Part shown: piece after piece, positions 1 to 64,000 of the stretch
Position numbering within the stretch: position 1 is the first letter of the stretch
Layout: each line of letters opens with the position of its first letter
Source of the DNA: an uncultured candidatus Porisulfidus sp.
Lineage (GTDB): Bacteria; Pseudomonadota; Gammaproteobacteria; Poriferisulfidales; Poriferisulfidaceae
Assembly (NCBI GenBank): GCA_965204575.1
Contig: OZ241993.1
Coordinates: forward strand, 1,120,001 to 1,184,000
Length of the DNA: 64,000 nucleotides
Direction: 5' to 3'
Notes under the pieces: generated by a model
Database searches by the model: none
What the model was told of the DNA's origin: nothing
Seen by the model: the letters and a program-made list of their open reading frames with translations, nothing else
Position numbers and translations under genes: made by a program

Positions 1-149
1 TCGAAGGCTACATCGAGCGGTCCCGTGCCGAAGAAGATCTCGCGGCAACCGAATGATCTGGCTGGACAGGTCTTTTGTCTTTGGAGCGGAGTAATACTAC
101 TGAGCGAGAAAATCGATCTGGAGTTCCGGACAATCACCGGGAGTTATTT

Positions 150-497
150 GTGGGCAGAAAAACGTCGAAAACTTTGGAGGAGGTGCTGAATCAGCTTCCG
201 CCTGAGCGTCGCAAGAAAATCGACGAACGAACGGACGAGCTGATCGCCGAAATCATGTCGTTGCAGGAATTGCGCAAGGTTCGGGAACAAACCCAGGAGC
301 ACATCGCCGAGACGCTTGGAATCACCCAAGAGAATGTTTCGCGCATCGAGAAGCGCCGGGATCTTCTGGTCTCGACGCTCAGACGGCAGGTCGAAGCCTT
401 GGGCGGACGGTTGAGCCTGATCGCAAGGTTCCCCGATCATCCTTCAGTGGAACTGACCGGCATCGCCGATTCGGACGAAGGCGAACCTTCGACTTAG
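150..497 (+). CDS. XRE-family HTH protein, HigA-like antitoxin (no toxin adjacent)
   Basis: SLQELRKVREQTQEHIAETLGITQENVSRIEKRRDLLVSTLR...GGRL HTH pattern; GTG at 150 after GGGAG preferred over TTG at 75. Confidence 0.8.
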   Translation: MGRKTSKTLEEVLNQLPPERRKKIDERTDELIAEIMSLQELRKVREQTQEHIAETLGITQENVSRIEKRRDLLVSTLRRQVEALGGRLSLIARFPDHPSVELTGIADSDEGEPST

Positions 498-585
498 TCA
501 CAGGGTTTACCAGCCTTTGCGTGGTATCGCTCGGAGAAGCATCCTGGCCATCCGTTATGACATGAGTACATTATTTTGATTTGAA

Positions 586-828
586 ATGAAGGAAATTCAA
601 CTGCGTGAGGCAAAAGCAAAACTGTCTGCCATTGTCGACGGCGCGTATCATGGTGCGCCTGCGGTGATTACCCGCCACGGCAAGCCTCGCGCCGTGATCT
701 TGGGAATTGACGAATGGTATCGTCTCCGCCAAGTCCCTTCCTTCGGAGAATTGCTGATGTCGGCTCCCTTGGAAGACGGGGATCTTCCGGAACGGGATAC
801 AAGCCCTCCGCGTGACATTGAGTTTTAG
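586..828 (+). CDS. Phd/YefM family antitoxin
   Basis: MKEIQLREAKAKLSAIVD..G.PAVITRHGKPRAV signature. Confidence 0.9.
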   Translation: MKEIQLREAKAKLSAIVDGAYHGAPAVITRHGKPRAVILGIDEWYRLRQVPSFGELLMSAPLEDGDLPERDTSPPRDIEF

Positions 829-836
829 GGTGGTCC

Positions 837-860
837 GTGTACCTTGCGGACACGAAAACT
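837..860 (+). pseudogene. Vestigial 5' end of a VapC/PIN toxin
   Basis: GTG-TAC-CTT-GCG-GAC-ACG = MYLADT, like the VapC start MYLLDTN, 8 nt after the antitoxin; similarity stops at the convergent lpxB end. Confidence 0.5.
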
Positions 861-864
861 GAAA

Positions 865-2019
865 TTATCCAGATCCAGAAATTACCTGTTCTGCGCAGCC
901 GGCGAGTTGGCGCATGCCGGCCGCCGGCCCCAGCCGTTCCTCGACTTTCTGTAGCCGCACGCGCATCTGATCGAGCCGGGTCGGATCGTCCAGCCATGGC
1001 GTCAGGGCGGCCGTAACCTGTTGGGGTGTCGCATCGGCCTGGATCAACTCGGTGACCAGGTCTTCGCCCGCGACGATGTTCGCGAGGCAATACCGGTCGA
1101 TGCGCACCAGCAGGCGTGCCAATAAATAGCTCAGGTTCGCTAGGCGATAGATCATGCAGAACGGGACGCGCATCAAGGCCAGCTGCAAGGTGACCGTGCC
1201 GGAGGCCGCCGCCGCCATGTCGCACACCTGCATGGCGTCGTAGACCGGTTCCTGCAGGCATTTCACTTCGGGCAGGTCGCCGAGCCACGGGGCGTAGTCG
1301 TTCGGTTTCAGCCCGGGCGGCATCACCAGCGCGAACTGCGGCCGGGCGGGATGATTCCTCAGTTCGCGCACCGCCCCGGCGCAGACCGGCATCAGGTGGG
1401 CGAGTTCGCTGCGTCGGGAACCGGGGAAGAGGCCGACCACGGGGCGCCGTGCGTCCAGTCCCCAGCGCTCGCGGACGGCATCGGGCGGCCGCGTCGGGCT
1501 TGTTTGTCCGCGCAGGGGGTGCCCGACGTAAGTGACGGGCACGCGGTGTTTCTCGTAGAAATCCCGCTCGAACGGGAAGACCACCGCCATGTGGTTGATG
1601 TGGCGCCGGATCGCGTGCACCCGCCAGGCCCGCCAGGCCCAGATCTGCGGACTGATGTAGAACAGCACCGGCACGCCGTGCCGATGCGCGAACCGGGCGA
1701 GCCGCAGGTTGAATTCCGGATAGTCGATCAACACCAGAAGTCGGGGCTTCCGGGCCAGGACCTGAGCCTTGAGGGTTTTCAGCGCACTTCGGATTTCCCG
1801 GTAATGGCGCAAGACCTCCACCAGCCCAACGACGGCAAGCTCGGTGGAGTCGACCACCAGTTCGATGCCGGCTTCGCGCGAGGCTTCGCCGCCCATGCCG
1901 GACCAGGTCCACTCGGGATGCCGGGCACGCAGTTCCTCGACCAGTTCCGCTGCGTATCGGTCCCCGGAGGCCTCCCCCGAGACCAGCATCAGGTGGGGAG
2001 CCGTTTCAGGATTCGGCAC
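865..2019 (-). CDS. lpxB: Lipid-A-disaccharide synthase
   Basis: SGEASGD, IDYPEFN, YISPQIWAWR, FPGSRRSE, ASGTVTL motifs. Confidence 0.97.
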   Translation of the reverse strand: MPNPETAPHLMLVSGEASGDRYAAELVEELRARHPEWTWSGMGGEASREAGIELVVDSTELAVVGLVEVLRHYREIRSALKTLKAQVLARKPRLLVLIDYPEFNLRLARFAHRHGVPVLFYISPQIWAWRAWRVHAIRRHINHMAVVFPFERDFYEKHRVPVTYVGHPLRGQTSPTRPPDAVRERWGLDARRPVVGLFPGSRRSELAHLMPVCAGAVRELRNHPARPQFALVMPPGLKPNDYAPWLGDLPEVKCLQEPVYDAMQVCDMAAAASGTVTLQLALMRVPFCMIYRLANLSYLLARLLVRIDRYCLANIVAGEDLVTELIQADATPQQVTAALTPWLDDPTRLDQMRVRLQKVEERLGPAAGMRQLAGCAEQVISGSG

Positions 2020-3103
2020 GAGCGAGACTGGCGCAGATTTGTTCGATCTGGGCGGACGAAAGTTCCGGGAACATGGGCAGCGACAGGCACTGGTCGCAGA
2101 CCTGTTCGGCCCCCGGCAGCGAAACCCCGTCCGCCCATGGCGCGTAGGCTTCCTGCCGGTGCAGGGGGATCGGATAGTAGATCCGGCTCTCGATGCCGTC
2201 CTTGGCCAGTTGTTCCTTGAGGGCGTCGCGCTGCGGGCTCAGCAGGGTGTACTGGTGCCAGACGTGCCCGTCCGCGTCCACGGGAGGCTGGATTCCGTCC
2301 AGTTTCTGGAGCCTTTCGGTATAGAGGTCCGCGGCCTGCCGGCGTTTCTCGTTCCATTCGGCGACATGCGGGAGTTTGACGCGCAGGATAGCGGCTTGGA
2401 GTTCGTCGAGGCGGCTGTTCAGCCCCAGCGTTTCATGGTGGTAGGGCTGGCTGGAGCCGTGGTTGCGCAAGGCGCGCAGCCGGGCGGCGAGTCCGGAGTC
2501 GCCGGTTGTAACGGCACCGCCATCGCCGCATCCGCCCAGGTTCTTGCTGGGGAAGAAGCTGAAGGAGGCGACCTGCCCGAACGTGCCGGTCACCTGGCCT
2601 TTGGTTTTCGCGCCAAAACTTTGCGCGCAATCCTCGACGATGGCGACATCTGGCCCGACTGCCTCCCGGACGGCGGAAACATCGGCGGGCCGGCCGTACA
2701 GATGCACGACCACGGCCGCGCGAGTGCGGGACGTCATCGCGTTTCGGCACGATTCGGGATCAACCAGGAAAGAATCGGGGTCGATGTCCACGAAGACCGG
2801 GCGTGCGCCGGTCAGGGCGACGGCCTCGGCGGGCGCGGCAAAAGTAAAGGCCGGGACCAGGACCTCGTCGCCGGGCCCAATATCAAGTGCGCGCAGGGAC
2901 AGGCACAGCGCATCCGTGCCGGAAGCGCAACTGACCACGTGGCCGATGCCGAGCATCTCGCCGAGTTCTGACTCCAGGGCTTCGACCTCCGGACCGAGCA
3001 CGTACCGGCCGCTGCGCAGCACGCGCAGGGCGGCGGCTTCGATATCCTCCTGCAGGGCCGCGTATTGCGCGGTCAGGTCCAGGATGGGGATGGCGGGGCT
3101 CAT
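2006..3103 (-). CDS. gnnB: DegT/DnrJ/EryC1/StrS PLP aminotransferase, likely GnnB
   Basis: IPILDL start at 3103, SGTDAL, EDCAQSFGA, FSFFPSKNLG, NSRLDELQAA; lies between a Gfo/Idh/MocA gene and lpxB. Confidence 0.8.
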   Translation of the reverse strand: MSPAIPILDLTAQYAALQEDIEAAALRVLRSGRYVLGPEVEALESELGEMLGIGHVVSCASGTDALCLSLRALDIGPGDEVLVPAFTFAAPAEAVALTGARPVFVDIDPDSFLVDPESCRNAMTSRTRAAVVVHLYGRPADVSAVREAVGPDVAIVEDCAQSFGAKTKGQVTGTFGQVASFSFFPSKNLGGCGDGGAVTTGDSGLAARLRALRNHGSSQPYHHETLGLNSRLDELQAAILRVKLPHVAEWNEKRRQAADLYTERLQKLDGIQPPVDADGHVWHQYTLLSPQRDALKEQLAKDGIESRIYYPIPLHRQEAYAPWADGVSLPGAEQVCDQCLSLPMFPELSSAQIEQICASLARAES

Positions 3104-4047
3104 GAGGCGTCCGTCTCCCGCATTCGCCGGGTGACTTCCAGTGCGGTGCGCAGGGCGCGCAGGCCATCTTCCCCCCGCACCATGGGTTCGGTGCCCTGCC
3201 GGATGCAGTCGATGAAGTGGCGAATCTCCTCGCGCAGCGAATCGGTTTCCTGAAAGGCCTCGGTCGCATGCTCGATGCGTTCCGAGGGCGGGGCATCGCC
3301 TTCGCGCAGGCGGTAGCGGTCCAGTTCCCGCTTGTGCAGGTCGAGGGCGTAGCAGGAGTGGTGCTGGAAGACGCGCATCCGGCGCTCGCTGCGGCGGCTC
3401 AGGCGGCTGGCGGTGACATTGGCGACGCAGCCGCTGGGGAATTCGAGCCGGGCGTTGGCGATGTCCAGGGTGTCGCCGATCACGGCGGCGCCGCTGGCGC
3501 GGATTTCGTGGGGGTCCTCGCCGACCACGGTCAGGGCCAGGTCGATGTCGTGGATCATCAGGTCCAGGGTCACGTCGATTTCGGCGCCGCGCGGGGTCCA
3601 GGGCGCCAGGCGGTGGACTTCGATGAAACGGGGGGTCTCGAGCCCCTGCATCAGGGCGCAGAACGCCGAGTTGAACCGCTCCAGCAGGCCGACCTGGACG
3701 ATGCGTTGCTTCCGGCGGGCGAGTTCGATCAGTTCGGTGGCTTCTTCGACCGAGGAGGTGAAAGGCTTCTCGACCAGCACGTGGCAGTCGGCTTCCAGGC
3801 AGGCCCGGGTGATCTCGTGGTGCTTCGCGGTCGGCACGACGATGCTGACCGCGTCCACCTGGCCGAGGATTTCGCGGTAGTCGGTGAAGCCGGGAACTTC
3901 GAGTTCTTCGCAGGTGTCGGCAAGGCGCTCGGGATCGGTGTCGGCCACGCCGACCAGCTCGGAGTCGCTTAAGGCCGCGTACTTCTGCGCATGAAACCGC
4001 CCCAGGTAGCCGACCCCGATGACGGCGGTGCGAAGCGGGGAAGTCAC
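3100..4047 (-). CDS. gnnA: Gfo/Idh/MocA oxidoreductase, likely UDP-GlcNAc 3-dehydrogenase GnnA
   Basis: TAVIGVGYLGRFHAQKY, LVEKP, ERFN, DLMIHDID, ANVTASR; GTG start inferred at 4047. Confidence 0.8.
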   Translation of the reverse strand: MTSPLRTAVIGVGYLGRFHAQKYAALSDSELVGVADTDPERLADTCEELEVPGFTDYREILGQVDAVSIVVPTAKHHEITRACLEADCHVLVEKPFTSSVEEATELIELARRKQRIVQVGLLERFNSAFCALMQGLETPRFIEVHRLAPWTPRGAEIDVTLDLMIHDIDLALTVVGEDPHEIRASGAAVIGDTLDIANARLEFPSGCVANVTASRLSRRSERRMRVFQHHSCYALDLHKRELDRYRLREGDAPPSERIEHATEAFQETDSLREEIRHFIDCIRQGTEPMVRGEDGLRALRTALEVTRRMRETDAS

Positions 4048-4184
4048 GGCAGGAAAGGCGGTTGGACAGTGCGGCGCGGTTCCCGAAATTATAGCCCGCG
4101 GGGCTTTTCGGGGCACGGATTCCGGCTTGGGTACAATGCGGTTGTACGCTCGATTTTGCTTCCTGACCTTTTCCGACCCTGCCG

Positions 4185-4799
4185 ATGCCTGTCCCGCTGG
4201 AGTTATTGCCGACCCTGCCGGATCTTGGCTGTGTTGCGGGGGTGGACGAGGCGGGACGGGGCGCGTTGGCCGGGCCGGTCGCCGCGGCCGCCGTGGTGCT
4301 GCCGGCGGATTGCCGCATCGAGGGCCTGACCGATTCCAAGAAGCTGACGCCGGCGCAGCGGGCGCGCGTGGCGGTGCAGGTCCGGGCTTCTGCCCGGGCG
4401 TACGCGGTGGCGTTCGTGTCGGCGCGGGAGATCGACCGCATCAACATCCTGCAGGCGAGCCTGCGCGCGATGGCGGAAGCAGTGGCTCGGCTGCCGGGCG
4501 GGATTGAGCACGTGCTGGTGGACGGTCGGCACTGCCCGGAATTGCCGTGCCCGGCAACGGCGGTGATTGGCGGAGATGCCCGAGTGGCCAGCATCAGTGC
4601 GGCGTCGGTGCTTGCCAAGGAGGCGCGCGATGCCTGGATGCGCTATTGCGACCTGCAGGAGCCGTGCTACCGATTCGCCCGGCACAAGGGCTACCCCTCG
4701 GCGGAACACCTGCGCGCCCTGTCCGAACACGGGCCCGGGGGGCAGCATCGGCGCAGTTACGCCCCGGTGCGCGCGGTGCTGGAGGAGCAGGCCGCATGA
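4185..4799 (+). CDS. rnhB: Ribonuclease HII
   Basis: GVDEAGRG, DSKKL, IDRINILQA, SISAASVLAK, HKGY. Confidence 0.97.
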   Translation: MPVPLELLPTLPDLGCVAGVDEAGRGALAGPVAAAAVVLPADCRIEGLTDSKKLTPAQRARVAVQVRASARAYAVAFVSAREIDRINILQASLRAMAEAVARLPGGIEHVLVDGRHCPELPCPATAVIGGDARVASISAASVLAKEARDAWMRYCDLQEPCYRFARHKGYPSAEHLRALSEHGPGGQHRRSYAPVRAVLEEQAA

Positions 4800-7700
4800 G
4801 CTTCGTCCACCTGCACCTGCATACCGAGTATTCACTGGACGACGGGCTGGTGCGCATCGACCCGCTGATGGAGCGGGCGGCGGAATTGGCCATGCCGGCG
4901 GTCGCCCTGACCGACCGCAACAACCTGTTCGCCGCCGTCAAGTTCTACAAGACGGCGCTGAACTACGGCATCAAGCCGATCCTGGGCGCGGAGGTCGACC
5001 TCGAGGTGCCGGTCATGCACGACCGGTTCGCCCGGACGGTGCTGCTGTGCCAGAACCAGGAGGGCTACCAGAACCTCTGCCAGTTGCTGAGCGACCGCTA
5101 TCGGGATGGACGCGACCAGATCCTGCGCGAGGACCTGGCGAAGTGCAACGAAGGATTGATTGCCCTTTCCGGCGGCGTCGCCGGGGATCTCGGGCAGGCC
5201 ATGATCGCCGAGAACCGCCGGGCCGCGAATGCGGCGCTGGAATACTGGAAGCGCCATTTTCCCGAGCGGTTCTACCTGGAGGTGACCAAGACCGACCGGG
5301 AGCACGAAGAGGATTTCCTGCAGTTCGCGCTGGAGTGCGTGAGCGAACACGATTTGCCGATGGTCGCAACCAACGACGTACGGTTCCTGTCCAGCGAAGA
5401 TTTCGAGGCGCACGAGGTTCGCGTGTGCATCCGAAGCCAGAAGCGCGTCAACGATCCGGACCGGGTGCGCGAGTACAGCAAGGAGCAGCACCTGCGCCCG
5501 GAGATCGTGATGCGGGAGGCGTTCGAGAGTTATCCGGAGGCACTTGAGAACACCGAGCAGATTGCGATGCGTTGCAACTGCCGGCTGGATCTGGGGCGGA
5601 CGTTGTTGCCGGCCTTCCCGACTCCCGACGGGGAGTCGATGGACGACTACCTGGACCGGTTGGCGAACGAGGGTTTAACCCGTCGCCTGGAGCGCCTTGA
5701 GACCAGCGGGCAGATGGTGGGGCCGGAGTCCGATTACCGGGAGCGGCTTGAGCATGAACTCAGGGTCATTCACCAGACCGGTTTCAGCGGCTATTTCGTG
5801 ATCGTCGCGGACTTCGTGGAGTGGGCGCGCGACAACGACATCCCGGTCGGCCCCGGGCGCGGCTCCGGTGCCGGATCGCTGGTGGCCTACGCCCTCGGGA
5901 TCACCGGCCTTGACCCGTTGCGCTACGGGCTCCTGTTCGAACGTTTCCTGAACCCCGACCGCGTCAGCATGCCGGACTTCGACATCGATTTCTGCAACCA
6001 GAACCGCGACCGGGTGATCGAGTACGTGCGCAAGCGCTACGGGGAGGACAGCGTGGCGCAGATCATCACCTACGGCACGATGGCGGCGAAGGCGGCGATC
6101 CGCGATGTCGGGCGTGTGCTCGGGGCCCCGTACAACTATTGCGACCGCATCGCGCGCGCGGTGCCGAACGAGTTGGGAATCACCTTGACGAAGGCCTATC
6201 AGGACTCCCCGGAGTTCCGGGAACTGGTCAGCCATCCGGAAGACACGACGGGCGCGCACCTGTACGAGGTGGCGCTGCAGTTGGAAGGGGTGGTGCGCAA
6301 TGCTTCGCGGCATGCCGCCGGGGTGGTAATCGCTCCGGGTGCGCTCACCGACTTCACGCCGCTGTATTTCGAGGCCCGGCAGCCCGACGTGGCGATCACC
6401 CAGTTCGACATGAAGGATGTCGAGGAGATCGGCCTGACCAAGTTCGATTTTCTCGGCCTGCGCACGGTGACGCTACTGCACCAGTGCCTGGGCACGGTCA
6501 ATGCGCGCCTTGAGACGCCGCTGGACCTGGACACGCTGCCGCTTGACGACGCGAAAACCTACGAGTTGCTGCAGCAGGCGCAGACCACGGAGGTGTTCCA
6601 GCTGGAGTCGGCAGGAATGCGCGACTTGCTGATCCGGATGAAGCCGGACTGCTTCGACGACCTGGTCGCGCTGGTCGCGCTGTATCGCCCGGGGCCGCTC
6701 AACTCGAAGATGGACGTCGAGTACATCCAGTGCAAGCGCGACCCGAGCCGGATCCGCTACCTGCACCCGGACCTGGAGCCGATTCTGGCGCCGACCTTCG
6801 GCGTCATCCTGTACCAGGAGCAGGTCATGCAGATCGCCCGCGAACTGGCGGGCTATTCGCTCGGCGAGACCGACCTGCTGCGCCGCGCCATGGGCAAGAA
6901 GAAGCCGGAGGAGATGGCGGAGCACGCCGAGCGCTTCCAGAAGGGAGCCGCCCAGCATGGCCTGGCGCCCTACGTGGCGCAGAAGATCTTCGACCTGATG
7001 AAGGAATTCGCGGAATACGGGTTCAACAAGTCGCATTCGGTCGCGTATGCGCTGCTGGCATACCGGACCGCCTGGTTCAAGGCGCACCACCCGGATGCGT
7101 TCATGGCGGCGGCGATGTCCAGCGTGATCGACGACACCGACAAGCTTGCGCTGCTGTGCAAGGAGGCGCGCGAACTCGAGTTGGCGCTGAAAGGGCCGGA
7201 CGTGAACGGGTCCGACTACTACTTCACGGTCCCGGCGGAGGGCGAGATCCGTTATGGGCTGGGCGCGATCAAGGGGGTCGGGCAGGGCCTGGTGATGCGC
7301 CTGGCGGAGGAGCGCGGAGAGACGCCGTTCGCCAGCCTGGAGGACCTGTGCCATCGCCTGGACACCCGGGACTACAGCGAGCGAGACCTGCGCGCGTTGA
7401 TTCATGCAGGTGCGCTGGACGGATTCGGTGCGAGCCGCCGGGCCATGGCGGAAGTGGCCGGCCGCTTCAAGACTCAGGCCCAGCGAATCCAGTCGGACCG
7501 GGACGTGGGCCAGGATTCGCTGTTCGCGCAGGAACCGGCCGCAGAGCTTTGTGCACTGCCGCAGGCCGAGGAGGAATATGAGACATCCGAGCGGCTGGCG
7601 TACGAGTTCGAAGCCTTGGGGCTCTATTTCAGCGGACACCCGTTCCTGCAGTACCGACAGCAGGTGACGCAGGTGGTGACGCAGTCGTTGTCCCAGGTGC

Positions 7701-8251
7701 GGCAGTCCGCCGAGGAAGCAGTGGAGGCTGGGCGCGGGCGGTCGTGGGAGATGCGCACCGCCGGCGTGGTGATGAAGATCTCCTATCCGCGCAACGGCGA
7801 GGTGGCGTTCCTTGACCTCGAAGATGACCGGGAGCGACTGGAGGTCGTCTCCCAGGACCCGAGACGCGCGAAAGACTTCGAGGTGGGAGACCTGGTGCTG
7901 GTCCAGGGCGAAGTTCGGGTGCAGCCGAAAGCGGAACGCGGCGAACGCCTGCGGATCCGGGCGAAATCGCTTTATTCCCTGGATCAGGTGAACCAGCAGT
8001 GGGCGAAGCGGGTGCATATCGTCCTCAACGGCGACAGCGGTCCGGACACGGTGCACGCCATCAAGCAGGCGCTGGTCGACCACCGAGGCGGCTGCGAGGT
8101 GAGCGTCGAGTACGTGGGAGAACGCGGCCCCAGCAAGTGGGTGCTGGACGAGGACTGGAGGGTTTCTGCGGACGAAGAGGCGCTGCAGGCGTTGCGGGGC
8201 GTCGCGGGCGTGGAATCGGCAAATGTCCTATACTCGCCGATTGACCCTTAG
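4796..8251 (+). CDS. dnaE: DNA polymerase III alpha subunit
   Basis: MSFVHLHLHTEYSLDDG PHP start overlapping the rnhB stop; GPGRGSGAGS, MPDFDIDF, YGFNKSH. Confidence 0.98.
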   Translation: MSFVHLHLHTEYSLDDGLVRIDPLMERAAELAMPAVALTDRNNLFAAVKFYKTALNYGIKPILGAEVDLEVPVMHDRFARTVLLCQNQEGYQNLCQLLSDRYRDGRDQILREDLAKCNEGLIALSGGVAGDLGQAMIAENRRAANAALEYWKRHFPERFYLEVTKTDREHEEDFLQFALECVSEHDLPMVATNDVRFLSSEDFEAHEVRVCIRSQKRVNDPDRVREYSKEQHLRPEIVMREAFESYPEALENTEQIAMRCNCRLDLGRTLLPAFPTPDGESMDDYLDRLANEGLTRRLERLETSGQMVGPESDYRERLEHELRVIHQTGFSGYFVIVADFVEWARDNDIPVGPGRGSGAGSLVAYALGITGLDPLRYGLLFERFLNPDRVSMPDFDIDFCNQNRDRVIEYVRKRYGEDSVAQIITYGTMAAKAAIRDVGRVLGAPYNYCDRIARAVPNELGITLTKAYQDSPEFRELVSHPEDTTGAHLYEVALQLEGVVRNASRHAAGVVIAPGALTDFTPLYFEARQPDVAITQFDMKDVEEIGLTKFDFLGLRTVTLLHQCLGTVNARLETPLDLDTLPLDDAKTYELLQQAQTTEVFQLESAGMRDLLIRMKPDCFDDLVALVALYRPGPLNSKMDVEYIQCKRDPSRIRYLHPDLEPILAPTFGVILYQEQVMQIARELAGYSLGETDLLRRAMGKKKPEEMAEHAERFQKGAAQHGLAPYVAQKIFDLMKEFAEYGFNKSHSVAYALLAYRTAWFKAHHPDAFMAAAMSSVIDDTDKLALLCKEARELELALKGPDVNGSDYYFTVPAEGEIRYGLGAIKGVGQGLVMRLAEERGETPFASLEDLCHRLDTRDYSERDLRALIHAGALDGFGASRRAMAEVAGRFKTQAQRIQSDRDVGQDSLFAQEPAAELCALPQAEEEYETSERLAYEFEALGLYFSGHPFLQYRQQVTQVVTQSLSQVRQSAEEAVEAGRGRSWEMRTAGVVMKISYPRNGEVAFLDLEDDRERLEVVSQDPRRAKDFEVGDLVLVQGEVRVQPKAERGERLRIRAKSLYSLDQVNQQWAKRVHIVLNGDSGPDTVHAIKQALVDHRGGCEVSVEYVGERGPSKWVLDEDWRVSADEEALQALRGVAGVESANVLYSPIDP

Positions 8252-8263
8252 TTTTTCGCCGCC

Positions 8264-9220
8264 ATGAACCCGGATTTTCTCGACTTCGAACAGCCGATCG
8301 CCGAACTGGACGCAAAGATCCGCGAACTCCGCCACATGGGGGCGGAGAGCGACCTGGACCTCGACACCGAGATCGAGCGCCTGCAGGGCCGCAGGCGGGC
8401 ACTGGCCGAGGACATCTTTTCCAACCTGTCGGCCTGGCAGGTCACGCAATTGGCCCGCCATCCGCAGCGCCCCTACACTCGCGACTACCTGCCGCACCTG
8501 TTCAGCGAGTTCCATGAACTGCACGGCGACCAGGCGTATGCGGATGACCAGGCCATCTTGGCCGGAATGGCGCGCCTGGACAGCACGCCCGTCATGGTGA
8601 TCGGGCACCAGAAAGGCCGGGACACCAAGGAGAAACTGGAGCACAACTTCGGCATGCCGCGGCCGGAAGGCTACCGCAAGGCGCGCCGCCTGATGCAGAT
8701 GGCGGAGCGCTTCCGGATGCCGATCATTACGTTCATCGACACGCCGGGCGCATATCCGGGGATTGGCGCCGAGGAGCGAGGACAGAGCGAGGCCATTGCC
8801 CGCAACCTGGAGATCATGACCGAACTGAGGGTGCCGATCATAAGCGTTGTGATCGGCGAGGGCGGTTCCGGCGGCGCGCTGGCGATCGGCGTGAGCGATC
8901 ACCTGATGATGCTCCAGTACAGCATCTATTCGGTGATTTCCCCGGAAGGTTGCTCGTCCATCCTCTGGAAGAGCGCCGACAAGGCGCAAGAGGCTGCCGA
9001 AGCTCTGGGCCTGACGTCGGAGCGTCTCAAGCAACTTGAATTGATCGACGAAATCGTGGAGGAACCGCTGGGTGGCGCGCATCGCGACCTGGAGGCAATG
9101 TCCGCCACCCTGAAGCAGGCGTTGGCGAAGAGCCTGGCGAAACTCGGGGCCCTGGATCCGGCGGCGCTGGTCGACCGTCGGGAGGACCGTTTGCTGCAGG
9201 TCGGGATGTACCAGGCATGA
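8264..9220 (+). CDS. accA: Acetyl-CoA carboxylase carboxyltransferase alpha
   Basis: [35 protein letters not shown]. Confidence 0.98.
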
Positions 9221-10482
9221 CGCCATCCGCCCTTGCTGTCGCGAAGGCCCTGGAGGCGCTGCCGGAAGTCTGTCCCGGCGTGCGGACCTGGGTCGTGGCC
9301 TACAGCGGGGGCCGGGACTCGACCGCACTGTTGCATGCCACGCGCGCGTTTGCTGCCCAGCACGGCCATGCGGTGCGGGCGGTGCACGTCAACCATGGGC
9401 TTCAGCCTGCGGCCCGGGACTTCGAAAAACACTGTGCGGCGGTTTGTCGCGAGTGGGGGGTTCCCCTGGAGCGGATGCAACGGGAGGCAGATCCGACCCC
9501 CGGACTAGGCCCGGAGGCACAGGCGCGCGAAATCCGCTACCAGGCGTTGCGTCGGCATACGCGTCGCGGGGTTGCGACCCTGCTGGCGCACCACCGGGAC
9601 GACCAGGCGGAAACCCTGCTGCTGCAGTTGCTGCGGGGCGCCGGCGTGGCCGGGACCGCCGCCATGCCATTGTGCCGGGACTGGGGAGAAGGGAAGCTCG
9701 TGCGCCCGCTGCTGGACGTGTCACGCCAAGAGATCGAAGACTACGTCCGCGACCACCGTTTGGCGTTCATGGAGGATCCCAGCAACCTCGACGCCGGAAT
9801 CGAGCGCAACTTCCTGCGCCGCGAAGTGCTGCCCCTGCTGGAGGAACGCTGGCCTTCGGCATCACAGACATTGGCCCGCTCGGCTCGACATCACGCACAC
9901 GCCGCGCGCCTGCTGCAAGAGCGCGCTGGACAGGACCTGGACGACGCGGACACGATCGAGGTGGAATTCCTGGCCTCGCTCTCCCGGGACCGGCAGATCA
10001 ACCTGGTGCGCTTCTGGATTGCCCGGCAGGGGTTTCCGGTTCCAAGCGAACGGCGGCTTTCGCGGTGGCTGGACACGGTGCACGTCGCCGGTGCCGACCG
10101 CGTGCCGGCGGAGATCTTCGAGACCTACCGGATGTACCGTTGGCGCGGCCATCTGCACCTGGTGCCCCGGTTGCCGGCCCTGCCGGAAGGGCAGCGCTGG
10201 CACTGGCGCCGGGGAGAATCGCTGGTCCTGCCGGAATTGGACCTGGAGTTGCGCTGGGAATCGCTGCAGGCGCAGCTGGGCGAGGAAGTCGAGACGGACC
10301 TTGAAGTGCGGCTGCGTACAGGCGGGGAACGCTGCCGACCCGAAGGCCGGCAGCATCGCCATTCATTGAAAAAACTGCTACAGGAAGCGGGGGTTCCGCC
10401 GTGGCGCCGCGGTCGGATCCCACTGGTCTACCAGCACGCGAATCTCCGGCTAGTCTGGGACCATTTCGCGTGCCGGCCGTAG
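9217..10482 (+). CDS. tilS: tRNA(Ile)-lysidine synthetase
   Basis: [10 protein letters not shown]-loop, [18 protein letters not shown]. Confidence 0.96.
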
Positions 10483-10498
10483 CAGCCGGGGACCGGAG

Positions 10499-10681
10499 CT
10501 ACTTGCTGGAAATCCCGAAGATCTTGTAGACCGGGCAGTTCCCGATGAGGCCGGTCACCAGCGGGATCAGTCCCAGCCATGCCCACCAGGCCGCGTCGTA
10601 CATCTCCAGTCCGACATAGAGGATCACGACCCCGGCAATCACCCGAAGGACGCGTTCCACGATATGCACGTTATCTGTCAT
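10499..10681 (-). CDS. DUF2892/YgaP-like small membrane protein
   Basis: NV..ERVLRV...LGLIPLVTGL..CPVY pattern. Confidence 0.8.
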   Translation of the reverse strand: MTDNVHIVERVLRVIAGVVILYVGLEMYDAAWWAWLGLIPLVTGLIGNCPVYKIFGISSK

Positions 10682-10788
10682 GATGTTCCCTCCTCTTGGA
10701 GTATATTTTCATGCCCGTCGTGCGAGCATGTCCCAGTATACTCTTGGACGGATTTTTTGTAGGAGCGTTCCGTTCGGCACCTCCCTGA

Positions 10789-12456
<1,668 letters not shown>

Positions 12457-12457
12457 C

Positions 12458-31761: not shown

Positions 31762-32301
31762 ATGAACCAGATGGCCGCGGTTCAACGCTTGTCGGCACTT
31801 GACCGGCAGGGACGCCATGTCTTTGCCCGTGCCGACCTGGCCAAGGTGTTTCACGAGGACGAAGAACGAACCCTGCAAGCCGGTCTTGACCGGCTGGTGC
31901 GCCAGAGGATTCTGCTTCGCGTGGCAAGAGGCGCCTATGTCTATGCGTTGTCGGCAAGCATGGGTGCCGGTACGTTGGAACAGATCGCCAAGACCATCCG
32001 CCGGGGTGAATACAACTACCTCAGCCTGGAATCCGCGCTTTCCGAGTATGGCATCATCTCGCAGGTTCCGCTGGACCGGCTGACGGTGATGACGACCGGA
32101 CGAAAAGGTGAATACAAAACGCCTTTCGGCACCATTGAGTTCACGCACACGCGCCGTCGCGCCTCGGATATCCTCGACAATACCCAGGTCGTGGACCGGC
32201 CACTGAGAATGGCGAGCCCGGCGGCTGCCTGCCGGGACCTGAGGCGCGTGGGTCGCAACACCCACCTGATCGAGGAGGCCGCGCTCGATGAGTATCGCTA
32301 G
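31762..32301 (+). CDS. Type IV TA antitoxin AbiEi
   Basis: L.RVARGAY, YLSLESALSEYGIISQVP, GTIEFTH. Confidence 0.88.
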   Translation: MNQMAAVQRLSALDRQGRHVFARADLAKVFHEDEERTLQAGLDRLVRQRILLRVARGAYVYALSASMGAGTLEQIAKTIRRGEYNYLSLESALSEYGIISQVPLDRLTVMTTGRKGEYKTPFGTIEFTHTRRRASDILDNTQVVDRPLRMASPAAACRDLRRVGRNTHLIEEAALDEYR

Positions 32302-33208
32302 GGAAGACTTCAGGCGGTTCGTCGACCGTGCCGTGCAGGACGCGAGCCTCGGGCATATGCGGCCCGTGATCGAAAAAGAGTTGCTGCACTACGACATCCT
32401 GTTCTGCCTGGAACAGGGGCGCTTGCTGGACGGCTTGGTGTTTCAGGGCGGGACTTCATTGCGATTGTGCCGCGGCGGAAGCCGGTTCAGCGAGGATCTG
32501 GATTTCGCCGGAGGCCGGGACTTCTCCCCCTCGACGTTCGTCGAGATGAAGGCCTGCATCGAGGACTACGTGGGTTCGCGGTATGGCCTAGAGGTCGGGG
32601 TCAAGGAGCCTCCCGTTCGGGGAAAGGACCCGAAGCACGCGGAGCTGAATATCGACAAATGGCAGATCAGCGTCGCGGTCTCGCCGAAACGCAAGGATAT
32701 TCCCCGGCAACGCATCAAGGTCGAAGTGGCCAATGTTCCGGCCTACACCGCGGAAGCGGTTCCATTGAGGGTCAATTACGCCTTCCTTCCGGACGGCTAT
32801 GGCGACATGCTGATCTTCGCGGAAACGCTGGACGAGGTCATGGCCGACAAGATGGTGTCGCTTGCGGCCACGCGGAAATCCATCCGATACCGCGACATCT
32901 GGGACCTGTCGTGGCTGAAGCAGCAAGGCGCGACTGTTCAGGGGGACCTGGTCCGGCGCAAGCTTGGGGATTACCGCTTGCCCGGCGACGCGGCGATGTT
33001 CGATGACCTGGTCGCAAGGATTCCCGGCCTTGTTGCGGAAGCGGAGTTCAAGAACGAAATGCGGCGGTTCCTGCCGTCGGACGTCTACGACCGGACCTTC
33101 GGCAGCGGGAAGTTCGAAGGGTTCCTGGCCGGTGCCGTTGGCGGGTTGTTCGAGGAGTTGAGGCGGGGGTTCGGCGATGGAAAGTCCGACCCGGAATTCC
33201 TGCTGTGA
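32288..33208 (+). CDS. Type IV TA toxin AbiEii
   Basis: IEKELLH, FQGGTSLRL, RFSEDLDF, ADK, RDIWDL. Confidence 0.92.
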   Translation: MSIAREDFRRFVDRAVQDASLGHMRPVIEKELLHYDILFCLEQGRLLDGLVFQGGTSLRLCRGGSRFSEDLDFAGGRDFSPSTFVEMKACIEDYVGSRYGLEVGVKEPPVRGKDPKHAELNIDKWQISVAVSPKRKDIPRQRIKVEVANVPAYTAEAVPLRVNYAFLPDGYGDMLIFAETLDEVMADKMVSLAATRKSIRYRDIWDLSWLKQQGATVQGDLVRRKLGDYRLPGDAAMFDDLVARIPGLVAEAEFKNEMRRFLPSDVYDRTFGSGKFEGFLAGAVGGLFEELRRGFGDGKSDPEFLL

Positions 33209-33272
33209 AGTTTTCCCGCCTGGATGATCCAGAGGTGGCGGCTCCAAAATTCCGATGCGGAGAATAAAGGGT

Positions 33273-33301
33273 ATAATATCCGCATAATTTGCGGATATTA
33301 T
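33273..33301 (+). promoter_or_regulatory. 12-bp inverted repeat over the -10 box of fic
   Basis: ATAATATCCGCA-N5-TGCGGATATTAT ending 1 nt before the ATG. Confidence 0.7.
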
Positions 33302-33302
33302 C

Positions 33303-34418
33303 ATGTATCTTTGGGAACGGCCCCGATGGCCTGACTTTTCCTGGAACGGGGAGCGCTTGGGCAAAAGCCTTGCCTTGGCTCACCATGAAAAAGGGCGTCT
33401 GCTGGGGAGAATGGAGGCGTTGGGGTTCGAGTTTCGGGAAGAAGCCTGCCTCCAGGTCCTGACCCAGGAGGTGGTGAAGTCCAGTGAAATCGAAGGGGAG
33501 ATTCTAAATAGTGACCAGGTTCGCTCGTCCATTGCGAGACGCCTGGGGATGGATGTCGGAGGCTTGCTTCCGGCGGACCGGGATATCGAGGGCATGGTCG
33601 AGATGGCGCTGGACGCGGCCGGCAGCTTCGACAAGCCCTTGACCGAAGACCGCCTGTGCGGATGGCAGGCGGCCCTGTTCCCGGCCGGGCGCAGCGGCCT
33701 GCGGAAAATCGCCGTGGGCGATTGGCGCGACGACCGCGAGGGCCCCATGCAGGTTGTCTCCGGGCCGATGGGCAAGGAGAAAGTCCACTACCAGGCGCCG
33801 CCGGCCGACCGGGTACCCGGCGAAATGGCGAAGTTCCTCTCCTGGTTCGGGCAGACCCCCGACATGGATCTTCTCGTCAAGGCTGGCCTCGCCCACCTGT
33901 GGCTCGTGACGATTCACCCCTTCGAGGATGGGAATGGGCGCATTGCGCGCGCAGTCGCCGACATGGTTCTTTCGCAGTCGGACGACAGCCCCCGACGCTT
34001 CTACAGCATGTCTGCACAGATCCGGACGGAACGCGAACAGTATTACGCCATGCTTGAGAGTTCACAGAAGTCGGACCTGGATGTCACCTTATGGCTCGAA
34101 TGGTTCCTCGGCTGCCTGGTTCGGGCGGTCGAGAGTTCGCAGGAGACCGTGAGCGCAGTCCTGCAGAAGGCGCGATTCTGGGAACGTTTCTCCCAGGAAC
34201 CCCTCAACGAAAGGCAGATCAAGGTCCTGAACCGGCTGCTCGACGGCTTCGAGGGGAAGCTCACGTCTTCCAAATGGGCGAGGCTCGCCAAGTGCTCGCA
34301 GGACACCGCGTACCGGGATATTCTCGGCCTGATCGAACGGGGAGCCCTTGAGAGGAATCCCGGCGGCGGGCGCAGCACGAGTTACTCGGTCGCCGGGATT
34401 GGCGAACAGAGAGAGTAG
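33303..34418 (+). CDS. Fic protein with DUF4172 N-terminus and C-terminal wHTH
   Basis: MYLWERPRWPDF, SSEIEGE, HPFEDGNGRIAR, GGRSTSY. Confidence 0.93.
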   Translation: MYLWERPRWPDFSWNGERLGKSLALAHHEKGRLLGRMEALGFEFREEACLQVLTQEVVKSSEIEGEILNSDQVRSSIARRLGMDVGGLLPADRDIEGMVEMALDAAGSFDKPLTEDRLCGWQAALFPAGRSGLRKIAVGDWRDDREGPMQVVSGPMGKEKVHYQAPPADRVPGEMAKFLSWFGQTPDMDLLVKAGLAHLWLVTIHPFEDGNGRIARAVADMVLSQSDDSPRRFYSMSAQIRTEREQYYAMLESSQKSDLDVTLWLEWFLGCLVRAVESSQETVSAVLQKARFWERFSQEPLNERQIKVLNRLLDGFEGKLTSSKWARLAKCSQDTAYRDILGLIERGALERNPGGGRSTSYSVAGIGEQRE

Positions 34419-34452
34419 GGCACGAGAAAGGGTGCCGAACAAACTTTTCTGT

Positions 34453-34617
34453 TTAGATGCCTAGGTCTTTGAAAAAGTCTTCGGCATTGCTGAAGCGCTT
34501 GCCCTTGCCCTCGTCCAGTTCCTTCATCGCCTCCAGGGTGAGAGCGTTCGGCACTCTGAAGAGCCCCGTCTCGGCATCGCGGCTGGCCTGCGTGCGCATA
34601 TCAGTCTCGGTATTCAT
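34453..34617 (-). CDS. Shortened DinJ/RelB-like antitoxin (54 aa, not in ORF track)
   Basis: AGGAGG RBS; MNTETDMRTQASRDAETGLFRVPNALTLEAMKELDEGKGKRFSNAEDFFKDLGI resembles the DinJ C-terminal half. Confidence 0.7.
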   Translation of the reverse strand: MNTETDMRTQASRDAETGLFRVPNALTLEAMKELDEGKGKRFSNAEDFFKDLGI

Positions 34618-34814
34618 CTGAAACCCCTCCTGCGCGGCTTATTTTGGCCGTATTGGGGAGTCTTTTCAAGGGCTTGCGCATGGCCAGAAGTCGAATGTTA
34701 TACTTGATTTCACGGGCTCTCTCGGGCAATGGAATGCGGAAGAGGGATTCGAATCAACCCGAGGTTCGGGATATAAGGCTAACCGACCTGCATGGATAGG
34801 GAATCAGCAGAACC

Positions 34815-35123
34815 ATGAACATTAGTCTTGAATTGATCACGATTGTCGCGTTGTGGCTCACCACGATGGGCTTTCTTATAAGCCTTCACCGGGATGTTGC
34901 CGGTCTTCGCGAGAAGATGGGGCACCTTGAGGGGAGGATGGGTCGTCTCGAGGACAGGATGACACACCTCGAGGACCGGATGAGCCGCCTTGAAGACAGG
35001 ATGGACCAGATCGAGGGCAGGATGGATCATCTGGAGGACAGAATGGGTCGCATCGAAGGCAGGGTGGGCCATCTCGAAGAACTGTTCCAAGGGTTTCGCA
35101 AGCCCGCCGCCGGATTCAGTTAA
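34815..35123 (+). CDS. Membrane-anchored coiled-coil mini-protein, 7-aa repeats
   Basis: N-terminal hydrophobic helix, LHRDV, eight heptads M(G/T/S/D)x(L/I)E(D/G)R. Confidence 0.8.
   Translation: MNISLELITIVALWLTTMGFLISLHRDVAGLREKMGHLEGRMGRLEDRMTHLEDRMSRLEDRMDQIEGRMDHLEDRMGRIEGRVGHLEELFQGFRKPAAGFS
34917..35084 (+). repeat. Eight degenerate 21-nt tandem repeats
   Basis: Units start with ATG/GTG every 21 nt from 34917. Confidence 0.85.
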
Positions 35124-35175
35124 TCCCTGATTGCGGACAGGGCTCCGGCCTTCTAGAAGATCCGGAAGTGCCGAT

Positions 35176-35937
35176 TCAGAAAATCCCCGGAATCACCGCC
35201 TTCCGATCAGTCGGATAGTCTTCGAACGTCTCCTGGTACCACCGGTGGTGGCTGTAGGCCCTCGGCACCAGGTTGGCGGCGGTGAACACGAAGAAGGCAA
35301 AGCCGGCCATCGACCAGGTCGCTAGTGCCCAACCGGCCCATTCCAGTATTTCCCCGAGATGGTTCGGGCAGGAGACGAAACGGAACCCTCCGCCGCGGGG
35401 AATGGCGTAACCGGTCTCGCCGGGTTTGCGCAGGTGCAGCAGGATCGTGTCGGAATGGAGGTTGAGGGCCATGCCGAACAGGAAGATCGCGAGGCCGATC
35501 AGGAAGCGGGGGTCGCTCAGCCATGAAATGTCGTAGGTGGCGAATTCCGAGACGACGCGGGCGTTGATGTAGGCATTGATCACATTGAAGAAGACGCCCG
35601 ATGCGACGACCGCGATCGGCATCCGTTTGCCTTGCGTGCGGAGCCGGAACGGAAAGATCAGCGTTCGGTGCACGTAGTGGGCCTGCCACATGACGAGGAA
35701 CACCAGCGGCACGACCTCCCAGGCGGATTCTCCACAGAGATACACGTACAGGAAGACGACTACGGTCGGCAGCTCCATGACGATCCAGCCGGTCCGGTTG
35801 GAGATGGATGGCCCCCAGCCGGCGGCCGGGTAGTGCCGACCGAACGGGGCGGTCTTGTAAAGCAAATACAGGAAAGTCGGGATCGAGATCGCGAGGACCG
35901 CCCAGACCAGGATGCTGTGGATTGCCAGCTCAATCAT
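35176..35937 (-). CDS. Steroid 5-alpha-reductase (SRD5A/DET2-like)
   Basis: WIVMELP, HYVHR, NLHSD.IL..LR, YAIPRGG.F..VSCPN..GEILEW, NLVPRA..HHRWY. Confidence 0.9.
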   Translation of the reverse strand: MIELAIHSILVWAVLAISIPTFLYLLYKTAPFGRHYPAAGWGPSISNRTGWIVMELPTVVVFLYVYLCGESAWEVVPLVFLVMWQAHYVHRTLIFPFRLRTQGKRMPIAVVASGVFFNVINAYINARVVSEFATYDISWLSDPRFLIGLAIFLFGMALNLHSDTILLHLRKPGETGYAIPRGGGFRFVSCPNHLGEILEWAGWALATWSMAGFAFFVFTAANLVPRAYSHHRWYQETFEDYPTDRKAVIPGIF

Positions 35938-36247
35938 GCCCGTTCTCTCCTTGGGTAAATCCGTAGAACCGCTCGTTCAGAAAATCGCGCATGGCCGCGA
36001 TCTGTTCCGCCGTCCAGTCGAGCCCGGCTCCTTCGCGGCAATGGTCGACGCGTGCGAGCAACTGCCCGGAATTCTTGACGAGGCCCTCCGCTCCGCGGTA
36101 CAGCAGGTGGCCGTCTCCGCCAGTAATGCGCGCGTGACAGGCCGTGCAGTGTTCTTGATGTACACTGCCCGAATCGAACGCCTGCACGCCTCCCGTCCCG
36201 GGGAGGGCGAGCGCGACGAGCAGAACGCAGATTTGCCACGCCTTCAT
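35930..36247 (-). CDS. Small secreted monoheme cytochrome c, possibly His/Cys ligated
   Basis: Signal peptide, CTACH, distal VDHC, FLNERFY. Confidence 0.8.
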
Positions 36248-36797
36248 GTCCAAGAAAAAGAACCTGATCTGGATCGACCTGGAAATGACCGGGCTCAGCC
36301 CGGACACCGACCGGATCATCGAGATTGCCACCGTGGTCACGGACTCAGACCTCAACGTGCTGGCGACCGGCCCGGTGCGCGCGATCCACCAGTCCGAATC
36401 GTGCCTGGCCGGGATGGACGAATGGAACACCTCCCACCATGGCGCTTCCGGGTTGACCGACGAAGTGCGCCGTTCCGACTGCAATGAGGCGCAGGCCGAA
36501 AAAGAGACGATCGAGTTCCTGGCGAAGCATGTCCCATACAGGGCCTCGCCGATGTGCGGCAACAGCATCTGCCAGGACCGGCGCTTCCTGGCGCGCTGGA
36601 TGCCGGACCTGGAGAAGTTCTTCCACTACCGGAACCTGGACGTCAGCACGCTGAAGGAATTGGCGCGGCGCTGGTATCCGGAGGTCGAGGAGATCCAGAA
36701 GGCCGCCGCGCACCGTGCGCTTGAGGACATTCACGAGTCGATCCGGGAACTGGCGCATTACCGTCAGCAGCTGTTTCAGCGAACGGCCGCTTCCTGA
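36246..36797 (+). CDS. orn: Oligoribonuclease
   Basis: [31 protein letters not shown]. Confidence 0.98.
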
Positions 36798-38428
36798 AGC
36801 GGGAGGTCGCGGCCTGCCTGCGGGTGCAGCACGGTGTCGCAACCGTCCATGGCCGGGTCCAGTTCCGGGTAATCCAGGGTGTAGTGCAGGCCGCGGCTTT
36901 CGCGGCGCATCATCGCGCAGCGGATGATCAGGTCTGAGACCTGGGCGAGGTTGCGCAGTTCGATCAGGTCCCGCGAAATGCGGAAATCCCGGTAGTATTC
37001 GTTGATTTCCTTGCGCAGCAGGGTGCAGCGGTGCTGGGCCCGTTCCAGCCGCTTGGTGGTGCGCACGATGCCGACGTAGTCCCACATGAAGCGGCGCAGT
37101 TCGTCCCAGTTGTGCGAGACCACCACTTCCTCGTCTGAATCCGATACCCGGCTCTCGTCCCAGGGCGCCACGTCCGGCACCGACGCGTCCCGGGGCAGCG
37201 TCTCGTTGATGTGCTCGCTCGCGGCGTGGGCGAACACCAGGCATTCCAGCAGGGAATTGCTGGCCATCCGGTTCGCGCCGTGCAGCCCGGTATGGGCCAC
37301 TTCCCCGACGGCGTACAGCCCGGGGAGGTCGGTGCAGCCGGAGAGGTCGGTGGCGACGCCGCCGCAGGTGTAGTGCGCGGCCGGCACGACCGGGATCGGC
37401 TGGTGGGCTAGGTCGATGTCGTATTCGAGGCAGCGCTCGTAGATGTTCGGGAACGCCTCGCGCAGCTCGGCGGCCTCCTTGTGGCTGATGTCGAGGTGCA
37501 CGTAGTCCAGCCCGAGGCGCTTCATTTCGTGGTCGATGGCCCGTGCGACGACGTCCCGGGGGGCCAGTTCGCCGCGTTCGTCGAAACGATGCATGAATTC
37601 CGCGCCGCTGCCCGGCAGGCGCAGTTTCGCTCCCTCGCCGCGCAGTGATTCGGTCATCAGGAAGGATTTGGCGCGCGGATCGTACAGGCAGGTCGGGTGG
37701 AACTGGATAAACTCCATGTTGGCCACGCGGCAGCCGGCCCGCCACGCCATGGCCAGCCCGTCTCCGGACGAGGTGTCGGGGTTGGAGGTATACAGGTAGA
37801 CCTTGCTTGCGCCGCCGGTGGCCAGGATCACGCAGCGCGCGCGGTAGGCGTTGACGGCGTTGGTCCGGGTGTCCTGGGCGTAAAGCCCGATGCAGCGGCG
37901 CTTCCCGGCGCTTCGGTCGACGATCAGGTCGACCGCGATGCAATGGCTGTGCAACTCGACGTTGGAACGTTCGCGCACCTGCGCCATGAGCGCTTCCTGG
38001 ATGGTGCGACCGGTGTGATCGGCGACGTGCGCGATCCGCCGGCGGCTGTGCCCGCCCTCCTGGGTCAGGTGCAGTTCGCCGGAAGGCGTGTAGGGAGTAA
38101 AGTTCACGCCCTGGTTCTGCAGCCACTGGATCATGGCGGCACCGCGTTCCGCCACGTGCTGGACTACGTCCGGGCGGCACAGCCCGCCCCCGGCCGAGAT
38201 CGTGTCGGAGACATGCAGGTCGACCGAGTCCTTGTCGTCCAGGACCGCCGAGACCCCCCCTTGGGCGTAGGTCGTCGAGCTTTCGGTCGCAGCCGCCTTG
38301 CACAGCAGTGTGACCTTGAGGCGCGGATCCATCTCCAGCGCGGCGCACAGGCCGGCCGCGCCGCTGCCGAGAATCAGGACATCCGTATCATGCGCAACCG
38401 CTGCGCTGTCTGCAACCAGGCGCTTCAC
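36776..38428 (-). CDS. nadB: L-aspartate oxidase
   Basis: [38 protein letters not shown]; GTG start lies inside the element end. Confidence 0.97.
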
Positions 38429-39831
38429 GATTTGGTGTGGAAATCAGGGGGCGAGCCCCGGTAGTTCCACTGCATCGTTGACGGATCATCGGCGGTCTCC
38501 ACTAGGCACTCAAAGAAGAATGCCTCCGCTTCGTTGTCCCCTCCCCGTCCCGTCACCGGAGCGCCTCCGGCCAAGAGATTTTCCAAGCCCAGATTCAATA
38601 TGTTTCGTGTGGCATTGAGGTCCGCATGGTCCGTGTGTCCGCAGGCCTGGCACTTGAAATGCGCCTGCTCCTTCCGGTTGTCCTGTTCGGTGTGCCCGCA
38701 TTCCGCGCACGCCCGGCTGGTGTTCCGCGCTGGCACCCGGATCAGGTCCGTCGCCTTGTACTTCAGAAAACGGTCCACCATCCCCATGCAGGAAGACTGC
38801 GCCATCTTCCGGTTCAGCGCGGACTTCGCCTTGACGTTTTTCCCGGGCTTCTCCCTTGTCCCCCGCGCCGAGCGGCGCATCGCCTGCACGTCCAGATCCT
38901 CCAGCACGATGTGCTGGAAGTTCCGAGCCAGGTCGGCCGAGGACTGGTGGCTGAAGTCCCTGCGGATCTCCGCCGCCTTGCGCTTCGCCTTTGCCGCGCG
39001 CTGCTGCAGCCGCTGCCGCCGGTTCGAGGCTACCTTGATCTTCTTGCCAGACTTGGTACGCACCGCCTTCCCATCGGCGTCCTTCAGTTCAATCCGCTCC
39101 CGGCGGCTCGCCCGCCACTGGTAGTGCCGGGCCCGCGCCTCGTACTTCCCGATCCGCTCGTACGGAATCTCGATGAGTCTCCGTCCTCCACACCAGCCCG
39201 CCGCGAGGTTCTCCGAGTTGCGGTCAATGCCGCAGACCCCGCCGTGCCAGCGCCAGTCCGGGTCCTCTACCTCCCACAGCACCGACACGTACCACTTAGC
39301 GAGTTCCCGGTACACCACCGCGACCTTGGCCTCGCCGCCGTCCCAGGGGTCGGCCCCCCGCGTGCGCGACTGCGCCTTGCGGTTCATCCGGATCCAGCCG
39401 ACCTTCGGTACCCAAAGCCGCTTCTTCTTTACCTTCACGTCGTACGGGATCGTAAACGACTCCCGGCTGACACCCTTGATCTTGAAACGGGGGAACCCGG
39501 CCTGCTTGCCGCACTTGCCTTCCCGCCGACGGTGGGAGAAATGCGCGAACGCCGCCCCCAGCGGGAACGCTCCCGTGCCGCGCACAACCGTGGCCGACAA
39601 CCCCCGCAGCCATTCGTGGCCTTCCGTTGCCTTCAAGCGCGTGTACCGCTTCGCGAAGTCAAATTCGGAGGCGCCCGGCCGGTCTCTTTCTCCGGCCTCG
39701 AAACGCCCGTATTCCCGGATCTGGTCAGCCAGCAACTCGTTGTAGACGAACCGGCCGGCCCCGCACAACTGTGTGAACTGCCGCTCCTGCGTCTGGTTCG
39801 GATACAGACGGTAGCGGGAGGCTCGGTGCAT
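38425..39831 (-). CDS. tnpB: TnpB RNA-guided endonuclease
   Basis: YRLYPN, GFPRFK, RuvC GID / VLEDL / HADLNA..NI, Zn finger CAEC-CQAC. Confidence 0.95.
   Translation of the reverse strand: MHRASRYRLYPNQTQERQFTQLCGAGRFVYNELLADQIREYGRFEAGERDRPGASEFDFAKRYTRLKATEGHEWLRGLSATVVRGTGAFPLGAAFAHFSHRRREGKCGKQAGFPRFKIKGVSRESFTIPYDVKVKKKRLWVPKVGWIRMNRKAQSRTRGADPWDGGEAKVAVVYRELAKWYVSVLWEVEDPDWRWHGGVCGIDRNSENLAAGWCGGRRLIEIPYERIGKYEARARHYQWRASRRERIELKDADGKAVRTKSGKKIKVASNRRQRLQQRAAKAKRKAAEIRRDFSHQSSADLARNFQHIVLEDLDVQAMRRSARGTREKPGKNVKAKSALNRKMAQSSCMGMVDRFLKYKATDLIRVPARNTSRACAECGHTEQDNRKEQAHFKCQACGHTDHADLNATRNILNLGLENLLAGGAPVTGRGGDNEAEAFFFECLVETADDPSTMQWNYRGSPPDFHTKS
38444..38580 (-). ncRNA. Putative omegaRNA (scaffold overlapping the tnpB 3' end, plus guide)
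   Basis: Expected position; scaffold ends GATCCGTCAA near 38478; bounds approximate. Confidence 0.5.
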
Positions 39832-39998
39832 GATGGCGTACTCTATCACGCCTTTCCACACGAATCCGTGAAGACCACAATTGAGCCAATTTGCCATGCC
39901 AAATTAATTATAATGTTGCCCTTATGAATTGCCCTACCCCGTGTGCTTGACGCAGCCTCGCGAGAATCTTCTTTGGCGGATCGGCCCAGCGTGCCGAG

Positions 39999-40589
39999 AT
40001 GAGCGACAAAAGCGACAGGAATCTGGTTCGCCGCGCCAAGGCGGGGGAGACTGGCGCATTCGACGCGCTGGTCGAGAAATACCAACACCGCATCCTGAAA
40101 CTGGCCGGCCGCTACGTGTCCGACCGGGCTGCCCGGCAGGACGTGGTTCAGGAAGCCTTCATCAAGGCCTGGCGCAACATCAAGACCTTCCGGGGCGACA
40201 GCCAGTTCTACACCTGGCTGTTCCGGATCACGGTCAATACGGCGATGAACTACCTGGCCGCCGCGCGTCGGCGGCCGGAGCATACACTGCCGCCGGGTGA
40301 CGGGGAGGATCCAAGCATGGACGACATGCAGGCCGACCTGGACACGCCGGAGGGTGAGGTGGAGGCGGAGGAGGTGTCCGCCATAGTGAACAAAGTGATT
40401 TCCGAATTGTCAGAAGACTTACGGGTGGCGATCACCCTACGCGAACTGGAGGGCATGAGTTACGAGCAGATTGCGTATATTATGAAATGTCCTATCGGCA
40501 CGGTCCGCTCGCGCATTTTTCGGGCACGCGAGGCGATCGATGAGCGATTGAGGCCGATATTAGACGACTCGTCAGGGGAACGCAGATGA
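39999..40589 (+). CDS. rpoE: ECF sigma factor sigma-E
   Basis: AFDALVEKYQ, DVVQEAFIKA, FRGDSQFYTWL, GTVRSRIFRAR. Confidence 0.97.
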   Translation: MSDKSDRNLVRRAKAGETGAFDALVEKYQHRILKLAGRYVSDRAARQDVVQEAFIKAWRNIKTFRGDSQFYTWLFRITVNTAMNYLAAARRRPEHTLPPGDGEDPSMDDMQADLDTPEGEVEAEEVSAIVNKVISELSEDLRVAITLRELEGMSYEQIAYIMKCPIGTVRSRIFRAREAIDERLRPILDDSSGERR

Positions 40590-41107
40590 GCAACCCAGCC
40601 CACGAGTGGATTTCCGCTTATCTGGATGACGAGCTCACGCCCGCGGAGCGGGCGCGCGGCAGCCGGGATCTGAGCCGGCAGCCGGAGGCACGCCGTCGCC
40701 TAGGCCGCTACCAGTTGATTGGCGACGCAATGCGCGATGACCTCCCGGACCATCTGGAGCTGGGACTCTCAGCGAGAATTCATCAGGAAATCGTCAGGGA
40801 AAGTTCTTCCCCCCCCAAGCACCACACCCTGCAGGAGGTGTGGCACTGGATCCGGCATCCGGCTCCGCTGGCGGTGTCCACCGGCATGCTGGCCACGCTG
40901 CTTGCGGCGGGGTTGTGGTTCTACACGCAGGAACCGGAGGTCGTCCCGGTGGTGATCGATGTCCCGGTCGACCAGATCGCGGAGGCTCCCGGAACTGAAA
41001 TCGACGCGAAAGAACATCAGCAGATCCTGAGTTACCTGACGGCTCACGCGGAGGTCGAGTCGCGGGCGCTGATGCCCTACGTCCAGTTGGTGGAATATGA
41101 CAGGTAA
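40586..41107 (+). CDS. rseA: Anti-sigma-E factor
   Basis: ISAYLDDEL, RYQLIGDAMR, single TM helix, synteny. Confidence 0.88.
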   Translation: MSNPAHEWISAYLDDELTPAERARGSRDLSRQPEARRRLGRYQLIGDAMRDDLPDHLELGLSARIHQEIVRESSSPPKHHTLQEVWHWIRHPAPLAVSTGMLATLLAAGLWFYTQEPEVVPVVIDVPVDQIAEAPGTEIDAKEHQQILSYLTAHAEVESRALMPYVQLVEYDR

Positions 41108-42161
41108 AGCGACGCCATACGTTGCCGGGCGGCGGAGCCGCCGCGCTGAACTTTTGCCTTCGGGCGCTGTCTCTCTGATGGGGGGGATTTGCCTGAAAGG
41201 CTCTAGGAGGCTCTTGCTGGTGACGATCTTGGCGACGCTGACCCCCCAAGTGTACGGCGAGGCGGATCCAGCGAGTTGGCTCGTTCGCGTTGATCAAGCA
41301 GCCGAACGAGCCAATTTTTCCGGCACGATGTCCCTGATCAAAGACGGCGAGACGCGCCGCACGATGAAGATCGAGCAGGGTTTCGACGGGCGGGACACGC
41401 ACCAGCGGCTGGTTTCGGTGTCCGGCGGGGAGGAATGCGAGATCCTGCGGCGCGGAGACGAATCCGCCGTGGTGTACCTCAAGCGGCAGGTGGTCATCCA
41501 CGGCTACCAGCGCCCGCGAATCCCGATCCCGAAGATCCGTCACGACCTCGACCGGCTGAAGCAGTACTACCGGCTCGAGACCGGCGGGCAGGAGGAAGTC
41601 GCCGGGCGGCCCTGTCAACTGGTCAAGGCGACTTCGCGTGACGGCTACCGCTACGGTTACGAATTCTATGTGGACACGGCTTCCGGGCTGCCGCTGCGGG
41701 TGCGGATGGTGACGCCGACGGGCGAGAAGATCGAGCAGTTCTCGTTCACCTCCCTCGACGTGAAGGATTCCATCCAGCAATTCGGTCCGAAAAGTTTCTG
41801 GCTGGAGACCGACACGCAGGGTTTCAAGATGGTCGCCCTGCCGTACGGTTCCGAGCTGGCTCCGCACGCGTGGCGAATCGAGAACCTGCCGCCGGGATTC
41901 GAGGAGCAGTTCGCGGTCATTCGGAAACTGCCGCTCAACCCGGAGCCGATCCACCACATCGTGCTGGCGGATGCGCTGTCCCGGATTTCGGTGTTCATTA
42001 CCCACCCCCCCGAAGGCATGCCTGAGAAAAGCTGGCACTTCTCGCGCAAGGCGCTCAACGGATACGTGACAATACGTGACGGCCACCACATCACCGTGAT
42101 CGGTGGCGTTCCCGCGGAAACCATCCGCATGATCGGCGATTCGCTCCACCTGGAGCACTAA
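41097..42161 (+). CDS. rseB: RseB/MucB
   Basis: VAGRPC, DGYRYGY..VD..SGLPL, ISVF, ITVIG.VP; start may be ATG 41178. Confidence 0.9.
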   Translation: MTGKATPYVAGRRSRRAELLPSGAVSLMGGICLKGSRRLLLVTILATLTPQVYGEADPASWLVRVDQAAERANFSGTMSLIKDGETRRTMKIEQGFDGRDTHQRLVSVSGGEECEILRRGDESAVVYLKRQVVIHGYQRPRIPIPKIRHDLDRLKQYYRLETGGQEEVAGRPCQLVKATSRDGYRYGYEFYVDTASGLPLRVRMVTPTGEKIEQFSFTSLDVKDSIQQFGPKSFWLETDTQGFKMVALPYGSELAPHAWRIENLPPGFEEQFAVIRKLPLNPEPIHHIVLADALSRISVFITHPPEGMPEKSWHFSRKALNGYVTIRDGHHITVIGGVPAETIRMIGDSLHLEH

Positions 42162-42191
42162 TGTTCTGGATTTGAAAGAAAAGGAGACCTG

Positions 42192-43613
42192 ATGCAACCA
42201 ACCTGGACCCCCAAGGCGCTTACTGTGGCGCTCGGCTTCGCGATGGCATTCACGCCGCTTCAGGCGCGCGAGTTGCCGGACTTCACCGACCTGATCGAGA
42301 AGAACGCGCCGGTCGTGGTCAACATCACCACGAGTCGCAATGTCGGGGGGTCCGCTTCCGGCAAGAATGCGCCGCAGCAGACTCCGGAGGACATGCCGGA
42401 CTTCTTCCGCCGGTTCTTCGAGCAGATGCCGGAGGGTCAGCAGCAGCGTCCCCCGCGGCAGCGGCGCCACGGCACCGGGTCCGGGATGATCTACTCCTCG
42501 GACGGCTACATCGTGACCAACCACCACGTGGTCGACGGGGCGGACGAGATCATCGTGAAGCTCAGCGACAAGCGGGAATTCGTGGCGGAGAAGGTGGGGT
42601 CCGACCCGCGCAGCGACCTGGCGTTGCTGAAGATCGACGCCGACGACCTGCCGACCGCGACGCTCGGCAACTCGGAGGAACTGAAAGTCGGGCAGTGGGT
42701 GCTGGCCATCGGCTCGCCGTTCGGTTTCGAGCATTCGGTGACCGCCGGCATCGTCAGCGCCAAGGGACGCAGCCTGCCGAGCGAGAACTACATCCCGTTC
42801 ATCCAGACCGACGTGGCCATCAATCCCGGCAATTCCGGTGGGCCGCTGTTCGACATGGACGGGCGCGTGGTCGGCATCAACGCGCAGATTTATACCCGCA
42901 CCGGCGGGTTCATGGGCCTGTCCTTCGCCATTCCAATCGACATGGTGTCGGAAGTGATCGCGCAGATCAAGAAAGACGGCCGCGTCGTGCGCGGCTGGCT
43001 TGGCGTGTACATCCAGGAGGTCACCCGCGACCTGGCTGAATCGTTCGGGCTGGATCGCCCGAAGGGCGCGATCATTGCCGAAATCACCGAGGACGGCCCG
43101 GCGGACGAGGCCGGACTGGAAGCCGGCGACATCGTCCTGGAGTTCAACGGGAAGGAAGTGGAGAGTTCCAGCGCGCTGCCGCCGATGGTCGGGCAGGTGA
43201 AGCCCGGCAAGACGGTCGAGGTCGAGATCCTTCGCGGCGGCGAGCGAAAGACGCTGGAAGTGACCCTGGGGCAGTTGCCGGACGACGGCGCGCCGATGGC
43301 GGTGCCGTCCGGGGATTCGGGGCCGTCGGAAGAAGAGGAGATCCTGGGCATGCGCCTGGAGGAGATTCCGGAAGACGTGCGCAAGAAGCACAATCTGGGC
43401 GAGGGCGGCATCCGGGTGAAGGAAGTGACCGGCGATCCGGCGCGCTCCGCGGGCATCCAGAAGGGTGACGTGATCCAGATGTTCGCCGGGGAGAAGATCG
43501 AGACGCTGGAGGACTTCAAGGAAGCGGCGGAGGACCTGGAGTCCGGGCAGCCGCAGCCGATCCTGGTGCAACGTCAGCAGGGTTCGCGGTGGTTGGCGCT
43601 GACGCCTGAATAG
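42192..43613 (+). CDS. degP: DegP/MucD serine protease with two PDZ domains
   Basis: TNHHV, DLALLK, INPGNSGGPL. Confidence 0.93.
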   Translation: MQPTWTPKALTVALGFAMAFTPLQARELPDFTDLIEKNAPVVVNITTSRNVGGSASGKNAPQQTPEDMPDFFRRFFEQMPEGQQQRPPRQRRHGTGSGMIYSSDGYIVTNHHVVDGADEIIVKLSDKREFVAEKVGSDPRSDLALLKIDADDLPTATLGNSEELKVGQWVLAIGSPFGFEHSVTAGIVSAKGRSLPSENYIPFIQTDVAINPGNSGGPLFDMDGRVVGINAQIYTRTGGFMGLSFAIPIDMVSEVIAQIKKDGRVVRGWLGVYIQEVTRDLAESFGLDRPKGAIIAEITEDGPADEAGLEAGDIVLEFNGKEVESSSALPPMVGQVKPGKTVEVEILRGGERKTLEVTLGQLPDDGAPMAVPSGDSGPSEEEEILGMRLEEIPEDVRKKHNLGEGGIRVKEVTGDPARSAGIQKGDVIQMFAGEKIETLEDFKEAAEDLESGQPQPILVQRQQGSRWLALTPE

Positions 43614-43812
43614 GGGATCGAGGCACGGCGCAGGAGAGAGTCCCGGGGGGCTCGAAAACCCGTCCGGGCGGGTGTCTGGCGGCGCGAGCAGGACGCTGGA
43701 CGGCCGTGCTACAATCGCTTTCAATGCCTTCCGGACATGGAAGTTCCGAGGGATTGATCGAAACACTCAAGGTTGGAATAAATTAAGGCTGACCGACCGG
43801 TAAGGAATCATC

Positions 43813-44136
43813 ATGATGATTGATGCAGGCGTACTCCAGATCGTTGCGGTGGTGGCGATTCTGGGTTTCATGTGGACGCTTCACCGTGACGTCAGCAACT
43901 TGCGCAAAGAGGTCGGCAAGGATATTGCCGAAGTTCGCAAGGACATGGCGGATCTTCGCCAGGAAGTCGGCCGGGACATCTCTGAAGTCCGTAAGGACAT
44001 GGCGGATCTTCGCCAGGAAGTCAACCGGGACACCTTTGAAATCCGTAAGGACATGGCGGGTCTCCGCGAGCGCCTGGTCAGGGTGGAAGGCCTGTTGGAG
44101 AGTTTTGTCGGCCGTCCGCCTGAACCGCAGTCCTGA
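43813..44136 (+). CDS. Membrane-anchored coiled-coil mini-protein, 18-aa repeats
   Basis: N-terminal TM, LHRDV, RKDMADLRQEV.RD repeats; resembles 34815-35123. Confidence 0.8.
   Translation: MMIDAGVLQIVAVVAILGFMWTLHRDVSNLRKEVGKDIAEVRKDMADLRQEVGRDISEVRKDMADLRQEVNRDTFEIRKDMAGLRERLVRVEGLLESFVGRPPEPQS
43936..44067 (+). repeat. 54-nt tandem repeat (~2.5 copies)
   Basis: CG(C/T)AAGGACATGGCGG at 43936, 43990, 44044. Confidence 0.9.
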
Positions 44137-44192
44137 TCGGATTATTTTCGTGGGCCACCCTCGTCCGTGAGGGCATGCGCCATGGGGAAGTT

Positions 44193-46010
44193 TCAGGGAA
44201 GGTCGTTGATGACCTTGAGAAACGGTTCCGAAAAATCCCTGAGTTTGACCGCTCCGACTCCATTTATCCGCGAAAACTCCTCAATGGTGCGGGGTCGCTG
44301 TTGCGCCATTTCGAAAAGCGTCCGATCCGGGAAAATGACGAAGGCGGGTACGCCCCGCTCCTTGGCAAGCTGTAATCGCAGCGACTTCAGGGCGTTCATC
44401 AAAGCCGCCTGGCTGTCGCTCAGGACCGGCCCTGGCGCTGCGTCGCGGGATCTCTTCGATGGAGCGCGAAGAGGGGCGAGAGTATCCATCCGGTACAGGA
44501 AGATGCCGTCTCCGCGCATCAGCGCACGGCCTTTCCCGGTCGTGGCGAGCCCGCCGTAGCCGGCGATATCCAGGCGCAGGAATCCGGTCGCGACCATTTG
44601 CCGGATCAGGCCGCGCCATTCATTCTTTCCGCGTCCCGCGCCGACTCCGAAGGCGGGGAGTTCGTCATGGCCCCATTGCGTAATCTTTTCGGTGGCGGTC
44701 CCCTGCAGGATATCAATGACGTGTGCCGAACCGAACCGCTCGCCGGAACCGGAGACTGTGGCCAGGATGTTTTGGGCGTCTTCGGTGCCGTCGATGCGCT
44801 CCGATGGGTTGAGGCAGACGTCGCAGTTGCCGCAGTGTTCAGTCTTTTCTCCGAAATAGTCCAGCAACGTCGTCCGGCGGCATTCCGGGGCTTCGCAGTA
44901 GCCGAGCAGGGCGTCGAGGCGCTTGTGCTCGCGCCGCTTGCGCTCGTCGCTGGCATCCTCATCCTCGATGAATTTCCGGCGCATCCGGATGTCGGACAGG
45001 CCGTAGAGCATGTGGGCTTCCGCTGGCGCACCGTCGCGCCCGGCGCGGCCGATTTCCTGGTAGTAGGCTTCGATGCTGCCCGGCAGGTCCACATGGAAGA
45101 CGAATCGCACATCGGCCTTGTCAATCCCCATCCCGAAGGCGATGGTCGCGACCATGACGACGCCGGGGTCGGTCATGAAGGTGTTCTGGTGGGCCTCTCG
45201 GTCTTCCTTCTCCATGCCGGCATGGTAGGGAAGAGCCCTGGTCCCGCCTGCGGTGAGGAACGCCGCGGTCTCCTCGGTCTTTTTGCGTGACAGGCAGTAG
45301 ACGATCCCGCTTTTCCCCTTGTGGCGAGCCATGAAGTTCATCAACTGCGACTTCCAGCCTTGCTTCATTTCCACGGTCAGCCGGATGTTCGGGCGGTCGA
45401 ATCCCAGCACGAAACTTTCCACCTTGCCGTCGAACAGGCGTTCGACGATGTCCTCGCGGGTCACTGCGTCGGCGGTTGCGGTCAGGGCGACGACCGGAAC
45501 GTCGGGGAAAAGTTGCCGGAGCCGGCAGAGTGCCTCGTATTCGGGCCGGAACGATGGCCCCCACTGCGAGATGCAATGCGCCTCGTCGATGGCGAACAGC
45601 CGAACCGGCAGGCGGCCCAGTGCCGCGAGCATCCGTTCGGTCATCAGCCGTTCGGGTGCCATGTAGAGGATCCGGGTCTTGCCCTCCGTCACCCGGCGCC
45701 ATGCGGCGACGTTGTCGGGCCGAGGCGCGGAGGAATTGATGCTGTCTGCTGCAACCCCCGCCAGTTGCAGGGCCGCGACCTGGTCCTGCATCAGGGCGAT
45801 CAGCGGGGACACGACGACAGTGAGGCCGTCGAGGATCAGGGCGGGCACCTGGAAGCACAGGGACTTGCCTGACCCGGTGGGCATCACGGTGAGGGCGTTG
45901 CGGCCCGCGAGCAGGGTCTGGATGGCGGCTTCCTGTCCGGGGCGGAATGAATCGAATCCGAAAGTTTCCCGGAGCGTGCGCCGGATATCGGTTGCGGAGG
46001 TGGGGGGCAT
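44193..46010 (-). CDS. recQ: DNA helicase RecQ
   Basis: MPTGSGKS, IDEAHCISQWG, QEIGRAGRDG, Zn/RQC and HRDC domains. Confidence 0.97.
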   Translation of the reverse strand: MPPTSATDIRRTLRETFGFDSFRPGQEAAIQTLLAGRNALTVMPTGSGKSLCFQVPALILDGLTVVVSPLIALMQDQVAALQLAGVAADSINSSAPRPDNVAAWRRVTEGKTRILYMAPERLMTERMLAALGRLPVRLFAIDEAHCISQWGPSFRPEYEALCRLRQLFPDVPVVALTATADAVTREDIVERLFDGKVESFVLGFDRPNIRLTVEMKQGWKSQLMNFMARHKGKSGIVYCLSRKKTEETAAFLTAGGTRALPYHAGMEKEDREAHQNTFMTDPGVVMVATIAFGMGIDKADVRFVFHVDLPGSIEAYYQEIGRAGRDGAPAEAHMLYGLSDIRMRRKFIEDEDASDERKRREHKRLDALLGYCEAPECRRTTLLDYFGEKTEHCGNCDVCLNPSERIDGTEDAQNILATVSGSGERFGSAHVIDILQGTATEKITQWGHDELPAFGVGAGRGKNEWRGLIRQMVATGFLRLDIAGYGGLATTGKGRALMRGDGIFLYRMDTLAPLRAPSKRSRDAAPGPVLSDSQAALMNALKSLRLQLAKERGVPAFVIFPDRTLFEMAQQRPRTIEEFSRINGVGAVKLRDFSEPFLKVINDLP

Positions 46011-46288
46011 TCAGTCGGCGGGCGGGCAGGTCGATTCGGAGGGGTTTCGCGGGCATCGGGGGGAAGGGTCACCCGGGTGTCGTCAAGAACGGCATTCGGG
46101 GCCCCAGCGATGCCGGGCATCGGTTCTCGTTGTGGGTGCAGGATTGTAGCCGATGCGGGCCAGCCGGGTTTTGGCGGAACGGAGGCAGGCGGGAACCGCG
46201 CTTCTTTTGGGAGTTTGCGTTTGCCGACGGGGCTTCGCTGGTCGAGGGATAGACCCGCAGGTCTTGGCGCAGCAGACTCTTTACCGGG

Positions 46289-47461
46289 CTACCTGCTGCG
46301 AAGCTTCTCCATCAGTCCCGGCAGGGAGATCACGGTCGTATGTTTTTCGATGGGGAATTCGTCGTTGCCGCCATAGACGATGAATTTCCGGTGGGGCTTG
46401 ATGTCTTCGCAAGCCTGGTGGAAGCGGGCCCGAATCTTTGGAGTGAGTCCATGCTTGATCTCGACTGCCCACAGCTCCATGGCCGAGAGTTCGAGGGCCA
46501 AGTCGATCTCCGTGCCGTTGGAGGTGCGGTAGTAGTAGGGCTGGGCATCGGCGGGGAGGACCGAGAGGAGGTTCTCGATCGCGAAGCCTTCCCAGCTTTT
46601 CCCGAGGACCGGGTGAGAGAGCAATGCGTCGTGGTCCGCAATACCGAGCAGTTGGTGCAGGACGCCCGAATCCCGGACGTAGAGGCGGGGGGACTTGACG
46701 AGCCGCTTTTTCACGTTCGCATGCCAGGGCTCCATCCGCCGGACCAGCAGCAGGTCGACGAGGATGTCTAGGTAGTGCGAGATGGTCTTGCCGTCGACTT
46801 CCAGGTTGCCGCCCAGTTTCGAGTGGTTCACGGCCGTGCCCTGGAGATGGGCCAGCATGGTCCAAAGCCGCCTCAGCCGGGCTGCGGGGACCCGGAACCC
46901 GATCTGCGGGATGTCCCGCTCCAGGTAGGTCCGGACCAGCATCTCCAGCCATTTCATGCTTTCGGAATCCGAAGATTCCAAGTAACTGCACGGGAATCCT
47001 CCCCTCAACCATAGTTTACGGATATCCTCTGGCTTGGAATGGGGTGTTTCCAAGAGGTTCAGGCCGTTCATCTCGATGTAGCGGATGCGTCCTGCAAGAC
47101 TCTCCGAGGACTGGCGCAGCAAGTCCATGGACGCGGAGCCGAGGAGCAGGAACTGCCTCCCTTTCCTGCCGGCCTGGCGGTTTTCATCGATCAGCCCGCG
47201 CAGGGTTCCGAACAGGTCGGGGGCATGCTGGACTTCGTCCAGAATGATCAACTTGTCGCGGTGCTTGCGCAGGAAGGACAGGGGGTCGCGGAGTTTCAGC
47301 AGGTCGCCCGGCGATTCCAGGTCCAGGTAGATGGAACGGCAGGTTTTGCCGACTGCCTTTGCCAGCGTGGTTTTTCCGACCTGGCGCGCGCCGAGCAGCA
47401 CGACCGCGGGGACATGCTCAATGGCGGCCTCAAGCCTTTCGGTGATCATTCGCTTCAACAT
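46289..47461 (-). CDS. AAA ATPase with DUF4143
   Basis: GARQVGKT, LDEVQ, SLAGR, GGFP, KSPRLY..DSG, EID...EIK. Confidence 0.92.
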   Translation of the reverse strand: MLKRMITERLEAAIEHVPAVVLLGARQVGKTTLAKAVGKTCRSIYLDLESPGDLLKLRDPLSFLRKHRDKLIILDEVQHAPDLFGTLRGLIDENRQAGRKGRQFLLLGSASMDLLRQSSESLAGRIRYIEMNGLNLLETPHSKPEDIRKLWLRGGFPCSYLESSDSESMKWLEMLVRTYLERDIPQIGFRVPAARLRRLWTMLAHLQGTAVNHSKLGGNLEVDGKTISHYLDILVDLLLVRRMEPWHANVKKRLVKSPRLYVRDSGVLHQLLGIADHDALLSHPVLGKSWEGFAIENLLSVLPADAQPYYYRTSNGTEIDLALELSAMELWAVEIKHGLTPKIRARFHQACEDIKPHRKFIVYGGNDEFPIEKHTTVISLPGLMEKLRSR

Positions 47462-47595
47462 AGTATGTATTTTAGGAGGTAGACTCCGAAATTGCAACAT
47501 TTGTTCCGGGGCTTTTCAAACCCGGTCGACTTCTGGTTCCCGAAATCTTCGGGACCGTTTATCTGCGACCTGTCGACCCGTGCCGACGGGAGGGT

Positions 47596-47724
47596 TTATT
47601 TTTTGGGTGGCGGAGGTGGCGGCGGAGGCGGTTTGATGGCGTTCGGGGGCTTCGGCGTCACGCCGCGGATCTCCCCTTCTCTGCTATTGGGTGCTTTGCT
47701 TGGAGTCGGTGATCTTGACTTCAT
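47596..47724 (-). CDS. Proline-rich 42-aa peptide (not in ORF track)
   Basis: GGAGA RBS; MKSRSPTPSKAPNSREGEIRGVTPKPPNAIKPPPPPPPPPKK. Confidence 0.5.
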   Translation of the reverse strand: MKSRSPTPSKAPNSREGEIRGVTPKPPNAIKPPPPPPPPPKK

Positions 47725-47977
47725 GATTTCTCCGAGTTGTTTTTGCCGGAGAGCATGGCAAAAATTCTATCATTTACACCTCCGGTGCGGGAGCCGGATT
47801 GCAATACGGGATACGGGTTAGTCGGTATTGATGCTCCACATTAATCCGGGCATTGCAGTAAAATTAGTCACCTGCATTTTTACTCCTTTTCCATGTTTGT
47901 GTCCCTGCTGCTGATCCCCGCACATTGTTTGTCGCTTGGCTCTGACAGATTTCTAAACTGTGTCTGATACTTTCCCG

Positions 47978-49768
47978 ATGGAGAAGATCCGAAACTTCTC
48001 CATCATTGCGCATATTGACCACGGCAAGTCCACGCTGGCGGACCGCTTCATCGAATTGTGCGGCGCACTGAGCGACCGCGAGATGAGCGACCAGGTCTTG
48101 GACAACATGGATCTGGAGCGAGAACGTGGCATTACCATCAAGGCGCGCAGCGTAACCTTGCACTACCAGGCGCAGGACGGTGAAACCTATCGCCTGAACC
48201 TGATCGACACGCCCGGACACGTGGATTTCTCTTATGAAGTCTCAAGGTCGCTTGCGGCCTGCGAGGGCGGGCTGCTGGTGGTGGATGCGTCACAGGGGGT
48301 TGAGGCGCAGACCGTGGCCAACTGCTACAACGCGATTGAGCAGGATCTGGTGATCCTGCCGGTGCTGAACAAGATGGATTTGCCGCAGGCGGATTCGGTG
48401 CGGGCCTGCGAGGAAATTGAGGACATCATCGGGCTGGATGCGACGGATGCAGTGCAGATCAGCGCGAAGACCGGGCTGAACGTGAAAGAGGTGCTGGAGC
48501 GGGTGGTGCGAGACGTGCCGCCGCCGGACGGGGATCCCGAAGGGCCGCTGAAGGCGCTGATCGTCGATTCTTGGTTCGACAGTCATGTGGGCGTGGTGTC
48601 GTTGGTGCGGGTGTTTTCAGGGAAATTGAAGAAAGGGGACAAGATCCAGGTGATGTCGACCGGTCAGACGCGGCGAGTGGATTCCGTGGGGTGGTATACC
48701 CCAAATCCGGAGAGCAGCGAGGAACTCGGCTGCGGGCAGGTCGGGTTCGTGATGGCGGGCATTCGCGACATTGAGGGAGCGCCGGTAGGGGATACGATCA
48801 CGCTGGCGAGCAAAGGCGCCGAGGAGGCGCTGCCGGGGTTCCGGGAAGTGCAGCCGAAGGTGTTCGCGGGCCTGTTCCCGGTGGATGCCGATGATTACGA
48901 GCAGTTGCGGGATGCGCTGGCGAAGCTGAGACTGAATGATGCGTCGTTCAGCCATGAGCCGGAGACCTCCAAGGCACTGGGATTCGGATTTCGGTGCGGG
49001 TTTTTGGGGTTATTGCACATGGAGATCGTGCAGGAGCGGCTGGAGCGGGAATATCGGCTGAATCTGATTTCCACGGCACCGACGGTGGCTTGCCAGGTGA
49101 TGCTGAATTCAGGAGAGATGCTTGAGACCGGCAATCCCAGCATGCTGCCGGAGCCGCATGAGATCGAGGAGATCCGCGAGCCTTATATCGAGGCGCACAT
49201 CCTGGTGCCGCAGGAGCATGTCGGTGCAGTGATTACGCTGTGCGAGGAGCGACGCGGACGACAGAAACGCCTGCAATACTCGCGCAACCAGGTCAACCTG
49301 GAATATATGCTGCCGCTGTCCGAGACGGTGACGGACTTCTACGACAAGCTGAAGTCGGTCAGCCGGGGTTATGCGTCATTTGATTACCAGTTGTCTCATT
49401 TCGAGGCGGCACCGCTGGTGAAGTTGGATCTTCTGATTAATGGAGAACGGGTGGATGCGCTGTCAGTCATCGTTCATCAATCCCGGTCGATGTCGCTGGG
49501 GCGGGACCTGACGGTGCGGATGAAGGACCTGATTCCCCGGCAGATGTTCGATGTCGCAATCCAGGCGGCGATTGGCTCGCGCATCATCGCGCGCACTACC
49601 ACTAAGGCCCTGCGCAAGAATGTCACGGCAAAATGCTATGGTGGGGACGTGACCCGCAAGCGTAAGCTGCTGGAGAAGCAGAAGGCAGGGAAAAAGCGCA
49701 TGAAGCGGGTCGGCAACGTGGACATTCCTCAGGAGGCGTTTATGGCAATCCTGAAGTTGGAGCCGTGA
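47978..49768 (+). CDS. lepA: Elongation factor 4
   Basis: [40 protein letters not shown]. Confidence 0.98.
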
Positions 49769-50670
49769 AACGGGTCGGGGTTGTTTTTGTTCTGATGTTG
49801 CTGGCTTCGCCGGCCGCGGCTCAGGTTCTCACGGTCACGTTGCTGGGCACCGGCACGCCGAGGCCGAATATCGAACACTTCAGCCAGGCGATCCTAGTCG
49901 AGGCAGGCGATACCAAGTTGCTGTTCGATGCCGGGCGCGGTGCCGCGATGCGGCTGCACCAGATCGGGGTTTCCAGCGACCAGATCGACAAGGTGTTCCT
50001 GACGCACTTGCACTACGACCATATTGTTGGACTGGATGATGTCTGGTTGACGGCTCGCCTGTGGCAGCGCGCGGAGCCTCTGGAGGTGCTCGGGCCGACA
50101 GGAACCAAGGATTTCGTAGATCACTTGCGCCAGGCTTACGAGGCAGATCACCATGTAAGGCGGCGGCAGAGCGGACTGGCGATGGATTTAGGGGATCTTT
50201 GGGCGAAGGAAGTGGAGCCCGGTGTGGTCCACTTGGACGGAGACCTGAAAGTGACTGCTATTGCGGTGGATCATGGGGAAGTCAAGCCGGCATTCGGCTA
50301 CCGGGTGGATTACGGCAAGCGCAGCGTGGTGATCTCCGGGGATACGACTTACGAGTCGAATCTGGTCACATGGGGGAAGGGTGCCGACGTGGTGATTCAC
50401 GAAGTGATGATGACGAGCGAGGGTCTTCTGAAAAGGAATCCCCGCCTGCAGAAGGTGCAGAAATCTCACTCAAGCCCGAAGCAGGCCGGGCAGATCCTAG
50501 CGCAGATCAGGCCGAGACTGGGTATCTTGGTTCACATGCTGAGGTTCGGGGTGACCGAGGCGCAGATACTGGAGGAACTGGGCAAGCACTACAAGGGAGA
50601 TGTGAGGGTCGGGGAGGATTTGATGGCGGTGGATATTGGAGATTCCGTGTACGTGTATCAGCGGCGTTGA
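49765..50670 (+). CDS. Secreted MBL-fold metallohydrolase (RNase Z/AtsA-like)
   Basis: Signal peptide, LLGTGTP, THLHYDH, SGDT, IHE. Confidence 0.88.
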
Positions 50671-50818
50671 GATTTGCTGGTGTTTGTAAATTTTTCTCTA
50701 GTAATCACATCAATTAGCGACTTTGTCGTCTGATATAGTTCGCAGTTCGAGCTTAGATTAATTCCTAGCGCTTTGAAGTTCGCTAGATCAAACCCTACAA
50801 GTTAGCAGGGGAAAACCC

Positions 50819-52135
50819 ATGTCTGATACCGACAATGCAGCAGAAACGTCATGTAACAAATTAGATTACTCTAAAGAGGATAACGCGGAGAAGAAACAAA
50901 GCTGGAATCCGCCAGAACTTGAATGTTGGCAGAAAGCAATTTTTTGGTTCAGCGTTTTTGCTGTTATAGGAATTCCTGTCGCCCTTGCAATCGCTGCATT
51001 TTTTTGCCCCGAATGGCTACAGGGGGTTTGCATCGAGACAGGTCGGTCACTAGGTACTTTTATTCTTGTTTCTGGTGTCACACTTGCGTTCCCGATGGGC
51101 ATAATTGCAATTCTATGGGTTCGCTACCGCATTGTTATTCATGTAGAGCAAGTCCAAGATCGCAGTACTGTCGAATCCCTTTTAGAACAGGCGTGCACGG
51201 CCGCGTGTCTTCTCGAATCCACAGAGAGTGAGAAGGATCAAGGCATAGAAAAGGCAAAATATGCCGATGCAATTCGTACTGAAGTCCAACGCCTTCGACA
51301 GGTTGGACCAGACGGATGGACCTACAACCAAACATTACATCTTGGTCTATTGCTTGTCGATGCTCTTGACAGTGAGGAAGAAGCAAGGGCTGAAGCAGAA
51401 CTTGCGCTTACACAGTTGGCTGATTACGTGGAAGATAGTTCAGCACCTTTCGATATGAGGCAATACAACAAATGGGATGAGCGCCTCAAAATCATTACGA
51501 ATCCGAAGAGCTCCGTGGAATACTGGAGGCTCAAACATTGTTCGGAATCTACAGAAGACCATAAATCCAGACTACTAGAACTAGGGAAATATAGGCTAAA
51601 GGCCCTAAAAGATTACATTACTGATATCGAATCTGATTGGGCTACTGGATCAGTTATTCTGCGCAACTTAAAATACAGTTCTATTGCCACCATTCTCGCT
51701 TTCTTATTAGTTGCTTTTTTCCCTGTTATTGCCACATGGTGCACAAGTTCCGGTAATCCTGAATTTGGATGGTTTGAATGGGGGCTCTTGGGGTCTGTTG
51801 GCGCGCTTCTCTCGGTACTACACAAACAGCAAAAATATGACATTGTTGAATTAGGGAATACAGAAGGTCAGATAGAATTCTGGCGAGCATTCGCAGGCGG
51901 ATGCCTAGGGTTGGTTGCCGGATTGATCGCGTACGCTCTTATTAGGGCTGGAGTTGTGAGTGGCCGCCTATTTCCATCGTTTTGTGAGGGAGTTGTTCAG
52001 GAATGTGGAGAAGACAGTTCACTTTATCTGTCCCTGATTTGGGCTATTGGTGCAGGTTTCGGCTTCGAAAAAATCTTTGATCGAGTCAAACAAACATGGG
52101 GGGGCGATAGTGGTAGCTACAAACCAACCACTTAG
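50819..52135 (+). CDS. Hypothetical multi-pass membrane protein
   Basis: 2 N-terminal and ~4 C-terminal hydrophobic helices around a soluble helical domain. Confidence 0.8.
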   Translation: MSDTDNAAETSCNKLDYSKEDNAEKKQSWNPPELECWQKAIFWFSVFAVIGIPVALAIAAFFCPEWLQGVCIETGRSLGTFILVSGVTLAFPMGIIAILWVRYRIVIHVEQVQDRSTVESLLEQACTAACLLESTESEKDQGIEKAKYADAIRTEVQRLRQVGPDGWTYNQTLHLGLLLVDALDSEEEARAEAELALTQLADYVEDSSAPFDMRQYNKWDERLKIITNPKSSVEYWRLKHCSESTEDHKSRLLELGKYRLKALKDYITDIESDWATGSVILRNLKYSSIATILAFLLVAFFPVIATWCTSSGNPEFGWFEWGLLGSVGALLSVLHKQQKYDIVELGNTEGQIEFWRAFAGGCLGLVAGLIAYALIRAGVVSGRLFPSFCEGVVQECGEDSSLYLSLIWAIGAGFGFEKIFDRVKQTWGGDSGSYKPTT

Positions 52136-53315
52136 TTCGATAGATTTGGCGGTGGTCAATAAGTTGGAAGCACTAGAAACTCCTGCTTTCGTCTACAACC
52201 AATCAATTTTGCTGGGAAACGTTACAAATATTTCGAAAATCACTCAGGAACGAGACTGCAAAGTACTGTATACGCCTAAAGCCAACGCAATTCATGCTGT
52301 CTTGAGTCTTATTGGGAATTATGTCGATGGATTTGCTACAAGTTCAGTGTTCGAGGCACGGCTTGCTCGCGAAGTTATTGGCCAAAACGGTTCCATCCAT
52401 CTGACTAGCCCTGGACTTCGCCCCAACGATGTTTCCGAGACTGCATCACTCTGCGACTACGTCTCGTTTAATTCCCTAAACCAGTGGCAGACTTACGGAC
52501 AGGAATTTCACACTCGAGTTAAATGTGGACTCCGGGTTAACCCCGGGATGTCGTTGGTGCAAGATATCCGTTACGATCCCTGTTGCTCAAACTCTAAACT
52601 TGGTATACCTATAGAAGATCTTAAAGACGCGTATCACCAAAAACCTAATTTAACCAAGGAAATTTCAGGATTACACTTTCATACAAATAGCGAATCCAGT
52701 AGTTTTTCTGGTTTACTTGCCACCGTTCGTCATCTAGTTGATGTTCTGGGGCCTTCATTGGAAAGAATGGAGTGGATTAATCTTGGTGGGGGCTACTTAT
52801 TCGACAATCCGGAGGCGTTGGAGGAATTCTATGAATGCATAGATATGCTGCGATCTGATTTCGAACTAGAGATTTTTATCGAGCCCGGTACTGCTATGGT
52901 GTGCAATGCCTGTTATTTAGTGGCTTCGGTGGTGGATGTATTTTCAAGCGGTGACAAATATATCGCTGTTTTAGACACTACTACGAGCCACTGGCCCGAG
53001 GTGTTTGAGTACCAATTTGAACCCGACGTGATTGGCGATGAAGAAGACGGGGAATTTGAATATATCCTTGCTGGGAGCTCCTGCCTATCTGGTGACATTT
53101 TTGGGAAAGCTTATGCATTTAATCAGCGTATGGAAATCGGGTCCAAGGTCATATTTTCTGATGCAGGAGCGTACTCTTTAGTCAAAGCTAGCTACTTTAA
53201 TGGCATCAACCTACCAACCATTTACGCCTTGACTACAGAGGGAGACCTGTTGCTTCAAAAAAGATTTGTCTATGCCGACTTTATGCGTCAATGTGGGGCA
53301 GGACCAATCGATTGA
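52110..53315 (+). CDS. Carboxynorspermidine decarboxylase-like fold-III PLP enzyme
   Basis: TPAFVY, PKAN, SS.FEARLA, RVNP, YDPC..SKLG, GLHFH, NLGGG, IEPG, CLSGD, FNGINLP; start uncertain. Confidence 0.85.
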   Translation: MVATNQPLSSIDLAVVNKLEALETPAFVYNQSILLGNVTNISKITQERDCKVLYTPKANAIHAVLSLIGNYVDGFATSSVFEARLAREVIGQNGSIHLTSPGLRPNDVSETASLCDYVSFNSLNQWQTYGQEFHTRVKCGLRVNPGMSLVQDIRYDPCCSNSKLGIPIEDLKDAYHQKPNLTKEISGLHFHTNSESSSFSGLLATVRHLVDVLGPSLERMEWINLGGGYLFDNPEALEEFYECIDMLRSDFELEIFIEPGTAMVCNACYLVASVVDVFSSGDKYIAVLDTTTSHWPEVFEYQFEPDVIGDEEDGEFEYILAGSSCLSGDIFGKAYAFNQRMEIGSKVIFSDAGAYSLVKASYFNGINLPTIYALTTEGDLLLQKRFVYADFMRQCGAGPID

Positions 53316-53374
53316 TTAGCATAGTCAAAAATTTCCTTTCGCTATAATGCTTCCCCCTTACGCGTCTACTAGGC

Positions 53375-54802
53375 ATGTGGATCATGCGGATTTCTGAACA
53401 AATCCTGACACTTCCCATTCAGCCTAATACGCTTGATTTTCTGGATCAAGTTCGAAGTGTACCGGGCTTCCCCACGTTTGGGGAGACTATGCCAGTCCGT
53501 TTTGCGGTCACAAAATCTGACCCCACCATGAGTGAGTGCGAAATTGGGGTCTTAGAAGGCTTCAGGTCTGAGGCTATGTCTGACCCTCTATTCGGATTTC
53601 GGGAGCGTGGTAAACCTCGTCACGGCAGTTTCAATGTTGTTTTTATTGTTCCCACAGGCATAGGCGCGGCTATTGGTGGCCATGCAGGCGATGCAACTCC
53701 TGCAGTTCGTGTGCTTGCCGGCATTTGCGACAACCTAATAACGCATCCAAACGCTGTGAATGCAAGCGACTTAAACGAAATGACAGAAAACACCTTGTAT
53801 GTTGAGGGTAGTGCTCTAACTCGCTTCCTTATGGGCACCGTCGGTCTTGGAAAAGTGAGATCGAATCGTGTGCTGACAATCATAGATAGCCATGCAGAAG
53901 ATGTCTTTGTTCATATTGCTGTGAATGCGGTGAGTGCAGCACGCGCATCTTTTGGCCTCAACTGTCCTAAAATTTTAAAAATGGAACAGCCTGTCCAATT
54001 GAGTACACGGTATACGGATTCAGGGCGGACTGTCAGTAGGATCGATAACTTTGCAGCTCTCTACGATGTGTTAGAAGCAGAGCGCAATAATTTTGATGCT
54101 ATAGCAATTGCATCAGTAATTGATGTGCCAGAGGACTACCATCAGGATTATTTTGTGGCTGGCGGTGAGTTGGCGAATCCGTGGGGTCAGGCAGAGGCTC
54201 TGCTGACTCACACAATTTCGACATTATTTAATGTGCCCTCGGCTCATTCGCCAATGCTTGAAACCGATGAAATTGCCAATGCTGATGTCGGGATAGTCGA
54301 GCCCCGGTTAGCAGCCGAAGCGGTGTCAATGGCATTTCTACACTGCGTTTTGAAGGGCCTGCATAGAAGCCCCTCCATAATTCTTGATCCAGATGAAATC
54401 AAATATGGTTCTGGCTTGTGCGCCGAAGACATAGATTGCCTTGTTATACCAGCAGGGTGTCTTGGGGTGCCAACCTATGCAGCACTTCGGCAACGTATAC
54501 CTGTCATTGCCGTTCGTGAGAATACTAATCTGATGCAGAATAATCTCTCGATGCTGCCATGGTTAGAGGGACAGTTTTTTGAAGTTGATAACTATCTCGA
54601 AGCAGCTGGACTAGTGGCGGCGATGCGTGCTGGAGTTGATCCCACAACTATTCGCCGTCCTTTGGGTTGGACAATGATGCAGGAAGTCACCGATCCGGCA
54701 TCACAGGATACTGAGGCAGTACGTATGGAATCTATTGCCGAAGAAATCAGGGAGTCTCAAACTAATGATTGCCAACTTACAGAAATAAAAGAGCCAAAGT
54801 AA
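53375..54802 (+). CDS. DUF3326-family protein
   Basis: IVPTGIGAAIGGHAGDA, THPNAVNA, YVEG, AH.P, PRLAAE, NYLEAAG. Confidence 0.8.
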   Translation: MWIMRISEQILTLPIQPNTLDFLDQVRSVPGFPTFGETMPVRFAVTKSDPTMSECEIGVLEGFRSEAMSDPLFGFRERGKPRHGSFNVVFIVPTGIGAAIGGHAGDATPAVRVLAGICDNLITHPNAVNASDLNEMTENTLYVEGSALTRFLMGTVGLGKVRSNRVLTIIDSHAEDVFVHIAVNAVSAARASFGLNCPKILKMEQPVQLSTRYTDSGRTVSRIDNFAALYDVLEAERNNFDAIAIASVIDVPEDYHQDYFVAGGELANPWGQAEALLTHTISTLFNVPSAHSPMLETDEIANADVGIVEPRLAAEAVSMAFLHCVLKGLHRSPSIILDPDEIKYGSGLCAEDIDCLVIPAGCLGVPTYAALRQRIPVIAVRENTNLMQNNLSMLPWLEGQFFEVDNYLEAAGLVAAMRAGVDPTTIRRPLGWTMMQEVTDPASQDTEAVRMESIAEEIRESQTNDCQLTEIKEPK

Positions 54803-54915
54803 AAACGGAGTTAGAAAGCCAGGCCAAATTTTTGGCGTCTGGACAGATCAATCTCTTGATCGGACCATACGGTGCCTGCCGGATTACTACTGCTCATGAT
54901 TGGCGATATGGCATG

Positions 54916-55842
54916 TCATGCGGCTTCTCTGAACTTCTCAAACCGCAATGCAAGTCGATCTTGATCTGGCCAGTCTTCGGTGCGCTTAGGCAAGTAAATC
55001 GCCTCATTGTTGAGCAACTTTAAGGCTTCAAGCATAGGGCCATCATTTTGATCCAGCAGTCGGTCAGAAACATGCAATCGGTAATCTGGATCAATACCAA
55101 TTAAATGAGCATCGAAAGCAGCATGATGGATTTTCGATAAAGGAATCCCGTTAGGGACTATGGGCTGACCAAGATTCTCATCTTTGTCTGGAATTATATG
55201 TGCGGCATCTAGGAGCAGGGGTTCCGGTATCCTCGATAGTGCGCAACGGCCGTCATAGGCGTTGATGACAGCCTCTCGGAAAGATCCTTGGTGTAGCCGC
55301 TGCTTTACTGTACGCAAAGCATAACTCCGCTCCAAGGCATTTTGAGGAGGAGTGAGCGTTTCTTGATCAGGCATACCGAAGGCCACATGTGCTTTTAATG
55401 CTTTGGCATCCCACCCAACAATATACGCTGGAACCATTGCTTGGTATCGCCCTGGCGCAATGCCCAAGAAATAGATGACGGGTATCTGATTCTCAAATGC
55501 CTCGCGTAGCCACCGATTGTCGGCCGTCTCCGGATTTCTTCCCATAAAGGCGTATTCGACTACCTCGTTGCCTTCGAATATTTGGCGGTGAACCTTACGT
55601 TGGTCGTCGTACCACACCCGGCTGCCGGGTCTCGGAAATACGGTTTTTATTGAAAGCAGAAATTGCATCTGCCGAGGTTTGAAGATTCCACGTTGAGGAT
55701 TGACGAGAGGGATTCGCTCGCCTTCGAAGATGAATCCCGGTTTCAGTTCGTTTGCAGTCAGGTGATCGTGTACTTCGCTGAGTTTTCGAACACACTCGAA
55801 AGCTGCCATCCGCATCCGGATATCTCTGTCGTTTCCGGCCAT
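54916..55842 (-). CDS. HNH endonuclease, probable modification-dependent restriction enzyme
   Basis: RLHQGSFREAV..AY..RCALS, LDAAHI, NGIPLSKIHHAAFD. Confidence 0.88.
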   Translation of the reverse strand: MAGNDRDIRMRMAAFECVRKLSEVHDHLTANELKPGFIFEGERIPLVNPQRGIFKPRQMQFLLSIKTVFPRPGSRVWYDDQRKVHRQIFEGNEVVEYAFMGRNPETADNRWLREAFENQIPVIYFLGIAPGRYQAMVPAYIVGWDAKALKAHVAFGMPDQETLTPPQNALERSYALRTVKQRLHQGSFREAVINAYDGRCALSRIPEPLLLDAAHIIPDKDENLGQPIVPNGIPLSKIHHAAFDAHLIGIDPDYRLHVSDRLLDQNDGPMLEALKLLNNEAIYLPKRTEDWPDQDRLALRFEKFREAA

Positions 55843-55960
55843 CGAGATTATTGATCCTTCTTGAGCACACTTATTGTGCCATGCCATGAAGCCAAGTTTG
55901 GGGAATTACATGGAAGAGTTGAAAACTCGTGTATAGTTGGCCAGTATGAAAGAGAAGGGC

Positions 55961-56143
55961 ATGTCTAATCTTCAAAAACCTGGGGAACGGCCGCATGCGC
56001 CAGGTGAATACGTCGAGCGAGGGCCACGTGGGGGCATGGTGCCTGACCCACGGGAAGTGACGATAGAACCTGGAGACAATCCACTACCGCCGACCCAAGA
56101 ATCAGGGCGGACGTGGGAGCGGACAGGCCCGACGAAGAAATAA
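55961..56143 (+). CDS. YjzC-family small protein
   Basis: KPGE...GEYVE.GPRGG..LPPT..G.TW. Confidence 0.75.
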   Translation: MSNLQKPGERPHAPGEYVERGPRGGMVPDPREVTIEPGDNPLPPTQESGRTWERTGPTKK

Positions 56144-56262
56144 AATCTGCACCCAGTAGCAGTCGTTTTTTGTGATGATATGCTGCGACCGTGCGCGACA
56201 TATGGGAATTCGGTTGATCGGCAAGGTTTGTGAGCGTAGTGTAACTTTAAGCCAACTCCGAT

Positions 56263-56949
56263 GTGAGAATATCATTTGAAGTCTTCTCCAGCATGAGTTT
56301 GTGTGAAACTTCTGGAGTTGGGGACCTTCCTGAAAGGCAAAAAAGCATCTACGAATGGATTAATAATACGCACCAGCTACCGGTCTATGCCGAGATATAC
56401 AAACTAGCCGCCACTCTTGTCGACCAGAAGCCACCTGGATATGTCACATTTGTGGCTCACGCAGGGCGGGAAATAGTAAATGGACTAGCTTTCGAAATCG
56501 TAGGAGAAGTAAGAAAACAAGTTCAGTATGCTCGGCGCCTCGATAAAATTTCTGACAAATGGGAAGATCAATGGGGCGCGTCAGTGCTTGATTCAGAACC
56601 ACCGGCCCACCATGAAATATCCTATGACGTTTGTGTGGACATAAGGGCGCTAATTGATGAGCATAGAGGAAAAGCTGGAGCTGATGAACGCGACTTACTT
56701 TCTCTTTCTATATTTCTTGGTTATAACGACAAGAGTTTGATACCTCGAAACTTCGCAAAAGAATGGAAAGCCGCGAGGGAAGGATTCTTCAAATATGCAC
56801 ATATTCGAAGAAACCAAATTTCTTCTGACGATGCAGCAGAACTCATAGAACATTTTAGAGTTTTGGAAACTTATCTCTCTATTTCTGCCACTAGCCAATA
56901 CGGACGAATAGGAGCACTTGATGAAATCTTGGGACAAACCAACAGATGA
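56263..56949 (+). CDS. Hypothetical helical protein
   Basis: 228-aa ORF in AT-rich DNA; AHAGRE and FFKYAH motifs. Confidence 0.75.
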   Translation: MRISFEVFSSMSLCETSGVGDLPERQKSIYEWINNTHQLPVYAEIYKLAATLVDQKPPGYVTFVAHAGREIVNGLAFEIVGEVRKQVQYARRLDKISDKWEDQWGASVLDSEPPAHHEISYDVCVDIRALIDEHRGKAGADERDLLSLSIFLGYNDKSLIPRNFAKEWKAAREGFFKYAHIRRNQISSDDAAELIEHFRVLETYLSISATSQYGRIGALDEILGQTNR

Positions 56950-59833
56950 GTTAGTGGAAAAAGCACTTCAGTCCGTTAAGACAGATGCGGACCGAAGATA
57001 TTTTTTCTCAAGGTTAGAAAATCCGAATTGGATTCAACCATTGCAGGAACGCGATTTTTTTAAGTATCCTCCAGGCATCAAACATCTTCCAAACGGGTAT
57101 ATCCAATATCCCTTTTGGATTGAACTTCAATACCTCAAGAACATTGTTAGCGAAGTACCTGAGGAAGTGGTCGAGATTCTGATTAATGTGCCAGAAACCG
57201 ATAACCCGCGGTTCTATGAGGATGTAGTTGATATTGCGCTGCAGCTTGACGCATCACTATCAGCAAAACTGAAGGAAAAAATTCTTGAATATGCCCGTGC
57301 CAAGCATCCTGTTCTCGTTTTCCGTTTTCATGAATTACTTCATCATTGGGCATGTAATGGCCAGTCTGAGGCGGCACTGGAGTTGGCCGAAGTACTTGTT
57401 GGATTCCAAGAAGACCCGCAGAAAGAAGAAAAGCAAAAACTTCACAAAGCAAATCCTGAGAGTTGGGGAGGGCAACTAGATCCACAGCCGCGTTTCGGAG
57501 AGTGGGAGTATGAACAAACGCTCACAGAAGGTATACGGCCGCTGGCAGAACATGCGCCCCACCGTACTGCCCAGCTCTTAATTCAAGCGGTCAACGACAT
57601 GCTATACATGCGGTTTCGTCCAGACCAACTTGAGAAAATTGGTAGTAACGATTATTCGACTGTTTGGTGTGAGCGAGTGAACTACTCCAACTTGGACTAT
57701 AAGGATTCGAAAGAGATTCTGATCCATGCATTGACTTTTGCATGCGAACAGGTCTATGGGAAAACTCCAGAATTTGTGGCAGATCTAGATGAGAAATTGC
57801 GAAGCCTCCGATGGGAGATTTTTGTGCGTATTCGCCAGCATCTTTATGCATCACATTTAAATGAACAAACCATGCCTTGGGTTCGAGAACAAATTCTTAT
57901 CCATGAAGACTACCACAAGTGGGAGCACCACTTCGAGTTTCAACGCATGCTTCGCCTTGCGTGTATCCATTTCAGACCTGACTTTCTTACTACTGATGAA
58001 AAAGAATCGATTTTTAAAGCCATTCTTAGTGGGCCATCTAAACGATCTTTCCAGGAATTTAGGGGCGATCAGTTTACAGAGGAATTGTTTGAGCAGCGAA
58101 AGCGCTATTTCCATAGGATGCAATTAAATCCGTTTCTTCCGGTTCTTTTCGGGCAGTATGCTAGTTATTTCGAAGAATTGCAGGAGGAACAAGAAGAGCC
58201 AATTGATGATGATAAGTATCCTCCTTATTTATCAGAAGGCGCAAAGCATGTAGAGGCTCGCAGCCCCAAGCCAGTGGAAGAACTAAAAGAAATGTCAGAT
58301 GAGGAACTTCTTCGATACCTAAATGAGTGGGACGATGTTCACCACGAATCCGAAAAATGGTGGGTGGAAATCACTTTCGAGGCGCTAGCTCAAGCATTTC
58401 AGTCAGTTTTCAAAGATACGATCCTGTATGAGGAAACACGATTGTGTTTCTGGGTAGAGCACTTAGGACAGATCCAACGGCCCATCTACCTGAGAGCAAT
58501 GGTATCTGCTCTACGCGAACATGTAGAGTCTAAACAATTCGACATGCTAGACCAATGTTTCGATATCTGTGAGTGGATATTGTCTCATCCTGATCTCCCT
58601 AAAGAAGATGGCATTAACCGTAGCGATGAATCCAAGGAATACCCAGATTGGCAAAGTGCACGTCGCGCAGTAAGTGGTTTTGTTGAGACATGCTTGAGCA
58701 AAGAAGTGGGCATTCCAGGATCGGTGCGCGCCAGTCTTGCCTCTTTATTGGAAAAACTTTGTACTCAATATGATAGACATTTGGATGAGAATGAGAGTGT
58801 TTTTTTAAATCAGGATGATCCACTCGCCGAAGCAATAAATAACACGCGAAGCCGAGCACTCGAGAGCGTGGTCGATTTTGGCTATTGGGTGCGTCGCCAA
58901 TCTGGGGATAATGAGGCAACCGTAGCCGAAGTGTTTGATATCCTTGATAGGAGGCTTGACTTGGGAACTGAATACCCCTTAACGCTTCCCGAGCATGTAA
59001 TTTTAGCGGTACGTTACGGTAGGGTCTATGGTCTGGACCGAGACTGGGCGATCAAGCATAAAAAGCACTTGTTTCCTGGGGAAGACCAGAGGAAATGGAG
59101 TAGGATCTTTGGGTATTTTCTCGAACGCCATCGCCCTTCTGGTCACATTTTTGATGTCTTCCGAAGTGACATGGAACATGCGCTTGAACAGATTAATTTG
59201 TTCGATATGAGTTCTAACAGGAGGATCGATTTCATTGATACACTGGGCCGACACTTATTTACATACTACTTATGGGAAATCTATCCACTTACAGGGGATG
59301 GCAGTTTGATTCAGAGGTTTTACGATAGGACCGAAGGAAGTAAAGAGCACTGGGCTCACCTATTTGATCATGTGGGGCGTTCTTTGAAAAATAGCAGCAA
59401 GCAATTACCCAATCAGATCAGATGTAGAATCATTGATTTTTTTGAGTGGCGTATTGAAAGCAGAGAATCGCTCGAACTCAAGGAGTTTACATTTTGGCTA
59501 AGGGCAGAATGTTTGGAGGCAGAATGGCGACTAAAATCATATTCAAGAGTTCTTGACATATGTACTCCGGAGTTTGGTAGTGCACATTTGGAAATTGATG
59601 CTCTTCTAGAGATGCGTGAAGAGCACACGGCATTGGTTATGGAATGTTTTGCCAAGTTGGTCGATCTTGCTGCGCACAACGACCAAATGTATATTCAAAC
59701 TGAAAAAGCAAGAGAAATCCTACAAAATGGTCTTGCTAGCAATGATGTTGAAATCCGAGAAAAAGCGAAAAGTATCCGTGAAGAATTAGTCCGACGTGGA
59801 CATTTTGAACTCTGGGATGGAGAGGATCAATAG
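56918..59833 (+). CDS. Large hypothetical helical protein
   Basis: 971-aa ORF; YFFSRLENPNW; no NTPase motif noticed. Confidence 0.85.
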   Translation: MMKSWDKPTDELVEKALQSVKTDADRRYFFSRLENPNWIQPLQERDFFKYPPGIKHLPNGYIQYPFWIELQYLKNIVSEVPEEVVEILINVPETDNPRFYEDVVDIALQLDASLSAKLKEKILEYARAKHPVLVFRFHELLHHWACNGQSEAALELAEVLVGFQEDPQKEEKQKLHKANPESWGGQLDPQPRFGEWEYEQTLTEGIRPLAEHAPHRTAQLLIQAVNDMLYMRFRPDQLEKIGSNDYSTVWCERVNYSNLDYKDSKEILIHALTFACEQVYGKTPEFVADLDEKLRSLRWEIFVRIRQHLYASHLNEQTMPWVREQILIHEDYHKWEHHFEFQRMLRLACIHFRPDFLTTDEKESIFKAILSGPSKRSFQEFRGDQFTEELFEQRKRYFHRMQLNPFLPVLFGQYASYFEELQEEQEEPIDDDKYPPYLSEGAKHVEARSPKPVEELKEMSDEELLRYLNEWDDVHHESEKWWVEITFEALAQAFQSVFKDTILYEETRLCFWVEHLGQIQRPIYLRAMVSALREHVESKQFDMLDQCFDICEWILSHPDLPKEDGINRSDESKEYPDWQSARRAVSGFVETCLSKEVGIPGSVRASLASLLEKLCTQYDRHLDENESVFLNQDDPLAEAINNTRSRALESVVDFGYWVRRQSGDNEATVAEVFDILDRRLDLGTEYPLTLPEHVILAVRYGRVYGLDRDWAIKHKKHLFPGEDQRKWSRIFGYFLERHRPSGHIFDVFRSDMEHALEQINLFDMSSNRRIDFIDTLGRHLFTYYLWEIYPLTGDGSLIQRFYDRTEGSKEHWAHLFDHVGRSLKNSSKQLPNQIRCRIIDFFEWRIESRESLELKEFTFWLRAECLEAEWRLKSYSRVLDICTPEFGSAHLEIDALLEMREEHTALVMECFAKLVDLAAHNDQMYIQTEKAREILQNGLASNDVEIREKAKSIREELVRRGHFELWDGEDQ

Positions 59834-59973
59834 TATCTATGCTTTCTCTTGCGTTTCCGTTAAACTAAAAAACTTTTGAAAAAATTTTAATAAAATCTGG
59901 ATGTTCTCCTCCTTGCAATCAAATTTAAGAACAGGGCGATAATATTAAGTGCTTTAAATTTCTAGGATAGTAA

Positions 59974-61425
59974 ATGTATAACAACGCATTTAACAGTATT
60001 GAGCGCGCCTTAAGATCTGAGGCAGGCATTGCTAACGAACTGGACTATGTGGAGCAAACCTCTTGGATACTGTTCCTAAAATATCTCTACGATCTTGAAA
60101 CTGAACGCCGTAACAAGGCTGAATTGATAGGTGAGAATTACACGCCTCTTATGGACCGAGACTTCCGCTGGGACCACTGGGCCGCACCCAAGACATCTGA
60201 GGGTGGCTTTGACTATAACGCGGCAATAATTGGTGACGACTTAATCGCTTTCATCGATAATCAACTGTTCCCCTACCTCTCCACTTTCCGACAAACGGCA
60301 GAGGGCCCATGTACGATTGAATACAAAATTGGAGAGATCTTCACCGAACTACGTAACAAATTTCGGTCTGGCTACATCCTTCGAGATGTACTTGAAATAG
60401 TCAATGGACTATCTTTCAACACTCAGGCTGAACGTCATGAACTGTCCGAGCTCTATGAGAGTCGTATTCGGCGTATGGGTAATGCGGGTCGCAATGGTGG
60501 CGAGTACTATACTCCACGTCCATTAATCCGCGCGATGGTCAAGGCCATCGATCCGAAGATCGGCGAAACGATCTACGATGGAGCCGTCGGTTCTGCAGGT
60601 TTCCTGTGTGAGGCTTGGGAGTATATGCGTCGTCCAGATATTACCGCCTCAGAGTTCGAATTTCTTCAACACGACACCCTGTTTGGACAGGAAAAGAAAT
60701 CACTCGCCTACATCATCGGGATCATGAACATGATCCTCCACGGAATTAATGCTCCGAATATTATCCATACCAATTCTCTCAACGAGAATGTATTGGACTT
60801 TCAAGAAAAAGACAGGCATGACATTATTCTTGCTAATCCTCCTTTCGGTGGGGGTGAGCGGCGTGAGGTTCAGCAAAATTTTCCTATCCGCTCGGGTGAG
60901 ACTGCCTATCTATTCCTGCAGCACTTCATTCGCAAGTTGAAAGCTGGTGGTCGAGCAGCGGTTGTGATAAAAAATACCTTCCTTAGCAACATTGATAACG
61001 CTGCGATAGCATTGCGACGTGAATTGCTGGATACCTGTACACTCCAGACCATCCTTGATTGCCCGCAAGGTACTTTCCTGGGCACAGGGAGTAAGACGGT
61101 GGTATTGTTTTTTAAAAAGGGTGCCCCTACGCGTGACATTTGGTATTACCAACTTGATCCCGGTCGATCTCTAGGCAAGACTGATCCACTAAATGATGAT
61201 GACTTGGCGGAATTTTCAGCACTATACAAATCCCTTGCTGAAGGTCCGCGAAGCTGGTGCGTAACCCGTGGCACTCTTGACGCGGAGACTCTGGATTTGT
61301 CGGTGAGAAACCCTAACACTCCCGAAGACCCTCCTCTGCGCAGTCCCAAATCGATTATTGCTGCTATGTTGTCCCGAGATACAAAAACAGAAGAGATTCT
61401 CGAAAATATTCGGAAAGCATTATGA
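59974..61425 (+). CDS. hsdM: Type I RM methyltransferase
   Basis: GEYYTPRPLI, DGAVGSAGFL, ANPPF. Confidence 0.95.
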   Translation: MYNNAFNSIERALRSEAGIANELDYVEQTSWILFLKYLYDLETERRNKAELIGENYTPLMDRDFRWDHWAAPKTSEGGFDYNAAIIGDDLIAFIDNQLFPYLSTFRQTAEGPCTIEYKIGEIFTELRNKFRSGYILRDVLEIVNGLSFNTQAERHELSELYESRIRRMGNAGRNGGEYYTPRPLIRAMVKAIDPKIGETIYDGAVGSAGFLCEAWEYMRRPDITASEFEFLQHDTLFGQEKKSLAYIIGIMNMILHGINAPNIIHTNSLNENVLDFQEKDRHDIILANPPFGGGERREVQQNFPIRSGETAYLFLQHFIRKLKAGGRAAVVIKNTFLSNIDNAAIALRRELLDTCTLQTILDCPQGTFLGTGSKTVVLFFKKGAPTRDIWYYQLDPGRSLGKTDPLNDDDLAEFSALYKSLAEGPRSWCVTRGTLDAETLDLSVRNPNTPEDPPLRSPKSIIAAMLSRDTKTEEILENIRKAL

Positions 61426-62501
61426 ATCTAGAATGGGAAGAGAAGCCGCTAAATCAGTGTCTTGAGCGATTTCGTGTACCTGCAAAGATACAAAAAAGTC
61501 AATTTTCTGTCAACGGTGAATTTCCAATAATATCTCAGGAGGCCGATTTCATTAATGGATATTGGAGCAATACTCAAGATGTATGCAGAATAGATCGACC
61601 TGTCATCATATTCGGTGATCATACACAAGTTGTGAAATATGTAGATTTTGATTTCGTCGTTGGTGCAGATGGCGTGAAGGTTTTAAAACCGAAAGTTTTT
61701 CTGGAGCCTAAATTTCTCTATTATTTCTTAATAGCACATCGTATGCCATCGCTTGGGTACGCTAGGCACTATCGGCACATTAAAGAACAGATAGTGAAGT
61801 ATCCTTCAATGGATGAGCAACGGAGAATTGTCATGGTTCTAGATGAAGTTTTCGAAAATATAGCCCATGCCCGTACTTGTACTACAGTTAATCTCAAAGA
61901 CACTAAAATATTACTTGACAGCCACCTTGCTTCGGTTTTTTCTCGCGGTATTGGGAAATGGCCGGTGGTGTCCTTGCAGGAGATTGCGCAGAACCTTGAC
62001 CGTATGCGAGTACCAATCGCAAAGAAAGCTCGAATATTGGGAGATGTACCCTACTATGGTGCGTCTGGTGTTGTCGACTATGTGGAGGATTATCTCTTTG
62101 ATGAAGATTTACTGCTGGTGTCGGAAGATGGTGCGAATCTATTGACTCGGACGTATCCGATCGCTTTCTCAATTCGTGGAAAGTCTTGGGTAAACAATCA
62201 TGCGCATGTGCTTCGTTTCGAAGAGATGTATACCCAGGAATTTGTTCGCCTTTACCTTAACTCAATTTCTTTAGAGCCCTATGTCAATGGGATGGCGCAG
62301 CCGAAACTAAATCAAACTGCATTACATCGAATACCAATACCTCTTCCCGATAAAGTTGTCCGAGCCGAAGTTGTGGATAAAACGAGATCGATCTCAATCG
62401 AAATAGATCGACTCATGCAGATATATCAAGCAACACTTAACGGTCTTGATGATCTCTGCCAGTCGATCCTGAAACAAGCTTTCTTGGGCGAATTGACGTA
62501 A
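61422..62501 (+). CDS. hsdS: Type I RM specificity subunit
   Basis: Two TRDs separated by YPSMDEQRRIV spacer; SILKQAFLGEL end. Confidence 0.93.
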   Translation: MNLEWEEKPLNQCLERFRVPAKIQKSQFSVNGEFPIISQEADFINGYWSNTQDVCRIDRPVIIFGDHTQVVKYVDFDFVVGADGVKVLKPKVFLEPKFLYYFLIAHRMPSLGYARHYRHIKEQIVKYPSMDEQRRIVMVLDEVFENIAHARTCTTVNLKDTKILLDSHLASVFSRGIGKWPVVSLQEIAQNLDRMRVPIAKKARILGDVPYYGASGVVDYVEDYLFDEDLLLVSEDGANLLTRTYPIAFSIRGKSWVNNHAHVLRFEEMYTQEFVRLYLNSISLEPYVNGMAQPKLNQTALHRIPIPLPDKVVRAEVVDKTRSISIEIDRLMQIYQATLNGLDDLCQSILKQAFLGELT

Positions 62502-62516
62502 TTATTCCTAACCACC

Positions 62517-64000
62517 ATGACTCTGCATGATGAAACTGAGGCCGACACTCGTGCAGAGCGTATTGAGCCGGTCTTGCGTGCAGCAGGTTGGGGCACAGTT
62601 AAAGGTTCTCGGATTCGTCGCGAAGTGATCTGCCCGGGCCGGATTAAACCTGGTGGCAAACGTGGTAAAGCACTCTCTTGCGATTATGTCCTGTTTTACA
62701 GAGGACACAAGTTGGCTGTGTTAGAAGCCAAGCGAGCGGGTCTTAGTCATCGCGACGGAGTCGGACAGGCTAAAGATTATGCAACTCGCTTAGGCACCCG
62801 TTTCGCCTACGCTTCAAATGGACTCAGATGGTATGGTGTCGATATGGTCACTGGAGATGAGAGTGATATAGATTTGCCCTTTCCCGGCCCTGACAAGTTA
62901 TGGGATCAGACCTACACTGAGCCGAACTTTTGGCGTGACGCTTTTGGGGAAGTGGAGTTCGAAACCGGTGGTGGCAAGTGGGAGGCTCGCTACTACCAAC
63001 ACAAAGCCATCGTGGCAGCTCTTGAGGCTATAGCGCGAGGCGACCAGCGCATTCTGCTAACTCTTGCCACTGGTACTGGCAAAACCTCCATTGCTTTCCA
63101 GATTTCCTGGAAACTGTTTAATTCCAAGTGGAATCTTTCGGGAGAGCCTGCACGCCGTCCCCGCATCCTGTTCCTTGCGGACCGTAATATTCTTGCTGAT
63201 CAAGCTTTCAATACCTTTTCTGCTTTCCCCTCGGACGCTATTGTGCGAATTCATCCTGATACCCTGCGCCGGGAAAGCGGGATTCCCCCGAAGAATGCCA
63301 GCATTTTTTTCACCATTTACCAGACGTTTATGACTGGTGAAGGTGAACCAATATTCACGGGCTATCCACCCGACTTTTTCGATTTCATTGTAATTGACGA
63401 ATGCCATCGGGGGGGTGCCCAAGACCAAAGCACTTGGAGGAAGATCTTGGAGCACTTTGAACCTGCGGTTCAGCTTGGTCTCACGGCAACGCCCAAGCGC
63501 CGTCACAACGCTGACACATATGCCTATTTCGGTGAGCCAGTCTATACCTACGCCCTACGAGATGGCATTGAGGATGGTTTCCTTACACCTTTCAAGGTTC
63601 GCCAGATGGCGAGTACTATTGATGAATATGTATATGTTCCGGAGGATGATATTATCCAAGGCGAGGTTCAAACGGGAGATCATTTTACTGAAGAGGATTT
63701 CAACAAAAGGATCATCATTGAAGAGCGTGAACTAAGTCGTGTCCAGGAATTCATAGGCCAAACTGATCAAAGTCAGAAGACCTTGATTTTTTGTGCAACC
63801 CAGGATCATGCTGGACTGGTGCGGGATTTGATTAACCAGGTCAAGGATAGCTCTGATCCGAATTACTGTCATCGAGTTACGGCAAATGATGGTGCAGTTG
63901 GGGAGCAATACCTTCGAGATTTTCAGGACAATGAAAAAACTGTTCCCACGGTTCTCACTACATCACAGAAATTATCGACTGGAGTGGACGCACTCAATAT
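62517..64000 (+). CDS. hsdR: Type I RM endonuclease (EcoAI/EcoEI-like), runs off the window end
   Basis: EADTRA, DYVL..LEAK, QA.DYA, LATGTGKT, IDECHRG, GLTATP. Confidence 0.94.
   Translation, partial: MTLHDETEADTRAERIEPVLRAAGWGTVKGSRIRREVICPGRIKPGGKRGKALSCDYVLFYRGHKLAVLEAKRAGLSHRDGVGQAKDYATRLGTRFAYASNGLRWYGVDMVTGDESDIDLPFPGPDKLWDQTYTEPNFWRDAFGEVEFETGGGKWEARYYQHKAIVAALEAIARGDQRILLTLATGTGKTSIAFQISWKLFNSKWNLSGEPARRPRILFLADRNILADQAFNTFSAFPSDAIVRIHPDTLRRESGIPPKNASIFFTIYQTFMTGEGEPIFTGYPPDFFDFIVIDECHRGGAQDQSTWRKILEHFEPAVQLGLTATPKRRHNADTYAYFGEPVYTYALRDGIEDGFLTPFKVRQMASTIDEYVYVPEDDIIQGEVQTGDHFTEEDFNKRIIIEERELSRVQEFIGQTDQSQKTLIFCATQDHAGLVRDLINQVKDSSDPNYCHRVTANDGAVGEQYLRDFQDNEKTVPTVLTTSQKLSTGVDALN

Follow-up and report, generated by a model that had tools for sequence, protein, structure and literature searches.

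Translational repression by CsrA is known from leaders such as that of glgC, in which an upstream hairpin is combined with a site on the Shine-Dalgarno sequence (PMC7652899). According to that review, high-affinity CsrA sites follow the SELEX consensus RUACARGGAUGU and carry GGA in a loop, mostly of 6 nt, on a stem of 4 bp or less, and dual-site bridging by CsrA covers a range of 10-63 nt (PMC7652899). CsrA-repressed leaders appear to be the closest known systems, in working principle, to the leader reported here, which is found in front of a family of mini-genes in the genus Candidatus Porisulfidus. Compared with the E. coli glgC and Pseudomonas hcnA leaders, as these are described in PMC7652899, it likewise has an upstream GGA hairpin with a six-base loop, a GGA at the ribosome-binding site, several GGAs and a csrA gene present in the genome. 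The differences are that there is no sequence homology with either leader, that an extra conserved hairpin loop with UAAGGC has no CsrA counterpart, that 57-76 nt separate the first site from the last, that the element is common to a paralog family within one genus, and that binding of CsrA is here putative.

The window (the whole stretch of 64,000 nucleotides that was analysed) belongs to a genome of 1,816,663 bases with 60% G+C and carries two copies of the leader, A and B, each followed by a mini-gene (Table 1). When the two regions were read and aligned, all of the blocks that a sequence-only reading had listed for them were found in place and in identical order, and the stem that it had drawn around the UAAGGC loop is borne out, with a bulged C in copy A and a U.G pair in copy B. 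The 15-mer block TAAGGCTRACCGACC occurs twice on the + strand of the genome and not at all on the - strand.

Table 1. Positions of leader features, mini-genes and csrA. Copies A and B are numbered within the window; genome positions refer to G000:C1.
Feature	Copy A	Copy B	Genome position	Strand	Remarks
Extended -10	TGTTATACT 34696-34704	TGCTACAAT 43707-43715		+	TGnTAnnnT
TTTCA block	34708-34712	43719-43723		+	
ATGGAA block	34729-34734	43737-43742		+	P1b loop
GAGGGATT block	34742-34749	43748-43755		+	
TAAGGCTRACCGACC block	34774-34788	43784-43798		+	15-mer
GGAATCA block	34801-34807	43804-43810		+	
P1/P1b	34717..34746	43727..43752		+	Copy A: from single-sequence fold, MAFFT-only RNAalifold and pair counts
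P1 arms	CUCUCU 34717-34722 / AGAGGG 34741-34746	CCUUC 43727-43731 / GAGGG 43748-43752		+	
P1b arms and loop	GCA 34726-34728 / UGC 34735-34737; loop AUGGAA 34729-34734	GGAC 43733-43736 / GUUC 43743-43746; loop AUGGAA 43737-43742		+	
P2	34748..34763; UUCG 34748-34751 / CGAG 34760-34763	43754..43770; UUGA 43754-43757 / UCAA 43767-43770		+	Weak in copy A
P3	34763..34788; GGUUCGG 34763-34769 (bulged C) / CCGACC 34783-34788; loop GAUAUAAGGCUAA	43771..43798; GGUUGG 43771-43776 / CCGACC 43793-43798; loop AAUAAAUUAAGGCUGA		+	
ANGGA in ribosome-binding region	34792..34802; AUGGA 34792-34796, AGGGA 34798-34802	43802..43806; AAGGA		+	Two in copy A; in copy B ribosome-binding site and ANGGA motif in one
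Start codon of mini-gene	34815	43813		+	
Mini-gene	34815..35123, 102 aa	43813..44136, 107 aa		+	Copy A: N-terminal hydrophobic helix, LHRDV, LEDRM-type repeats, EELFQGF tail; copy B: after rpoE-rseA-rseB-degP cluster
Leader-bearing mini-gene C			G000:C1:866177	+	Outside window
Leader-bearing mini-gene D			162124	-	Outside window
Leader-bearing mini-gene E			1689979	-	Outside window
csrA			G000:C1:1741107-1741253		PF02599 above cut-off

Collected genome-wide, as the sequence-only reading had advised, the family grows from the two copies noted there to five. The genome has seven paralogous mini-genes by tblastn with the products of A and B; five of the seven show the leader upstream and the other two do not. 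A covariance model made from the genome's five copies gives exactly five genome sites at E<=1, each with an E-value between 4e-25 and 2e-21. A search of 60 relatives with the covariance model yields the leader in 10 of the 15 other species of the genus (2-9 matches per species) and in none of 45 genomes from 18 other genera; with the host included, 11 of the 16 genomes of Candidatus Porisulfidus carry it. Across all loci searched there are 51 leader matches, 46 of them distinct. Grouped by eye, the 46 distinct leaders make up about 10 paralog groups, and since each group consists of close orthologs the 46 are not independent.

The leader measures about 95-115 nt. The TGnTAnnnT element is situated at one alignment position in 41 of the 45 full-length distinct copies. 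The fixed letters, TG, TA and the last T, are just those that an extended -10 needs, and nothing is conserved upstream of it. A simple two-hexamer -35/-10 scanner calls no promoter at either leader; at copy A it is silent because no -35 is present.

Three elements follow in the transcript. P1, with the consensus GCCCUC / GAGGG, encloses P1b, a stem of 2-5 bp with a six-base loop that contains GGA in 45 of 45 copies, 44 of which show it as A-N-GGA. P2 occurs in versions such as UUGA/UCAA, UUCAA/UUGAA, CUUCA/UGAAG and CUCG/CGAG. In an anchored-helix test (Watson-Crick pair = 1, G.U = 0.5) the mean P2 score is 3.30 against 2.55+-0.11 for shuffled sequences, and a score of at least 4 is reached in 15 of 46 copies, where shuffling gives a mean of 4.7 and a maximum of 11 copies. 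P2 is weak and variable, not universal, being faint or missing in many copies. P3 has a 6-bp stem, GGUYGG / CYGRCC, and an A-rich loop of 13-16 nt with UAAGGC (consensus AAUAAAUAAGGCUGA); this loop is the most conserved part of the leader. UAAGG stays in the most divergent group although the neighbouring P3 GGA is gone there.

In 40 of 45 copies the P3 loop has a third GGA at its 5′ edge. The linker from P3 to the start codon is 10-30 nt long. Between P3 and codon 2, 41 of 46 copies have an ANGGA and 45 of 46 a GGA; the linker ANGGA often takes the form ACAYGGARU, and the start often reads AUGGAY. GGA at ribosome-binding sites is expected regardless of CsrA. An upstream open reading frame in the leader was considered and rejected: many copies have ACG or AGG in place of the P1b-loop ATG, and changes of 1 nt in the length of the P3 loop shift the frames.

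The leader and one protein family go together. For 45 of the 46 distinct leaders, an open reading frame that matches the mini-protein profiles (E<=1e-3) follows within a few bases, a count in which one profile includes the genome's own paralogs and one of the 45 open reading frames runs off its contig. The sole unlinked leader is the weakest leader match. The products, 52-159 aa in length, show an N-terminal hydrophobic helix, LGFLWSLHRD, coiled-coil repeats of variable number and an R-x-A-R-L/V-EGL-x-EGF tail; the core LGFLWSLHRD...EGLxEGF is strongly conserved. The mini-protein matches no Pfam or NCBIfam model at its cut-off. With a profile of the core, 684 of 1.84 billion cluster representatives match at E<=1e-3, and 108 at E<=1e-10.

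Within the genus the protein family is present in 12 of 16 genomes, and 11 of those 12 have the leader. The remaining genome (G006) has the protein family and shows no leader even with search filters off, and the four genomes that lack the protein likewise lack the leader. No genome of the genus thus has the leader without the protein. In all, 34 contig loci that encode relatives of the protein were gathered with a 3-sequence alignment of it, and include MAGs labelled Gammaproteobacteria, Alphaproteobacteria, Thiotrichales, Defluviicoccus and Chloroflexia. The leader is carried by 14 of these loci, with scores equal to those in the genus genomes; in the other 20 there is no leader and the upstream regions look unrelated. 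The leader, being absent from these relatives elsewhere, thus arose within the genus and was added to a gene family that is older.

By tblastx of the flanks, every one of the five copies has orthologs in other species whose neighbouring genes are the same; e.g. copy B is preceded by degP in 6 further loci, and copy C is followed by one and the same gene in 8. Copy B, which follows rpoE-rseA-rseB-degP, faces recQ. Copy A is flanked on one side by an AbiEii gene, a Fic/DOC gene and a RelB-like remnant, and beyond its other end stands a steroid-5-alpha-reductase-like gene. Scans of viral and metagenome sequences with the pattern GGAATAWAN{0,1}WAAGGCTG hit at least 118 viral and at least 119 metagenome stretches; among the matches listed, the 200 loci scored with the covariance model (100 each) carry no leader and give only partial matches of at most 17.4 bits, to the typed pattern itself, and the pattern is too unspecific to speak about absence. 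The copies are old paralogs at syntenic positions rather than mobile cassettes, and the mobile-cassette signature offered by the sequence-only reading is not upheld, in view of the synteny of the five copies across species and the lack of a leader in those 200 loci among the matches listed.

That the helices are selected is indicated by covariation. In a model-fitted alignment (A3) 89.6% of the cells are paired and both sides change in 11 of 15 pairs; the covariation is 0.347 against 0.207+-0.011 for shuffled controls, with none of 500 as high, and slid controls stay at or below 0.119. Because a model-fitted alignment leans towards the model, the count was repeated on a structure-blind alignment. 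With MAFFT only (A7, 44 sequences), RNAalifold predicts P1 and P1b unaided, with 6 of 6 pairs doubly changed. For the named helices P1, P1b and P3 in this alignment 88.8% of cells are paired, and the covariation is 0.325 against 0.204+-0.012 (0 of 500), slid controls giving 0.146 or less. The P1b versions are AA/UU (20 copies), AC/GU (9), GA/UC (7) and CA/UG (3). P3 shows at least 10 complementary versions, e.g. GGUUGG/CCAACC, GGCCGG/CCGGCC, GGUCAG/CUGACC and AGUCGG/CCGGCU. Pairs of U.G and G.U are frequent in the leader helices, which therefore form in sense-strand RNA only, i.e. on the mini-gene strand. Folded singly, the leaders have unexceptional energies (z from -0.08 to -1.59), so that the evidence for structure is covariation and not stability.

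The five old paralogs, whose proteins have identities down to 27%, give a mean pairwise DNA identity of 0.68 for the leader, 0.60 upstream, 0.54 in the coding region and 0.59 downstream, with shuffled leaders at 0.59. The leader alone is above background at the DNA level among the paralogs. Compared with copy B, members of its ortholog group have identities of 0.79-0.94 in the leader, 0.82-0.86 at degP four-fold sites and 0.75-0.82 in the spacer; the species are too close for this comparison to be informative on constraint, and the case for selection rests on the old paralogs. Two outcomes had been named by the sequence-only reading as speaking against a motif, a lack of covariation and a decay like that of neutral DNA. 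Covariation is present among the paralogs, in favor of the motif, and on decay the orthologs are too close to tell. The leader is thus, as judged by covariation, very probably a selected, structured cis-acting RNA.

Rfam 15 gives no match at gathering score over the whole window, and at E<=10 around copy A, or E<=1 for the five loci, only chance-level matches to unrelated eukaryotic families. The TwoAYGGAY RNA motif of Rfam has hairpin loops of A-Y-G-G-A-N. The P1b loop is of this type, but the TwoAYGGAY model does not match the five leaders (E<=1, E<=10), there is a single such loop, its middle base can be G, and it lies in the 5′ leader of a coding gene. In the literature found on Porisulfidus and on RNA motifs of sponge symbionts, no title or abstract reports this leader. 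The element is a structured cis-regulatory 5′ leader confined to a single genus, and the proposal of an undescribed cis RNA motif in the sequence-only reading holds: the helices covary, their wobbles fit the sense strand only, Rfam 15 contains no match, and 45 of 46 copies precede one protein family. The leader probably controls the amount of small membrane proteins made. It gives uncultured sponge symbionts a defined regulatory RNA open to testing, and suggests a regulon that in each genome takes in 2-9 paralogous small membrane proteins, from an uncharacterised family several of whose carriers are uncultured MAGs of Gamma- and Alphaproteobacteria. Its general reach is modest because its range is one genus.

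The preferred reading is that each unit would be a self-contained small operon, composed of the extended -10, the three-element structured leader and one gene for a membrane-anchored coiled-coil protein, and that the unit would be repressed by CsrA. For this statement as a whole the probability is put at roughly 0.4. A CsrA dimer would be tethered at the GGA hairpin or hairpins of the leader and would bridge to the GGA overlapping the ribosome-binding site, so that translation of the whole paralog family would be repressed together; titration of CsrA would relieve the repression. By analogy with the described leaders, translational control by CsrA is a tentative proposal, held at somewhat less than even odds. 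Should CsrA prove to be the partner, the genus would offer a clear example of an entire paralog family wired to it by one shared leader.

Several features are consistent with CsrA. P1b has the form described for high-affinity CsrA sites in PMC7652899, a short stem with GGA in a six-base loop, and the stem covaries. ANGGA is found 2.66 times per 111-nt leader, against 0.65 in shuffled leaders and 0.38 per 110 nt genome-wide (4-7-fold enriched), and GGA 4.55 times per leader against 2.31 in shuffled ones. The distance separating the P1b GGA from the nearest GGA beyond P3 is 57-76 nt (median 65 nt), at or above the limit of 63 nt reported in PMC7652899. By way of the GGA at the P3 edge, which 40 of 45 copies have, the medians are 36 nt after the P1b site and 29 nt before the last one, both within the range of 10-63 nt given there. 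A csrA gene is found in 16 of 16 genomes of the genus, the five without the leader among them; its presence is therefore permissive only and discriminates nothing. A search of the genome by ANGGA density found no CsrB-like RNA; the top region, G000:C1:316001-316450 with 12 ANGGA per 300 nt, is a coding repeat. The UAAGGC-bearing P3 loop does not resemble a CsrA-type site, and the CsrA model leaves it unexplained. Should the partner not be CsrA, this invariant loop marks some other RNA-recognition event.

Such an event could be that of a sensor, in which the P3 loop and the P1b loop form the recognition surface of a riboswitch that senses a small molecule or an ion, or a site for a dedicated protein or a trans-acting small RNA, with the GGAs incidental or secondary. 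The strongest conservation is indeed in unpaired loop bases on covarying stems, as is typical for RNAs that bind ligands or proteins, and UAAGG(C) of the P3 loop persists where the adjacent GGA is lost. Hfq is encoded, and the P3 loop is A-rich in a genome of 60% G+C. Orphan riboswitch candidates and leader motifs of the CMfinder type have covarying stems, conserved loop bases and a fixed place before one gene family, with a ligand that is not known. The present leader is like them in its covarying stems, conserved loops and single downstream gene family; it differs in a range of one genus and in that no terminator or masking helix is recognised as an expression platform. Neither leader A nor B contains a terminator-like site, no conserved helix was seen to mask the ribosome-binding site, and pairing in the start region is predicted to be neither stronger nor weaker than elsewhere in the leader (0.45 unpaired against 0.46). 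The folds of A and C suggested a pairing of the P3 loop with the start or early coding region, but this is rejected, since across the family it is no better than chance (mean z +0.38; z < -2 in 2 of 46). Candidate trans antisense partners of the P3 loop amount to 9 non-self 12-mer matches at 7 places in the genome, which by our own estimate is about chance. No Rfam family is matched, and the conserved bases are situated in terminal loops and not in multi-helix junctions. Taken together, a sensor of one of these kinds appears doubtful. Its strongest form, a new class of RNA sensor in which the UAAGGC loop of P3 and the A-N-GGA loop would jointly bind a ligand or dedicated factor and co-regulate symbiont-specific membrane coiled-coil proteins, is improbable; if true, it would be a regulatory switch tied to life inside sponges, with targets whose repeat number varies between species. 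That UAAGG could pair with the 3′ end of 16S rRNA (...CCUCCUUA) is put forward as an idea only, because UAAGG lies at least 20 nt upstream of the start.

The leader might instead act on mRNA stability or processing, the P3 loop being an entry site for RNase E or P1 protecting the transcript, with translation ungated. P1 lies within about 5-20 nt of the inferred transcript start, a single-stranded A/U-rich loop stands out in a G+C-rich genome, and the ribosome-binding site is predicted not to be hidden, all of which would suit this explanation. However, it predicts no particular loop sequence, yet A-N-GGA and UAAGGC are kept, and it is considered quite unlikely.

Very improbable is a signal at the level of DNA only, whether a recent duplicate or mobile cassette, or an operator or sigma-E-type promoter (GGAAYTT...TCAA). 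Promoters of sigma-E (ECF) type have a consensus of the form GGAACTT-N16-TCAAA-like boxes. GGAMTT-N15-17-TCAAC/TCACA can be read, by our own inspection, in copies A, C and D, copy B adjoins rpoE-rseA-rseB-degP, and orthologous leaders diverge approximately as four-fold sites do. However, the sigma-E spacing fails in copies B and E, and the TT of the would-be -35 changes together with its partner in the P1b versions listed above; the covariation of this -35-like TT therefore fits a helix, not a contact of a sigma factor. Wobble pairs, moreover, function only in sense-strand RNA. A recent duplicate or cassette disagrees with the age of the paralogs, among which the leader alone exceeds background, with the syntenic orthologs of all five copies, and with the lack of a leader in the scored viral loci among the matches listed.

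Type I toxin-antitoxin loci such as hok/sok and tisB/istR have small membrane proteins, long folded 5′ leaders and several copies per genome. The mini-gene units share these characters, including products with a single-pass hydrophobic helix, and copy A adjoins the AbiEii gene, the Fic/DOC gene and the RelB-like remnant; but a module in which the mini-protein is a membrane toxin, its translation blocked by the folded leader plus an antisense RNA, has scarcely any likelihood, as the proteins are larger, with long coiled coils and a strongly conserved core, their family, with 684 cluster representatives, also occurs in many other MAGs that lack the leader, the copies keep stable, syntenic positions, no antisense gene is identified, and the alignment shows by eye no conserved antisense promoter. 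The type I TA-like control region considered in the sequence-only reading thus finds no positive evidence.

A switch between an extension of P1 and P2 was also considered. As a family-wide feature it is rejected, the alternative pairing scoring at least 4 in only 8 of 45 copies, of which 7 belong to the B ortholog group. In that group the 5′ arm of P2 can pair alternatively with UCAAU (43721-43725 in copy B).

The mini-genes encode small proteins with a shared architecture, consisting of a membrane helix, the segment LGFLWSLHRD, a variable number of coiled-coil repeats and an EGLxEGF tail. The family comprises 684 cluster representatives, and the MAGs encoding it represent several classes. It has no Pfam or NCBIfam model and is uncharacterised. 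Among orthologs the number of coiled-coil repeats varies strongly; in the ortholog group downstream of degP the proteins are 56, 74, 79, 86 and 107 aa long. In the source genome, the sixth mini-gene paralog, which spans the start of the window, lacks the leader RNA, and so does the seventh.

Coordinates of mini-gene paralogs and other features (G000:C1, contig of the source genome)
Feature	Location	Strand	Remarks
Mini-gene copy A	window 34815–35123
Mini-gene copy B	window 43813–44136
Mini-gene paralog	G000:C1:866177
Mini-gene paralog	G000:C1:162124	−
Mini-gene paralog	G000:C1:1689979	−
Sixth paralog	window 1–56		89 aa; ORF start G000:C1:1119787, before the window
Seventh paralog	G000:C1:1098314		52 aa
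AbiEii nucleotidyltransferase	window 32288–33208		islet by copy A
DUF4172 + Fic/DOC protein	window 33303–34418		islet by copy A
54-aa ORF	window 34453–34617	−	islet by copy A; weak match to RelB end
IS605 OrfB/TnpB-like gene	window 38425–39897	−	HTH_OrfB_IS605, OrfB_IS605 and Cas12f1-like TNB domains
ATKDDLK(D/G/N)F-repeat gene	G000:C1:316011–316525		outside the window; C-terminal hydrophobic segment

At locus L056 (1498 and 1776–1900), from one species, the mini-gene situated directly after degP has no leader and the next tandem gene carries one. At locus L061 (1371–1506) the P3 half of the leader alone is kept (22 bits), and the 5′ half is unrelated. These are natural deletion variants and are usable for comparison.

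Units of leader plus mini-gene are also found in tandem arrays in other genomes of the genus: L024/L040 (G013:C1:1418883–1420067), G011:C2 (77553/78407), G012:C6 (23863/24322) and G007:C52. The G013 array consists of three consecutive units spaced approximately 510–540 bp. The leader gives the same score, 107.9 bits, on a contig titled Nitrospira sp. bin75 and on one from a gammaproteobacterial MAG belonging to this genus (L063 and L064); the Nitrospira contig was probably misbinned in the public record.

The highest density of the CsrA-type motif ANGGA genome-wide, 12 per 300 nt, is found in the ATKDDLK(D/G/N)F-repeat gene, where it results from AAG-GAY codons.

Copy A adjoins a small defence or toxin-antitoxin islet (window 32288–34617). 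Elsewhere in the window, the IS605 OrfB/TnpB-like gene is flanked by nadB-like and rpoE-like genes.
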